A stretch of DNA of 42,647 bases from Candidatus Uhrbacteria bacterium (GTDB lineage Bacteria > Patescibacteriota > Patescibacteriia > UBA9934), in NCBI GenBank assembly GCA_018664485.1, contig JABJOE010000004.1, forward strand, positions 1 through 42,647. The letters run 5' to 3'. Under the pieces are notes generated by a model. The model ran no database searches. It was not told the origin of the DNA and saw only the letters and a program-made list of their open reading frames with translations. Positions 1-42,647 of this stretch are shown piece by piece; the first letter of the stretch is position 1, and each line of letters opens with the position of its first letter. A program made the translations under genes and the position numbers.

Positions 1-3
1 ATC

Positions 4-80
4 TGTCGGCTTATGGGTCCCGACACACTTCGTCAACGTACCTTTAGTACGTATCCTAGTGTGCCACCCATGCACCGAAA
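4..80. repeat. Dispersed structured repeat (bulged long hairpin), copy 1; possibly truncated by the window edge
   Basis: TGTCGGCTTATGGGTCCCGACACACTTCGTCAACGTAC...GTACGTATCCTAGTGTGCCACCCATGCACCGAAA is near-identical to 16777-16854; nested stems TCGG/CCGA, ATGGGT/ACCCAT, CACACT/AGTGTG, ACGTAC/GTACGT. Confidence 0.85.
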
Positions 81-388
81 TCTCATCCAACAAAATGCAG
101 AGATCTACGATGTGGGCGACTTGCGGGGTCGTAACCCCGGTACTCGATGTCGTACAGTAGGTACGACTTACTTTATTCCTCGCTATTCACCCGTACCTCA
201 TTCAATACAGTTAGCAGATACGATTTATTTTACTTCGCTCCTCGCTACGCACTGATATCTCATCCCATATAATGGACAGGGTTATATGTTGGCGACCTTT
301 TGGCTTGCGGGTTAGATTTAGCTGCGTAGCCATACAGATACCTTATTTTTGTTGTACGTAGACCTGTCGCGATAGCTTCACAAGGACC

Positions 389-417
389 TTGATTATTTAG
401 GAGGAATCGTTTAACCT
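389..417 (+). promoter_or_regulatory. sigma70-type promoter, probably leaderless transcript
   Basis: TTGATT-17 nt-TAACCT, 8 nt upstream of ATG 426. Confidence 0.5.
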
Positions 418-425
418 AGGTCTAT

Positions 426-1100
426 ATGACTAAGAAAAATACACTTTTTGTAGTAGCGGTTCTTGTGTTGATTGTTATTTTTGGCATTCAATGGCAGGGG
501 GGTACTACATCACAAGAGTTAGTTACACAGGTTGATGTTCAGATAGAGGATGATCTTAGGTTCTTTATTGAAAATGAACTAAATGTTTGGGAGTCGGCAC
601 TTGCGGCCCATGATCGTGTAGGTGCAGAGCCAGATTTAAATCTACTTCTATTAGTTGCCTTCAACGCTAAGCATTTAGGGAACCTAGAGCTTGCAAAGGA
701 GACATATGATAGATATTTTGAGACGCATACTACAAACTACACAGTTTACAGTAACTATGGTAGCGTTCTTAGATTGATGGGTGATTTGGAGGGTTCTGCA
801 AGGGCCTATAGACAGGCTATAGCACTTGATCCAGACATAGAGGCTTTTTATATGAGTCTGGTTCGCGTTTTGGATGAAATGGGACTTCACGAGGAGGTAG
901 AGGATGTGTACAAAGATGCGATTAATGAGATCGGTCAGACGAGAGCGCTTTTAGTGGCTTTAGCTGAGTGGTACGAAGAGCAGGGTGATTGTGAGAAGGC
1001 GATCAGTCATTATGAAGTAGCATTTGATTTAGCTGAAACTGAGGGTATTGCAGATGCTGTAGCGAAAGACCTGGCTGCTGTTGAAGCATCTTGCAAGTAG
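426..1100 (+). CDS. Tetratricopeptide-repeat protein with N-terminal signal/TM anchor
   Basis: Hydrophobic N-terminus; TPR-like motifs (YSNYGSVLRLMGDLEGSARAYRQAIALDP, LAEWYEEQGDCEKAISHYEVA). Confidence 0.8.
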   Translation: MTKKNTLFVVAVLVLIVIFGIQWQGGTTSQELVTQVDVQIEDDLRFFIENELNVWESALAAHDRVGAEPDLNLLLLVAFNAKHLGNLELAKETYDRYFETHTTNYTVYSNYGSVLRLMGDLEGSARAYRQAIALDPDIEAFYMSLVRVLDEMGLHEEVEDVYKDAINEIGQTRALLVALAEWYEEQGDCEKAISHYEVAFDLAETEGIADAVAKDLAAVEASCK

Positions 1101-1148
1101 TAACAGTATCTTGCGCCATATCGCGCTACAATATGATAAAATAGATCC

Positions 1149-2831
1149 GTGCATTTAGCAGGAATAACTAGGTTCCAGCGCGCGGTGACGATTGGACTCA
1201 TCGGCCTTTTATGGCTGAGTCCAATCTTTTTGTTTGCGAAAGAACCTAATGACGAAGATTTTGATGAACAGTGGTATTTGGAACAGGTTGATTCTACAGG
1301 CGCATGGGATGATGAAACAGGATCATCTAACGTTGTTATTGCTGTTTTAGATACAGGAGTATTCCTCGAGCATCCGGATCTGCAGCCTAATATTTGGCAG
1401 AATGACGGGGAGATTCCAGATAACGGAATAGATGATGACGGAAACGGATTCATCGATGATATATCTGGATGGGATTTTGTTGATGAGGATAATGACGCAA
1501 ACCCTGACGTAAGCGCTGACGCGGATGTGAGTGCAATATCTCACGGCACAGTCATCGCCGGTATTATTGGAGCGCAAGGAAATAATGCGGAGGGGGTTAC
1601 GGGTGTTATGTGGGATGTGGAAATTATGTCCGTGCGCATGCTTGATAAGGATGGTGTTGGAAGCTCTATTGATGCTGCAAGTGCTGTCTACTATGCGATT
1701 GATAATGGGGCTGACGTAATAAACTTAAGTTTTTCAGGTGAGGTAAATGATCCAAAATTAAAAGAGGCTATTGGAGAGGCGTATGATGCTGGAGTTGTTG
1801 TTGTGGCTGCGCTCGGTAATGAATCAAAGAATGTTGATAACAATCCAGTATATCCAGCTTGTTATAAGAACGGGTCTGAAGATTGGGTGATCGGTGTAGC
1901 TGCGACAACTAAGGATGATAAAAAGTCTACATTTTCAAACTACGGAAAAAATTGTACAGACATTAGTGCTCCCGGAGAGAGTATGTATAACGTCCAGTAC
2001 TATGAATTAGGTACGTCTGACGATGCATATGCTGGCGGATGGAGTGGTACCTCGGTAGCCTCACCGGTCGTTGCAGGTGCGGCGGGACTATTGTTGTCGG
2101 CATACCCAAGTCTTACGCCAGAAGATGTCCGAACTGTTTTAAAATTATCAGTTGATCCATTGAATAATGGAGAGTTTGTAAATAGGCTTGGAGCAGGACG
2201 TTTGAATATTGAAACAGCACTTTCTGTTGCTGCAAGTTTTGTCGATGAAGAAGATGAATCTGATGAGGATGAAGACGAAGATGAGGGAGACGAAGTATTA
2301 GATCCACTACTTGTAGTTGAGGCAGGCGAGGGTGTGTCTCCAGTAACGGGTGAACCTGAGGAAGTTACCGAGGTCTATTCCGGTGACTATATTACGAGCC
2401 CATCATATTCAACCGTTTACTATGTGACGCAAGACGGTGCGCGCCGACCGTTCATGGATGCAAAAACATTCTTTACTTACGAAGATTCGTTTGATGCTGT
2501 AAAAGAAGTAACGGATGCGACATTGCCTGAGCTTTCATTCGCAGGCTTGATGCTACCAAAGGCTGGCGTGGTGCTTGTGAAGATTCAGAGCGCGTCGACC
2601 GTTTATGCATTGGCAGAAAATAGCGACGATCCGTTCGCCCCGGCTTTGCGAGAAATCGAAACTGAGGAGATTGCAAATGCTTTGTATGGAAGTAACTGGG
2701 CGGATTATGTGATCGATGTTGAGTCTACGTTCTTTGGAAAATTTGCATCAGAAGATCCGATGGAGGATGATGAAGATGTTGATAAAACTATTATGAAAAC
2801 GCGAGCTGAATTAACAGCGCTTGCTCAATAA
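1149..2831 (+). CDS. Secreted S8 subtilisin-like serine protease with acidic linker and C-terminal surface domain
   Basis: Catalytic motifs VAVLDTG-like (IAVLDTG), HGTVIAG, GTSVASPVVAG; Ca-loop DNGIDDDGNGFIDD; signal peptide; GTG start 6 nt after extended -10 TGATAAAAT. Confidence 0.92.
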   Translation: MHLAGITRFQRAVTIGLIGLLWLSPIFLFAKEPNDEDFDEQWYLEQVDSTGAWDDETGSSNVVIAVLDTGVFLEHPDLQPNIWQNDGEIPDNGIDDDGNGFIDDISGWDFVDEDNDANPDVSADADVSAISHGTVIAGIIGAQGNNAEGVTGVMWDVEIMSVRMLDKDGVGSSIDAASAVYYAIDNGADVINLSFSGEVNDPKLKEAIGEAYDAGVVVVAALGNESKNVDNNPVYPACYKNGSEDWVIGVAATTKDDKKSTFSNYGKNCTDISAPGESMYNVQYYELGTSDDAYAGGWSGTSVASPVVAGAAGLLLSAYPSLTPEDVRTVLKLSVDPLNNGEFVNRLGAGRLNIETALSVAASFVDEEDESDEDEDEDEGDEVLDPLLVVEAGEGVSPVTGEPEEVTEVYSGDYITSPSYSTVYYVTQDGARRPFMDAKTFFTYEDSFDAVKEVTDATLPELSFAGLMLPKAGVVLVKIQSASTVYALAENSDDPFAPALREIETEEIANALYGSNWADYVIDVESTFFGKFASEDPMEDDEDVDKTIMKTRAELTALAQ

Positions 2832-2840
2832 TATATACGT

Positions 2841-3848
2841 ATGTCTGATAAGCCAATTGCAGTAGTAGCGGGAGGTGCCGGTTTTATTGGTTCTTTCCTG
2901 TGTGAAGCTTTGTTGAAAGAGGGCAAGAGAGTGATTTGTATTGATAACTTTAGTACCAGTCATGTTCGAAACATCGAGCCTTATTTGAGACATGCAGATT
3001 TTCAATTTCTTCGTCTTGATATTAACGAGCCGATTGATCTAGAATCTTTTGCCGAGCTTGAGCCTTTCAAGGTTAAGTTTTCGGGCGTGCAGGAGATTTA
3101 CCATTTAGCAGTTCCAACGTCTATAAAACACTTTGATGACTATAGAATTCAAACTTTGCTATCAAGCTCAATTGGTACAAAGAATATTTTAGATTTGGCC
3201 GTGAAGTACAAGGCGCGCGTTCTTCTTGCGTCTAGTTCCGTGGTTTACGGTGGGCGTACGAAAGACGTTACGGTTTTTCAAGAGGATTACAGAGGTATAG
3301 TCGATCATCTTACTCCGCGTGCATGTTATGACGAGGGTAAGCGGTTTGCCGAGACTATGTTTTACACGTATGCGCAGGCGCAGGGGGTTGAGTCACGTAT
3401 TGCTCGAATTTTTAGAACTTACGGACCTCGTATGCCACTCTTTGATGGGCATCAGATTCCGGACTTCATTATGTCTGCATTGAATGACGAAGAAGTAGTA
3501 ATCAATGGAAACAAAGATTTCAAAACATCTATGGTTTACGTGACCGATGTTGTTGATGGTCTTATGCGTTTGATGAAAGCTAAATCAGATCCGGGTCCAG
3601 TGAATATTGGAAGTGACGTTGATTTGTTGTTGGCGGATGTTGCAAAGAAAATTGTTGAAATGTCTAATTCGTCATCTGAGATTATCTTTAAAGATGAGCT
3701 GTTGTTTTTGACAGAGATTGGACTACCATCAATCGTTAAGGTGAAAGAAAAATTGTCTTGGTTCCCGGTTGTGCTTTTGGATGACGGACTTAAGAAAACT
3801 ATTGATTATATTCGAGCAAACAAGATTTTGCTCACAAACGGGTCGTAG
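2841..3848 (+). CDS. NAD-dependent epimerase/dehydratase, UDP-glucuronate decarboxylase (Uxs)-like
   Basis: GGAGFIG Rossmann motif; RACYDEGKRFAET (YxxxK); RIFRTYGPRM. Confidence 0.88.
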   Translation: MSDKPIAVVAGGAGFIGSFLCEALLKEGKRVICIDNFSTSHVRNIEPYLRHADFQFLRLDINEPIDLESFAELEPFKVKFSGVQEIYHLAVPTSIKHFDDYRIQTLLSSSIGTKNILDLAVKYKARVLLASSSVVYGGRTKDVTVFQEDYRGIVDHLTPRACYDEGKRFAETMFYTYAQAQGVESRIARIFRTYGPRMPLFDGHQIPDFIMSALNDEEVVINGNKDFKTSMVYVTDVVDGLMRLMKAKSDPGPVNIGSDVDLLLADVAKKIVEMSNSSSEIIFKDELLFLTEIGLPSIVKVKEKLSWFPVVLLDDGLKKTIDYIRANKILLTNGS

Positions 3849-3856
3849 CATGAATA

Positions 3857-3950
3857 TGGGCCGTGAGCTCGCATCATCAGCTTCCGTTGGTCGGCCACTT
3901 TAGAACTTTGCCGTACCAGCCGGCGGTCTGATAATCCAAGCTTCGGCCTA
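3857..3950. other. Intergenic long bulged hairpin
   Basis: Nested complementary blocks TGGGCCG/CGGCCTA, GAGCT/AGCTT, ATCAG/CTGAT, GTTGGT/ACCAGC, CGGC/GCCG. Confidence 0.55.
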
Positions 3951-3996
3951 CTGCTCTTTGGCTTGACCCGGTTGCTCGCTTTGATAGGGTATAGAT

Positions 3997-4674
3997 ATGA
4001 AGGTAGTTGCAGTTATTCCAGCATATAATGAACAAGGTCGTATTGGCGCTGCTGTGCGCGATGCGGCCATGTTTTGCTCAAATGTGGTAGTAGTTGACGA
4101 TTATTCCGCTGATAACGGAGGTGAGGAGGCTCGTGAGGCTGGGGCGCATGTTTTGCGGCATATTATCAATAGGGGTCAGGGCGCATCGCTTCAAACCGGC
4201 ACAGACTATGCAGTGGCGCATTTGGAGGCCGACGTGGTAGTTCATTTCGATGCAGATGGACAGATGCAGGGTAAGGATATTCCAGAGATGGTGAAGCCGA
4301 TAATAGAGGGTGAGGCCGACATTGTTCTTGGATCACGCTTTCTTGGAGTGAAGGCGAATATACCGATAACCCGATGGGTTGTACTCAAGCTCGGTCTTTT
4401 ATTCACGATGGCTGTGTCAGGAATTCGAGTTACGGATACTCATAATGGATTCCGTGCGCTCTCTCGTCATGCAGCAACGTCTATGCGGATTACATTAGAT
4501 CGCATGGCCCACGCTTCAGAAGTATTGGACTTGATAAAAATGAGAAACCTAAGACACGTAGAGCGGCCGGTTGACATTCGTTATTCAGAAGAGACATTAG
4601 CGAAAGGGCAGTCGTCTTTGGGCGCTATCACAATTGTTAAAGATATTCTAAAGGGTAAGTTTTTCGATATATGA
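3997..4674 (+). CDS. GT2 glycosyltransferase, DPM1/polyprenol-phosphate glycosyltransferase-like
   Basis: VIPAYNE, VVVDD, NRGQG, HFDADGQ, GSRF, DTHNGFR motifs. Confidence 0.9.
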   Translation: MKVVAVIPAYNEQGRIGAAVRDAAMFCSNVVVVDDYSADNGGEEAREAGAHVLRHIINRGQGASLQTGTDYAVAHLEADVVVHFDADGQMQGKDIPEMVKPIIEGEADIVLGSRFLGVKANIPITRWVVLKLGLLFTMAVSGIRVTDTHNGFRALSRHAATSMRITLDRMAHASEVLDLIKMRNLRHVERPVDIRYSEETLAKGQSSLGAITIVKDILKGKFFDI

Positions 4675-5003
4675 TTTTTCAAATTATTCTAGTTGCGTTT
4701 GCTCTGTTTGCTATCGCGCATGTATTTCGTCAGCACCGTAAGCAGAAGGTGAGCGTTCATTGGCTTGTGATGTGGACAATCCTTTGGTTGCTTGTTATTG
4801 GTGCAGCAATGGCTCCGCAGACGACAGATATACTTGCCCAAAAGTTGGGCGTTGAGAGAGGTGCTGACCTTATTGTATACAGTGCCGTGGTTATCTTGAT
4901 ATACGGAATGTACCGAATGTATGTTCGCGTTGGTAGAGTCGAGCGAGAGATGACTGAACTTGTAAGAAAAGTGGCTATCGATAAAGCTGATAAACCAGAG
5001 TAG
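4671..5003 (+). CDS. DUF2304-like small membrane protein
   Basis: 3 TM segments, LGVERGADL motif, C-terminal ELVRKVAI; typical partner downstream of DPM1-like GT2; ATGA overlap. Confidence 0.75.
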   Translation: MIFQIILVAFALFAIAHVFRQHRKQKVSVHWLVMWTILWLLVIGAAMAPQTTDILAQKLGVERGADLIVYSAVVILIYGMYRMYVRVGRVEREMTELVRKVAIDKADKPE

Positions 5004-5013
5004 AAACATTTTT

Positions 5014-6093
5014 GTGCAACCACGTGTAGCGATTATATATCTTTGTTATGGGAACCTCAGGCATCTGTCCGAGGTTGTTTCTTCGTGGGCTGAGCAGGAA
5101 TATCCAAAAGATAGAACAGCGATTGTCATGATTCCAAATGGTTCTCCTGACGGCATAGCTGATGTTATTCGCTCCGAAGTTTTGCCACGTGCCGGGAAGG
5201 ATTTGCCTAACGAATTGGTTTTATTAGATAACGGTGAGAACGGTGGATTTGCAGCAGGAAATAACCAGGGCATACGTTGGGCGCAAGATAACGGGTATGA
5301 TTACGTGTATCTCAATAACGGTGATTTAAAATTAGACCCACACACTATCAGTCATGTTGTTGATATGGCAGAGTCTGATGATAATGTCGGAGCTGTACAA
5401 TCTTTAGTTTTGTTCTGGGATGATCACGAAAAAGTGAATACGACAGGAGGGATGATCCATATTGGCGGGTACGGCTATGCTCGCGATAATGGAAGGCAAC
5501 TAAGTGAAATTGATAGAAAAGATGGTGAAGAGATCATGTATCCGTCAGGTGCCGCTACCTTGTATCGAGTGTCAGCACTTAACAAAGTAGGTTTGTTGGA
5601 GGAGGGGTTTTTCATGTATCACGAAGATTTGGAGCTTGGACTAAGGTTGCGCATTGCTGGATTTAAAAATCTTCTTTCAATGAAGTCAAGAACGTTTCAT
5701 GATTATCAATTTTCTCGGAACCCCAAGAAGTTCCAGTGGATGGAGACTTATAGATGGGTTGTGATGGTAGCGTATTTAAAGCCGATGAGTGTTTTGCTGT
5801 GGATTCCGTTTGCGGTATTTATTGAGTTGGGCTCTTGGGCAATGTCGATAAAAGGAGGATGGGTTGGGTCGAAGTGGAAATCATTTTGTGACATAAATCG
5901 TGTGTCTACCATAAAACTAATACACAAGATCAAGTCCAGACAAAGGCAAGTTCGCGTTATCAAAGATAGGGATTGGTTACGCGATGTTACAGGGAAGATC
6001 GAAGACCAAGAAACGGAGTCGACTTTAATGAGAGTTGCAAACGCGGTAATCGATCCGTTGTGGCGTTTGGTACGTACTGTTATTTTTTGGTAG
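5014..6093 (+). CDS. GT2 glycosyltransferase (WbbL/rhamnosyltransferase-like)
   Basis: NGGFAAGNNQG, YLNNGD, SGAATLYR, FFMYHEDLELGLR motifs; GTG start. Confidence 0.85.
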   Translation: MQPRVAIIYLCYGNLRHLSEVVSSWAEQEYPKDRTAIVMIPNGSPDGIADVIRSEVLPRAGKDLPNELVLLDNGENGGFAAGNNQGIRWAQDNGYDYVYLNNGDLKLDPHTISHVVDMAESDDNVGAVQSLVLFWDDHEKVNTTGGMIHIGGYGYARDNGRQLSEIDRKDGEEIMYPSGAATLYRVSALNKVGLLEEGFFMYHEDLELGLRLRIAGFKNLLSMKSRTFHDYQFSRNPKKFQWMETYRWVVMVAYLKPMSVLLWIPFAVFIELGSWAMSIKGGWVGSKWKSFCDINRVSTIKLIHKIKSRQRQVRVIKDRDWLRDVTGKIEDQETESTLMRVANAVIDPLWRLVRTVIFW

Positions 6094-6097
6094 TGAT

Positions 6098-7189
6098 ATG
6101 AAAATTGGAATGGTAACACCAGTTTACCCTCCGTACCGAGGCGGTATCGGTGAGGTGGCACGAAGAGAGTCCCGGGCTCTGCGAGAGCGAGGTTTAGATG
6201 TTGAGGTATTTATACCCACTCCGGACAAAGAATATATTCCAAAGGATGACGGTGTGACAATCGTTAAGCCTTTTTGGCGGAATGGCCACACGTCTATTTT
6301 ACCGCAACTTTTTTGGAAACTTCGTAATGTGGATAGTATTTATTTACACTATCCGTTTTATGGGGCGGAGATATTTTCGCTATTAGCGGCGGTTGTTTGG
6401 CGAAAGGATTTGATTTTACGCTATCATATGCAGGCTAATGTTAGGGGGTGGCGTAAAGCTGTATTTTATATTCACCGCTTACTTCTTGAACCGATTATTT
6501 TCAAAGCTTCTCGTGCCGTTTTTGTTAGTTCACTAGACTATGCAAATTCAACAGGGGTGCGTACAGGTAAGATGAGAGAGATTCCATTTGGTGTAGATAC
6601 ATCTTTGTTTGCTCCTCGAAAAACAAAGGGTAATGAGGGGGTCGCGTTTTTATTTGTTGGAGGAATGGACAGGCCGCATTATTTTAAGGGAGTCCCAACT
6701 CTTTTGAAGGCACTTGCAACACTTCCAGACACACCTTGGAGCCTGACGTTGATTGGGGATGGGGAGTTGCGTTCGTCATACGAAGATTTGGCACGTACAT
6801 ATGATGTTCAGGATCGAGTTAAGTTTTTAGGGAGCTGCACTCAGGAGGATCTAATAGATGAGTTCCAAAAAGCAGATGTACATATCTTGCCGTCTGTTAA
6901 TCAGTCAGAGGCATTTGGCCTAGTTACGCTCGAGGCTGCGGCATGCGGATCTGCGTCTATTGTGAGTGATTTGCCAGGTGTCCGAACACTCGTAAAAGAC
7001 GGTGAAACTGGATATATTGTAAAACCAGGGCATGTTGGGGATCTGAGTGCAGCGTTGATTAAATGTTTAGGGGATAGACAGAACGTGGCTAAGATGGGCC
7101 AAGAAGCACGCAGTATGATCGAGCAAAAGTATTCAGAAGACAAGGTTATGGATGTATTATTTGAGCAATATAGTAAGATAACATCATGA
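6098..7189 (+). CDS. GT4 glycosyltransferase
   Basis: PFGVD, FVGG...KG, EAFGLVTLEAAACG (ExxxxxxxE) motif. Confidence 0.9.
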   Translation: MKIGMVTPVYPPYRGGIGEVARRESRALRERGLDVEVFIPTPDKEYIPKDDGVTIVKPFWRNGHTSILPQLFWKLRNVDSIYLHYPFYGAEIFSLLAAVVWRKDLILRYHMQANVRGWRKAVFYIHRLLLEPIIFKASRAVFVSSLDYANSTGVRTGKMREIPFGVDTSLFAPRKTKGNEGVAFLFVGGMDRPHYFKGVPTLLKALATLPDTPWSLTLIGDGELRSSYEDLARTYDVQDRVKFLGSCTQEDLIDEFQKADVHILPSVNQSEAFGLVTLEAAACGSASIVSDLPGVRTLVKDGETGYIVKPGHVGDLSAALIKCLGDRQNVAKMGQEARSMIEQKYSEDKVMDVLFEQYSKITS

Positions 7190-8397
7190 AAATCGGAATA
7201 ATCTCTAATTTATACCCGCCATATCAACGAGGAGGTGCCGAGAACGTTGTGGTGCGTACAGTCGAGTCCCTCGTGAATATGGGGCACGATGTTTTTGTCA
7301 TATCTGGACGACCGAGAAAAGAGACTAATCAAATTGATTTTGATAAAAATACAGCAGAGAGAATCTATAGATTTTTTCCTCCGAATGTTTATTTTCTTTT
7401 AGATGATCATAAATACATGTGGCCAATCCGTTTGGTTTGGCACGTCATTGATACTCTTTCCGGTTTTGGAAAGCGAAGGATTGGGAATATTCTAGACAAT
7501 GAAGAGCCAGATATTGTTATCACTCATAACCTTAAGGGGATCGGTCTACGTATTCCTCAAGCTATCCAGTCACGTAATATTCCGCATGTTCATGTAATGC
7601 ATGATTTGCAGTTAGTCATTCCGTCTGGTTTGGTGATTGCAGGAAAGGAGAAGTTATCGATTTTTTCAAAAGCATCTTACAAGGTTTATCAGGCTTTATG
7701 TAAATGGGCCTTTGGATTACCGAACTTGGTATTATTCCCATCAAATTTTTTGTTGGACTATTACAAGAAGAATAATTTTTTCGGTAAATCAGATTGTGTT
7801 GTAATGCAGAACCCAGCGCCTGATTTTAAACCTACAGCTCGCGCAAGGCGTACTCCAGGTCCATTGCGATTACTATTCGTAGGGCAACTTGAAAGTCACA
7901 AAGGTATAGAGTTTTTAATGAACGCTTATGAAAAGCTTTCTTTCCCTGCTCAACTTATTATTGCGGGTGAAGGTACGATGAGAGATGAGGTCAGACGTCG
8001 TGCAAAGCTTGATAAAAGTGTTAGTTACCTAGGATATATTTCAACTTCACAGCTTGTAAACTGCCTTGGTGTCGTCGATGCTGTAGTTGTTCCGTCGTTG
8101 TGTTATGAGAACTCTCCAACAGTTATATACGAGGCGTTAGAGGCTGGAATTCCTGTTTTAGCGTCTGACATTGGTGGGGTGGGAGAACTTGTTCAGGACG
8201 GTAGGAACGGTTTTTTGTTCAAGCCAGGGTCGCAGGAGAGCTTTATTGAGAAAATGGAAGTGATGGATAGTAAAAAGGAAATTTTCTTCCGTGCGCAAGA
8301 TGATATTGCACGCACAGTAGCTCCCTATGCTTTGAAAATTTATACTGATGCACTCGTAAATAAATTGAAAGAGGTTATTAATTCTAAGAAGGCTTAG
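7186..8397 (+). CDS. GT4 glycosyltransferase
   Basis: GGAE N-terminal motif, FVGQLESHKG, ENSPTVIYEALEAG; ATGA overlap. Confidence 0.9.
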   Translation: MKIGIISNLYPPYQRGGAENVVVRTVESLVNMGHDVFVISGRPRKETNQIDFDKNTAERIYRFFPPNVYFLLDDHKYMWPIRLVWHVIDTLSGFGKRRIGNILDNEEPDIVITHNLKGIGLRIPQAIQSRNIPHVHVMHDLQLVIPSGLVIAGKEKLSIFSKASYKVYQALCKWAFGLPNLVLFPSNFLLDYYKKNNFFGKSDCVVMQNPAPDFKPTARARRTPGPLRLLFVGQLESHKGIEFLMNAYEKLSFPAQLIIAGEGTMRDEVRRRAKLDKSVSYLGYISTSQLVNCLGVVDAVVVPSLCYENSPTVIYEALEAGIPVLASDIGGVGELVQDGRNGFLFKPGSQESFIEKMEVMDSKKEIFFRAQDDIARTVAPYALKIYTDALVNKLKEVINSKKA

Positions 8398-8406
8398 TAG
8401 TTAAGT

Positions 8407-10494
8407 CTATTGATCTCGCGAGAAAATAAAGATAGTAATTTCATTCTGACTGTCACCGACTCGAAGCCAAGAGTCGGCTTCTTGTTTTGCGGCTTCTGAA
8501 ATGCGGCTTGAGTCCCACCAGTAGTCATTTAAAACGAAGAAACCAAGATCTACGCCTGCGAGGTCCATTGCATCAATCATTGTCTCACGCGTAGGGTCGA
8601 CGTCTGCCATTTGCAGGTACTTTGAGTAGAGTTCTCCTCCGGTTGGGATTGGGTAATAGAAAATATCTTCATGGTAATACTGCGCAAATCCATAGAGTTC
8701 AAGTGCCGCTGCTGACACCGCTTGGTTGGCAAGTACTATGTATTGTTGGTCGCCTCCCATGTCGTTTATAGTTGTTGCAGCATCAAAGTCGGTTGTACTT
8801 ACGTTGAATCCGGCAGACCTAGCGTAGTTGTCATTGCGCGGGAATGCTCCATAGATACCCGAGCTTATAGTCAGGGTGAGGAGTACGGTGAAACCGAGTC
8901 GCAGAGCGCGTGCACGATTTTGTAAAATAGAAAAAATTCCATCGATCGCAAAACCGACATGCGGTATCAAAAATAGGAGGCTGATAGTTAGGAGGCGTTG
9001 CGCGTAATTTGTTCTTTCGTATTCAATAAGAAAATCAAACTGAAGTGTGAGCGTTAATATAAAGTAGTTGATCATCCACAGCACGACCATGAGTAGGGGC
9101 AGATGGATGCGGGCACCGGCATGACGTTTTATGAGCAGTATGGCACCAGCCATTGCAAGTACGAGACTGATCCAAAGCTGATTGTCGATAAAGAGATAGA
9201 GGCCGTCAAAAATACTTGAGAATTGATTGCGCCAGAAGCCAGTTAGATTAAGCTGATCCCACGCAAGATCTTGCAGCGAGAAAGAGATAAGTAGACCTGA
9301 CAGTGATGCCTGAATGAGAAATACTGCAGGAATGATGATAGCGCTCACAGTAGCGATTGGTGCAAGAAGGCTACCTTGTATTACGTTTGCGTGACGATTA
9401 GCCACGACCCATACGCAGAGTGTATATAGACATGCCGGGATACCGGCAAGTGGATGTGTAATGAGCGCTGCGAAGGCCAATAGACCGAGTAGAAGTCGTG
9501 GAGGTTGATGCTCGGTGCGTGCGAGTATTGGCAGGGAAAGAAGTATCAGTACTCCGGTAAATATGTAGGCAAGTGCTTGTGGGGTAGTTGAAATAAATAC
9601 TCCAAGCGGTAGAAGGAAAAGGGAGATCGCTGCCCAACCTTTGCCGGAAGCCGTTTGCGCAAATCCATAGATTCCAGCAGCTGACAGTAGTATGGCCCCC
9701 AAAATTGGTACGAGTACTGCATCTATCAGATAGATCGGTACTGAAAAAACCATTGATGATATCAACTCAAGTGCGTATTGGCCTATATAGTAAAAAGGTT
9801 TTGGTGTTATTGTTCCAAATTCAGCAATGTGGGAAATCGTTGTTCTGTGAATGAATGGGTCAAAACCATATCCTAATGAATATGTGAGCGTTGGCACTAT
9901 CCACACACTTAACAGAATAGAACCAAAAAGGGCGAAGCGGAGTCGGTTTGAAAGGAAAGGGGAGATTGTAATACTTAAGATGATAGCAATGGCGAGGCTG
10001 ATAATGCTACCGGGATCTGCTATTAGCCATACGGACCTTATAGCTTGAGTGATATCTATTGGTGCGATCGCATTCCACCATGCTGCGATACATATAATTA
10101 TGGCAATCAGTGCGGTCCATGTAAGGAAGTTTCCATTAAAGCCTTCTTCTTTTGCAGCAGATCCACCTCGCGCCATCCATGCACCTATGCATAGTGTCAG
10201 TAGACATAAAACGAAAAGCATCCATGACTGTACTATACTGATATAGTAAATGGCAGCTCCTCCGATAGCTAAAAGGGCAATGACAGCACTAAGGCCAACA
10301 CCCATTTGGATGAGAGTGTCTTTATCTTTTATGAGACGTGAGCCAAAGAGAGCTCCTGCGCATATGAGGAATATAACCAAACACAGCCCACCGATTGCTG
10401 CATTTTGCACACTCAATTGATTGAGTCCGGCCATCATAAGGGAGAGAACCCCGACAGAAAACCATTTGCCTTTTTTTACCAATGAGAGCACCAT
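8407..10494 (-). CDS. Large polytopic membrane protein, possible GT-C-fold glycosyltransferase; start uncertain (10494, 10512 or 10533)
   Basis: ~695-aa ORF with many TM segments, GFDPFIH loop motif, small soluble C-terminal domain; lies in the glycosylation cluster. Confidence 0.65.
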   Translation of the reverse strand: MVLSLVKKGKWFSVGVLSLMMAGLNQLSVQNAAIGGLCLVIFLICAGALFGSRLIKDKDTLIQMGVGLSAVIALLAIGGAAIYYISIVQSWMLFVLCLLTLCIGAWMARGGSAAKEEGFNGNFLTWTALIAIIICIAAWWNAIAPIDITQAIRSVWLIADPGSIISLAIAIILSITISPFLSNRLRFALFGSILLSVWIVPTLTYSLGYGFDPFIHRTTISHIAEFGTITPKPFYYIGQYALELISSMVFSVPIYLIDAVLVPILGAILLSAAGIYGFAQTASGKGWAAISLFLLPLGVFISTTPQALAYIFTGVLILLSLPILARTEHQPPRLLLGLLAFAALITHPLAGIPACLYTLCVWVVANRHANVIQGSLLAPIATVSAIIIPAVFLIQASLSGLLISFSLQDLAWDQLNLTGFWRNQFSSIFDGLYLFIDNQLWISLVLAMAGAILLIKRHAGARIHLPLLMVVLWMINYFILTLTLQFDFLIEYERTNYAQRLLTISLLFLIPHVGFAIDGIFSILQNRARALRLGFTVLLTLTISSGIYGAFPRNDNYARSAGFNVSTTDFDAATTINDMGGDQQYIVLANQAVSAAALELYGFAQYYHEDIFYYPIPTGGELYSKYLQMADVDPTRETMIDAMDLAGVDLGFFVLNDYWWDSSRISEAAKQEADSWLRVGDSQNEITIFIFSRDQ

Positions 10495-10509
10495 ATATAC
10501 AGATATTCT

Positions 10510-11085
10510 ATGCATAAACGCGATCCGGAGCAACTATTTCCGCATGACAAATTAATAAGGCCGTTTCTCGCCGTTATACCCAGGGCGGTACATCCAAACC
10601 ACGTTACGATTCTCCGCATGATTCTGACGCCGGTTGTTTTGTATTTTTTGTTTAAGCAGAATTATAATATTGGAGTTCCGCTGTTCGTGGTGACCGCGAT
10701 GACTGATGCACTTGATGGAACGCTTGCACGTGTGCGTAAACAGATTACTCGATGGGGTACATTCTACGATCCGATTGCAGACAAGATGTTAATTGGTTCA
10801 GTTATTATTTTGATTCTGCTCCAGCATGTGAACCCGCTGATTGCGTTTAGTGTAATTGGTGTTGAGATATTGATGATGGCTGGTGGGTGGTATCAGCGCC
10901 GCCGCGGTATAGTTGTGACAGCAAACATTTGGGGGAAGGTAAAGATGATTCTGGAATTTACCGGTGTGCTTCTTTTGCTGATTTCACTTTGGCTCGGTGT
11001 GGATTTATTTGTGGAGTTGTCAGAGGGGACTTTGATACTCGCGATTATCTTTGCGGTTATTGCATTGCTTACGTATAGCTTGTGA
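10510..11085 (+). CDS. CDP-alcohol phosphatidyltransferase (PgsA-like)
   Basis: PNHVTILR and DALDGTLAR...G.FYDPIADK signature. Confidence 0.9.
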   Translation: MHKRDPEQLFPHDKLIRPFLAVIPRAVHPNHVTILRMILTPVVLYFLFKQNYNIGVPLFVVTAMTDALDGTLARVRKQITRWGTFYDPIADKMLIGSVIILILLQHVNPLIAFSVIGVEILMMAGGWYQRRRGIVVTANIWGKVKMILEFTGVLLLLISLWLGVDLFVELSEGTLILAIIFAVIALLTYSL

Positions 11086-12701
11086 TCGTATCCTGGAAAT
11101 CATTTATAAGAATTTTCGTACCACTAGTTTTTTTTGTGTCCACGCTAGGTTTTGCGCTTAGCGTTCCCTCAGACGTTTATATTTCTCCGGATGAAAGTGC
11201 TAATGCGTTATTTTCAGAATTGTTTGCAAGCGAACAGAGGCTTTGGACAACGGAAGAATTGAATATTCCGCTCGATGGAATCATTCATCCTAGATCTATT
11301 GTTGCCATTGAGGATAAGTCGGTTCCTGTAAGCTTTTTGGGACTCCCAGTTTTGTACGGAACATTTGCCGCGGTATTAGGTTCTTGGGTTTTAGTTTTTC
11401 TCACACCGGTCCTCGCTCTTTTATCTGTCCTTGCGTGGAGGGCTACTGTGAAAAAACTTTGGAAGGATGATTTGCTTGCAGATCTGTCGGCATTGGCTCT
11501 GATGATTCACCCGGCATTCTGGTATTACAGTTCTCGCGGGTTCATGCACAATATATTGTTCACGGCACTTCTTATATTCGCAGCATGGTTTTGGATCGTA
11601 AAGCCGTTGTATGGGTCTGATCGTAATGCGTCATTTGATGTTATAGCAAGTGGGGCTTGTATTGGTTTAGCACTTGCAACGCGTGGGTCTGAGCTTATAT
11701 GGATGGGGGTGGCGATCGTTGGTTTGTTCTATGTGTCACGTAAGGCTCTTAGTTTTCAAAAAATTATACTGTTTGCCGTTGGGTTGTCGGTCGCTCTTTT
11801 GCCATTTGCCGGTTTGCAAAATGCTATATACGGATCGCCATTGAGCGTTGGTTATACAGTTGAGAGTACTGAGGTTGCGGTAGTTGAGGATAACTCACAG
11901 GAAGATGCTTCGACGTTTGATCAGTGGGTTGAGGGTTCATCACTTGGATCAATTCTGCTTCCATTTGGTATTCATGAAAGAAATATTTTAAACAATGTTC
12001 TTAATTACGGTTTACTACTTTATCCGTGGATGACGTTGTTGGCATTAGCCGGAGCGTTGCTGCTTGCGAGAAATAAAGAGTACAGGCGTTATATTCTGTT
12101 GACGTTATTTGTAGGTATTTGGCTTTTGATTGTTTACGGTAGCTGGTCGTTCAATGACAACCCAGATCCGTCAGCTATCACTATTGGAGATTCTCATGTC
12201 CGCTACTGGCTTCCATTATTTGTTTTGATGACACCGTTTGTCGCGCACCTCTTCAGCTATGCTGTGAAGTCACGCCATACTTTGCAGAAGGTTTCTATAC
12301 TTACGATAATTTTGTGCATCTTGCTATCAGGCCAGTTGGTATTCTTTGGAAAGGATGGTGTTCTTGCTGCTCGCACAAATTTACATGAAGCATCTCAAAA
12401 ACGTGAGATCATTTTGGAAAATACAGATGATGATGGAATTATTGTAGTTGACTACGCAGATAAATATTTGTTCCCGGATCGTCGAGTTGTAATACCATTG
12501 CGTGACGACAGTACCTACGCTGCTATGCCTGAGATGGTGCTGCTCACAAGCTTGTATTATTTTGGAATCACATTCCCGCAGACCGATATGGATTATCTTA
12601 ATGGTGAAAAGCTTGGTGACATGGGGTTACGGATTGATCCAATTGTTACAACGGGGGAGGAGACTTTGTATCAGATTAGAATGACAGATACAGAATTTTG
12701 A
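11082..12701 (+). CDS. GT-C (ArnT/PMT-like) membrane glycosyltransferase, putative
   Basis: N-terminal SPDE acidic loop motif, multiple TM segments, RYWLP motif, C-terminal extracytoplasmic domain. Confidence 0.65.
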   Translation: MIVSWKSFIRIFVPLVFFVSTLGFALSVPSDVYISPDESANALFSELFASEQRLWTTEELNIPLDGIIHPRSIVAIEDKSVPVSFLGLPVLYGTFAAVLGSWVLVFLTPVLALLSVLAWRATVKKLWKDDLLADLSALALMIHPAFWYYSSRGFMHNILFTALLIFAAWFWIVKPLYGSDRNASFDVIASGACIGLALATRGSELIWMGVAIVGLFYVSRKALSFQKIILFAVGLSVALLPFAGLQNAIYGSPLSVGYTVESTEVAVVEDNSQEDASTFDQWVEGSSLGSILLPFGIHERNILNNVLNYGLLLYPWMTLLALAGALLLARNKEYRRYILLTLFVGIWLLIVYGSWSFNDNPDPSAITIGDSHVRYWLPLFVLMTPFVAHLFSYAVKSRHTLQKVSILTIILCILLSGQLVFFGKDGVLAARTNLHEASQKREIILENTDDDGIIVVDYADKYLFPDRRVVIPLRDDSTYAAMPEMVLLTSLYYFGITFPQTDMDYLNGEKLGDMGLRIDPIVTTGEETLYQIRMTDTEF

Positions 12702-12703
12702 GT

Positions 12704-14170
12704 ATGAAGATTTTTCGTTTACTCACACAATTTGTAATCATTGCAGTTCCGGTTGTTTTGTTTTTATGGTTGCTTGTCATTGACATAGCCCCGTCAGGCG
12801 AGCGATATGTGACGTGGGGAGTTGATGAGCCGTCGCCGTTCATTGATAGACTATTGCCAGATCAAAGACTTCTTGAAGGGCAGACTACGGCGCAAGGTGA
12901 ACTGTACGTATCAATCATTGATGAGCCTGTGTATTTCGGTATGCACCTCCCACATACTGATTTTGATGAAATGGAAGTTGCTTTAACATTTAAAAATGAT
13001 GATCAGCCAATTGTTGAGCTCGGTTCTTTAGTTGATATTCAGTCACAGTCATATGATTTACGTCCACTGCATAATCGTATTATTGATGAGTTGGACTGGG
13101 AGGTACTTGAGTCGGATGGAGCATATTTATATCAACGGGCGGGAAATTATGCCTCAATTGATGAGTTTGTAGAGAGCCCACCAGAGCGCTCAACGGTCGC
13201 CGTGTATCATGCTGACCTTGAAACGCCATATCGTATGGAGAGCTATCAGCAGTTGGGAGTATCTCAAACATTCGACGTTTCGCTTCGTGGATATCACAAA
13301 TACGTTACGTATATTAAGGATGAAACCTTTGATTTAGCTGTATCTTGGATGGACATGAACCGCACGGCTGGCGCTGATGAAGGGGCTGTTAGACTCCGTA
13401 ATGAAGACGGAGATGTGTTGTATGAGCATTTTTTCGACGACGATGAGAATATAACTGAGAATCAGGTGAGTGACGATGGATATGCGCGGATTACTTATCC
13501 GGATTTGCCCGAGGGTGTATATAGTGTTGAGTTATCTGGAACGAGTGATATTTTCTGGCGAGCTATTACAACTACGCAGCGATATGTGTCGTTTGTAAAC
13601 AAGATCAATCTGGGTGACGATGTTGGTCATTTAGCTCAACCACGAGCAACTACGTTTTATACAAATGCAAAACATTTAACGGCACAAACATTACACGCTG
13701 ACGCCACGCAACGTATTACAGTTGGGTCTGGTGTAATTGTTGTAGATGAAACGCATAGAAAAATGTTTCACGATGTTGATGATCTCGGGGTTGTGTCTGG
13801 ATTAAGTCCGGTGGGAGATATTGAAATTGTGGGAGATGGAAAGTTTGCTTTTTCACAAGCCGCTTTCTTTGATCCAGATCCGATCTCAATGAACGCATAT
13901 TCCGATGTTGATGTTCAGGGAATCGATTACGTTCTCACAACTTATGAGTCTCCGTTGCAGGTTGGCGATTGGCTTGTTGCAAGCGGATTATTTGATCTGG
14001 CTTCACTTCGATCTTTGGATGAATTGAAGATGACGGTTTCCGTGCCAGGTATCGAAACGTTCCAGGGAGTTGTGGATGTCACAGCTATCGATGCTACTTT
14101 TATCCGTGAGACGCTGGACGTACGCGGATTCTTGTCAGCCGTTCGTGAGCTTTTACCATTCGGTCTATGA
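12704..14170 (+). CDS. Membrane-anchored acidic extracytoplasmic hypothetical protein
   Basis: Long ORF, single N-terminal TM, beta-rich acidic body; ATG 12704 preferred over TTG 12698. Confidence 0.75.
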   Translation: MKIFRLLTQFVIIAVPVVLFLWLLVIDIAPSGERYVTWGVDEPSPFIDRLLPDQRLLEGQTTAQGELYVSIIDEPVYFGMHLPHTDFDEMEVALTFKNDDQPIVELGSLVDIQSQSYDLRPLHNRIIDELDWEVLESDGAYLYQRAGNYASIDEFVESPPERSTVAVYHADLETPYRMESYQQLGVSQTFDVSLRGYHKYVTYIKDETFDLAVSWMDMNRTAGADEGAVRLRNEDGDVLYEHFFDDDENITENQVSDDGYARITYPDLPEGVYSVELSGTSDIFWRAITTTQRYVSFVNKINLGDDVGHLAQPRATTFYTNAKHLTAQTLHADATQRITVGSGVIVVDETHRKMFHDVDDLGVVSGLSPVGDIEIVGDGKFAFSQAAFFDPDPISMNAYSDVDVQGIDYVLTTYESPLQVGDWLVASGLFDLASLRSLDELKMTVSVPGIETFQGVVDVTAIDATFIRETLDVRGFLSAVRELLPFGL

Positions 14171-14517
14171 GCGATATATTAAAAACCGGTTTCCACACAT
14201 CGTTACTTTCATACGCATTGTTTTTCTTTGCTGATTACATGCGGCCAGGATTTGTAAGCATCACGTTTTCAGTACATTGGTTTTTACTAACCGCTATTAT
14301 ATTCGGAATTCTGTGGACATTTGCAGCAGACCGCGCAAAATCAGAAAAATTCCTTGGAAGAATGTGGCGATGGATATGGCAGCTTGTGTTTGGATTACTT
14401 TTATTCATGATGGTGTGGCAGGCTATGTCTAGTGCAGGTGACTTGCGTATTTTCGTAGCTTTGGTAGGCTTTTTATTACCTTGGATTGTTATTAGATTAC
14501 TTTCATATGAGCGTTGA
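14167..14517 (+). CDS. Small 4-TM hypothetical membrane protein
   Basis: ATGA overlap with upstream gene; hydrophobic segments. Confidence 0.7.
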   Translation: MSDILKTGFHTSLLSYALFFFADYMRPGFVSITFSVHWFLLTAIIFGILWTFAADRAKSEKFLGRMWRWIWQLVFGLLLFMMVWQAMSSAGDLRIFVALVGFLLPWIVIRLLSYER

Positions 14518-14914
14518 TTGTCTATTTTGTAAAATTATTGCAGGCGAAGTTCCTTCGTATAAAATCTACGAAGATCAAAATGTTTGTGCATTTTTAAATA
14601 TATACCCGTACTCAAAGGGTCACACATTAATTATTCCGAAAGAACATTCAGAGGATTTGACGGCTGCGAGTAAAGAGTCTGCTTTGTATGTGATGGGGGT
14701 ATTGCATGATATTGCTCCTAAGATTGTAGATGCGCTTGGTGCTACTGGATACAATTTGGGAATGAATCACGGAGCTGACGCAGGTCAACTTATTTTCCAC
14801 ACACATCTGCATGTTATTCCACGATATAAAAACGACGAACGTAAGTTTGAAAAATTGGATGTCACACCCGAGGAGCTCGAGGTTGTCGCGGAGCAGATTC
14901 GTGCGAAGATATAG
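14507..14914 (+). CDS. HIT family nucleotide hydrolase
   Basis: CLFCKII N-terminus, GHTLIIPKEH, AGQLIFHTHLHVIPR histidine triad; ATG 14507. Confidence 0.93.
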   Translation: MSVDCLFCKIIAGEVPSYKIYEDQNVCAFLNIYPYSKGHTLIIPKEHSEDLTAASKESALYVMGVLHDIAPKIVDALGATGYNLGMNHGADAGQLIFHTHLHVIPRYKNDERKFEKLDVTPEELEVVAEQIRAKI

Positions 14915-14946
14915 TCTACGAAATAGATTGTGCTAGAGGAATTTGT

Positions 14947-15705
14947 ATGAAATTGAAATATCTTTGCTTAAATTTGTGGCAGGGCGGAAATAACATGGAT
15001 GATATTTTGGCTTTTATAAAAAAGGAAGATCCTGACGTTCTGGCTTTGCAAGAAGTTTACGATGGACATGATCTGTCTTGGGAGAGGAAATTTCGGTCCA
15101 TGGACGTTCTGCGTGATGCATTGGATTATTCACATGAACATTTCGCCCCTGCCTTTTTAGAACGTACTGAATTTGGAAAAGTAGAACAGGGTAATGCTGT
15201 TTTTTCAAGACACCCCATAGATAATACGTCTGTTGTATTTTTCGATCAGCCTTATGGCGAGCGAGAGGATGCGCCAGGATATTACAAGACAACACCAAGA
15301 AATTTACAGCGTGTAGATATTCTTGTACCGGAAGGACCGTTGTCTATCTTTAATACTCAAGGAATTTGGGGGACCCATGGGGATGATTCAGATCGACGTT
15401 TAGCAATGGGTAGAACTATAGCTCGCGAAATTTCAAAAACAGATAAATATATTTTGGGAGGAGATTTCAACGTTAAAGAGGGCACAAAGACCGTTGGGCT
15501 AATCGAAGAGTTTGGCGAAAATGTCTTCTCCGGATCGTTAAAATCAAGTTTTAATTTACGGGAAAAGAAGGATCCTGGCTTTGCTGTTGCTGTAGTTGAT
15601 ATGGTTTTTTCGAGCTCAAACGTAAAAGTTATAGAAAAGTCTTGCCCAGACATAGATGTGTCTGATCATTTGCCACTTATTGTTACATTTGAAGCGGTTT
15701 CTTAG
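14947..15705 (+). CDS. Endonuclease/exonuclease/phosphatase (EEP) family protein
   Basis: LALQEV, GNAVFSR, GGDFN, SDHLP motifs. Confidence 0.9.
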   Translation: MKLKYLCLNLWQGGNNMDDILAFIKKEDPDVLALQEVYDGHDLSWERKFRSMDVLRDALDYSHEHFAPAFLERTEFGKVEQGNAVFSRHPIDNTSVVFFDQPYGEREDAPGYYKTTPRNLQRVDILVPEGPLSIFNTQGIWGTHGDDSDRRLAMGRTIAREISKTDKYILGGDFNVKEGTKTVGLIEEFGENVFSGSLKSSFNLREKKDPGFAVAVVDMVFSSSNVKVIEKSCPDIDVSDHLPLIVTFEAVS

Positions 15706-15708
15706 CGG

Positions 15709-15737
15709 TTGACGCTAGACGAAAGAATGGTTAAAGT
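15709..15737 (+). promoter_or_regulatory. sigma70-type promoter of rfbB
   Basis: TTGACG-17 nt-TAAAGT, 9 nt before ATG 15747. Confidence 0.6.
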
Positions 15738-15746
15738 CTCTTTAAT

Positions 15747-16757
15747 ATGAAGATACTTGTTACAGGCGGTTGTGGATTTATAGGCTCTCATTTTATTAGG
15801 GCCGTTTTTAAGCAGCGTCCGGATTGGGAGGTTGTTAACTTGGATGCGCTTACGTATGCGGGTAGTCTCGCAAATACGATAGATATTCAGACTCACCCTC
15901 GTTATAGGTTTGTATACGGCTCAATCATAGATAAGAATCTTGTCGACACACTCGTTGCCGAGGTAGACGCGGTTGTGAACTTTGCTGCTGAAACCCACGT
16001 TGATCGATCATTGATGGACAACGAGCCATTCATTATGACAAACATTTTAGGCGTGCAACGTTTGATTGACGCTTGCGTTAAACACGGAAAGCGTTTTCAT
16101 CATGTGAGTACCGACGAAGTGTTTGGATCTTTAGGACCACAAGACGAACGGTTTCATGAAGAGACTCCATATGCTCCGAAGAATCCGTACTCAGCTACAA
16201 AGGCGGCGTCTGACCATCTTGTGCGCGCTGCAGTACACTCACATGCACTTCGAGGGACAATTTCAAACTGTACAAACAACTACGGATCATTCCTGTATCC
16301 CGAAAAGTTTTTGGCAATCGCAATTACAAATATTATTGAAGGGAAGCCAATTAGCATTCAGGGTGACGGTAAACAGATTCGTGACTGGATTCATGCAGCG
16401 GATCATGGCGCTGGTATTCTTGCTATTTTGGAGCGTGGACAGATTGGTCACACGTACATGATGGGAGGAGATTGTGAAATGAACATTGCCGACACTGCGC
16501 GTTTAGTTTTGAAGGTGATGGGTGCGAAGGATGATATGTTGCAGTTTGGAAAAGATCGACCTGGACAGGACCGACGGTACGCAATTCAATTTGGAAAAAT
16601 AGAAAACGAACTTGGATGGACACCTTCCCGTACTTTTGAAGAAGGTTTGGAGGAGATGGTACAGTGGTACCGAGAGAATGAATATTGGTGGAAGCCAATT
16701 AAGCAGAGTAGTGGGTATAGAAAGTGGTACGAAGCTCAGATAGGAGGATTAGTCTAA
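15747..16757 (+). CDS. rfbB: dTDP-glucose 4,6-dehydratase (RmlB)
   Basis: GGCGFIGS, DALTYAG, AAETHVDRS, STDEVFG, YSATKA, RDWIH, DRPGQDRRY. Confidence 0.95.
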   Translation: MKILVTGGCGFIGSHFIRAVFKQRPDWEVVNLDALTYAGSLANTIDIQTHPRYRFVYGSIIDKNLVDTLVAEVDAVVNFAAETHVDRSLMDNEPFIMTNILGVQRLIDACVKHGKRFHHVSTDEVFGSLGPQDERFHEETPYAPKNPYSATKAASDHLVRAAVHSHALRGTISNCTNNYGSFLYPEKFLAIAITNIIEGKPISIQGDGKQIRDWIHAADHGAGILAILERGQIGHTYMMGGDCEMNIADTARLVLKVMGAKDDMLQFGKDRPGQDRRYAIQFGKIENELGWTPSRTFEEGLEEMVQWYRENEYWWKPIKQSSGYRKWYEAQIGGLV

Positions 16758-16877
16758 ACGTTCAGATCTGGGTCATTGTCGGCTTACGGGTCCCGACAGA
16801 CTTCGTCAACGTACGTATGAGTACGTTTCCTGGTCTGTCACCCGCGCACCGAAACTAACCACATATCTGAACGTTTA
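16755..16877. repeat. Dispersed structured repeat copy 2, with perfect 13-bp terminal inverted repeat
   Basis: TAAACGTTCAGAT (16755-16767) / ATCTGAACGTTTA (16865-16877) enclose the core 16777-16854 homologous to 4-80. Confidence 0.85.
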
Positions 16878-17025
16878 TGCGCCGCGGCTTCCCACCGATT
16901 TCTCTGCGCCTAGAACTGAACTCAAGTGCGTAAATCTATATGGTTATTAGTTGGTTCTGTCATCGCTGCTAATCAGTCGTAATTTCCTATACCAATCCTC
17001 TTCGAGGCCGTAGAGGGTTTAGTAC

Positions 17026-17149
17026 TTGGGCCATTATCGGCTTACGGGTCCCGACAGGCTTCGTTTATGCGTGGAGAGTATCCGGCGAAGCCGGACCAGG
17101 CTTCGCCTGGCGGCTCCTCGTCGTTTTCCCTACGCCTAAAATGACCTAA
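17026..17149. repeat. Structured repeat copy 3 (shared 5' half, different interior with twin GCGAAGC hairpins)
   Basis: TCGGCTTACGGGTCCCGACAG.CTTCGT shared with copy 2; closing stem TTGGGCCATT/AATGACCTAA; TCCGGCGAAGCCGGA and CCAGGCTTCGCCTGG inside. Confidence 0.75.
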
Positions 17150-17166
17150 ATAGATTGGTATATTGT

Positions 17167-17709
17167 ATGAAAAAAATTGAGACTCCCGTTAAGGACCTAT
17201 ATATCATCGAACCCGAAGTCTATTCTGACGAGCGGGGTTATTTTTATGAGCCGTTTAATGCGGATAAATTTAAGAAGATTGGAATCCATAACGAATTTCG
17301 TCAGGCTAGTCAGTCGTTTTCTCGCCAAGGAGTATTGCGTGGTTTCCACTTTCAGAAGTCTCCAAAACCAATGGCAAAGCTGGTGCGCTGTTCGTCAGGT
17401 CGTCTATGGGATGTTGCTGTAGATTTACGTTCAGATTCTCCAACTTATCGTAAGTGGTTTGGTTTGGAGCTATCACAAGACAATCATAAAATGCTATTTA
17501 TTCCTGCTGGATTTGGACATGGTTTCTACGCACTCACTGATTGCGTTCTGAATTATCTAAACTCCAATACATTCGACGGAACGCTCGATGCGGGTATCGC
17601 TTGGGATGATCCTTCGATCGATGTTAAGTGGCCACTCACCGCAAGTCCATCGTTATCACAAAAAGATCAGACATTACCTCTGCTAAAAGATATAGATTTA
17701 GTTTGGTAG
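17167..17709 (+). CDS. rfbC: dTDP-4-dehydrorhamnose 3,5-epimerase (RmlC)
   Basis: DERGYF, GVLRGFHFQ, AKLVRC, DVAVDLR, IPAGFGHGF, LSQKD; ATG 17167. Confidence 0.95.
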   Translation: MKKIETPVKDLYIIEPEVYSDERGYFYEPFNADKFKKIGIHNEFRQASQSFSRQGVLRGFHFQKSPKPMAKLVRCSSGRLWDVAVDLRSDSPTYRKWFGLELSQDNHKMLFIPAGFGHGFYALTDCVLNYLNSNTFDGTLDAGIAWDDPSIDVKWPLTASPSLSQKDQTLPLLKDIDLVW

Positions 17710-17739
17710 ATATTTATAAGAGACTTTCATTGAGTAAAT

Positions 17740-18588
17740 ATGAAAATACTTATTACTGGCGCTCAAGGAATGCTAGGCCGCGATATCATTGATGTTGCAA
17801 AAGCTGGTGGATACGAGGTGATCGCGACAGATCGTGATACTTTAGATATTACTGACGAGCATACCGTTCGCTCATTCGTTGAACGTGAACAGCCAAAATT
17901 GATTATAAATACAGCTGCGTATAATTTGGTAGATAAAGTTGAGGATCCGGCTATCTATCCGTTGGCTTTTGCTGTGAACAGTACAGGACCCGGCAATCTC
18001 GCAAAGGCTGCGAAGGATATGGGAGCAGCGTTGGTGCATTACAGTACGGACTATGTGTTTGCAGGCGACAAACCTGAAGGATATCTTGAGACTGATGATA
18101 CGAATCCGATTTCTAAATACGGAGAAACAAAAGCAGCTGGCGAAGAAGCTGTGCTTTCCGCCGGTGTACATGCATATGTTTGCCGATTAAGTAAGATATT
18201 CGGACGTCCTGGATTGAGCGAGGGGTCAAAAGAAAGTTTTGTAGCTTTGATGTTGCGTTTAGCGAAAGAAAAGCCACTTTTAAAAATAGTTGATGAAGAA
18301 GTTGGTTGTCCGACTTACACAAAAGACATTGCTATGGCGACGAAGTCTATGTTGGAGCGCATGACGGTGCCTGGCGTTTATCATATGGTTAACAGCGGGG
18401 AGGGTGTGACGTGGTACGGATTTGCAAAAGAATTTTTCGAGATTTCCGGCGTAACTACACCGTATGAAGCTGTGCCATCTTCAGCATTTCCACGGGATGC
18501 AAAGGCTCCGAAGTTTGCAGCACTTTTAAATACGAAGCTACCCGCGTTACGCCCCCGAGTTGATGCATTAAAAGATTTTCTAGGATAA
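17740..18588 (+). CDS. rfbD: dTDP-4-dehydrorhamnose reductase (RmlD)
   Basis: TGAQGMLG, HYSTDYVF, YGETKAAGE, GCPTY. Confidence 0.95.
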   Translation: MKILITGAQGMLGRDIIDVAKAGGYEVIATDRDTLDITDEHTVRSFVEREQPKLIINTAAYNLVDKVEDPAIYPLAFAVNSTGPGNLAKAAKDMGAALVHYSTDYVFAGDKPEGYLETDDTNPISKYGETKAAGEEAVLSAGVHAYVCRLSKIFGRPGLSEGSKESFVALMLRLAKEKPLLKIVDEEVGCPTYTKDIAMATKSMLERMTVPGVYHMVNSGEGVTWYGFAKEFFEISGVTTPYEAVPSSAFPRDAKAPKFAALLNTKLPALRPRVDALKDFLG

Positions 18589-18608
18589 AGGCTTGAAATT
18601 ATTTAAAC

Positions 18609-18638
18609 AACGGCACGTCTTGTACGTGTTGTTTTTTT
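18609..18638 (+). terminator. Intrinsic terminator after rfbD
   Basis: AACGGCACGT-cttgt-ACGTGTTGTT followed by T run. Confidence 0.6.
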
Positions 18639-18677
18639 GTGATAAAAAAATACCACCTATCTACAGGGGAGATGGTT

Positions 18678-18944
18678 GTGAACGCAGCAGAGTATGGTCA
18701 TGTTTTCAGTGGAGGTAATCTGGACGGATATTCTGTCCAGAAATGGTGGAGTGCAGGTGTTGACTCGCCTTCGCTCATGACGGAGGGTCACCGTTATTTT
18801 CGAGATATGGCAGGTGCCGAATCCTGGGTGAGGGACGCTCCCGTAGAGCGTCGTATGACTGGAGAGGTGTTTGTATTGACCAGTGATGGCGTTAGCGGAA
18901 TCGTCTTTGGAGCTAAGTTTACCGAGGTTACAATTTCCAACTAG
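18678..18944 (+). CDS. Small hypothetical protein (start GTG 18678 behind GGAGA; alternatives 18639/18672)
   Basis: Only sizeable ORF between two terminators; GGAGA 5 nt upstream of GTG. Confidence 0.55.
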   Translation: MNAAEYGHVFSGGNLDGYSVQKWWSAGVDSPSLMTEGHRYFRDMAGAESWVRDAPVERRMTGEVFVLTSDGVSGIVFGAKFTEVTISN

Positions 18945-19040
18945 AGTTGACCGACTACAAATTCACGCTAGCACATCGTGCAGGTGAGGGTTGAACCGGT
19001 TTACAAAACTCGAGGCACAATCGCCTCAACTACGTTCTTG

Positions 19041-19067
19041 AAGGGCACCCCTCGGGTGTCCTTTTGT
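19041..19067. terminator. Intrinsic terminator between convergent genes
   Basis: AAGGGCACCC-ctc-GGGTGTCCTT followed by TTGT. Confidence 0.7.
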
Positions 19068-19086
19068 CATTTAGCAAAAATATCTG

Positions 19087-19416
19087 CTACTTAGCGTTAC
19101 TCTCATTAATTTGATCCCATTTCCAGTCTCGTCCTTCGTTTATTTTCATCTTTTTTGAGATCTCTTTTTCTATATCAATATCAAATACACCGCATAGATG
19201 TAGAACTCGTAAAATAATGTCTGCAAGCTCTTCATTGAAGCCGTCTTTTCCGTCAATGTTTTTATGACGATAAGCTGTATAAGCTTCTGTCACTTCTGAG
19301 TGCACTAGTGCCATTTTTTCAGCAACATTTATTTCGTTAGGCGTGGCGCCAAAACCTTTATCTCGAGCAAGTTGAAGTATGTTGTCTCTGATTTGGTTTA
19401 AGGTTGGTTGATTCAT
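19087..19416 (-). CDS. MazG-like nucleotide pyrophosphohydrolase
   Basis: LVHSEVTEA...EELADIILR (ExxE...ExxD), KKMKINEGR. Confidence 0.85.
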   Translation of the reverse strand: MNQPTLNQIRDNILQLARDKGFGATPNEINVAEKMALVHSEVTEAYTAYRHKNIDGKDGFNEELADIILRVLHLCGVFDIDIEKEISKKMKINEGRDWKWDQINESNAK

Positions 19417-19434
19417 AGATCTTTTTTTTGTAAT

Positions 19435-20784
19435 TTACAGATCAAACAGGATCGTATCTTCCATTAGCGGTCGTTGATAAAAGCCAGACGCTCCATCTTT
19501 CTCTCCGTACAAATAAAGTGTCTCACCAGCGTCATCCATCCACCACTGCTCAACGTCGATATCGTCGAGTAGTGTTGTGATGAATCTATCTTCTGCAACG
19601 TACTTGTATTCATACGTCTGAATGTCAGCGGTGTCTTGTACGACAATATGCTGACCTATCGGATGCCACAGAACAGATTCGATTACTAAAGATTGTCGAG
19701 TTAAAAATGTAGTTTCGTTTGTATATGCGTTAAAGATATTTACTTCAGTACCGTCGCTATATACTAAAAGATTTTGTTCGGAGAGCCAGTCATAGCTTGT
19801 CGCTTTACGTCGAAGAAGAAGTGGCTCGTCAGAGTGAATTTCTAAAAGAAATATTTCGTCTCGGTCATTCCGCAGAAGTAGGAACGATCCATCACGCATA
19901 AGTAGTGTGTACTCGTCGCTTGGCAGGAGCGCTAGAACCGTTTTCTCCCCATCAATGATTTGCTGTACTTCAGTTTGCGATCCGTTGTCGGCCAAACTTA
20001 GAATGCTCGCATCAAGTGAGATTGAATCCGCATCAGTCTCTTGAATCTTTGCGGAGTCACCTGAGATAAGATCATGCTGAGCAATTCCGTTGATCGTTCT
20101 TATATAGAGAACATGATCTGTACTTGGATGCCAGGTGATGTCTGACACATCCGGAGCTGTAATTGTAATATCCAAAATTTCTCCAGATGCTGTATATACA
20201 TTCGGTTCAATCCCTTCTTGGAATAGTGCGAGGTATCCACCAGACGCAGACCAAAGTAGCTCGGGTTCCACAGCGTCGGTAACTGAAATGGATTGACTGA
20301 TAAGTTGGTGCTCGCGCGACGCAAGATCATACAGCCAAAGCTCACTCCATCCAGACTGTTGTACGAGGTATGCTAGAAGACCACCGCTAGGGTGCACGCT
20401 CAGCGATTGAATGTCTCTATTGAAGTGATTTTCGGCTTCAGAGTCTAGAAATAGAATAATATTTTGTAGGCTGACTGTTTGTCCGCTTTCAACCTCAACG
20501 ATACCTTCCCATGGAATGTAAGATTCTTTTTCAAGGCCTACGGTGTATTTTGCAGGTAGGAGCTGTTTGAATACATGTGTTGTTTTTTCTTGCGTATCCT
20601 CTCCGTCAAGCAATATAGACGCACTACGAGGTGCGCTCGAGATGGAAATCACCCCGGTACGGATAACATGGCCATTTTTCAAGTTTAGTCTATATCCAGC
20701 GGTATATAGCACAAGAAGCGGTCCAATCACAAAAAATGAGACCACAAATAGCCAAAAGATGATTCTTCGTAAATATACAGGCAT
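19435..20784 (-). CDS. PEGA-domain membrane-anchored protein with beta-propeller-like C-terminus
   Basis: N-terminal TM, YTAGYR, ISSAPRSASILLDG...LPAKYTVGLEKESY PEGA motif, repeated W(H/S)P blades. Confidence 0.8.
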   Translation of the reverse strand: MPVYLRRIIFWLFVVSFFVIGPLLVLYTAGYRLNLKNGHVIRTGVISISSAPRSASILLDGEDTQEKTTHVFKQLLPAKYTVGLEKESYIPWEGIVEVESGQTVSLQNIILFLDSEAENHFNRDIQSLSVHPSGGLLAYLVQQSGWSELWLYDLASREHQLISQSISVTDAVEPELLWSASGGYLALFQEGIEPNVYTASGEILDITITAPDVSDITWHPSTDHVLYIRTINGIAQHDLISGDSAKIQETDADSISLDASILSLADNGSQTEVQQIIDGEKTVLALLPSDEYTLLMRDGSFLLLRNDRDEIFLLEIHSDEPLLLRRKATSYDWLSEQNLLVYSDGTEVNIFNAYTNETTFLTRQSLVIESVLWHPIGQHIVVQDTADIQTYEYKYVAEDRFITTLLDDIDVEQWWMDDAGETLYLYGEKDGASGFYQRPLMEDTILFDL

Positions 20785-20898
20785 ATCGGCTGAACCATAA
20801 CGGTATTTGCCAACAAAAACAAGCTCAGACAGTAATTACGTATATGTGGTAGAATGAGGTCATTTCAGGCTGCAAACGAGATTTTTACAAATTGTCAT

Positions 20899-22119
20899 AT
20901 GAAAAAGTTCAATCGCAAGCATATTTGGATTTCCAGCGTTATTCTGGGCCTTGTTTTGCTGACCGGTACTTTCTACGCCGGGTTGTTTGTGGGGGTGCTG
21001 CAGTCAACTGGTGACGGTGCGCAGGATGGTGAGGTGGAGGTTGTTAATCAGACACGATTCTTTGATCGTGCAGATGATATTGATTTTGGAAATTTTTGGG
21101 AAGTTTGGGATTTGGTTCAAGATGTTTACTATCAGCCAATTGATGAGTCGGATTTGTACTATGGAGCGATGCAGGGAATGGTTTGGGGATTGGATGATCC
21201 GTATACCGTGTTTTTCCCACCGGCTGAAGCTGAAGAATTCGACAATGAGCTCGATGGAGTATTCTACGGAATTGGAGCTGAGATTGGGAAGAAAGAAAAC
21301 GAGATCGTTGTCATTGCGCCGTTGTCAGGTTCTCCGGCGGAAGCTGCGGGACTCATGGCGGGTGACGCAATATGGTACGTTGATGATACTGAGATCTTTG
21401 ACTATAGCGTGAATGCTGCCGTCATGATTATCCGCGGGGAGATTGGGACGGAGGTTGTGCTTACGGTTTCTCGTGAAGGTGCCGATGAGTTGATTGAAAT
21501 TCCTATTGTCCGTGATGAGATCCAAATAAGTAGCGTTGAATGGGAGATTCGCGATGACGGAATCGCTGTCATTGAGATTTCCATGTTCAACGGTGAGACT
21601 ACGGACTTGTTTACCCAAGCTGTGCGCGAGGCGTTGGCAGCGGGCGTGGATGGTTTGATTGTTGACCTGCGTAATGATCCGGGAGGATTACTCACAGCAG
21701 CTATCAACGTGTCTGGATTCTGGGTTGATGATATGCCTGTCGTGCAACAGCGTGTTGGCAGTGATGTTGAATCTTACTCTGCTACTGGAAACTCATGGCT
21801 TTCTGACATGGATACAGTCGTTCTGGTAAACGGTGGATCAGCGTCGGCATCTGAGATTTTGGCTGGTGCTTTGCAAGACTATGGTTATGCTACGGTTATC
21901 GGTGAACAGACATACGGTAAGGGATCTGTGCAGGAATATTACGATCTGCCAGATGGGTCTGCTGTGAAGATAACGGTCGCAGAGTGGCTTACACCGCTTG
22001 GGCGATCGATAAACGAGGTAGGTATTACTCCAGATATTGAAATTGAATTTACCATTGATGATTATGAGGCGGGTGAGACGCCACAAATCGACGCGGCGAT
22101 CGATTTCCTCGCGCAGTAA
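20899..22119 (+). CDS. S41 carboxyl-terminal processing protease (CtpA-like)
   Basis: LDDPYT, PDZ GIGAEI, DLRNDPGG, SASASEI, TYGKGSVQ, GITPD; ATG 20899 preferred. Confidence 0.95.
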   Translation: MKKFNRKHIWISSVILGLVLLTGTFYAGLFVGVLQSTGDGAQDGEVEVVNQTRFFDRADDIDFGNFWEVWDLVQDVYYQPIDESDLYYGAMQGMVWGLDDPYTVFFPPAEAEEFDNELDGVFYGIGAEIGKKENEIVVIAPLSGSPAEAAGLMAGDAIWYVDDTEIFDYSVNAAVMIIRGEIGTEVVLTVSREGADELIEIPIVRDEIQISSVEWEIRDDGIAVIEISMFNGETTDLFTQAVREALAAGVDGLIVDLRNDPGGLLTAAINVSGFWVDDMPVVQQRVGSDVESYSATGNSWLSDMDTVVLVNGGSASASEILAGALQDYGYATVIGEQTYGKGSVQEYYDLPDGSAVKITVAEWLTPLGRSINEVGITPDIEIEFTIDDYEAGETPQIDAAIDFLAQ

Positions 22120-22594
22120 AGGGCGCAAGGAGCAACATCGTACAGAAGTCTCTGCAGGAGGGATTGTTTTTCGGCGTTCTAAAAATGGCGTGTCTATAGC
22201 AATGTTGAAAGACTCATACGGACGTTGGACTTTTCCAAAGGGACATTTGGATGAAGGGGAGACTACGCGTCAGGCCGCTATTCGTGAAATTGAAGAAGAA
22301 ATTGGATTGGGTAGTTTAAGGGCGGTCGCAAAACTTGGAACGATTGATATTTGGTTCCGAGATCGATTTAAGTTTAAAGGAAAGCTGATCCACAAATATA
22401 TACATTACTTTTTGTTTGAAGCTGTAGGCGACACAAAGCTTCGTAAATTAGAAAATACAGACAAGGATAGTGAAAAGATTCATGCGGTTGCTTGGATTCC
22501 AGTGAAGACTTTACGTCGGAAATCTAGTTACCAGGATTTGATTCCAATTGTTGATCGCGCGCTTATGGTCCTAGAAGGGCGAGGTTGGGTTTAG
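22064..22594 (+). CDS. NUDIX hydrolase (Ap4A hydrolase-like); start uncertain, overlaps the S41 gene
   Basis: SAGGIV, WTFPKGHLDEGETTRQAAIREIEEEIG Nudix box. Confidence 0.9.
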   Translation: MRRVRRHKSTRRSISSRSKGRKEQHRTEVSAGGIVFRRSKNGVSIAMLKDSYGRWTFPKGHLDEGETTRQAAIREIEEEIGLGSLRAVAKLGTIDIWFRDRFKFKGKLIHKYIHYFLFEAVGDTKLRKLENTDKDSEKIHAVAWIPVKTLRRKSSYQDLIPIVDRALMVLEGRGWV

Positions 22595-22633
22595 TTTTTT
22601 TAGTAAGCTATCGCTTAACATCATTTTGTCTTT

Positions 22634-22813
22634 TGCAAGTAACCTTGCAGTATTGACGGTGGCTACCGTCGGGAGCCATACTTTTCTTTGCTGACCCAAA
22701 GTAAAGTATGCAAAAGAAAAGGTCTACACTGGTCCGCGCGGCCATCGCTTTTCAATCCGGCCTTCAGTCAAATCTTTTGTCTGAAAGCTACTTTCGCCGA
22801 TTTGACGGGCGGA
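22634..22813. other. Dense multi-hairpin intergenic element
   Basis: TGCAAG/CTTGCA, GACGGT/ACCGTC, CATACTTTTCTTTG/CAAAGTAAAGTATG, GTCAAATC/GATTTGAC, GAAAG/CTTTC. Confidence 0.6.
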
Positions 22814-22880
22814 CTGCTTTTCACGTAACAACCAAAAAGATGACGAATTGAATCAGGACAATGGTTGTTCGGAGGGATCG

Positions 22881-22919
22881 AACAAAACAGAAACCGCCCC
22901 GACCAAGAGATCGAGGCGA
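22881..22919 (-). terminator. Intrinsic terminator of the minus-strand accessory gene
   Basis: Minus strand CGCCTCGATC-tctt-GGTCGGGGCG then GTTTCTGTTTTGTT. Confidence 0.65.
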
Positions 22920-22991
22920 TCTTTGATTTCGGGACGGACGTGTTCACTCGCCGGCGTCAGCATCTTGCTCATCTTCGCCGTTGTCGACTGG

Positions 22992-23492
22992 CTAGTCGCT
23001 TCTTGTGGCTGGCTTGAGATCCCACCATTCAGGTCCATTGCGTGGGTAGTTGTGACGCCAGGTGCGACATCCATGGTCTTTCTCGCACGCGACTACGAAT
23101 TGCGGCGCCACACCAATGATCCACTCTGCGATATCTTCGTTACTTCGCGTAAGCCCGGCGCAGCTAGCCTCTCTGTGGGTGATATCCGGCATTCGAGTGC
23201 AGGCGTAGAGATCTCTGAGTTCAGTGTTGGTCATCCAACCGCATGCGCTCTTGAAATCTCCGATTGAGCCAAGATTGCGACCAAGCTGTTCGTACTGACG
23301 GAATACGCAGTCCTTGTCAGCTTTCTCAGCAGCCTGTTGGACTTGCTCTGGCGTCGGCGCGGCTTCGTCAGCCGATTTCTTGGCGACGTACCTCCACAGT
23401 GTCACACAGGCCATGAATAGGAATGCTGCCAACATAAGTGCCTTGAACCACTTTGGCATTGGAAAGGCGGAACTTGCTTGGTTTTGCGTCAT
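22992..23492 (-). CDS. Hypothetical Cys-containing membrane-anchored protein, GC-richer than neighbours
   Basis: GGAGA SD upstream, one TM, six Cys in the soluble part; own promoter and terminator. Confidence 0.7.
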   Translation of the reverse strand: MTQNQASSAFPMPKWFKALMLAAFLFMACVTLWRYVAKKSADEAAPTPEQVQQAAEKADKDCVFRQYEQLGRNLGSIGDFKSACGWMTNTELRDLYACTRMPDITHREASCAGLTRSNEDIAEWIIGVAPQFVVACEKDHGCRTWRHNYPRNGPEWWDLKPATRSD

Positions 23493-23518
23493 CGAATCTC
23501 CATGGTTGACGACGCTTC

Positions 23519-23547
23519 AAACTAGCTTAAATAGCCTATTTCGTCAA
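23519..23547 (-). promoter_or_regulatory. sigma70-type promoter embedded in an 11-bp inverted repeat
   Basis: Minus strand TTGACG-17 nt-TAGTTT; IR ATGGTTGACGA (23502-23512)/TCGTCAACCAT (23541-23551). Confidence 0.55.
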
Positions 23548-23551
23548 CCAT

Positions 23552-23580
23552 TTGATCCAAAATGCCCGATCGGGTAAAAT
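23552..23580 (+). promoter_or_regulatory. sigma70-type promoter of rplI, probably leaderless
   Basis: TTGATC-17 nt-TAAAAT, 8 nt before ATG 23589. Confidence 0.6.
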
Positions 23581-23588
23581 AGCGTCGT

Positions 23589-24026
23589 ATGAAAGTTATT
23601 CTCTTAGAAGATGTAAAATCCCAAGGAAAGGAAGGGGACGTGGTTGAAGTGAGTGAGGGGTATGCTCGTAATTTTTTGTACCCGCAGCATTTGGCTATTG
23701 AGGTTACGCCTCAAATCCTTGCTGAACGTGCAGCAAAAGCGAAGTCTGAGGCGAATAAGTCCCGCAAAGACGATAAGTCTGCTCGCAAGCTTGCTGCATC
23801 TGTGGATGGTTCAGAGGTTATCATCAAAGCAAAAGCGGATGGTGGATCGCTCTATGCTTCCGTGACAGCATCAGACATTGCAAAGGAGCTAAAAAGCCAG
23901 GGCTACAAAGTGAAGAAAGATCAAATTCAATTCGAAGGTACAAAAGAGGTTGGGGCCTCTGAGGTTACGGTCTCATTTCCAAATGCGTACGATGTGACTA
24001 TTACGCTCATCGTTGAAGCAAAATAA
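23589..24026 (+). CDS. rplI: 50S ribosomal protein bL9
   Basis: MKVILLEDV...[18 protein letters not shown]; LYASVT C-domain. Confidence 0.97.
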
Positions 24027-24052
24027 GAAGGCAGCCCTCCGGGGCTGTCTTT
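24027..24052 (+). terminator. Intrinsic terminator after rplI
   Basis: GAAGGCAGCCC-tccg-GGGCTGTCTTT. Confidence 0.7.
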
Positions 24053-24098
24053 GATGTAGGAGAAAATAATCCAAATACCTTAGTCCTAAAGTTCTAGT

Positions 24099-25721
24099 AT
24101 GGAACACAAATATTTATTTATAGTTGGTGGAGTAATGAGTGGTGTTGGGAAAGGTACATCAAGTGCTGCTCTTGGGCTTACTATCAAGGCAAAGGGGTAT
24201 AGCGTGACTGCAATTAAGATCGATCCGTACGTTAACGTTGACGCTGGAACGATGAACCCTGTGGAGCATGGAGAGGTTTTTGTGACGGTTGACGGAGATG
24301 AAACCGATCAGGACATTGGAACTTACGAACGGTATTTAGACGTTGATATAACGCGAATGAATTACATGACGACTGGTCGTGTTTATCAGTCCGTCATTGA
24401 ACGCGAGCGTAACCTTGAATACGGAGGAAAGTGTGTTGAGGTTGTACCCGACGTTCCTGAAGAAGTTATAAGACGCATCAAGGCTGCTGCCGCACAGGCG
24501 GAGGCTGATGTTACATTGATCGAGGTCGGTGGAACCGTCGGTGAGTATCAGAATATTTTGTTTTTGGAAGCTGCACGCATGATGTATGCGGAGAATCCTG
24601 ACGCCGTGCAATTCTGTTTGGTAAGTTATTTACCTGTTCCTCCATCAATTGGAGAGATGAAGACAAAGCCAACTCAGTACGCTGTTCGAACATTGAACTC
24701 GGCAGGTATTCAGCCTGATTTTGTTATTGGTCGTTCTACTATCCCGATGGATGGCCCTCGAAAGAAAAAGATTGCTCGTTTCTGCAGTGTTCCAGAAGAG
24801 CATATTATCGGAGCTGCTGACGTAAAATCTATTTACGATATTCCCGACATGTTCGAAGAGCAAGGGTTTGCAGACTCTGTTTTGAAAGGATTTGACTTGG
24901 AGGCTAAGAAAAATGACTTGTCAGAGTGGAAGAGTTTTACAGAGAAGGTGAAGGGCGCAACAGAGACTGTAAAGATTGGTGTTGCTGGAAAATATTTCTC
25001 AACTGGAAGCTTTACTCTGTCAGATGCGTACATATCAGTACTTGAAGCTATTAAGCATGCGGCAGCAGATCAAGGTGTTAAGGCTGATATTGAGTGGTTA
25101 AATTCCGAGGAGTACGAGAAGGATCCTGAAAAATTGAAAGAGCTTGAATCGTTTGATGGATTGCTTATTCCTGGAGGATTTGGTTCTCGTGGAATCGAAG
25201 GGAAGATAAAGATCATCGAGGTATGTCGAGAAAAGAATATTCCGTATTTTGGTATTTGTTACGGTATGCAATGTGCTGTTATTGAGTACGCCCGAAATAT
25301 ATTAGGCCACAAGGATGCTCACACAACAGAGATAGATGAGGGAACTTCGCATCCTGTTGTAGATGTTATGGAAGAGCAGAAAATCAAATTGGCTAAAGAT
25401 GAATATGGTGGGACTATGCGGCTTGGGTCGTATGATTGTGATTTGATGGAGGGTACACAGTCACATAAGTGGTATAAGGAAGACAAGATTTCGGAACGTC
25501 ATCGTCATCGATATGAATTTAACAATGAGTACCGAGAAGAGCTTGTTGGCAAGGGGTTGGTTGTAGCTGGTGTGAACCCGAAACAAGATCTTGTTGAAAT
25601 TGTAGAGTTGAAAGATCATCCGTTTTTTGTGGGAGTACAGTTTCATCCAGAATTTCAGAGTAGGCCCTTGTCGCCTCATCCGTTGTTCTGCGGATTTATA
25701 AACGCCGCGAAGAATAAATAA
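24099..25721 (+). CDS. pyrG: CTP synthase
   Basis: GGVMSGVGKG, KIDPYVNVDAGTMNP.EHGE, KTKPTQ, GICYGMQ, ERHRHRYE, QFHPEF. Confidence 0.98.
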   Translation: MEHKYLFIVGGVMSGVGKGTSSAALGLTIKAKGYSVTAIKIDPYVNVDAGTMNPVEHGEVFVTVDGDETDQDIGTYERYLDVDITRMNYMTTGRVYQSVIERERNLEYGGKCVEVVPDVPEEVIRRIKAAAAQAEADVTLIEVGGTVGEYQNILFLEAARMMYAENPDAVQFCLVSYLPVPPSIGEMKTKPTQYAVRTLNSAGIQPDFVIGRSTIPMDGPRKKKIARFCSVPEEHIIGAADVKSIYDIPDMFEEQGFADSVLKGFDLEAKKNDLSEWKSFTEKVKGATETVKIGVAGKYFSTGSFTLSDAYISVLEAIKHAAADQGVKADIEWLNSEEYEKDPEKLKELESFDGLLIPGGFGSRGIEGKIKIIEVCREKNIPYFGICYGMQCAVIEYARNILGHKDAHTTEIDEGTSHPVVDVMEEQKIKLAKDEYGGTMRLGSYDCDLMEGTQSHKWYKEDKISERHRHRYEFNNEYREELVGKGLVVAGVNPKQDLVEIVELKDHPFFVGVQFHPEFQSRPLSPHPLFCGFINAAKNK

Positions 25722-25734
25722 GTATCTTAGAAAT

Positions 25735-25768
25735 AAAAAAAACAGGACCTTGCGGCCCTGTTTTTTTG
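25735..25768. terminator. Bidirectional terminator between pyrG and rpmA
   Basis: A8-CAGG(A)CC-ttgc-GGCCCTG-T8. Confidence 0.75.
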
Positions 25769-25775
25769 AACTCTC

Positions 25776-26048
25776 TTATCCAACGTTCACGAATGTTCGT
25801 CGTTTGAGATTTCCTGTGAAGTTCGGCATCATCTTTTTTGAAAAGTTTACAGTTCCGTCAACTGCAGCATATAGCGTGTCGTCTTTACCGATTCGGACAT
25901 TTACTCCAGGTCGGTACTTCGTTCCACGCTGGCGAACTAAAATCTGACCAGCCGCAACGGGCTGACCGGCAGTCTTCTTCAGACCAAGTCGTTTTGCTTT
26001 GGAATCTCGACCATTACTGGTGGATCCCTGGGCTTTCTTATGTGCCAT
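25776..26048 (-). CDS. rpmA: 50S ribosomal protein bL27
   Basis: [40 protein letters not shown]. Confidence 0.98.
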
Positions 26049-26206
26049 AGTGGCTCAAAGCTTACGGGCGGCTCATACAGCTGTTACAAGTGGAGCCTTT
26101 TACTGGCGAAATATTAGCGTATTGTAGCAAAACAGTCAAGCCCGATATGTTAACAGAGGGTGTATTTAGTAGTCAATTAGGTGTAAAAGCGGTATGATTC
26201 GCGCGT

Positions 26207-26479
26207 ATGGCTTCTCAAAAAGAAGAAATTGAGCAGATTTTAGATGAAATTAGGCCTCAGCTAGCTCGCCATCAAGGTGGCGTTGAGTTGGTTTCATTTG
26301 ATGAGAAGGAGAAAGTTGTTTCGCTTAAAATGGAAGGGGCATGCGTCGGATGCGCTCTAAGTCAGATGACGATGAAGGCTGGAATCGAGGGTGTCATTCG
26401 AGGGAAGTTTCCAGATGTCACGGTTGTAGACGTGTCAGATCATAGCTCAGGAAAAAATCCATTCTATGAAAATAAGTAA
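26207..26479 (+). CDS. NifU/NfuA C-terminal-like domain protein
   Basis: IRPQLARHQGGVELV...GACVGC (CxxC)...TMKAGIE; -10 TATGAT 8 nt before ATG. Confidence 0.88.
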   Translation: MASQKEEIEQILDEIRPQLARHQGGVELVSFDEKEKVVSLKMEGACVGCALSQMTMKAGIEGVIRGKFPDVTVVDVSDHSSGKNPFYENK

Positions 26480-26876
26480 AAGTTTTAACGCGTGGCGGAA
26501 GCAGATGAAGAAGGCTGTCAAAGACATGTCTTCAAAACGTTTGTTTAAAATTCTGATACCGGTATCAATCGTATTTTTTATATTGGGTCTGATCGTCCCA
26601 TATCTGTATCTTTATCCAGAAGCCGGAGAGCAGATTGCCGTCCCACTACATTACAATATTCATTTCGGTGTGGATTTATTTGGTAGACCGTGGCGTGTTT
26701 TCGCGCCGTCGATCGTAGGTTTGTCTGTGCTGGTTGTTAATTTGATATTTGCCGTTACTCTTTGGAATAGGTCACGCATATTAAGCTACGGGCTTTTGTG
26801 TGCGACTGCGGTGATAGAAATAATATTATTTACAGCAAGCGCATTTGTAACTCTCCTTGTTCTTAGTTATCTCTAG
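26466..26876 (+). CDS. 3-TM membrane protein (DUF1648-like)
   Basis: VPLHYNIHFGVD motif between TM1 and TM2; directly upstream of mraY. Confidence 0.65.
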   Translation: MKISKSFNAWRKQMKKAVKDMSSKRLFKILIPVSIVFFILGLIVPYLYLYPEAGEQIAVPLHYNIHFGVDLFGRPWRVFAPSIVGLSVLVVNLIFAVTLWNRSRILSYGLLCATAVIEIILFTASAFVTLLVLSYL

Positions 26877-26882
26877 TATTTT

Positions 26883-27935
26883 ATGATCGAGCCATTTGTT
26901 ATCGGAAAAATTCTTGCACTTACAACTATCTCATTTGTTGTAGCTGTGTTGCTGACACCGGCGTGGACTCACGTATTGTTTAAGTTCAAGATGGGGAAGT
27001 CGTTGAGGCTCAAGAAGAAAGCTCCGATTTTTCATAAAATGCATGCCAAGAAAGAGGGGACACCTACGATGGGCGGAGTTCTGATCTGGGGAACAGTTCT
27101 TCTAACGATGAGTGCTTTCTTCTTACTGTCTCTCATTGATCCGACTGGTTTGTTTGGTCAGATGAACTTTCTGTCCCGTGGTGAAACGCTTCTGCCGCTT
27201 GGAGCATTGGTTGCGGCCGGATTGATTGGACTTGCTGATGATTTTTTCAACGTAAAACGCATTGGAAAAAATGGTGGAGGGATTGATATTCGACATAGAC
27301 TACTTCTGTTTCTTGTTATAGCTATCATTGGAGCTTTGTGGTTTTACTTTAAGTTGGACTGGGACCTGTTACATATCCCGTTCGTTGGATCGTTTAACAT
27401 CGGTTGGTGGTACATTCCGTTGTTCGTTCTGGTAATCGTGGGTACTTCGTTTTCTGTAAACCAAACAGATGGATTGGATGGACTTGCTGGTGGAAGCCTG
27501 GTTTCTGCCTTCGGAGCATTCATGTTCATTGCGTTTTTCCAAGAGCGTTATGAGCTTGCTGCATTCTGTGGAGTGATCATGGGGGCGCTTATCGCATTCC
27601 TTTGGTTCAATATTTATCCGGCCCGATTCTTTATGGGTGACACTGGTTCTATGTCGCTCGGGGTTACACTTGGTATTGTCGCAATGCTTACTAATACTGC
27701 CTTGCTATTACCGGTGATCGGTTTGATCTTCGTTGTCGAGGCTGTAACTACAATCATTCAGATAGTTTCTAAAAAGCTTTGGGGAAAGAAAGTATTTCTT
27801 GTAGCACCTATTCATCATCATTATGAAGCGCTAGGCTGGCCCGAACCTAAGGTTGTGATGCGTTTTTGGATTGTGTCGTGGATCGCGGCAGCACTTGGAA
27901 TAATTTTGTACCTATTGGACTTCTCGTTGGTGTAA
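26883..27935 (+). CDS. mraY: Phospho-N-acetylmuramoyl-pentapeptide transferase
   Basis: KEGTPTMGG, GLADD, VNQTDGLDGL, FMGDTGS, APIHHHYE. Confidence 0.97.
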   Translation: MIEPFVIGKILALTTISFVVAVLLTPAWTHVLFKFKMGKSLRLKKKAPIFHKMHAKKEGTPTMGGVLIWGTVLLTMSAFFLLSLIDPTGLFGQMNFLSRGETLLPLGALVAAGLIGLADDFFNVKRIGKNGGGIDIRHRLLLFLVIAIIGALWFYFKLDWDLLHIPFVGSFNIGWWYIPLFVLVIVGTSFSVNQTDGLDGLAGGSLVSAFGAFMFIAFFQERYELAAFCGVIMGALIAFLWFNIYPARFFMGDTGSMSLGVTLGIVAMLTNTALLLPVIGLIFVVEAVTTIIQIVSKKLWGKKVFLVAPIHHHYEALGWPEPKVVMRFWIVSWIAAALGIILYLLDFSLV

Positions 27936-27953
27936 TAGAAAATCTCTCCAGCT

Positions 27954-29054
27954 ATGGCATCAAAAGGACAGGTTGATCGCGTTTTTCTAGCTTATATTTT
28001 AGGCCTACTACTCTTTGGATTGATAATGCTTACCTCGGCGTCTGGTCCATTGGGATTCGATCGTTTCGGAGATAGCTATTATTATCTGAAGCATCAGTTT
28101 TTTCTGGGAGCTGTTCCGGGGCTTGTGATGTTATTTGTTGCGTCTCGTGTTGGGTATGGAACGTATAAGAAAAATGCGTTTCTTTTGCTTATCATTTCTA
28201 TTGCGCTTCTTGTAATGGTTTTTATACCAGGGATTGGTACAGACTTTGGAACATTTGCAAATAGTTGGGTTCAGTTTGGATCGTTTTCTTTCCAGCCATC
28301 TGAGCTTGTGAAGCTGACGTTCTTTATGTATTTGGCAGCATGGTTGGTAGAGCGCAGCCATGGTGATATCACAGACGTGAGGTCAGGGCTGATTCCGTTT
28401 CTGATTATTTTAGGGATAGTGGCGATGTTGATGATGCTGCAGCCGGACCTAGGGACGCTGTCTATCATCGCTGCCGTTTCGTTTATTATGTATTTCATTG
28501 CAGGGAGCCCGATTCGTCATTTGCTTGGGATCGGAGCACTGTGTATTGGAGCGTTTACGATTGCAATTAAGATGTCTCCATATCGCGCAGCTCGCTTGAT
28601 GACGTTTTTGCAGCCTGAATTGGATCCTCAAGGGATCGGTTATCAGATCAACCAGGCACTGCTCGCGATTGGGTCAGGTGGGATTTTTGGGAGAGGCTAC
28701 GGGCATTCGCTTCAGAAGTTTCAGTATTTGCCGGAGGTGGTTGGGGATTCTATTTTTGCTGTGATGGCTGAGGAGCTTGGATTTATTTTTACATTGATAT
28801 TTTTGGCGGCGTTTTTGGGGATGCTGCTACGCGGTCTTGATATTGCAAAGAATGCTAAAGATAGATTTGGAAGGTATTTGGTTATTGCGATTATTTCTTG
28901 GTTTGGCGTGCAGGCGTTTGTAAACGTGGGAGCGATTGTCGGGATCATGCCTTTGACGGGCGTGCCGCTGCCGTTTATGAGTTACGGAGGTACGGCGTTG
29001 GTTGTATCACTGATCGCAGCAGGTGTTGTGTTGAATGTTTCGAGAAAATCTTAG
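27954..29054 (+). CDS. ftsW: SEDS peptidoglycan glycosyltransferase FtsW
   Basis: FQPSELVK, QPDLGT, GYQINQALLAIGSGG, PLTGVPLPFMSYGG; between mraY and murG. Confidence 0.92.
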   Translation: MASKGQVDRVFLAYILGLLLFGLIMLTSASGPLGFDRFGDSYYYLKHQFFLGAVPGLVMLFVASRVGYGTYKKNAFLLLIISIALLVMVFIPGIGTDFGTFANSWVQFGSFSFQPSELVKLTFFMYLAAWLVERSHGDITDVRSGLIPFLIILGIVAMLMMLQPDLGTLSIIAAVSFIMYFIAGSPIRHLLGIGALCIGAFTIAIKMSPYRAARLMTFLQPELDPQGIGYQINQALLAIGSGGIFGRGYGHSLQKFQYLPEVVGDSIFAVMAEELGFIFTLIFLAAFLGMLLRGLDIAKNAKDRFGRYLVIAIISWFGVQAFVNVGAIVGIMPLTGVPLPFMSYGGTALVVSLIAAGVVLNVSRKS

Positions 29055-29058
29055 CTGA

Positions 29059-29163
29059 AAGAACCAAGCGTCAAGAAGGTAAGTACCAAACAAATATCAA
29101 AACAAAAATTGAAAAATTCAAACTCAGCAACTTAACCACTCAACGACTCAGTAACTAAGAACT
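29059..29163. repeat. Degenerate 7-bp then 8-bp periodic tandem repeats
   Basis: AAGAACC AAGCGTC AAGAAGG..., then ACTCAGCA ACTTAACC ACTCAACG ACTCAGTA ACTAAGA. Confidence 0.6.
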
Positions 29164-29226
29164 TTCCACAAAGCGAAACGCCCCACGTAGATATCGTGAA
29201 GCGTTGAGACGCGTTTGGTGGATACT

Positions 29227-29646
29227 CTATTGGCACCCGTTGCCGATGGCGGTTTTGATGGCCTTACGCGAATCGTACAGGAATTCTGTGTTCGCCTGGT
29301 TAATATTCGCAGGGTTGCCAGTTGAAAAGCCTAGGTTGATTGCGTGTAAAAGTTTCGCATCTTCCAAATTAGCACCCCCCACTTCTGCATATTTTAGATC
29401 AGCATCCTCCAGCATGGAATTGCTCATATCGGTTCCAGACAGGTCGCTACTGGACAGATCAGCTCCTCTAAGGTCGGCATGTGACAGGTTGGTTTGCGAC
29501 AGATCCAACTTCTTATTTTTGTTGGCGATGCGCCATGAGATTACAGCTAACGCGCCACTGACATTGCGGTCATTGTATGCACGGATTTGTGCAACCAGAG
29601 CATCTTTACCCATGCCCTGCCAGATAATCTCAGCCTCTTCGACCAT
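29227..29646 (-). CDS. Pentapeptide-repeat protein
   Basis: LDLSQ TNLSH ADLRG ADLSS SDLSG TDMSN...; GAGGGG SD; promoter TTGACA-17-TACGCT at 29694-29722 (-). Confidence 0.85.
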   Translation of the reverse strand: MVEEAEIIWQGMGKDALVAQIRAYNDRNVSGALAVISWRIANKNKKLDLSQTNLSHADLRGADLSSSDLSGTDMSNSMLEDADLKYAEVGGANLEDAKLLHAINLGFSTGNPANINQANTEFLYDSRKAIKTAIGNGCQ

Positions 29647-29763
29647 ATAGCACCCCTCAATATATCGTCAGGTTTATTCCAGACGAAGAGCAGAGCGTAC
29701 TAGTATTTGGCCCTTTTGTCAATGGAGGGATATAATGTTCTTACTGATTAATTAGCACGTATC

Positions 29764-30870
29764 ATGAAGGAATCTTTGCATATCTTATTTTCAGGAGGAG
29801 GGACCTTAGGGCCGGTTACGCCACTCTTGGCTGTGGCTGAAGTTTGGCGTGAAATGCTAGGGAAAGAGGACTTAAGTTCCAAGGTAGAAGATGTTGAATT
29901 TTCTTGGGTAGGTACAAAGCGTGGCCCGGAGCGTGCTTTGATTGAAGCGGCGCGGATTCCTTTTTATACATTGCACGCACCTAAGCTGGATCGTCATAGA
30001 TGGTGGCGATGGCCGGCTATTCCTTTTTTGCTTTTGTGGAGTATGTGGCGGTCATGGCGGATATTGCGCGCGCTAGAGCCCGACGTTGTTATGAGTGCCG
30101 GAGGTTACGTTAGTGTGCCGCTTGTGATCGTGGCGAGGGTAATGGGAATGAAAGTTTGGATCCATCAGCTGGATCGTGTGCCCGGAATCGCAAATCGCGT
30201 AATGGCGCCGTTTGCAAACCGAATTAGCGTCACGCTTGATGAAAGTTTAGAATCTTTTTCAGAAAAAAAACGATTAGATGTTGGCGGTGTCGTTCGTCCA
30301 CAGATTTGGCAGGGGGATATTGCGAAAGCGCGTGAACGATTTAATCTTCCTAAAAAAGATGACCGATTAACTGTATTGTTATTCGGTGGAGGGACTGGTG
30401 CCGATTCGTTAAATAAGATGATCTCTGTAGTCGGATCTGACCTATCACGCAAGGTGGACATTATTCATCTGACAGGGAAGGGGAAGATGCGTGAGGAATA
30501 TGAGAAAATTAGTGACAGGTATGTGGCTTTGGAATTTTTAGGCGCAGGTATGGCTGACGCATTTGCTTTGGCGGATATTGTTATAGGTCGCGCAGGCATG
30601 GGAACTATTATGGAACTTGCAGCACTTAAGAAGCCAAGCATTATTATTCCACTTCATAATACTGACCAGCTCGGGAATGCCCAGTTGCTTGCGGAGCGCG
30701 ATGCTGCCAAGGTGTTGCAACAGATTAATCCGCAGATTTTCAAACAGGAGGTTGAATCTTTTGTTGCGGATGATGAAATGCGGCGTGCATATAGCCGTCG
30801 TATGGGAATGCTGTTTTCTCCACGCGGGGCGGAGAAGATCGTTGTTGAGTTGATGAGATTATTGAGCTAG
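29764..30870 (+). CDS. murG: UDP-GlcNAc:lipid I GlcNAc transferase
   Basis: SGGGTLGPV, SAGGYVSVP, PGIANR, GGGTGA, RAGMGT.MEL, Q..NA. Confidence 0.93.
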   Translation: MKESLHILFSGGGTLGPVTPLLAVAEVWREMLGKEDLSSKVEDVEFSWVGTKRGPERALIEAARIPFYTLHAPKLDRHRWWRWPAIPFLLLWSMWRSWRILRALEPDVVMSAGGYVSVPLVIVARVMGMKVWIHQLDRVPGIANRVMAPFANRISVTLDESLESFSEKKRLDVGGVVRPQIWQGDIAKARERFNLPKKDDRLTVLLFGGGTGADSLNKMISVVGSDLSRKVDIIHLTGKGKMREEYEKISDRYVALEFLGAGMADAFALADIVIGRAGMGTIMELAALKKPSIIIPLHNTDQLGNAQLLAERDAAKVLQQINPQIFKQEVESFVADDEMRRAYSRRMGMLFSPRGAEKIVVELMRLLS

Positions 30871-30939
30871 GGACCTGGCTGTCCATATGTGGGCGGAGCC
30901 GCAATCCTACAGATCGCTAATAGAACATCAGCGAGAAAA

Positions 30940-30970
30940 CAAAAAGGACCTCACTTGAAGGTCCTTTTTG
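30940..30970. terminator. Bidirectional terminator
   Basis: CAAAAAGGACCT-cacttga-AGGTCCTTTTTG. Confidence 0.75.
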
Positions 30971-30979
30971 AAATCTGAT

Positions 30980-31189
30980 TTACGCAGCTGGTGCTTCTTC
31001 TGCTGCTGGAGCCTCTGCTGGCGCCTCAGCTGCTGCTTCTGCAGGAGCTTCAGCTGGTGCTTCTGCCGCTGCTTCCGCAGGCGCTTCTGCTGCTGGAGCT
31101 GCCTCTGCGCCACCGGCACAGTTAGGGCACTTTCCTTCTGCTAGTGTGTCATCAGCGACTTCTGCGCTGCAAGCTGTACAAACTCCCAT
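30980..31189 (-). CDS. Small zinc-ribbon protein with Ala/Glu/Pro repeat tail
   Basis: CTAC...CPNC then (AEAPAEAA)n; minus-strand promoter TTGACA-17-TAAACT upstream and terminator downstream. Confidence 0.7.
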   Translation of the reverse strand: MGVCTACSAEVADDTLAEGKCPNCAGGAEAAPAAEAPAEAAAEAPAEAPAEAAAEAPAEAPAAEEAPAA

Positions 31190-31343
31190 AGTGATAAAAG
31201 ATAATAATTATACATACAGTTTATGAGCTGCAAGAACTATTGTCAAAGAGGGCTTGATTTAGTTGTAAATAGATGCTATAAATTCGGCGCCCGAAAAGTG
31301 TGTGTAGTATGAATACTAAATGCGCTATCACGGGACCAAAAGA

Positions 31344-31419
31344 CCGCCGATAGCTCAGTTGGTAGAGCAAGGGCCTTTTAAGCCCGTGGTCGCTGGTTCA
31401 AGTCCAGCTCGGCGGACCA
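31344..31419 (+). tRNA. tRNA-Lys(UUU)
   Basis: Acceptor CCGCCGA/TCGGCGG, D arm GCTC..GAGC, loop CTTTTAA, T arm GCTGG-TTCAAGT-CCAGC, encoded ACCA end; A27.G43 mismatch; promoter TTGATT-17-TATAAA at 31254-31282. Confidence 0.95.
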
Positions 31420-31478
31420 GCCATTGCCGTTTAACACACGTTGAACGATGATGGCTGTTTTTTTGTTATACTGTTGGT

Positions 31479-32591
31479 GTGCGTATTGCAATGATAGGAC
31501 AAAAAGGTGTAGTGATCGGAACGCGTGGTGGGGGTATCGAGCGACATGTCGCAGAACTCTCGCAACGCTTGGTTAAGTCTGGTCATGATGTAACTGTTTA
31601 CGCCCGTGCGAAATACGATCCTGAAATGCCCGATGAGATGAGTGGTGTACATATCGAATATCTTCCAACTATTTATTCCAAAAACTTAGAAGCGATCGTT
31701 CATACGTTTGTGTCTACCGTCAAAGCAATGAGGGGTGATTTCGATGTGATGCATTATCACGGTGTCGGTCCTTCAACGCTTGCGTGGATTCCTCGATTGT
31801 TTGCAAAGAACAAAACTGTAATAACTACTTTCCACTCGCAGGATCGCTATCATAAAAAGTGGGGACTCATCGCTCGAATGTATTTGGCATTTGGAGAATG
31901 GGCGGCAGTTCGTTTCCCACATTTTTGTATAGCCGTATCTCATACCTTGCAGGTTTACTGTCGAGAACGTTTCAATCGCGAAACGGTTTACATTCCAAAT
32001 GGTGCAGAGATTAAAGTTGTAGAAGGTCATGAGCAGTTGGAACGTTTTGGGCTTAGCCCGAAGTCATATATTTTAAATGTTGGTCGGCTTGTTCCTCAGA
32101 AAGGCATTCATCTATTAATTGAGGCATTCCGATCTGTAGAAACCGATAAGCAACTTGTTTTAGTCGGCGCTCCTAGTTTTTCCAAAGGTTACTACCAACA
32201 GCTACGTGACTTAGCGAAAGGGGATGACCGTGTTCATTTTTTGGGATATCAAGATGGGGATAGTCTGGAGCAGTTATTTGCAAATGCATATTTTTACGTG
32301 CATCCGTCCGAAGCCGAGGGGTTGCCGCTCGCTGTGCTTGAGGCGATGAGCTATGGACTGGCACCACTCGTGTCTGATATTCCTGCCAACCTCGAAGCAT
32401 TGCACCATACAGGATTTACATTTCCGTCAGGTGACATTAGTGCACTTCGTGAATCTATTGTTCGTCTCTTGCAGTATCCGCAAGTTGTAACAGATCAGTC
32501 AGATGATGTTCGCGCAGCAGTAGAGGTCGAATTTAACTGGGATATGATCGCGCAGCACACCGAGTCTGTTTACGTGACAGCACGACATTAA
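31479..32591 (+). CDS. GT4 glycosyltransferase
   Basis: GGIERHV, IPNG, VGRLVPQKG, EGLPLAVLEAMSYG; GTG start 6 nt after extended -10 TGTTATACT. Confidence 0.92.
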   Translation: MRIAMIGQKGVVIGTRGGGIERHVAELSQRLVKSGHDVTVYARAKYDPEMPDEMSGVHIEYLPTIYSKNLEAIVHTFVSTVKAMRGDFDVMHYHGVGPSTLAWIPRLFAKNKTVITTFHSQDRYHKKWGLIARMYLAFGEWAAVRFPHFCIAVSHTLQVYCRERFNRETVYIPNGAEIKVVEGHEQLERFGLSPKSYILNVGRLVPQKGIHLLIEAFRSVETDKQLVLVGAPSFSKGYYQQLRDLAKGDDRVHFLGYQDGDSLEQLFANAYFYVHPSEAEGLPLAVLEAMSYGLAPLVSDIPANLEALHHTGFTFPSGDISALRESIVRLLQYPQVVTDQSDDVRAAVEVEFNWDMIAQHTESVYVTARH

Positions 32592-32642
32592 GGATTTGTC
32601 ACACACAGCTCAGCCGGAATTGGCTTCAAATATATAAACTTT

Positions 32643-35243
32643 ATGGATGAATTAAGTCGAGAGCCAGTTATCTCTTGGTCAACACACTCCGTTGCCGACA
32701 TATTTTCGGAATTGAATACCGGTACTGATGGTCTGTCGGAGAATCAGGCTACGGAACGTTTGAAAGAGGGTAGAAACGAACTTCCAAAGAAACCGCCAGC
32801 GTCGGCGATAAAGTTATTTTTTGATCAGCTCGCGAGCCCGTTGATGGCTATTTTGGTTATAGCTGGTTTGATGAGCGCATTTTTGGGTGAGTGGCTCGAT
32901 ACGACGGTTATTTTGATAGCCGTTTTATTAAATGCTGTACTTGGATTTTTTGAAGAGTATAAGGCTGATAGGTCTCTTGAAGCGTTGAGTACATTTTTGC
33001 CAGAGGAAGTTCGGGTGCGTCGCGATGGAGAAACACAATCTATAAATACTACAGAAATTGTTCCGGGTGACATCGTGCTTTTGCAAACTGGAGATAAAGT
33101 GTCTGCTGATGGACGTTTACTGCAAGCGCTTTCAATTGAGATGAACGAAGCGTCTTTGACCGGGGAGTCTGCGGCCGTTAAGAAAGAGACGGGAATTTTA
33201 AGCGAGGCTGTCAGCGTTGCGGACGAAACTAACATGGTTTTTGCAGGTACGGTTGTTGTCGCAGGTCGAGGTGAATATGTTGTGACAGCAACAGGAATTG
33301 AAACTCAGATTGGTCAGATTTCTGACATGGTTTCAAGAGTAAAAGAGGATCCAACACCTCTACAGCTTCAGCTTAAACATTTTGCGAGATTCCTTGGTAT
33401 GGCTGTGCTTGTGCTTGCAGGGATTGTTTTTGCAATTGGAATGTGGCGTGGATTTGATGCCGTCGAGATGTTCCAGGTGTCGGTAGCTCTATCTGTATCT
33501 GCGGTACCGGAAGGCTTGATTGTAGCGCTCACGGTAATCTTAGCTATCGGAATGCAACGTATTTTAAAGCGAAAGGCTTTGGTGCGAAGGTTGGTTGGTG
33601 CTGAGACTTTGGGATCGGTGTCTGTCATATGTATGGATAAAACCGGCACACTTACGACCGGTGAAATGGAGGTTGTGCTTTTTGATGGTGACGAAGAGCG
33701 GACGAAAGTGATCATGGCGGCGACTAATACGGCGTCGAGGCAAGCCATTGATTCATCTGACGAGATTAAATTCATTGGTTCTCCAACGGAGGTAGCGATG
33801 GCGCGAGCGTCACAATATAGCTCAGTTGAAAATATTCGCACATTGCATGAGCTGCCATTTGATTCCGTTCGTAAATATAAGGCTGCACGTGTAGATACCG
33901 ATGGTGATCGCAAGCTGTTCGTGATTGGGGCACCTGATCTTTTGTTGGAGCGTTTGGATGTGACTGACCGACAGCGTTCAGAGTGGATGGAGAAAACTAA
34001 CGAACTTGCAGAGCGTGGTTTGCGCGTACTTCTGGTTTGCGAGCGTAGCGATGATCAGGTTGCGGACACTCTTTTACCGGAAATGGTCATCGATCTCTCA
34101 GTTGTTGGAATTATTGGACTTGAAGATCCGTTGCGCGATTCGGCTAACGTTACGGTCAAGGAGGCTCGTATGGCAGGACTTCGGCCCGTCATGATTACAG
34201 GAGACCATCCCGACACAGCTTTCGTTATCGCAAAGCGTGTTGGGCTTGCCAACGATCCAAGTCAGGTAGTGACAGGTATAGCGTTAGATGACATGACCGA
34301 TGAGCAACTTGCGATCGAGATTAAAAAGCTTTCTGTTTTCGCACGTGTACTTCCGCGCCACAAGCTTCGACTCGTACGTGCGTGGCAGGACACTGGCGCT
34401 ACGGTTGCAATGATCGGTGACGGTGTTAACGACGCGCCTGCTATGAAGGCGGCAGATATCGGGATTGCATTGGGGTCAGGTACTGCCGTTACAAAAGAGA
34501 CTGCAGACATGGTGCTTCTGGACAATCACTTCAAAACTATAATTGCCGCCATTCGAGAGGGTAGGATCATGTTCGATAATATTCGAAAGATGATCGTTTA
34601 TTTATTGTCTGACAGTTTTAGTGAGATCATTTTGATTTTAGGAGCATTGCTTTTGAGCGTGCCGCTACCGATTCTTCCAGCACAGATTCTTTGGATCAAT
34701 CTTGTTACAGATGGATTCTCGAGTGTAGCTTTGACGTTTGAACCTGGAGAGGACGGTGTGATGCGCGAGCCTCCACGAAAAAAGCGTGAGCCATTGTTGA
34801 ACATGGAGATGAAGATAATTATTTTCGTGATCGGTTTTGTAACGGATTTAATTTTGTTTGCTGTTTACTTCTTCTTGCTTGATCAGGCTTGGGACATTGA
34901 TCACATCCGAACATTCATCTTTGTAGCGCTTGGATTAGACTCACTACTTTATGTGTTCGCCGTTCGTAAGTTCCGAAAGAGTATCTTCCGATCTAATCCG
35001 TTTGAAAATAAATGGCTCGTTGTATCAATGGCTCTCGGACTTGTGCTTCTTTTGTTGCCACTTGTATTTGCGCCATTACGCGAGTTGTTCTCGTTTACAT
35101 CTTTATCATCGTTGGAATGGGTTGCAGTTGTTGTGCTTGGGATGGTAGACCTGTTGCTAATTGAGATTGTTAAGGCGATATTTATACGTCTTCATACGTC
35201 GTCGAAGGGCGCTCGTGTTGGCGATGTTTCGCGTCAGAGTTAG
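32643..35243 (+). CDS. P-type cation-transporting ATPase (type IIA, Ca2+-ATPase-like)
   Basis: TGES, VPEGL, DKTGTLT, TGDH, GDGVNDAPA, QILWINLVTD. Confidence 0.93.
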   Translation: MDELSREPVISWSTHSVADIFSELNTGTDGLSENQATERLKEGRNELPKKPPASAIKLFFDQLASPLMAILVIAGLMSAFLGEWLDTTVILIAVLLNAVLGFFEEYKADRSLEALSTFLPEEVRVRRDGETQSINTTEIVPGDIVLLQTGDKVSADGRLLQALSIEMNEASLTGESAAVKKETGILSEAVSVADETNMVFAGTVVVAGRGEYVVTATGIETQIGQISDMVSRVKEDPTPLQLQLKHFARFLGMAVLVLAGIVFAIGMWRGFDAVEMFQVSVALSVSAVPEGLIVALTVILAIGMQRILKRKALVRRLVGAETLGSVSVICMDKTGTLTTGEMEVVLFDGDEERTKVIMAATNTASRQAIDSSDEIKFIGSPTEVAMARASQYSSVENIRTLHELPFDSVRKYKAARVDTDGDRKLFVIGAPDLLLERLDVTDRQRSEWMEKTNELAERGLRVLLVCERSDDQVADTLLPEMVIDLSVVGIIGLEDPLRDSANVTVKEARMAGLRPVMITGDHPDTAFVIAKRVGLANDPSQVVTGIALDDMTDEQLAIEIKKLSVFARVLPRHKLRLVRAWQDTGATVAMIGDGVNDAPAMKAADIGIALGSGTAVTKETADMVLLDNHFKTIIAAIREGRIMFDNIRKMIVYLLSDSFSEIILILGALLLSVPLPILPAQILWINLVTDGFSSVALTFEPGEDGVMREPPRKKREPLLNMEMKIIIFVIGFVTDLILFAVYFFLLDQAWDIDHIRTFIFVALGLDSLLYVFAVRKFRKSIFRSNPFENKWLVVSMALGLVLLLLPLVFAPLRELFSFTSLSSLEWVAVVVLGMVDLLLIEIVKAIFIRLHTSSKGARVGDVSRQS

Positions 35244-35387
35244 TAATGTTATTAGTTTTAAGGGTTTAAAGCTTTTTTGAGTATATTTTTACCGAGTCTA
35301 TGGATTCGGTTGTGTCGAGGGACTTGTTAGTGGATTCGCCTGGGGTTATACTTATGCTACGAGAATAAACAAAAATCTTGTTTTTAT

Positions 35388-36845
35388 ATGGATTTGACCA
35401 AAATTGAAAATTTTCAGGACGCTGTTGTTACGGTAATGGGTCTTGGTCGTTATAAACAGGGTAGTGGTCTTGGTGCCGCTAAATGGTTGATGCGCCACGG
35501 TGCACAGACATTGATTACCGACTGGAAGGATGAGACAGAACTTGAGGAGTCCATGGATTTGGTTATGGGATTCTACGAGGAATATCGGGAAAAGTATCCA
35601 GACAGAACTATTTACCAGCCAGTTTTCGTTTTGGGAGAGCATAGAAAAGACGATTTTATAGAAGCTGATTGTATTGTTGTAAACCCAGGAGTTCCATCTG
35701 ACTCAGAGTTTATTGTTGCCGCAAGGGAGGCGGGAGTGTCAATCGAATCAGATGTGAGTTTATTTTTCCGTTTCTGCCCGTTCCCGATAATGGCAGTGAC
35801 AGGTACGAAGGGGAAGACTACAACTACAAAAATGTTAGGCGAGATGATGAAGTTGGATGATGAGAAAACTATCGTAGCTGGAAACGTTGGTGTATCTCCG
35901 CTGGAATTTTTAGATGAACTTCTCGCAGAAAACATTGAACGTAAAATTGTTATCGAGTTGTCATCTTGGTTGCTCGAGAGTCTTCCGCCGGCATTCAAAG
36001 ATATGCATGAAGGGCCAGACATTTCCGTTTTGACAAATGTATTTCCTGATCACTTGAACCGTTACCACTCTTTTGGTGACTACGTTCATTCAAAGGAAAT
36101 TATTTTTGAGTGGCAATCATCCGAACAGCACACCATATTGAACTGGGATCAGGAGATAGTTCGATTTATGGAAGAGAAGGTGAAAGGTAAGCTGTCTTGG
36201 TGCTCAACTACGTATCAAGAGCACGAAGGGTGCTTTGTAAAAGATGGACAGATCGTTTGGCGTCATGATGGAGCGGAGCAGGTTGTTGTTCCGGTAAGCG
36301 AAGTCGCACTTAAGGGAGATCATAATATGGAAAATGTTTTAACCTCTGTGTGCGCCGCTGCATTACGAGGAGTTAGCATTGAGTCGATCGCGTCTGTTGT
36401 TCGGTCGTTTAAAGGAGTGTCTGATCGTCAGGAGCTGGTACGCGAGGTTGATGAGATTTCATATGTTAATGATACGACTGCTTCAAATCCGGGCGCTGTT
36501 ATCGCGGCATTGAAACGCTTCGGTGCTGACGGAGATATTATCTTGATTGCTGGTGGTGAGAATAAAAAGTTGGAATATAACGAGATGGCTGATGAGGTCG
36601 CAAAGACATGTAAGAACGTTGTTTTGTTCGAGGGGGATGCATCCGATCTTATTGAGAAGGGGATTGGGGAGCGTGTTCCGGTAATGAGTGGTGTAGCTTC
36701 GATGGAGCAGGCGGTTCAGGCGGCGCGTAAGTTGGCTGTGAGTGGAGACATCGTTCTTCTGTCACCCGGTGCTGCAAGTTTCAATCTTTTCAAAAACGAA
36801 TTTGATCGCGGAGAACAATTCCGTGAAGAAGTACGAAAACTATAA
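35388..36845 (+). CDS. murD: UDP-N-acetylmuramoyl-L-alanine--D-glutamate ligase
   Basis: VVNPGVP, TGTKGKTTT, ELSSW, PDHLNR, YVNDT.ASNP, LIAGGENK, LLSPGAASF..F....RGEQF. Confidence 0.95.
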   Translation: MDLTKIENFQDAVVTVMGLGRYKQGSGLGAAKWLMRHGAQTLITDWKDETELEESMDLVMGFYEEYREKYPDRTIYQPVFVLGEHRKDDFIEADCIVVNPGVPSDSEFIVAAREAGVSIESDVSLFFRFCPFPIMAVTGTKGKTTTTKMLGEMMKLDDEKTIVAGNVGVSPLEFLDELLAENIERKIVIELSSWLLESLPPAFKDMHEGPDISVLTNVFPDHLNRYHSFGDYVHSKEIIFEWQSSEQHTILNWDQEIVRFMEEKVKGKLSWCSTTYQEHEGCFVKDGQIVWRHDGAEQVVVPVSEVALKGDHNMENVLTSVCAAALRGVSIESIASVVRSFKGVSDRQELVREVDEISYVNDTTASNPGAVIAALKRFGADGDIILIAGGENKKLEYNEMADEVAKTCKNVVLFEGDASDLIEKGIGERVPVMSGVASMEQAVQAARKLAVSGDIVLLSPGAASFNLFKNEFDRGEQFREEVRKL

Positions 36846-38173
36846 TGTTACACAAGATCAAAAAACTGGTTCCAACATGGATGACAGCGCCTTATCACTG
36901 GGCGCTGGCTTGGATATCAGCTATTGTCTATCGATTTCCATCCAATAAACTTATCGTGATTGGTGTTACAGGAACAAATGGAAAATCATCAACTATTCAG
37001 TTTATCGCACAGATGCTAGAGGGCCTCGGAAAAACCGTCGGTTACACCGGTACTGCTGGCTTTTATATTGCAGGTGAGACGATTGAGAATAAAATGAAGA
37101 TGACAATGCCTGGTCGATTCTTCTTGCAGCGGCTTTTGCGAGACATGGTTCGGGCTAAATGTCAGTATGCTTTGGTTGAGACAACGTCACAGGGTATTGA
37201 GCAATACCGACATTTGGGAATTAATTACGATGTAGTTCTTTTTACAAATTTAACGCCTGAGCACATCGAGTCTCATGGAGGATTTGATCAATATAAGGCT
37301 GCGAAAGGAAAATTGTTTGCACACCTCACTAATCGAAAACGAAAAGTGATCGGAAACGAACGGATGGAGAAAACGTCGGTGATTAATGCTGATGATCCAC
37401 ATGCATCATATTTTTCAAAGTTCGATGCTGATCGACATGTAAAGTTTTCATGGAGTGAGGATGATGGCGGCGAGGATGTGATCGACGTTCATGCATTGTC
37501 ACATGATATAGACGGAGCTCACGTGAAGATTAACAATGTTGATGGATTGATACCGATGCACGCTTTGTTCCAGCAGAAAAATGCTGTAGCTGCGCTGTCC
37601 GTTGTTCATTCTTTAGGATTCGGTTTACGGGAGTGCATGAAGGTGATGGAGAATCTAGATTCTCTGCCGGGACGTTTTGAAATAATCGATGAAGGACAGG
37701 ATTTTCAAGTTATTGTTGACTATGCTTATGAGCCTTACGCGCTCGAGGCGCTTTTGAGCGCTGCGGAGAAATTGCCGCATAAACGAATAATCGGTGTGCA
37801 TGGATCATGCGGCGGTGGTCGGGATGTTGCAAGACGCGATAAGATCGGTCGCTTGGCTGGCCATCGTGAAGATGTGGTGATCGTTACAAACGAGGATCCA
37901 TATGACGAAGACCCACGTTGTATTATTGAGGCTGTCGCAAAGGGAGTGAAGGCTACTGGAAAAAGAGAGGGGGAAAGTTTGTTTATTATTGATGACAGAA
38001 TGGAGGCTATTCAGCATGCAATCGATATTGCAAAAAAAGGTGACATAGTTTTATTGACAGGGAAGGGTTCTGAAACGGTAATGGCGGTTGCGGGTGGGCG
38101 TAAGACTCCGTGGAGTGATCGTGAAGCTGCGCATCAGGCTCTCAAAAGACGAAAAGCAAGTTCGCTTGTATGA
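36845..38173 (+). CDS. murE: UDP-N-acetylmuramoyl-dipeptide ligase MurE
   Basis: GVTGTNGKSS, ETTSQG, FTNLTPEH, PGRFE, GSCGGGRD, LLTGKGSE. Confidence 0.9.
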   Translation: MLHKIKKLVPTWMTAPYHWALAWISAIVYRFPSNKLIVIGVTGTNGKSSTIQFIAQMLEGLGKTVGYTGTAGFYIAGETIENKMKMTMPGRFFLQRLLRDMVRAKCQYALVETTSQGIEQYRHLGINYDVVLFTNLTPEHIESHGGFDQYKAAKGKLFAHLTNRKRKVIGNERMEKTSVINADDPHASYFSKFDADRHVKFSWSEDDGGEDVIDVHALSHDIDGAHVKINNVDGLIPMHALFQQKNAVAALSVVHSLGFGLRECMKVMENLDSLPGRFEIIDEGQDFQVIVDYAYEPYALEALLSAAEKLPHKRIIGVHGSCGGGRDVARRDKIGRLAGHREDVVIVTNEDPYDEDPRCIIEAVAKGVKATGKREGESLFIIDDRMEAIQHAIDIAKKGDIVLLTGKGSETVMAVAGGRKTPWSDREAAHQALKRRKASSLV

Positions 38174-38673
38174 GACCCAAAACAGTTGAATTAGAATTAG
38201 CGAATGACGAGGAGATAGTTGCTATTGTTAGAGAGAGTTTTATCGCTAGGTTACCGAGAATTTTCCTTGTAGCATTGTGGTTACTGGTTCCATTTTTCTT
38301 CTTTTTCCCACTGCTTGCACTCGGACCGATCGGCCTTCTGGTCTTTGTCTGCTTGGCTGTCAGTGGTATCCTCTATGCATTACGGGAATGGCATTTGTGG
38401 TACTACACTATGTGGGTTGTAACGGATAAGCGGATTATCGATGTTGATCAGTTGAGTTGGACTTTGTTTGAAATGCATGAGATTTTGCTCAAGAAGATAC
38501 GGCGCGTGCACATCACTCGCAGTACATTGGGTGCAAAGATTTTACGTTATGCGACAGTCTGGATTGAAACATCGTCTAATCATGCTTTCGATATAGAGTT
38601 AGATGGAGTTCGTCGTCCAAAACATCTAAAGCGTCTCTTGCATGATCTTCACAAAATGAAAAAGCAATCATGA
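38170..38673 (+). CDS. 2-TM bacterial PH-domain (bPH_2-like) protein
   Basis: Two TMs then VVTDKRII...KIRRV...ILRYATVWIET. Confidence 0.7.
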   Translation: MRPKTVELELANDEEIVAIVRESFIARLPRIFLVALWLLVPFFFFFPLLALGPIGLLVFVCLAVSGILYALREWHLWYYTMWVVTDKRIIDVDQLSWTLFEMHEILLKKIRRVHITRSTLGAKILRYATVWIETSSNHAFDIELDGVRRPKHLKRLLHDLHKMKKQS

Positions 38674-39086
38674 CTTCTGTGCGCAAAACAAAACGGTTGA
38701 AGAAAGCAAAGTTGTTTGTCGTTGTTAATGTTCTGATTTTATTTTTCCTACTTATCGCTTTCGGCCGTGAGTATGTCGGCAATATTCAAATTGAACGGGA
38801 GATTGCTGAGCTGCAGAGCGAGCGCGATCAGTTGGAGCAGGACCAGCTCGATACGCTAGCGTTAATTGAGCAGCTTTCAAGCGAGTATTATCTTGAGTCG
38901 GAAGCTCGTACAAAGCAGGGGTTCGGACTGGAAGGGGAGACTGTATTTGTTATCCAAGAAGGTGACGGAGTTCATGTCAGTGAGCGGGGTGAGGAAGAAA
39001 GTACGTCAACAGATTTCTCTAATCCTCGTAAATGGTTCCTTTATTTCTTTGACTCTGTAGCATTCGAAAGTTTGCAAGACGGATAG
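38670..39086 (+). CDS. Septum formation initiator (FtsB/DivIC-like)
   Basis: Short cytoplasmic tail, one TM, coiled coil, YLESEARTKQGFGLEGETVFVI. Confidence 0.8.
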   Translation: MTSVRKTKRLKKAKLFVVVNVLILFFLLIAFGREYVGNIQIEREIAELQSERDQLEQDQLDTLALIEQLSSEYYLESEARTKQGFGLEGETVFVIQEGDGVHVSERGEEESTSTDFSNPRKWFLYFFDSVAFESLQDG

Positions 39087-39102
39087 ATACCTACCTACGG
39101 CT

Positions 39103-39966
39103 ATGAGAGTTGAAAAAGATAGAAAAAAACCAGAGCGCTCAACGATGCGCGCTCATTCAATGGCTATTCTCGGTGGCCTTGTTTTTATTTTGGGATTAAT
39201 GGTTTGGGTTTGGTATAGCGCGTACGTTCTGCACTCCTATGGCTCTTTCATGCGAACGACTTTGAAAGTCGTACCTCTCCCGGCAGCGTATGTTGTAGAT
39301 GAGGTTGTGTGGATGCGCGATTTGGCTGAACTTGCTTGGCTTGCGGAGACATCAGGATTGAGTGATCCGTATGATCGTGCGTATGAGACGTCGATTCGTC
39401 GTGCTTATATTCGCGGACTAGCAGATGAAGTTGGAGTTAGCGTCGACGATGAAGAATTGGATTCTTTTGTAGATGAAGTAGATGTTGAGATGCTGGAATC
39501 ACTTGGTTGGTCAAAACGTGATTACCAGAGATATTTGGCTAAGCCTCTAATTTTGGAGCAGACACTTGAAGATTCTTTGTATAATCTGACAGAATATCAG
39601 GATGGGGCATATGACGATATTTTGGCTTTGCAGTCTCAGTATGAAGATATTGGTATCGCTTTTCCTGATCTTGCATTGCAGTATTCGCAAGGTGCGAGCG
39701 CTGACGTGAGTGGTTGGCTTGGGTATCTTGAAGAGGACGAGTTACCCGCAGGATATAATGCTGTGTGGGATCTTGATGTAGGAGATACGGTGATTATTGA
39801 GCTTGAGCGCGAATTTGCACTTGTCAGAGTATATGATGTTACTTTCCTTGAGGTGAATAGGTTGAGCGTTGCTATACAGGAGATTTTGGTCAACAAACAG
39901 CCATTAAGTGAGATTCTAGACGATTATATCGGTGAAAATAGCCTATTTATAAGATTAGTAAGGTGA
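39103..39966 (+). CDS. PrsA/SurA-like foldase with degenerate parvulin domain
   Basis: N-terminal TM, PAAYV, ADEVGVSVDDEELD (SurA-N-like), FPDLALQYSQGASADVSGWLGY (PpiC-like). Confidence 0.7.
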   Translation: MRVEKDRKKPERSTMRAHSMAILGGLVFILGLMVWVWYSAYVLHSYGSFMRTTLKVVPLPAAYVVDEVVWMRDLAELAWLAETSGLSDPYDRAYETSIRRAYIRGLADEVGVSVDDEELDSFVDEVDVEMLESLGWSKRDYQRYLAKPLILEQTLEDSLYNLTEYQDGAYDDILALQSQYEDIGIAFPDLALQYSQGASADVSGWLGYLEEDELPAGYNAVWDLDVGDTVIIELEREFALVRVYDVTFLEVNRLSVAIQEILVNKQPLSEILDDYIGENSLFIRLVR

Positions 39967-39998
39967 GTTAGTTTTTAGGGTTCTGTCCCGTAGCTCCA

Positions 39999-40026
39999 CA
40001 AAAACACCAGTTTTCTGGTGTTTTTG
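39999..40026. terminator. Terminator closing the core operon before the cassette region
   Basis: CAAAAACACCAG-tttt-CTGGTGTTTTTG perfect 12-bp stem. Confidence 0.8.
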
Positions 40027-40041
40027 CATTTATACTACCTA

Positions 40042-40334
40042 TTTTCTATTTAACGGAGGGTTTTGACATAAATTACTTCCGAGGACATTCAGGGTTAATA
40101 TCCAGCAAGAATAATCTAATCGCAGAACTTTTGCTGTCTTTTCCCTAAACGTAGGGTTTATTCAATTAAAAGCACCTGAGGCTTGTTAAAGGATTTTCGG
40201 TATAAATAATGAATAACAAAGCCGCCTCCGTTGTATCTGCTTAATAATAACAACGGACGCCCGGTTTTGTCGTTATTTATGACGAATATATTCCTTTGAT
40301 AAACGAAGCGCTTTTTACTTGCAGAAACCCGTAG
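40042..40334 (+). repeat. Arm module 1: arm A1 (40042-40128), arm B1 (40137-40226), hairpin (40227-40257), complementary arm C1 (40258-40334)
   Basis: B1/C1 stems GGGTTT/AAACCC, AAAAGC/GCTTTT, TTGTTAAAGGA/TCCTTTGATAA, ATAAATAATGA/TCGTTATTTAT, ACAAAGCCG/CGGTTTTGT, TCCGTTGT/ACAACGGA. Confidence 0.85.
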
Positions 40335-40339
40335 TCCCC

Positions 40340-40368
40340 TTGACAAAAGAGTGATTTTCTGCTATTCT
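40340..40368 (+). promoter_or_regulatory. Consensus sigma70 promoter, cassette 1
   Basis: TTGACA-17 nt-TATTCT with extended TG; conserved in module 2. Confidence 0.85.
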
Positions 40369-40548
40369 GCGATGTTCGAATGTGGCTGAAAAAGTGCCAA
40401 CGAGCAACAGTTTAAAACCTGGGTAGGATTTAGTTCCTTCCCCAAAACCCCCGGCAGGCATTTGCCGGCCAAAATACGGGATGGCAATTTAGCATCCTAA
40501 ACGATCCGCCCACGGGCACAACCAGCCCCTAGGGCTACCGGAGACGAC

Positions 40549-41436
40549 ATGAACGCAACCCTGAAGACCCTGATCGGCCTGAGCCTGATCGGCCTGAGCC
40601 TGGTGGCCTGTAGCCCCCACGGCGACAATGACGACACCCTCGACACCGGCACCTCCGACGATGATGGTGAGCTGTCGAGCGCCGGCGAGGGCGACGATGG
40701 CGACGACGGTGGCGACACCGACGACACCGACGAGCCCGAGGTCGATGCGGACGGCGACGGCTTCACCGCCGACGAAGACTGCGACGACAGCGATGCTAGC
40801 ACCTACCCCGGCGCCCCCGAGCTCTGTGACGGCCTCGACAACGACTGCGATGACGTGGTCGACGAAGATGCCATCAACGACTCGACCTGGTACCGCGATA
40901 GTGATGGCGATGGGTACGGTGATCCGTCCATCTCGACCAGCGCCTGCGATGTCCCGAGCGGTTTCGTCGGCAACGGCGACGACTGCGACGACACCGACGC
41001 CAGTGCATACGACGACTGCACCAGTACGGACACCTGCACCATCGACATGGAGTGGGAGCCCGAAGGTGGCGCCAAGGACCTTCTCTCGCTCAGCTACGAG
41101 CTGGACTGCGATAGCAGCTACGAGGACTGGGATGCGACCGTCGCGGCCACCTCCAGCAGCTCGATTGCAGGCAGCTTCAGCCGTGAGATGAGCGAGGGCC
41201 AAGTCTGCATGTTGCGGATGAACGCCACGTCTCAGCTCGAGACCGAGAGCTACCGCGTCCGCTACGGCTGCGAGAGCACTTCGGGGTCCGAGTCCGGCGA
41301 CATCAACCAGGGTACCTGGAGTGTGACCGTCGACTGCGGAACGCCCATGGTCCAGACCATCAGCGTCAACAGCAAGGACAGCGGCACCGTCGACGGCTGC
41401 GAGACCGAAGTCATCCCGTTGGTTCTGGCCTTCTAG
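40549..41436 (+). CDS. GC-rich lipoprotein with Asp/Cys putative metal-binding (MopE-related) repeats
   Basis: Lipobox LVAC; DADGDGF...DCDDSDASTYPGAPELCDGLDNDCD and WYRDSDGDGYG; GGAGA SD; codons end mostly in C/G. Confidence 0.88.
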   Translation: MNATLKTLIGLSLIGLSLVACSPHGDNDDTLDTGTSDDDGELSSAGEGDDGDDGGDTDDTDEPEVDADGDGFTADEDCDDSDASTYPGAPELCDGLDNDCDDVVDEDAINDSTWYRDSDGDGYGDPSISTSACDVPSGFVGNGDDCDDTDASAYDDCTSTDTCTIDMEWEPEGGAKDLLSLSYELDCDSSYEDWDATVAATSSSSIAGSFSREMSEGQVCMLRMNATSQLETESYRVRYGCESTSGSESGDINQGTWSVTVDCGTPMVQTISVNSKDSGTVDGCETEVIPLVLAF

Positions 41437-41455
41437 CCTGAGCCTTCTCCCGTGA

Positions 41456-41502
41456 TAGGGGCCCGACAGAGTATGCCTTCTGGCTGCTCGACTGGGTCCC
41501 TA
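41456..41502 (+). terminator. 3' hairpin (possible terminator) after cassette gene 1
   Basis: TAGGGGCCC...GGGTCCCTA closing stem, weak T tail. Confidence 0.45.
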
Positions 41503-41558
41503 CATTTGCATCTAGATTATATTAGCTTCTTTATTCAATGCGCTTTTATGGCGTTTTT

Positions 41559-41851
41559 TGTCTTTTCTATCTAACGTAGGGTTATTTAATAAAAAAGCTT
41601 CAGAGGCTTGTTAAAGGTTATTTGGTAGAAATAATGAGTAACAAAACTGCCTCATTTCCTATCTAACAGAGGGTTTTAGCAAATAAATTGCTTCCGAGGA
41701 CGTTTAGGGCTAGATCCGGCAAGAATAGCCTGATCGCAAAATCGCCTCCGTTGTTACCAAAAAAGATACAACGGATGCCCGGTTTTGCAGGCTATGATGA
41801 CGGATTTGTCCCTAGATACCGCAGGCGCAATTTACTTTATAAAACCCGTAG
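41559..41851 (+). repeat. Arm module 2: arm B2 (41559-41653), arm A2 (41654-41746), hairpin (41747-41775), complementary arm C2 (41776-41851)
   Basis: A2/C2 stems GGGTTTTA/TAAAACCC, TAAATTGC/GCAATTTA, GTTTAGGG/CCCTAGAT, AGATCCG/CGGATTT, ATAGCCTG/CAGGCTAT, GCAAAATCG/CGGTTTTGC, TCCGTTGT/ACAACGGA. Confidence 0.85.
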
Positions 41852-41856
41852 CACCC

Positions 41857-41885
41857 TTGACAAAAGCCTCTTTTTCTGCTATTAT
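41857..41885 (+). promoter_or_regulatory. Consensus sigma70 promoter, cassette 2
   Basis: TTGACA-17 nt-TATTAT with extended TG. Confidence 0.85.
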
Positions 41886-42028
41886 TCGGTGTTCGTTTAA
41901 AAGTGAGGCAACTCACATAATAGACGAAATCATTAATAACACTCCCTAAGAGCGGGCACTTTGCCCATGATTCAGCTTGCTGGATCAACGGGCATTCTGC
42001 CCATTCACTGCGCAACCCTGGAGACCCC

Positions 42029-42647
42029 ATGACGCGCTTCCCGACCCTGACCACCCTTCTGGCCCTTGCGGTCGTCACTCTCAACACTGGCTGCTTCGAC
42101 GACGTCGAGCAGAAGATCTGCAAGGAGTATGACAGCTTCACCGCCGATCAGCAGGTTCTCCTGGACATGGCCGGAGTGGAGTCCGGCGAGTCCGCTTGCA
42201 TCGTCTATCACACCGACACTGAGTGCAACTACGTCTACGTGGTCGGCGAGATCGACGACGGAGGCTGGTACGGCGATAACGCCGACGAGTGCACCGGTGA
42301 GGACGAGCCGGAGGAGCCCACCGACGACGACAGCGACGGCTTCGACTCCGACGAGGACTGCGACGACGACGACGCGACCATCAACCCGGATGCAGAAGAG
42401 GTCTGCGACGGTGTCGACAATGACTGCGATGGCACTGTCGACGGCGAAGACGCCACCGATGCCGAGGTGTTCTACACCGACAGCGACGGCGACGGCTACT
42501 GCAGCACCGAGTTCGAGACGGTTTGTTCCGGAGACGAGGCTTCGACCTCCGTTTCCGAGACCGACTGTGACATCGACGGCGACGGCGACTTCGACGGCGA
42601 CGACGAGGACTGCGACGACGACGACGCAGACATCGATCTGACCTGTG
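42029..42647 (+). CDS. Second GC-rich MopE-related repeat lipoprotein, 3'-truncated by the window edge (absent from the ORF track)
   Basis: Manual translation from ATG 42029: MTRFPTLTTLLALAVVTLNTGCFDD...DDDSDGFDSDEDCDDDDATINPDAEEVCDGVDNDCDG...FYTDSDGDGYC...; GGAGA SD; no stop before the end. Confidence 0.88.
   Translation, partial: MTRFPTLTTLLALAVVTLNTGCFDDVEQKICKEYDSFTADQQVLLDMAGVESGESACIVYHTDTECNYVYVVGEIDDGGWYGDNADECTGEDEPEEPTDDDSDGFDSDEDCDDDDATINPDAEEVCDGVDNDCDGTVDGEDATDAEVFYTDSDGDGYCSTEFETVCSGDEASTSVSETDCDIDGDGDFDGDDEDCDDDDADIDLTC

What the first reader, a model, noticed from the sequence alone, without database searches (positions are those of the whole stretch)
40150..41851. ~185-nt bulged rod with extensive compensatory change and + strand G-U bias directly upstream of each cassette promoter
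Seen: stems at equivalent positions differ between modules yet stay paired: AAAAGC/GCTTTT vs TAAATTGC/GCAATTTA, TTGTTAAAGGA/TCCTTTGATAA vs GTTTAGGG/CCCTAGAT, ATAAATAATGA/TCGTTATTTAT vs ATAGCCTG/CAGGCTAT. Unpaired motifs (GAGG, CGCC/GCCC near the apex, CCCGTAG at the base) are conserved. Several non-Watson-Crick pairs are G-T on the + strand and would be A-C on the - strand. Inference: selection acts on a folded single + strand (RNA or ssDNA), not on a double-stranded operator. The rod lies upstream of the -35, so it is not in the cassette mRNA. It may be a separate ncRNA or an ssDNA recognition site.
Basis: partly seen in the sequence, partly recalled or inferred. Interest (0 to 1): 0.8.

Follow-up and report, generated by a model that had tools for sequence, protein, structure and literature searches.

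The report
Dispersed palindromic hairpin repeat, REP-like
The two 190-base hairpin-forming stretches are copies of a repeat scattered between genes in this tiny bacterium and some relatives, much like the palindromic repeats known from other bacteria, and are not a part special to the gene cassettes.

Summary
The rods are real: window 40149-40339 and 41666-41856 fold far better than shuffles on both strands, and their stems differ yet stay paired. They are not specific to the cassettes. The same 0.98 Mb genome holds 7 full copies plus a right-arm remnant. Others lie upstream of the RNase P RNA, rpsL, ftsZ and ftsH promoters.

The same-genus genome G001 has three of these promoters without a rod. 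A covariance model finds 1-13 copies in 7 of 60 same-family genomes, in every kind of intergenic setting. In 19 of these copies, 42 of 54 pairs show double changes.

The claimed + strand G-T bias does not hold: 28 against 23 in this genome and 68 against 51 in relatives. There is no Rfam match.

Best reading: a new REP/BIME/REPIN- or ERIC-like family of non-coding palindromic repeats in a probably CPR lineage. In relatives, 23 of 25 copies share one orientation against GC skew, and Y1 (RAYT-like) transposase genes are present. This hints at a single-stranded DNA stage. This genome has no such gene, and its copies sit just upstream of -35 boxes, which is unexplained.

The parts
39999..40026 (+). 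Intrinsic terminator of the upstream PpiC-like gene (39103-39966). It marks the left limit of the free intergenic space.
   Evidence: 12-bp stem followed by a T run; for the gene.
40041..40127 (+). Orphan left arm of the X subtype, with no partner arm nearby. It is about 79% identical to the left arm of rod 2.
   Evidence: repeat families D10, D14, D16; blastn, 79% over 97 nt; nhmmer, 40050-40128, profile positions 11-90.
40149..40339 (+). Rod 1 (Y subtype), a 191-nt bulged hairpin with the conserved apex CCTCCGTTGT..ACAACGGACGCCCGG.
   Evidence: folds, z -5.3 on + and -3.7 on -; covariance model, 160.2 bits.
40340..40368 (+). Promoter 1, TTGACA-17-TATTCT with TG before the -10. It is the standard strong promoter type of this lineage.
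   Evidence: 10 of 12 matches; 74 such promoters in the genome; same consensus in relatives.
40549..41436 (+). ORF of 64% GC, a predicted lipoprotein (signal ..LSLVAC read from the DNA) with a MopE-type Cys-rich motif. It is a neighbour of the rod, not part of the repeat.
   Evidence: PF11617, E 7.9e-12.
41540..41554 (+). Short terminator-like hairpin with a T run, downstream of ORF 1.
41562..41653 (+). Orphan left arm of the Y subtype, about 81% identical to the left arm of rod 1.
   Evidence: D8, D10; (41571-41653, profile positions 11-96).
41666..41856 (+). Rod 2 (X subtype, the commoner subtype in this genome), a 191-nt bulged hairpin.
   Evidence: z -6.3 on + and -4.5 on -; 186.5 bits.
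41857..41885 (+). Promoter 2, TTGACA-17-TATTAT with TG before the -10.
   Evidence: 11 of 12 matches.
42029..42646 (+). Second high-GC lipoprotein ORF (lipobox ..LNTGC read from the DNA) with a MopE motif. It runs off the contig into a tandem repeat of about 333 nt.
   Evidence: PF11617, E 2.2e-10; table 5c.

Best explanation
The rod is one copy of a lineage-restricted family of non-coding, hairpin-forming intergenic repeats. It is the same kind of thing as REP/BIME/REPIN, ERIC or Correia elements.

Shown. It is dispersed, with 7 full copies and fragments in this 0.98 Mb genome and 1-13 copies in 7 of 60 genomes of the same family. It is present or absent at orthologous sites. It occupies only intergenic DNA. 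The hairpin is kept by paired changes, while a few internal-loop motifs stay constant (left CCGAGCACG, right ACAGCGCAGG). Copies recombine with each other.

Inferred. Copies spread, or once spread, through a single-stranded DNA hairpin stage, probably handled in trans by the Y1 (HUH, RAYT-like) transposases that relatives encode. This is inferred because in relatives nearly all copies lie in one orientation relative to GC skew. This genome has no such gene, so its copies are probably immobile, diverged survivors (72-83% identity between copies).

The orphan left arms are half-elements, comparable to REP singlets beside REPINs. They were probably left by recombination between copies at the conserved apex, or by nested insertion followed by deletion. 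Why 6 of 8 copies here end 4-5 nt before a -35 box, always facing the gene, is unexplained. It could reflect target choice at TTGAC, or survival only where the promoter-proximal arm is useful.
For: Dispersal. nhmmer and the covariance model find copies at C2 (two, in the window), C6, C7 (three) and C10. They also find a right-arm remnant on C1 and two orphan arms.

Downstream genes. These are RNase P RNA (RF00010, 161.8 bits), ftsH, rpsL and ftsZ, and three high-GC lipoprotein genes.

Presence or absence. Same-genus G001 has the orthologous rnpB, rpsL and ftsZ promoters with no rod. G001 has its single rod at a site where this genome has only about 100 nt of intergenic DNA.

Range. 7 of 60 same-family genomes and 5 of 15 genera including this genome's own. 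There was no match in 185,579 species genomes to two apex patterns. Of 5 metagenome matches, 2 were this same organism and 3 were unrelated.

Settings in relatives. Co-directional, convergent, antisense and divergent gaps all occur.

Structure kept. 23 of 54 pairs covary in 7 copies and 42 of 54 in 19 further copies, with 0 of 500 shuffles reaching this.

Mosaic and recombinant copies in G004.

Orientation. The rod's top strand lies on the GC-skew-negative strand in 11 of 12 copies on G004 contig 1 and in 12 of 13 other copies. Where gene direction and skew disagree (L127, L129, L119), orientation follows skew.

Transposase. Y1_Tnp genes occur in 45 of 60 relatives, including all 7 that carry rods. 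One G004 protein reaches the NCBIfam REP-associated tyrosine transposase cut-off (92.8 against 80 bits).

Prior description of the kind. Hairpins with common compensatory changes, singlets and clusters are described for REPINs (PMC3116915, passages read). Y1 enzymes act on ssDNA at the lagging-strand template (PMC6006769, passages read).
Against: No transposase partner is shown. This genome has no Y1_Tnp and no TnpB-type domain. The Y1 genes of relatives are not next to rods (coordinates), and their flanks hold no rod. Y1 genes are also common in relatives without rods (38 of 53), so co-occurrence carries no information.

No target-site duplication or sharp left end could be defined. No excision or insertion joint at a rod appears in contigs of 4 DNA runs (contigs drop rare variants).

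In this genome the orientation against GC skew is 4 of 8, while the orientation towards the downstream promoter is 7 of 7. Spacing to the -35 is 4-5 nt in 6 copies. That fits a promoter-linked role better than random decay.

The canonical 5' GT[AG]G guide is seen only in the three Y-type left arms. Copy number is low and the element is 2-3 times longer than REPINs. Copies diverged by 17-28% have survived in a very compact genome, which may mean they are useful.
Confidence: 0.7

Rival explanations
1. The rod is a promoter-upstream module, or has been co-opted as one in this genome. As a DNA cruciform or protein-binding hairpin just upstream of the -35, it would boost, insulate or regulate strong promoters of essential genes.
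For: In this genome 7 of 8 copies or remnants lie directly upstream of a promoter and face the gene. Six end 4-5 nt before TTGAC, whatever the replication direction. The C1 remnant keeps only the promoter-proximal right arm. The copies have survived 17-28% divergence in a compact genome.
Against: The orthologous rnpB, rpsL and ftsZ promoters of G001 work without a rod. Only about 6 of the 74 strong promoters of this genome have one. The C10 copy has no promoter. Only 4 of 19 copies in relatives have any promoter-like site within 200 nt downstream, and many lie in convergent or antisense gaps. No regulator is known.
Confidence: 0.15
2. The rod is a gene for a structured non-coding RNA, or an RNA element in 3' UTRs acting as a stabiliser or terminator.
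For: There is strong covariation with conserved internal loops. The model matches only one orientation in relatives at E <= 1e-4. Most copies lie just downstream of a gene end. REP elements are reported to stabilise mRNA and to terminate transcription (PMC6006769 background).
Against: There is no promoter in front of the rods, and terminators of the upstream genes precede them (sequences). There is no Rfam match on either strand. There is no G-U strand bias. Orientation with respect to neighbouring genes varies in relatives. Copy number ranges from 0 to 13 among close relatives.
Confidence: 0.08
3. The rods are integron-attC-like recombination sites that capture high-GC gene cassettes as folded single strands.
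For: 4 of 8 copies in this genome touch a high-GC gene, although only 3% of 600-nt windows reach 56% GC. The two window modules are in tandem. The rods are bulged hairpins.
Against: Rods also precede rnpB, rpsL, ftsZ and ftsH. There is no enrichment next to high-GC DNA in G004 (2 of 12, null mean 1.2, P 0.34). The cassettes carry their own standard promoter. The only tyrosine recombinase gene is on another contig. The high-GC gene upstream of rnpB is at the same place in G001 without a rod. No cassette-sized joints appear at rods in 4 DNA runs.
Confidence: 0.03

Closest known systems
REP / BIME / REPIN elements with RAYT (TnpA-REP) Y1 transposases
   Same: Both are extragenic, repeated and palindromic, and fold as a hairpin with frequent compensatory changes. 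Both show singlets (half-elements) and clusters beside full hairpins, and mosaics with other motifs as in BIMEs. Y1 transposase genes are present in the lineage. (PMC3116915 and PMC6006769, passages read.)
   Different: The rod is 125-210 nt, against REPs of 21-65 nt. Copy number is 1-13 per genome rather than hundreds. The 5' GT[AG]G guide is seen only in one subtype. No Y1 gene is flanked by the repeat, there is none at all in this genome, and Y1 genes are multi-copy in relatives rather than single-copy.
ERIC (enterobacterial repetitive intergenic consensus) and Correia elements of Neisseria (recalled, not checked in a call)
   Same: These are imperfect palindromes of 100-160 bp in intergenic DNA with no coding capacity. 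Correia elements are known to lie beside or create promoters.
   Different: There is no sequence relation. The rod is paired along its whole length, whereas Correia elements pair only at terminal inverted repeats. No TA or other target duplication was found here.
IS200/IS605 family ends (ssDNA transposition at the lagging-strand template)
   Same: Hairpin recognition and an orientation bias with respect to replication direction (23 of 25 copies in relatives).
   Different: Those elements have two short subterminal hairpins around a transposase gene and a defined 4-5 nt target at the left end. Here there is one long hairpin, no gene, and no bias in this genome (4 of 8).
Integron attC sites
   Same: Bulged imperfect hairpins between genes that act as folded single strands.
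   Different: attC sites are 57-141 nt (recalled), lie 3' of promoterless cassettes and next to an intI/attI platform. Here the genes have their own promoters, housekeeping genes are also flanked, and no integrase is nearby.

Membership tests
REP/REPIN-RAYT system | Repeated, extragenic, palindromic sequence that forms a hairpin | tested here: met
   7 copies plus fragments in this genome. Copies occur in 7 of 60 relatives. All are intergenic.
REP/REPIN-RAYT system | Compensatory changes keep the hairpin | tested here: met
   23 of 54 pairs. 42 of 54 pairs with 0 of 500 shuffles reaching this (alignment fitted to the model).
REP/REPIN-RAYT system | GT[AG]G guide tetranucleotide 0-2 nt 5' of the hairpin foot (PMC6006769) | tested here: inconclusive
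   ACGTAG|GGTTT is present in rod 1, the C6 copy and the Y orphan. The X-type copies have CAGAG, GCGGAG, ACGAAG or GCGAAG instead. It is absent from the G004 copies.
REP/REPIN-RAYT system | A cognate RAYT gene flanked by the repeat | tested here: not met
   There is no Y1_Tnp in this genome. In relatives the Y1 genes are on other contigs or at least 27 kb from rods. Four Y1 loci hold no rod (best E 0.11) and no long inverted repeat of that kind.
REP/REPIN-RAYT system | Short unit (REP 21-65 nt) and high copy number | tested here: not met
   Rods are 124-211 nt, with 1-13 copies per genome.
MITE (non-autonomous derivative of a DDE insertion sequence) | Terminal inverted repeats plus target-site duplication and a related autonomous IS | tested here: not met
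   No duplication or sharp left end was found when filled and empty sites were compared. There is no multi-copy coding repeat in this genome. DDE_Tnp_1 and IS110 domains are absent from 5 rod-bearing relatives. These two families were not searched in this genome itself.
ssDNA (HUH/Y1) mobile elements | Orientation tied to the direction of replication | tested here: inconclusive
   Relatives show 11 of 12 and 12 of 13 (four of these have |skew| below 0.05). This genome shows 4 of 8. Reading GC skew as replication direction is established knowledge and was not tested here.
Integron attC / cassette array | Sites bound promoterless cassettes beside an integrase | tested here: not met
   The cassettes have their own promoters. 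Rods lie at rnpB, rpsL, ftsZ and ftsH. The single Phage_integrase-domain gene is on contig C5; whether it is an IntI was not tested.
Any described RNA family (Rfam 15, including 6S RNA) | Match to a curated covariance model | tested here: not met
   Nothing overlaps a rod at E <= 10 in window 39800-42647. Nothing at E <= 0.1 in six loci of relatives.

The most novel reading that the evidence does not exclude
The rods are hairpin ssDNA transposons of CPR bacteria, moved in trans by HYH-type Y1 transposases and inserted in one orientation at replication forks. In this species the transposase was lost, and the surviving copies are those taken over as upstream modules of strong promoters of essential genes (RNase P RNA, rpsL, ftsZ, ftsH) and surface lipoproteins. 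Alternatively, the element's target was the complement of the -35 box TTGAC, making it a promoter-seeking element.
Probability: 0.15. Interest if true: 0.6.

Novelty: new member of a known kind. Interest (0 to 1): 0.35.

Why it matters
Ultra-small CPR genomes are thought to carry very little repeated or selfish DNA. A family of 125-210 nt structured repeats would give this poorly known group its own REP-like system. Its notable features are a mosaic, BIME-like build in some genera, a replication-linked orientation, and tight placement before strong promoters in one species. It is also a practical marker for strain typing and for assembly breaks.

For the scan, the main value is corrective. The compensatory changes are real, but they belong to a dispersed palindromic repeat. 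They do not indicate a cassette-specific RNA or operator.

No description of REP, REPIN or RAYT systems in Patescibacteria turned up in the four full-text searches (listings only were read for these).

Tried and rejected
- Rfam scans gave no match on the rods, in the window or in relatives.
- TIGR-Tas guide arrays surfaced in a literature search (passages of PMC12045711 read). They were rejected because their units are 36-nt RNAs with box C/D motifs and variable spacers in the loops, whereas here the loops are conserved and the stems vary. No Tas gene was looked for.
- blastn of rod 1 against 40 relatives matched only the shared promoter consensus. The covariance model was needed to find relatives' copies.
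- Exact apex patterns found nothing in the species genome collection. In metagenome contigs they found only this organism's own loci plus 3 unrelated matches.
- RNA evidence: no RNA holder is listed among 20 runs.
- Contigs of 4 DNA runs cover the locus with 0 differences in long pieces. They show joints only inside the repetitive MopE-coding DNA, at low likeness, probably from other organisms. No joint lies at a rod.
- Association of rods with high-GC genes: 4 of 8 here but 2 of 12 in G004. Dropped as a general rule.
- Replication-linked orientation in this genome: 4 of 8.
- Y1 transposase as a marker of rod-bearing genomes: 7 of 7 against 38 of 53, so not discriminating.
- A mobile-promoter idea, in which the rod carries its own -35: the rpsL promoter, including its -35 and spacer, is orthologous in G001, so at least there the promoter was not brought by the rod.
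- A fold-back or template-switch model for the orphan arms, and a possible rod relic at C7:48070-48095, remain speculation.
Full report
**What is in the window.** The window is a whole 42.6 kb contig of a 0.98 Mb, 45% GC genome in 10 contigs. A Mur ligase from it has its nearest Atlas clusters in CPR/Patescibacteria phyla (a weak pointer). DNA runs that hold the locus are labelled marine or seawater metagenomes.

The last 2.6 kb differs from the rest. Two ORFs of 62-66% GC (40549-41436, and 42029 to the contig end) are each preceded by about 500 nt of 40% GC DNA. Both ORFs carry a MopE-type motif, and read from the DNA both start with lipoprotein signals.

Each low-GC stretch holds, in order:
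- a terminator of the gene before it;
- an unpaired "orphan" left arm;
- a 191-nt hairpin (40149-40339 and 41666-41856);
- 5 nt later, a near-consensus promoter (40340-40368 and 41857-41885).

The two rods are in fact two subtypes, X and Y. Each upstream region carries a complete rod of one subtype preceded by a lone left arm of the other.

**The rod is not a cassette feature.** Profile and covariance-model searches of the genome find 7 full or near-full copies, one right-arm remnant and the two orphans.

| Copy | What follows it |
|---|---|
| C6 | Promoter whose transcript is RNase P RNA (RF00010, 161.8 bits) |
| C7, three copies | ftsH, rpsL and ftsZ |
| C1 remnant | Another high-GC lipoprotein gene |
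| C10 | None; it lies in a convergent gap with no promoter |

The promoter after the rods is simply the standard strong promoter of the lineage. 74 sites in this genome fit TTGAC[AG]-N13-15-TGnTAnnnT, and relatives share the consensus.

**Presence and absence.** In the one other species of the genus (G001), the orthologous rnpB, rpsL and ftsZ promoters are recognisable but carry no rod. About 200-300 nt are simply missing between terminator and promoter. Conversely, G001 has its single rod after a gene whose orthologue here is followed by only about 100 nt. So rods are gained or lost site by site.

**Wider family.** blastn saw nothing beyond the promoter in relatives. Exact apex patterns found nothing in the species genome collection.

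A covariance model built from the 7 copies found copies in 7 of 60 same-family genomes. Counting this genome's own genus, that is 5 of 15 genera. Copy numbers were G001 1, G004 13, G005 4, G011 2, G015 2, G019 2 and G042 1.

The interior sequences differ by lineage, but the hairpin and a few loop motifs persist. In 19 such copies, which played no part in building the model, the results were:
- 95.4% of 811 cells pair;
- 42 of 54 pairs have changes on both sides;
- 0 of 500 shuffles reach this;
- slid controls pair only 26-40%.

The alignment was fitted to the model, which favours the structure.

In relatives the rods sit in all kinds of intergenic gaps, and only 4 of 19 have a promoter-like site within 200 nt downstream. 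In G004 the rod is one module of a mosaic. The other modules are a terminator-like hairpin, a short left module and two or three further hairpins. One copy combines the left base of one variant with the right base of another, which is a recombinant.

**Strand question.** A strand-symmetric arm alignment gives the following G.T on + against A.C on +:
- 5:3 and 6:3 for the window rods;
- 28:23 for this genome;
- 68:51 for relatives.

The + strand is the more stable in 4 of 7 copies here and 10 of 15 in relatives. This is no more than a faint trend. Counts made on a structure predicted from the + strand (32:14) are biased by construction, and I do not use them.

**A different strand signal.** The orientation of the whole element does carry a signal. 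On G004 contig 1, cumulative GC skew turns at about 230 kb and 650 kb, and 11 of 12 rods have their top strand on the skew-negative strand. With 4-20 kb of context, 12 of 13 further copies in G001, G004, G005, G011, G015, G019 and G042 do the same. G001 is the exception, and four of the loci have |skew| below 0.05. Where gene direction and skew disagree, orientation follows skew.

23 of 25 is far from even (two-sided binomial about 2e-5, computed by hand). Reading skew as replication direction is established knowledge and was not tested here. Such a bias is the hallmark of elements that move as single strands at the fork (PMC6006769, passages read).

In this genome the figure is 4 of 8.

**Candidate enzyme.** Y1_Tnp domains occur in 45 of 60 relatives, at 1-9 per genome, including all 7 with rods. 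One G004 protein passes the NCBIfam cut-off for REP-associated tyrosine transposase, at 92.8 against 80 bits. A G001 protein does not, at 32.2 bits.

The link is weak for four reasons:
- rod-less relatives also have these genes (38 of 53);
- the genes are not near rods;
- their flanks hold no rod;
- this genome has none, even as a remnant.

This genome also lacks TnpB-type domains and multi-copy coding repeats, and it has one tyrosine recombinase gene, on C5.

**What remains odd.** In this genome, 7 of 8 copies or remnants face a promoter. Six end 4-5 nt before TTGAC: CCCGTAG-N4-5-TTGAC, with minor variants. The C10 copy is followed directly by TTGAT, and the ftsZ copy by a stretch of about 25 nt before a weak -35. 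The rpsL promoter, including its -35 and spacer, is orthologous in G001, so the rod did not bring it.

Three explanations are possible: target choice at TTGAC, trimming of spacer DNA in a compact genome, or retention only where the promoter-proximal arm is useful. I cannot tell them apart.

Four of 8 copies touch high-GC genes here, but only 2 of 12 do in G004, so I do not read the rods as cassette sites.

**Verdict.** This is a real, well-conserved hairpin. It is a copy of a dispersed palindromic intergenic repeat family, closest in kind to REP/BIME/REPIN and ERIC elements, and new as a family. Its means of spread is unproven.

It fails two defining REPIN tests, a flanked RAYT gene and unit size with high copy number, and is inconclusive on the GTAG guide. 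I therefore file it as working like these elements rather than as a member. Searches of the paper library for REP, REPIN or RAYT together with Patescibacteria gave nothing relevant (listings only).

Noticed in passing
window 40401-41501 and 42001-42647; also about 50 islands across the genome (for example C1 9.6-14.2 kb, C10 8.8-18.2 kb): Short islands of 58-70% GC lie in a 45% GC genome. Several encode lipoproteins with MopE-type Cys-rich motifs. One such gene sits upstream of rnpB in both this genome and G001, so they are not recent arrivals.
   Followed up: partly
window 42322-42647: The contig ends inside a tandem repeat. In three runs a 326-nt contig closes on itself with 7 extra letters, giving a period of about 333 nt (table 5c). 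This probably explains the assembly break.
   Followed up: no
whole genome, for example window 40340-40368: The promoter consensus is unusually uniform. 74 sites fit TTGAC[AG]-N13-15-TGnTAnnnT, often as TTGACAAAAG..TTTTnTGCTATTAT. Relatives share it, and many have a TTAGCCAA-like motif further upstream.
   Followed up: no
relatives G001-G076 (for example L077 1315-2097 minus strand, L078 1288-1917 minus strand): Y1 (HUH, here HYH) transposase-like genes of about 200-300 aa occur at 1-9 copies in 45 of 60 genomes of about 1 Mb in this family. There are none in the window's genome.
   Followed up: partly
G004 loci L072-L076, L129, L117: Copies have a BIME-like mosaic build: a terminator-like hairpin, the rod, the hairpin CCCCATTTCTTTG..CAAAGAAATGGGG, and the hairpin GGGGCAGGATGCCCC. 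Some copies are near-identical and one is a recombinant.
   Followed up: partly
G000 C7:48070-48095: AAATCGTAGGGGCTAGATCC resembles the foot and an inner piece of the rod's left arm. It lies at the site where G001 has a full rod, so it may be a deletion relic or may be chance.
   Followed up: no
L001 2057-2513 (G000 C6:147556-148012): The RNase P RNA is 457 nt against a 367-position model, so it carries insertions.
   Followed up: no

Follow-up and report, generated by a model that had tools for sequence, protein, structure and literature searches.

Two adjacent genes for putative lipoproteins, ORF1 and ORF2, are written in a GC-rich style that differs from the rest of the genome in which they lie, and the question raised by this locus is where that style comes from and why it persists. 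Compositionally odd genes are usually taken as recent imports that are bound to fade into the host style. The window, i.e. the whole stretch of DNA analysed, comprises 42,647 nt of Candidatus Uhrbacteria bacterium (GCA_018664485.1, contig JABJOE010000004.1, positions 1-42,647, forward strand). The genome containing it (G000; 981,522 bp) was compared with that of a sister species of the same genus (G001) and with further relatives (G004 and G024 among them), using ORF lists (975 ORFs in G000) from a crude longest-ORF caller. The original prediction had assumed an episymbiont of the CPR, and the affiliation with the Patescibacteria (CPR) was confirmed. The stretch was found in 20 marine or seawater runs from 18 studies, with no RNA run among those listed. 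Run X8 yielded many short 90-95% pieces and joints on repeat motifs, which probably derive from other organisms.

Table 1. Features of the ORF1-ORF2 locus, in positions of the window
Feature	Position	Strand	Basis or remark
Terminator-like hairpin at the 3' end of the PPIase-like gene (39103-39966)	39999..40026	+	stem of 12 pairs, then a T-rich tail
Dispersed AT-rich repeat, copy 1, ~300 nt, abutting the -35 box	40034..40339	+	piecewise match to 41559-41856 (72-81% identity)
Promoter-like site P1, TTGACA-17-TATTCT, TG before the -10 box	40340..40368	+	10/12 consensus positions
Predicted 5' leader of ORF1, GGAGA at 40540-40544	40369..40548	+	sequence; transcription start (predicted near 40375) inferred from the -10 box only
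ORF1, 295-aa lipoprotein precursor, Cys21	40549..41436	+	two MopE-type repeats and a C-terminal domain
Weak terminator-like hairpin and T-run 3' of ORF1	41540..41560	+	clearer equivalent in G001 by eye
Dispersed AT-rich repeat, copy 2, modules in a different order	41559..41856	+	sequence match to copy 1
Promoter-like site P2, TTGACA-17-TATTAT, TG before the -10 box	41857..41885	+	11/12 consensus positions; kept in G001
Predicted 5' leader of ORF2, small GC hairpins, GGAGA at 42020-42024	41886..42028	+	78% mean column identity with G001; transcription start predicted near 41892
ORF2, first 206 codons, probable lipoprotein precursor, Cys22, MopE-type repeats	42029..42647	+	profile and motif

The compositional contrast is real. 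The G+C counts made by hand for the original prediction were exact (45/60 and 40/60 in the lines starting at 40681 and 41101, against 23/60 and 28/60 in the core-gene lines starting at 7681 and 24121), and GC amounts to 0.643 in ORF1 and 0.625 in the part of ORF2 inside the window, versus 0.443 for positions 1-39966. In windows of 150 nt, the shift lies no more than ~130 nt from the start codons and ~60 nt from the ORF1 stop. The GC3 of ORF1, 0.85, is at the top of the 975 crude ORFs (median 0.417, sd 0.09). Amino-acid composition was rejected as the cause, since the ORF1 protein written in the core codon usage is expected to have a GC of 0.48 and a GC3 of 0.39, while the observed GC is 0.64; it accounts for ~4 GC points, and codon choice accounts for the remainder. 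Codon shares versus those of core genes are 71% and 12% for GGC, 85% and 14% for ACC, 61% and 13% for GCC, and 75% and 12% for GTC.

A dialect of highly expressed native genes was also rejected, as the genes of ribosomal proteins, EF-Tu and EF-G have a GC3 of 0.29-0.46 and avoid GGC, GCC and CCC (the GGC share in ribosomal-protein genes is 3%). The tRNAs found in the assembly include only tRNA-Ala(UGC) and tRNA-Pro(UGG) for the respective families. The codon preferences of ORF1 and ORF2 thus look anti-optimal for native translation, and this avoidance, together with the tRNA set, argues against ordinary translational selection. The distinct dialect that had been proposed was borne out in GC3, in the Shine-Dalgarno (SD) sites and in a non-native lipobox, all of which differ from the core.

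Lipobox calls were made by eye and regex. The predicted cysteine is preceded in ORF1 by K6 and a hydrophobic run that ends in a canonical LVAC (residues 18-21), while the LNTGC of ORF2, which has an Asn at position -3, is a borderline case; the orthologues in G001 have AVAC and LATGC, respectively. The MopE-type repeats that had been recognised in both proteins are genuine: PF11617 scores 45.6 bits at residues 77-106 of ORF1 and 41 bits at residues 110-138 of ORF2 (Pfam gathering cut-off, 27 bits). The motif, of the form DxDxDG...CDD...PG...CDG.DNDCD, is N-terminal in both proteins, and in ORF1 two DxDxDG/Cys-rich repeats (66-158) are followed by a C-terminal domain (~160-295). ORF2 continues into the reverse complement of contig C3, reaching 359 aa in total, and is followed by the genes rpsB, tsf and gap. 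The products are very acidic, cysteine-rich putative lipoproteins, and the repeats most likely form disulfide-stapled modules that would bind a metal, probably Ca2+.

The lineage-specific C-terminal domains are probably beta-sandwiches. AlphaFold2, run on ORF1 without an alignment, gave a model too poor for comparing folds (mean pLDDT 47, pTM 0.35), in which residues 163-291 were all-beta. The predicted beta-rich domain of ORF1 (~160-295) is an orphan: in a search of 5.8 billion clustered proteins, limited to lengths of 162-517 aa, residues 160-295 matched only themselves. The ORF2 domain matched, below 1e-10, only its G001 orthologue among 1.84 billion representatives. Comparison with the Protein Atlas placed Ig, PKD-like and Ig_7 clusters nearest to the ORF2 domain at 0.91, which is a lead only; for the ORF1 domain nothing usable was obtained (best 0.77, TM <= 0.52). 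Weak database matches to the C-terminal part of ORF2 aligned too poorly to be informative.

Each start codon is preceded, as had been noted, by GGAGA (40540-44 and 42020-24) 4 nt 5' of the ATG. Native genes, those of ribosomal proteins among them, have no SD enrichment (14% upstream versus 18% in an in-gene control; 692 genes). Both checks suggested for the machinery of the genome had a positive outcome. Genes for Lgt (PF01790, 175.9 bits, C4:37868-38566), adjoined by a DsbA-like gene, and LspA (PF01252, 67.7 bits, C5:46494-46877) are present, and the anti-SD was found through relatives, as the 16S rRNA gene of G000 was not assembled: its 3' end reads ...CACCTCCTTTCTA (CCTCC) in G001, G004 and G024. 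According to PMC9297842, no more than 48% of the Parcubacteria have the anti-SD motif.

The AT-rich arms upstream of both genes are real repeats, 40034-40378 matching 41559-41895 piecewise at 72-81% identity, and the intergenic GC upstream of the two ORFs is 0.424 and 0.438. Each repeat carries a near-consensus promoter (TTGACA-17-TATTCT or TATTAT), in agreement with the view that the promoters are AT-rich and native-looking. The description of the arms as cassette sites did not hold, as copy 1 also matches contig C6 upstream of rnpB and contig C7 upstream of ftsH, and in part contig C1 upstream of a GC3-rich lipoprotein gene. An integron-type cassette was likewise rejected, because the repeat is not cassette-specific and sits upstream of promoters including those of rnpB and ftsH. 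No match to copy 1 was found in G001; both boxes of P1 (-35 and -10) are conserved there, and so is the first part of the leader. The extended promoter motif CCCGTAGnnCCCTTGACAAAAG was found, at <=4 mismatches, at only 5 sites, and the exact promoter is therefore not common to all GC3-rich genes described below.

The GC-rich style extends into the untranslated parts of the predicted ORF1 and ORF2 transcripts. The ORF1 leader is AT-rich initially and reaches 58% GC, with GC hairpins, from ~40419, while the 3' UTR has 64% and the promoter region 42%; a similar leader is found on a paralogue on contig C10. The ORF2 leader shows a mean column identity of 78% to that of G001, and a palindrome in it is changed on both arms (CAGCTTGCTG in G000, CCGGCTTGCCGG in G001). 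Among Rfam families, tRNA-Lys is the sole one at gathering score within the window; at E <= 1 there was nothing credible in the upstream repeats or leaders, the one strong match being rnpB at the C6 locus.

It had been proposed that the genes stay adapted to the way in which a GC-rich host translates its mRNAs and processes its lipoproteins, and that they might be expressed in that host or on it. SD sites, codon usage and lipobox are indeed jointly non-native, and across species, and the part of the proposal that stands is that the composition appears to be maintained. Nothing points to host machinery, however: the promoters are native, the upstream repeat is common to rnpB and ftsH, Lgt and LspA are the cell's own, and the anti-SD is kept in relatives. 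We also know of no route for the transfer of DNA or mRNA into a host, and give this explanation a very slight probability.

G000 and G001 share the order murE-like gene, bPH, divIC, PPIase-like gene, ORF1, ORF2, rpsB, tsf, gap, and the identity to the G001 orthologues is 48% for ORF1 and 59% for ORF2, compared to 66-88% for the flanking genes (tsf left out). At conserved residues, the same codon was used with frequencies of 0.73 and 0.66 where 0.71 and 0.68, respectively, were expected, although this synonymous-saturation test is low in power under such codon bias because the expected identity is already ~0.7. The GC3 of ORF1 and ORF2 is 0.85 and 0.85 in G000 and 0.96 and 0.98 in G001, far above the genome medians of 0.42 and 0.57. 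The BLAST alignment of ORF1 to its orthologue covers 147 residues and the C-terminal domain is not recognisably common to both; therefore, part of the gene was possibly replaced instead of diverged. Matches to the MopE motif occur in 29 of 31 related genomes (G000 counted), and a MopE ORF flagged by regex at 6 of 8 loci has a GC3 of 0.67-0.94, above the local median of 0.34-0.74. Homologues throughout the relatives and a complete native lipoprotein pathway had been named as a refuting outcome along with amelioration to the host GC; the former two were found, while amelioration was not.

These data contradict a recent capture from a GC-rich donor, e.g. one of the Myxococcota, into native promoter sites, which had been the first reading of the locus. 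Such a capture would fit the codon usage, SD sites and lipobox, which resemble those of GC-rich bacteria, and the named database matches of the repeat region are, in line with the original prediction, mostly Myxococcota or Deltaproteobacteria MAGs. The repeat region matched 3,896 database proteins at E <= 0.001 among 8,000 scored. These matches span the repeat region only (18-51% of the query, 35-68% identity), and beyond the genus no homologue of the C-terminal domains reaches a strong E-value; searches of 5.8 and 1.84 billion proteins named no donor for them. Against it stand also the syntenic orthologues of the sister species with their kept promoters and leaders and chance-level synonymous identity, and the presence of the motif family in nearly all related genomes. 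Judged as a genomic island, the pair is not absent from relatives, both genes being syntenic in G001, and the C-terminal searches revealed no close homologue in a plausible donor. Recent capture is thus highly improbable.

A chimera of assembly or binning could produce the sharp compositional boundaries and a contig that ends inside ORF2. Contigs of runs X1, X2 and X5, from three studies (one run possibly being the source sample), span every junction with 0 differences in a check made on Logan contigs only, which are silent on depth, starts and strand. Syntenic core genes anchor the locus on either side. At the contig break, the ends of C2 and C3 overlap exactly over 119 nt inside repeat DNA, and an identical protein is present on a contig of 986,404 bp; a chimera is therefore hardly credible.

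ORF1 and ORF2 belong to a wider set of GC3-rich ORFs, which number 68 of 975 (~7%) and are scattered genome-wide; class counts are approximate because of the crude ORF caller. A start preceded by an SD 5-mer was seen for 34 of 66 GC3-rich ORFs versus 147 of 832 others in G000, and for 31 of 51 versus 158 of 863 in G001. The class is enriched in lipoprotein-like signals (regex) and is GC-rich at all codon positions (GC2 0.449 versus 0.382), mainly through C-ending codons. At four-fold sites, C rises from 0.12 to 0.39 and G from 0.20 to 0.26 in the class (0.69 and 0.14, respectively, in ORF1 and ORF2 together), and the C-specific rise does not depend on which DNA strand carries the gene. Reciprocal best hits in G001 exist for 7 of 68 GC3-rich ORFs versus 568 of 907 others, and all 7 orthologues are also GC3-rich (0.70-0.94). 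Pfam domains over the cut-off were found in 0 of 20 GC3-rich ORFs and in 17 of 20 random controls, and none of 22 tested proteins matched PHROGs.

The main alternative is that genes are exchanged again and again within a GC-rich accessory pool common to the clade: the slot that lies between the PPIase-like gene and rpsB, like comparable slots elsewhere, would be refilled repeatedly from other clade members or a mobile element, the resident copies being too young to have ameliorated. The rarity of reciprocal best hits favours it, as do the many G001 slots that hold a different GC3-rich ORF without detectable homology to that of G000, the variable content of the slot in other family members (empty, GC3-rich ORFs or ordinary ORFs), and a tRNA gene within the slot in G001. 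A GC3-rich lipoprotein (C4:56489-57664) with just two homologues (55% and 51% identity, one on a 686-kb contig) and the GC-richness of the entire transcribed block, beyond the codons, point in the same direction. Against this, ORF1 and ORF2 are orthologous in G001, with promoters and leaders kept and a divergence exceeding that of the flanking genes. No sampled relative carries MopE genes at its own background GC3, and the source genome is therefore not evident. The PHROGs and Pfam results among the ORFs tested speak against a mobile pool as well, and GC3-rich ORFs are not significantly nearer to tRNA, tmRNA or rnpB genes (10 of 64 within 1 kb versus 84 of 898; Mann-Whitney p = 0.11). The GC-richness of the pool itself would still need explaining, and we regard recurrent exchange as rather unlikely.

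GC-biased gene conversion, in which frequent recombination of fast-evolving, partly repetitive genes and biased repair raise GC, would agree with a rise that affects every codon position as well as the UTRs, with the rapid evolution of these genes and with the repeats in some of them. A strand-symmetric process should lift G and C equally, and the rise of C with hardly any rise of G, on either strand, therefore counts against it. The non-repeat C-terminal half of ORF1 (GC3 0.88) is as GC3-rich as the repeats, and ORF1 and ORF2 share 72% identity over 138 nt only, a similarity so low that there is no sign of recent mutual conversion. This explanation seems improbable.

Thus, ORF1 and ORF2 are probably native, long-resident and fast-evolving surface lipoproteins with MopE-type motifs, the foreign-looking composition of which is actively maintained, since the offset is kept in both species, between which synonymous sites agree no more than expected by chance. 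The GC3 odds ratio suggests a maintaining force of roughly 2-3.5 in population-scaled terms, and our leading guess is selection at the level of mRNA or translation coupled to SD-dependent initiation. Each gene would be driven by its own strong sigma-70-type promoter of native origin, and translation would start via an SD site readable by the retained anti-SD. After export, the products may receive their lipid through the native Lgt and LspA and be displayed at the surface of the cell, as rapidly evolving proteins of an adhesin-like kind; this display, the binding of metal and the role as adhesins are proposed from the motifs.

A more speculative reading, which we think unlikely, is that the GC-rich mRNA style with SD sites and C-ending codons represents a second, selectively maintained expression channel. 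A fast-evolving, host-facing secretome might in this way be gated apart from the SD-less, AT-rich core, either by anti-SD availability or by the supply or modification of tRNAs reading NNC codons, and surface proteins might be made only in a certain state, e.g. during host attachment. If so, the dialect would serve regulation instead of being left over from gene transfer. The oddity spans codons, amino-acid usage, UTRs, SD sites and lipobox, and it marks a class of orphan genes. If selection maintains the style, it would offer a sequence-only handle on probable host-interaction proteins of uncultured CPR bacteria, and a single small genome would divide its genes between two modes of translation initiation; if the style owes its persistence to recurrent exchange, there would be a hidden gene pool common to these cells. 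This pattern was not found described in the literature searched, with subscription journals outside its coverage.

Among characterised proteins, MopE of Methylococcus capsulatus (2VOV, 2VOW, 2VOX) is a surface-associated protein, and 2VOV can be aligned over its residues 5-43 with residues 65-102 of ORF1 (E 9e-5). Surface association is annotated for MopE and may, by motif, apply to ORF1 as well. An assignment of ORF1 as MopE proper was rejected, as only 38 residues with the N-terminal motif align to this protein, the only solved relative, and the rest of MopE has no counterpart; the copper site of MopE presumably lies outside the matched stretch. MopE-related PF11617 proteins in Myxococcota and Deltaproteobacteria MAGs share the same 30-residue Cys/Asp motif, but here it is part of small lipoproteins from a CPR genome of 0.98 Mb, attached to orphan C-terminal domains and encoded by GC3-rich genes amid an AT-rich, SD-less background. 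Thrombospondin type-3 calcium-binding repeats likewise consist of acidic DxDxDG-type loops alternating with cysteines.

Subgroups of the Parcubacteria lack the anti-SD, and the Bacteroidota are a known case of a lineage that is poor in SD sites while retaining it. The genome studied here resembles the latter in that its native genes lack SD sites and its relatives keep CCUCC, and it differs in that a minority class of genes has canonical SD sites. According to the amelioration model, compositionally atypical genes acquired horizontally drift toward the style of their host. Like such genes, the GC3-rich ORFs are deviant in GC3, scattered, accessory and mostly species-specific; unlike them, they keep the deviation in orthologues whose synonymous codons match at chance level, and the shift is C-specific on the sense strand and coupled to SD sites in an otherwise SD-less genome.

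The neighbouring lipoprotein genes ORF1 and ORF2 at the end of the window have a G+C content of 64.3% and 62.5%, respectively, against 44.3% in the remaining window and 42-44% in the two intergenic stretches upstream of them; all four hand counts of G+C in the original prediction were exact on recount. The GC3 of ORF1 (0.85) is the highest among 975 crude ORFs of the source genome, G000 (median 0.417, sd 0.09). Usage of GGC is 71% in ORF1, 12% in core genes and 3% in ribosomal-protein genes, and ACC (85% in ORF1, 14% in core genes), GCC (61% and 13%), GTC (75% and 12%) and CCC (67% and 8%) follow the same pattern. Amino-acid composition was rejected as the cause, since core codon usage would give ORF1 48% GC and a GC3 of 0.39. 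The non-repeat C-terminal half of ORF1 is equally biased (GC3 0.88), and the proximal leader (58% GC) and 3' UTR (64% GC) are also GC-rich, the promoter region having 42%. Both genes carry the predicted GGAGA Shine-Dalgarno (SD) site 4 nt upstream of the ATG and metal-binding repeats (PF11617, the MopE motif, above cut-off), while the lipobox is canonical in ORF1 (LVAC) and borderline in ORF2 (LNTGC).

Features in the last 2.7 kb of the window and copies of the AT-rich repeat on other contigs
Feature	Coordinates	Remarks
Terminator of PPIase-like gene	39999-40026	first feature in this region
AT-rich repeat, copy 1	40034-40339	~300 nt; between PPIase-like terminator and ORF1 promoter
Promoter-like site inside copy 1	40183-40210	
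ORF1 promoter	40340-40368	near-consensus, TTGACA-17-TATTCT
ORF1 leader	between promoter and 40549	~180 nt
ORF1	40549-41436	295 aa
Weak terminator 3' of ORF1	41540-41560	
AT-rich repeat, copy 2	41559-41856	
Promoter-like site inside copy 2	41608-41635	
ORF2 promoter	41857-41885	TTGACA-17-TATTAT
ORF2 leader	between promoter and 42029	~145 nt
ORF2	from 42029	past contig end
Repeat copy	C6:147262-147526	
Repeat copy	C7:129047-129155	
Repeat copy	C1:24685-24760	partial

The distinct dialect of these genes is real, and broader than originally stated. With a threshold of GC3 >= 0.60, 68 of the 975 crude ORFs form a GC3-rich class, whose members are single and dispersed over all contigs. A canonical SD 5-mer precedes an in-frame start in 34 of 66 GC3-rich ORFs vs 147 of 832 others, and in 31 of 51 vs 158 of 863 in a relative of the same genus, G001. 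SD sites are not used by native genes: 14% of 692 ORFs have an SD-like 4-mer upstream, vs 18% in an in-gene control, and no SD-like core was found at the usual 4-9 nt before EF-Tu, EF-G and the ribosomal-protein genes examined; stretches without SD enrichment include 426-39966 of the window and C7:66629-81970. Lipobox-like N-termini are enriched in the class (7/68 vs 17/907), with VAC, SGC, TGC or AGC as the lipobox, whereas low-GC3 lipoprotein candidates (e.g. C5:65914, C9:8243, C5:84012, C7:160442, C3:149042, C1:1385, C1:81607) carry a stereotyped (L/V)-x-G-A-G-C.

Only 7 of the 68 GC3-rich ORFs have a reciprocal best hit in G001 vs 568 of 907 others (median identity 47.5% vs 77.4%), and all seven orthologues have a GC3 of 0.70-0.94; many slots hold a different GC3-rich ORF in G001. 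None of 20 GC3-rich ORFs tested matched Pfam over the cut-off vs 17 of 20 random low-GC3 controls, none of 22 ORFs tested matched PHROGs, and one class member had two homologues only (55% and 51% identity). The second dialect, apparently maintained, marks a set of rapidly evolving accessory genes of this CPR lineage in which lipoprotein-like genes are over-represented; no description of such a pattern was found in the literature searched. A third GC-rich gene, cut at the contig end (C10:1-1000, reverse strand), has a leader ~70% identical to that of ORF1 and shares its CCGGCA...TGCCGG hairpin; its SD is likewise GGAGA.

Comparison with G001 (GC 52.8%, median GC3 0.57) reveals a common gene order: murE-like, bPH, divIC, PPIase-like, ORF1, ORF2, rpsB, tsf, gap. 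The orthologues share 48% (ORF1) and 59% (ORF2) protein identity, the flanking genes 66-88%, and have a GC3 of 0.96 and 0.98 in G001. Identical codons at conserved residues are about as frequent as expected from each gene's own usage (0.73 vs 0.71 and 0.66 vs 0.68), a comparison of low power under such strong bias, while flanking genes retain a small excess (e.g. 0.41 vs 0.35). The gene pair therefore dates back at least to the split of the two species, with no decay of its GC3 offset from the background; judging from GC3 odds ratios, this would need a steady force, in population-scaled units, of about 2 in G000 and 3-3.5 in G001. The -35 box, the -10 box and the leader motif GTGGCTGAAAAAGTG of ORF1 are kept in G001, and the ORF2 leaders show 78% mean column identity, SD and small GC hairpins included. 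Three such hairpins or palindromes are conserved in both species (window 41940-42000; G001 locus L032 12640-12720), one being altered on both arms (CAGCTTGCTG vs CCGGCTTGCCGG); they could be RNA structure or a protein-binding dyad.

Recent capture from a GC-rich donor, as originally proposed, is contradicted by these syntenic orthologues and by the missing donor, none being visible in the protein and genome searches made. Among 5.8 billion clustered proteins (lengths of 162-517 aa searched), residues 160-295 of ORF1 had no match other than ORF1, and matches to whole ORF1 covered 18-51% of the query, all within the repeats. For the C-terminal domain of ORF2, 1.84 billion representatives contained a single strong relative, a 391-aa protein (68% identity) whose length and identity fit the G001 orthologue; of 150 genomes of the order, 3 contain the domain, G000 and one weak match included. 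The MopE motif was matched in 29 of 31 related genomes, G000 included. Eight 12-20-kb loci of relatives were fetched, and a regular expression flagged a MopE ORF in six, the others being an unrelated control stretch and a locus whose ORFs it missed; GC3 of the MopE ORFs at the six was 0.67-0.94 vs local medians of 0.34-0.74. Therefore, the repeat family appears to have resided in this order for a long time, and to be GC3-rich at every sampled locus.

The shift in the class goes beyond codons: GC2 is 0.449 vs 0.382, depletion is strongest for Lys and Ile, and the enriched amino acids include Thr, Pro, Cys and Asp. C alone rises at four-fold sites, from 0.12 to 0.39 for the class and to 0.69 for ORF1 plus ORF2, while G is nearly flat (0.20, 0.26 and 0.14). 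GC-biased gene conversion is strand-symmetric, and the rise of C only, seen to the same extent in genes of both DNA strands, argues against its acting alone. Optimisation for native translation is argued against by the ribosomal-protein genes, which shun GGC, GCC and CCC, and by the assembly, which shows only tRNA-Ala(UGC) and tRNA-Pro(UGG). The composition is consistent with codon usage that stems from GC-rich organisms as well as with selection on the transcript; the suggestion that the genes are expressed in a host found no support.

The original prediction mentioned AT-rich arms and, as one option, capture into native cassette sites. The copies (70-83% alike) contain a conserved hairpin (CCGTTG...CAACGG) and always end at the -35 box of a strong promoter-like site, downstream of which lie ORF1, ORF2, rnpB (C6; RF00010, 161.8 bits), ftsH (C7) and a GC3-rich lipoprotein gene on C1. 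The repeat has no match in G001, where the stretch corresponding to window 39967-40340, between the PPIase-like gene and ORF1, holds a tRNA-Thr(CGU) gene (L032 11245-11320) instead. It is therefore a dispersed element of the species lineage abutting -35 boxes, and not a cassette recombination site. In the G000 assembly ARAGORN found 37 tRNAs, but no tRNA-Thr(CGU). The rnpB gene (C6:147556-148012) is situated in an intergenic region of 950 nt that follows a GC3-rich orphan ORF (C6:146327-147124). In relatives (L034, L036, L041, L044, L097) the slot between the PPIase-like gene and rpsB is empty or holds GC3-rich or ordinary ORFs, often with tRNA-like sequence, and looks like a variable hot spot.

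An assembly artefact was ruled out: Logan contigs of the sequencing runs X1, X2 and X5, one of which may be the source sample, span every AT/GC junction with 0 differences (39173-40638, 40180-41697, 40669-41828, 39943-40572, 41498-42333), and a protein identical to ORF1 is encoded on a 986,404-bp contig. The stretch 39900-42647 is present in 20 marine or seawater metagenome runs from 18 studies. The last 119 bases of the window (42529-42647), within ORF2 repeat DNA, exactly match the reverse strand of C3:192574-192692; the two contigs therefore adjoin, which gives ORF2 a length of 359 aa, with rpsB, tsf and gap downstream of it. G000 (981,522 bp, 10 contigs, the window being C2) is rated 100% complete and 0.58% contaminated. 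A search with its MurE-like protein gave 'Candidatus Uhrbacteria' and 'Patescibacteria group' MAGs as the closest records with a name, some nearer ones being labelled 'uncultured Gammaproteobacteria'.

The lipoprotein-processing genes lgt and lspA are present in G000 (175.9 and 67.7 bits). A DsbA-like thioredoxin gene (C4:37093-37827) directly adjoins lgt (C4:37868-38566), which is consistent with putative disulfide formation in exported cysteine-rich lipoproteins. The 16S gene is not assembled in G000; in G001 and two further relatives (G004, G024) the anti-SD (CCUCC) is retained, because their 16S ends in ...GGATCACCTCCTTTCTA.

The ORF1 and ORF2 proteins are very acidic and cysteine-rich (Asp + Glu 74 and 70, Lys + Arg 8 and 3, 13 Cys in each stretch counted), with two or three DxDxDG/Cys repeats. 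The C-terminal domains may be beta-rich; the AlphaFold model has a pLDDT of 47, and Atlas suggests a tentative Ig/PKD-like similarity at 0.91, for the C-terminal domain of ORF2 only. Among solved structures, the only relative is a 38-residue N-terminal stretch of MopE (2VOV, E 9e-5). Judging from their sequences, both may be surface-anchored, metal-stabilised, fast-evolving adhesin-like proteins.
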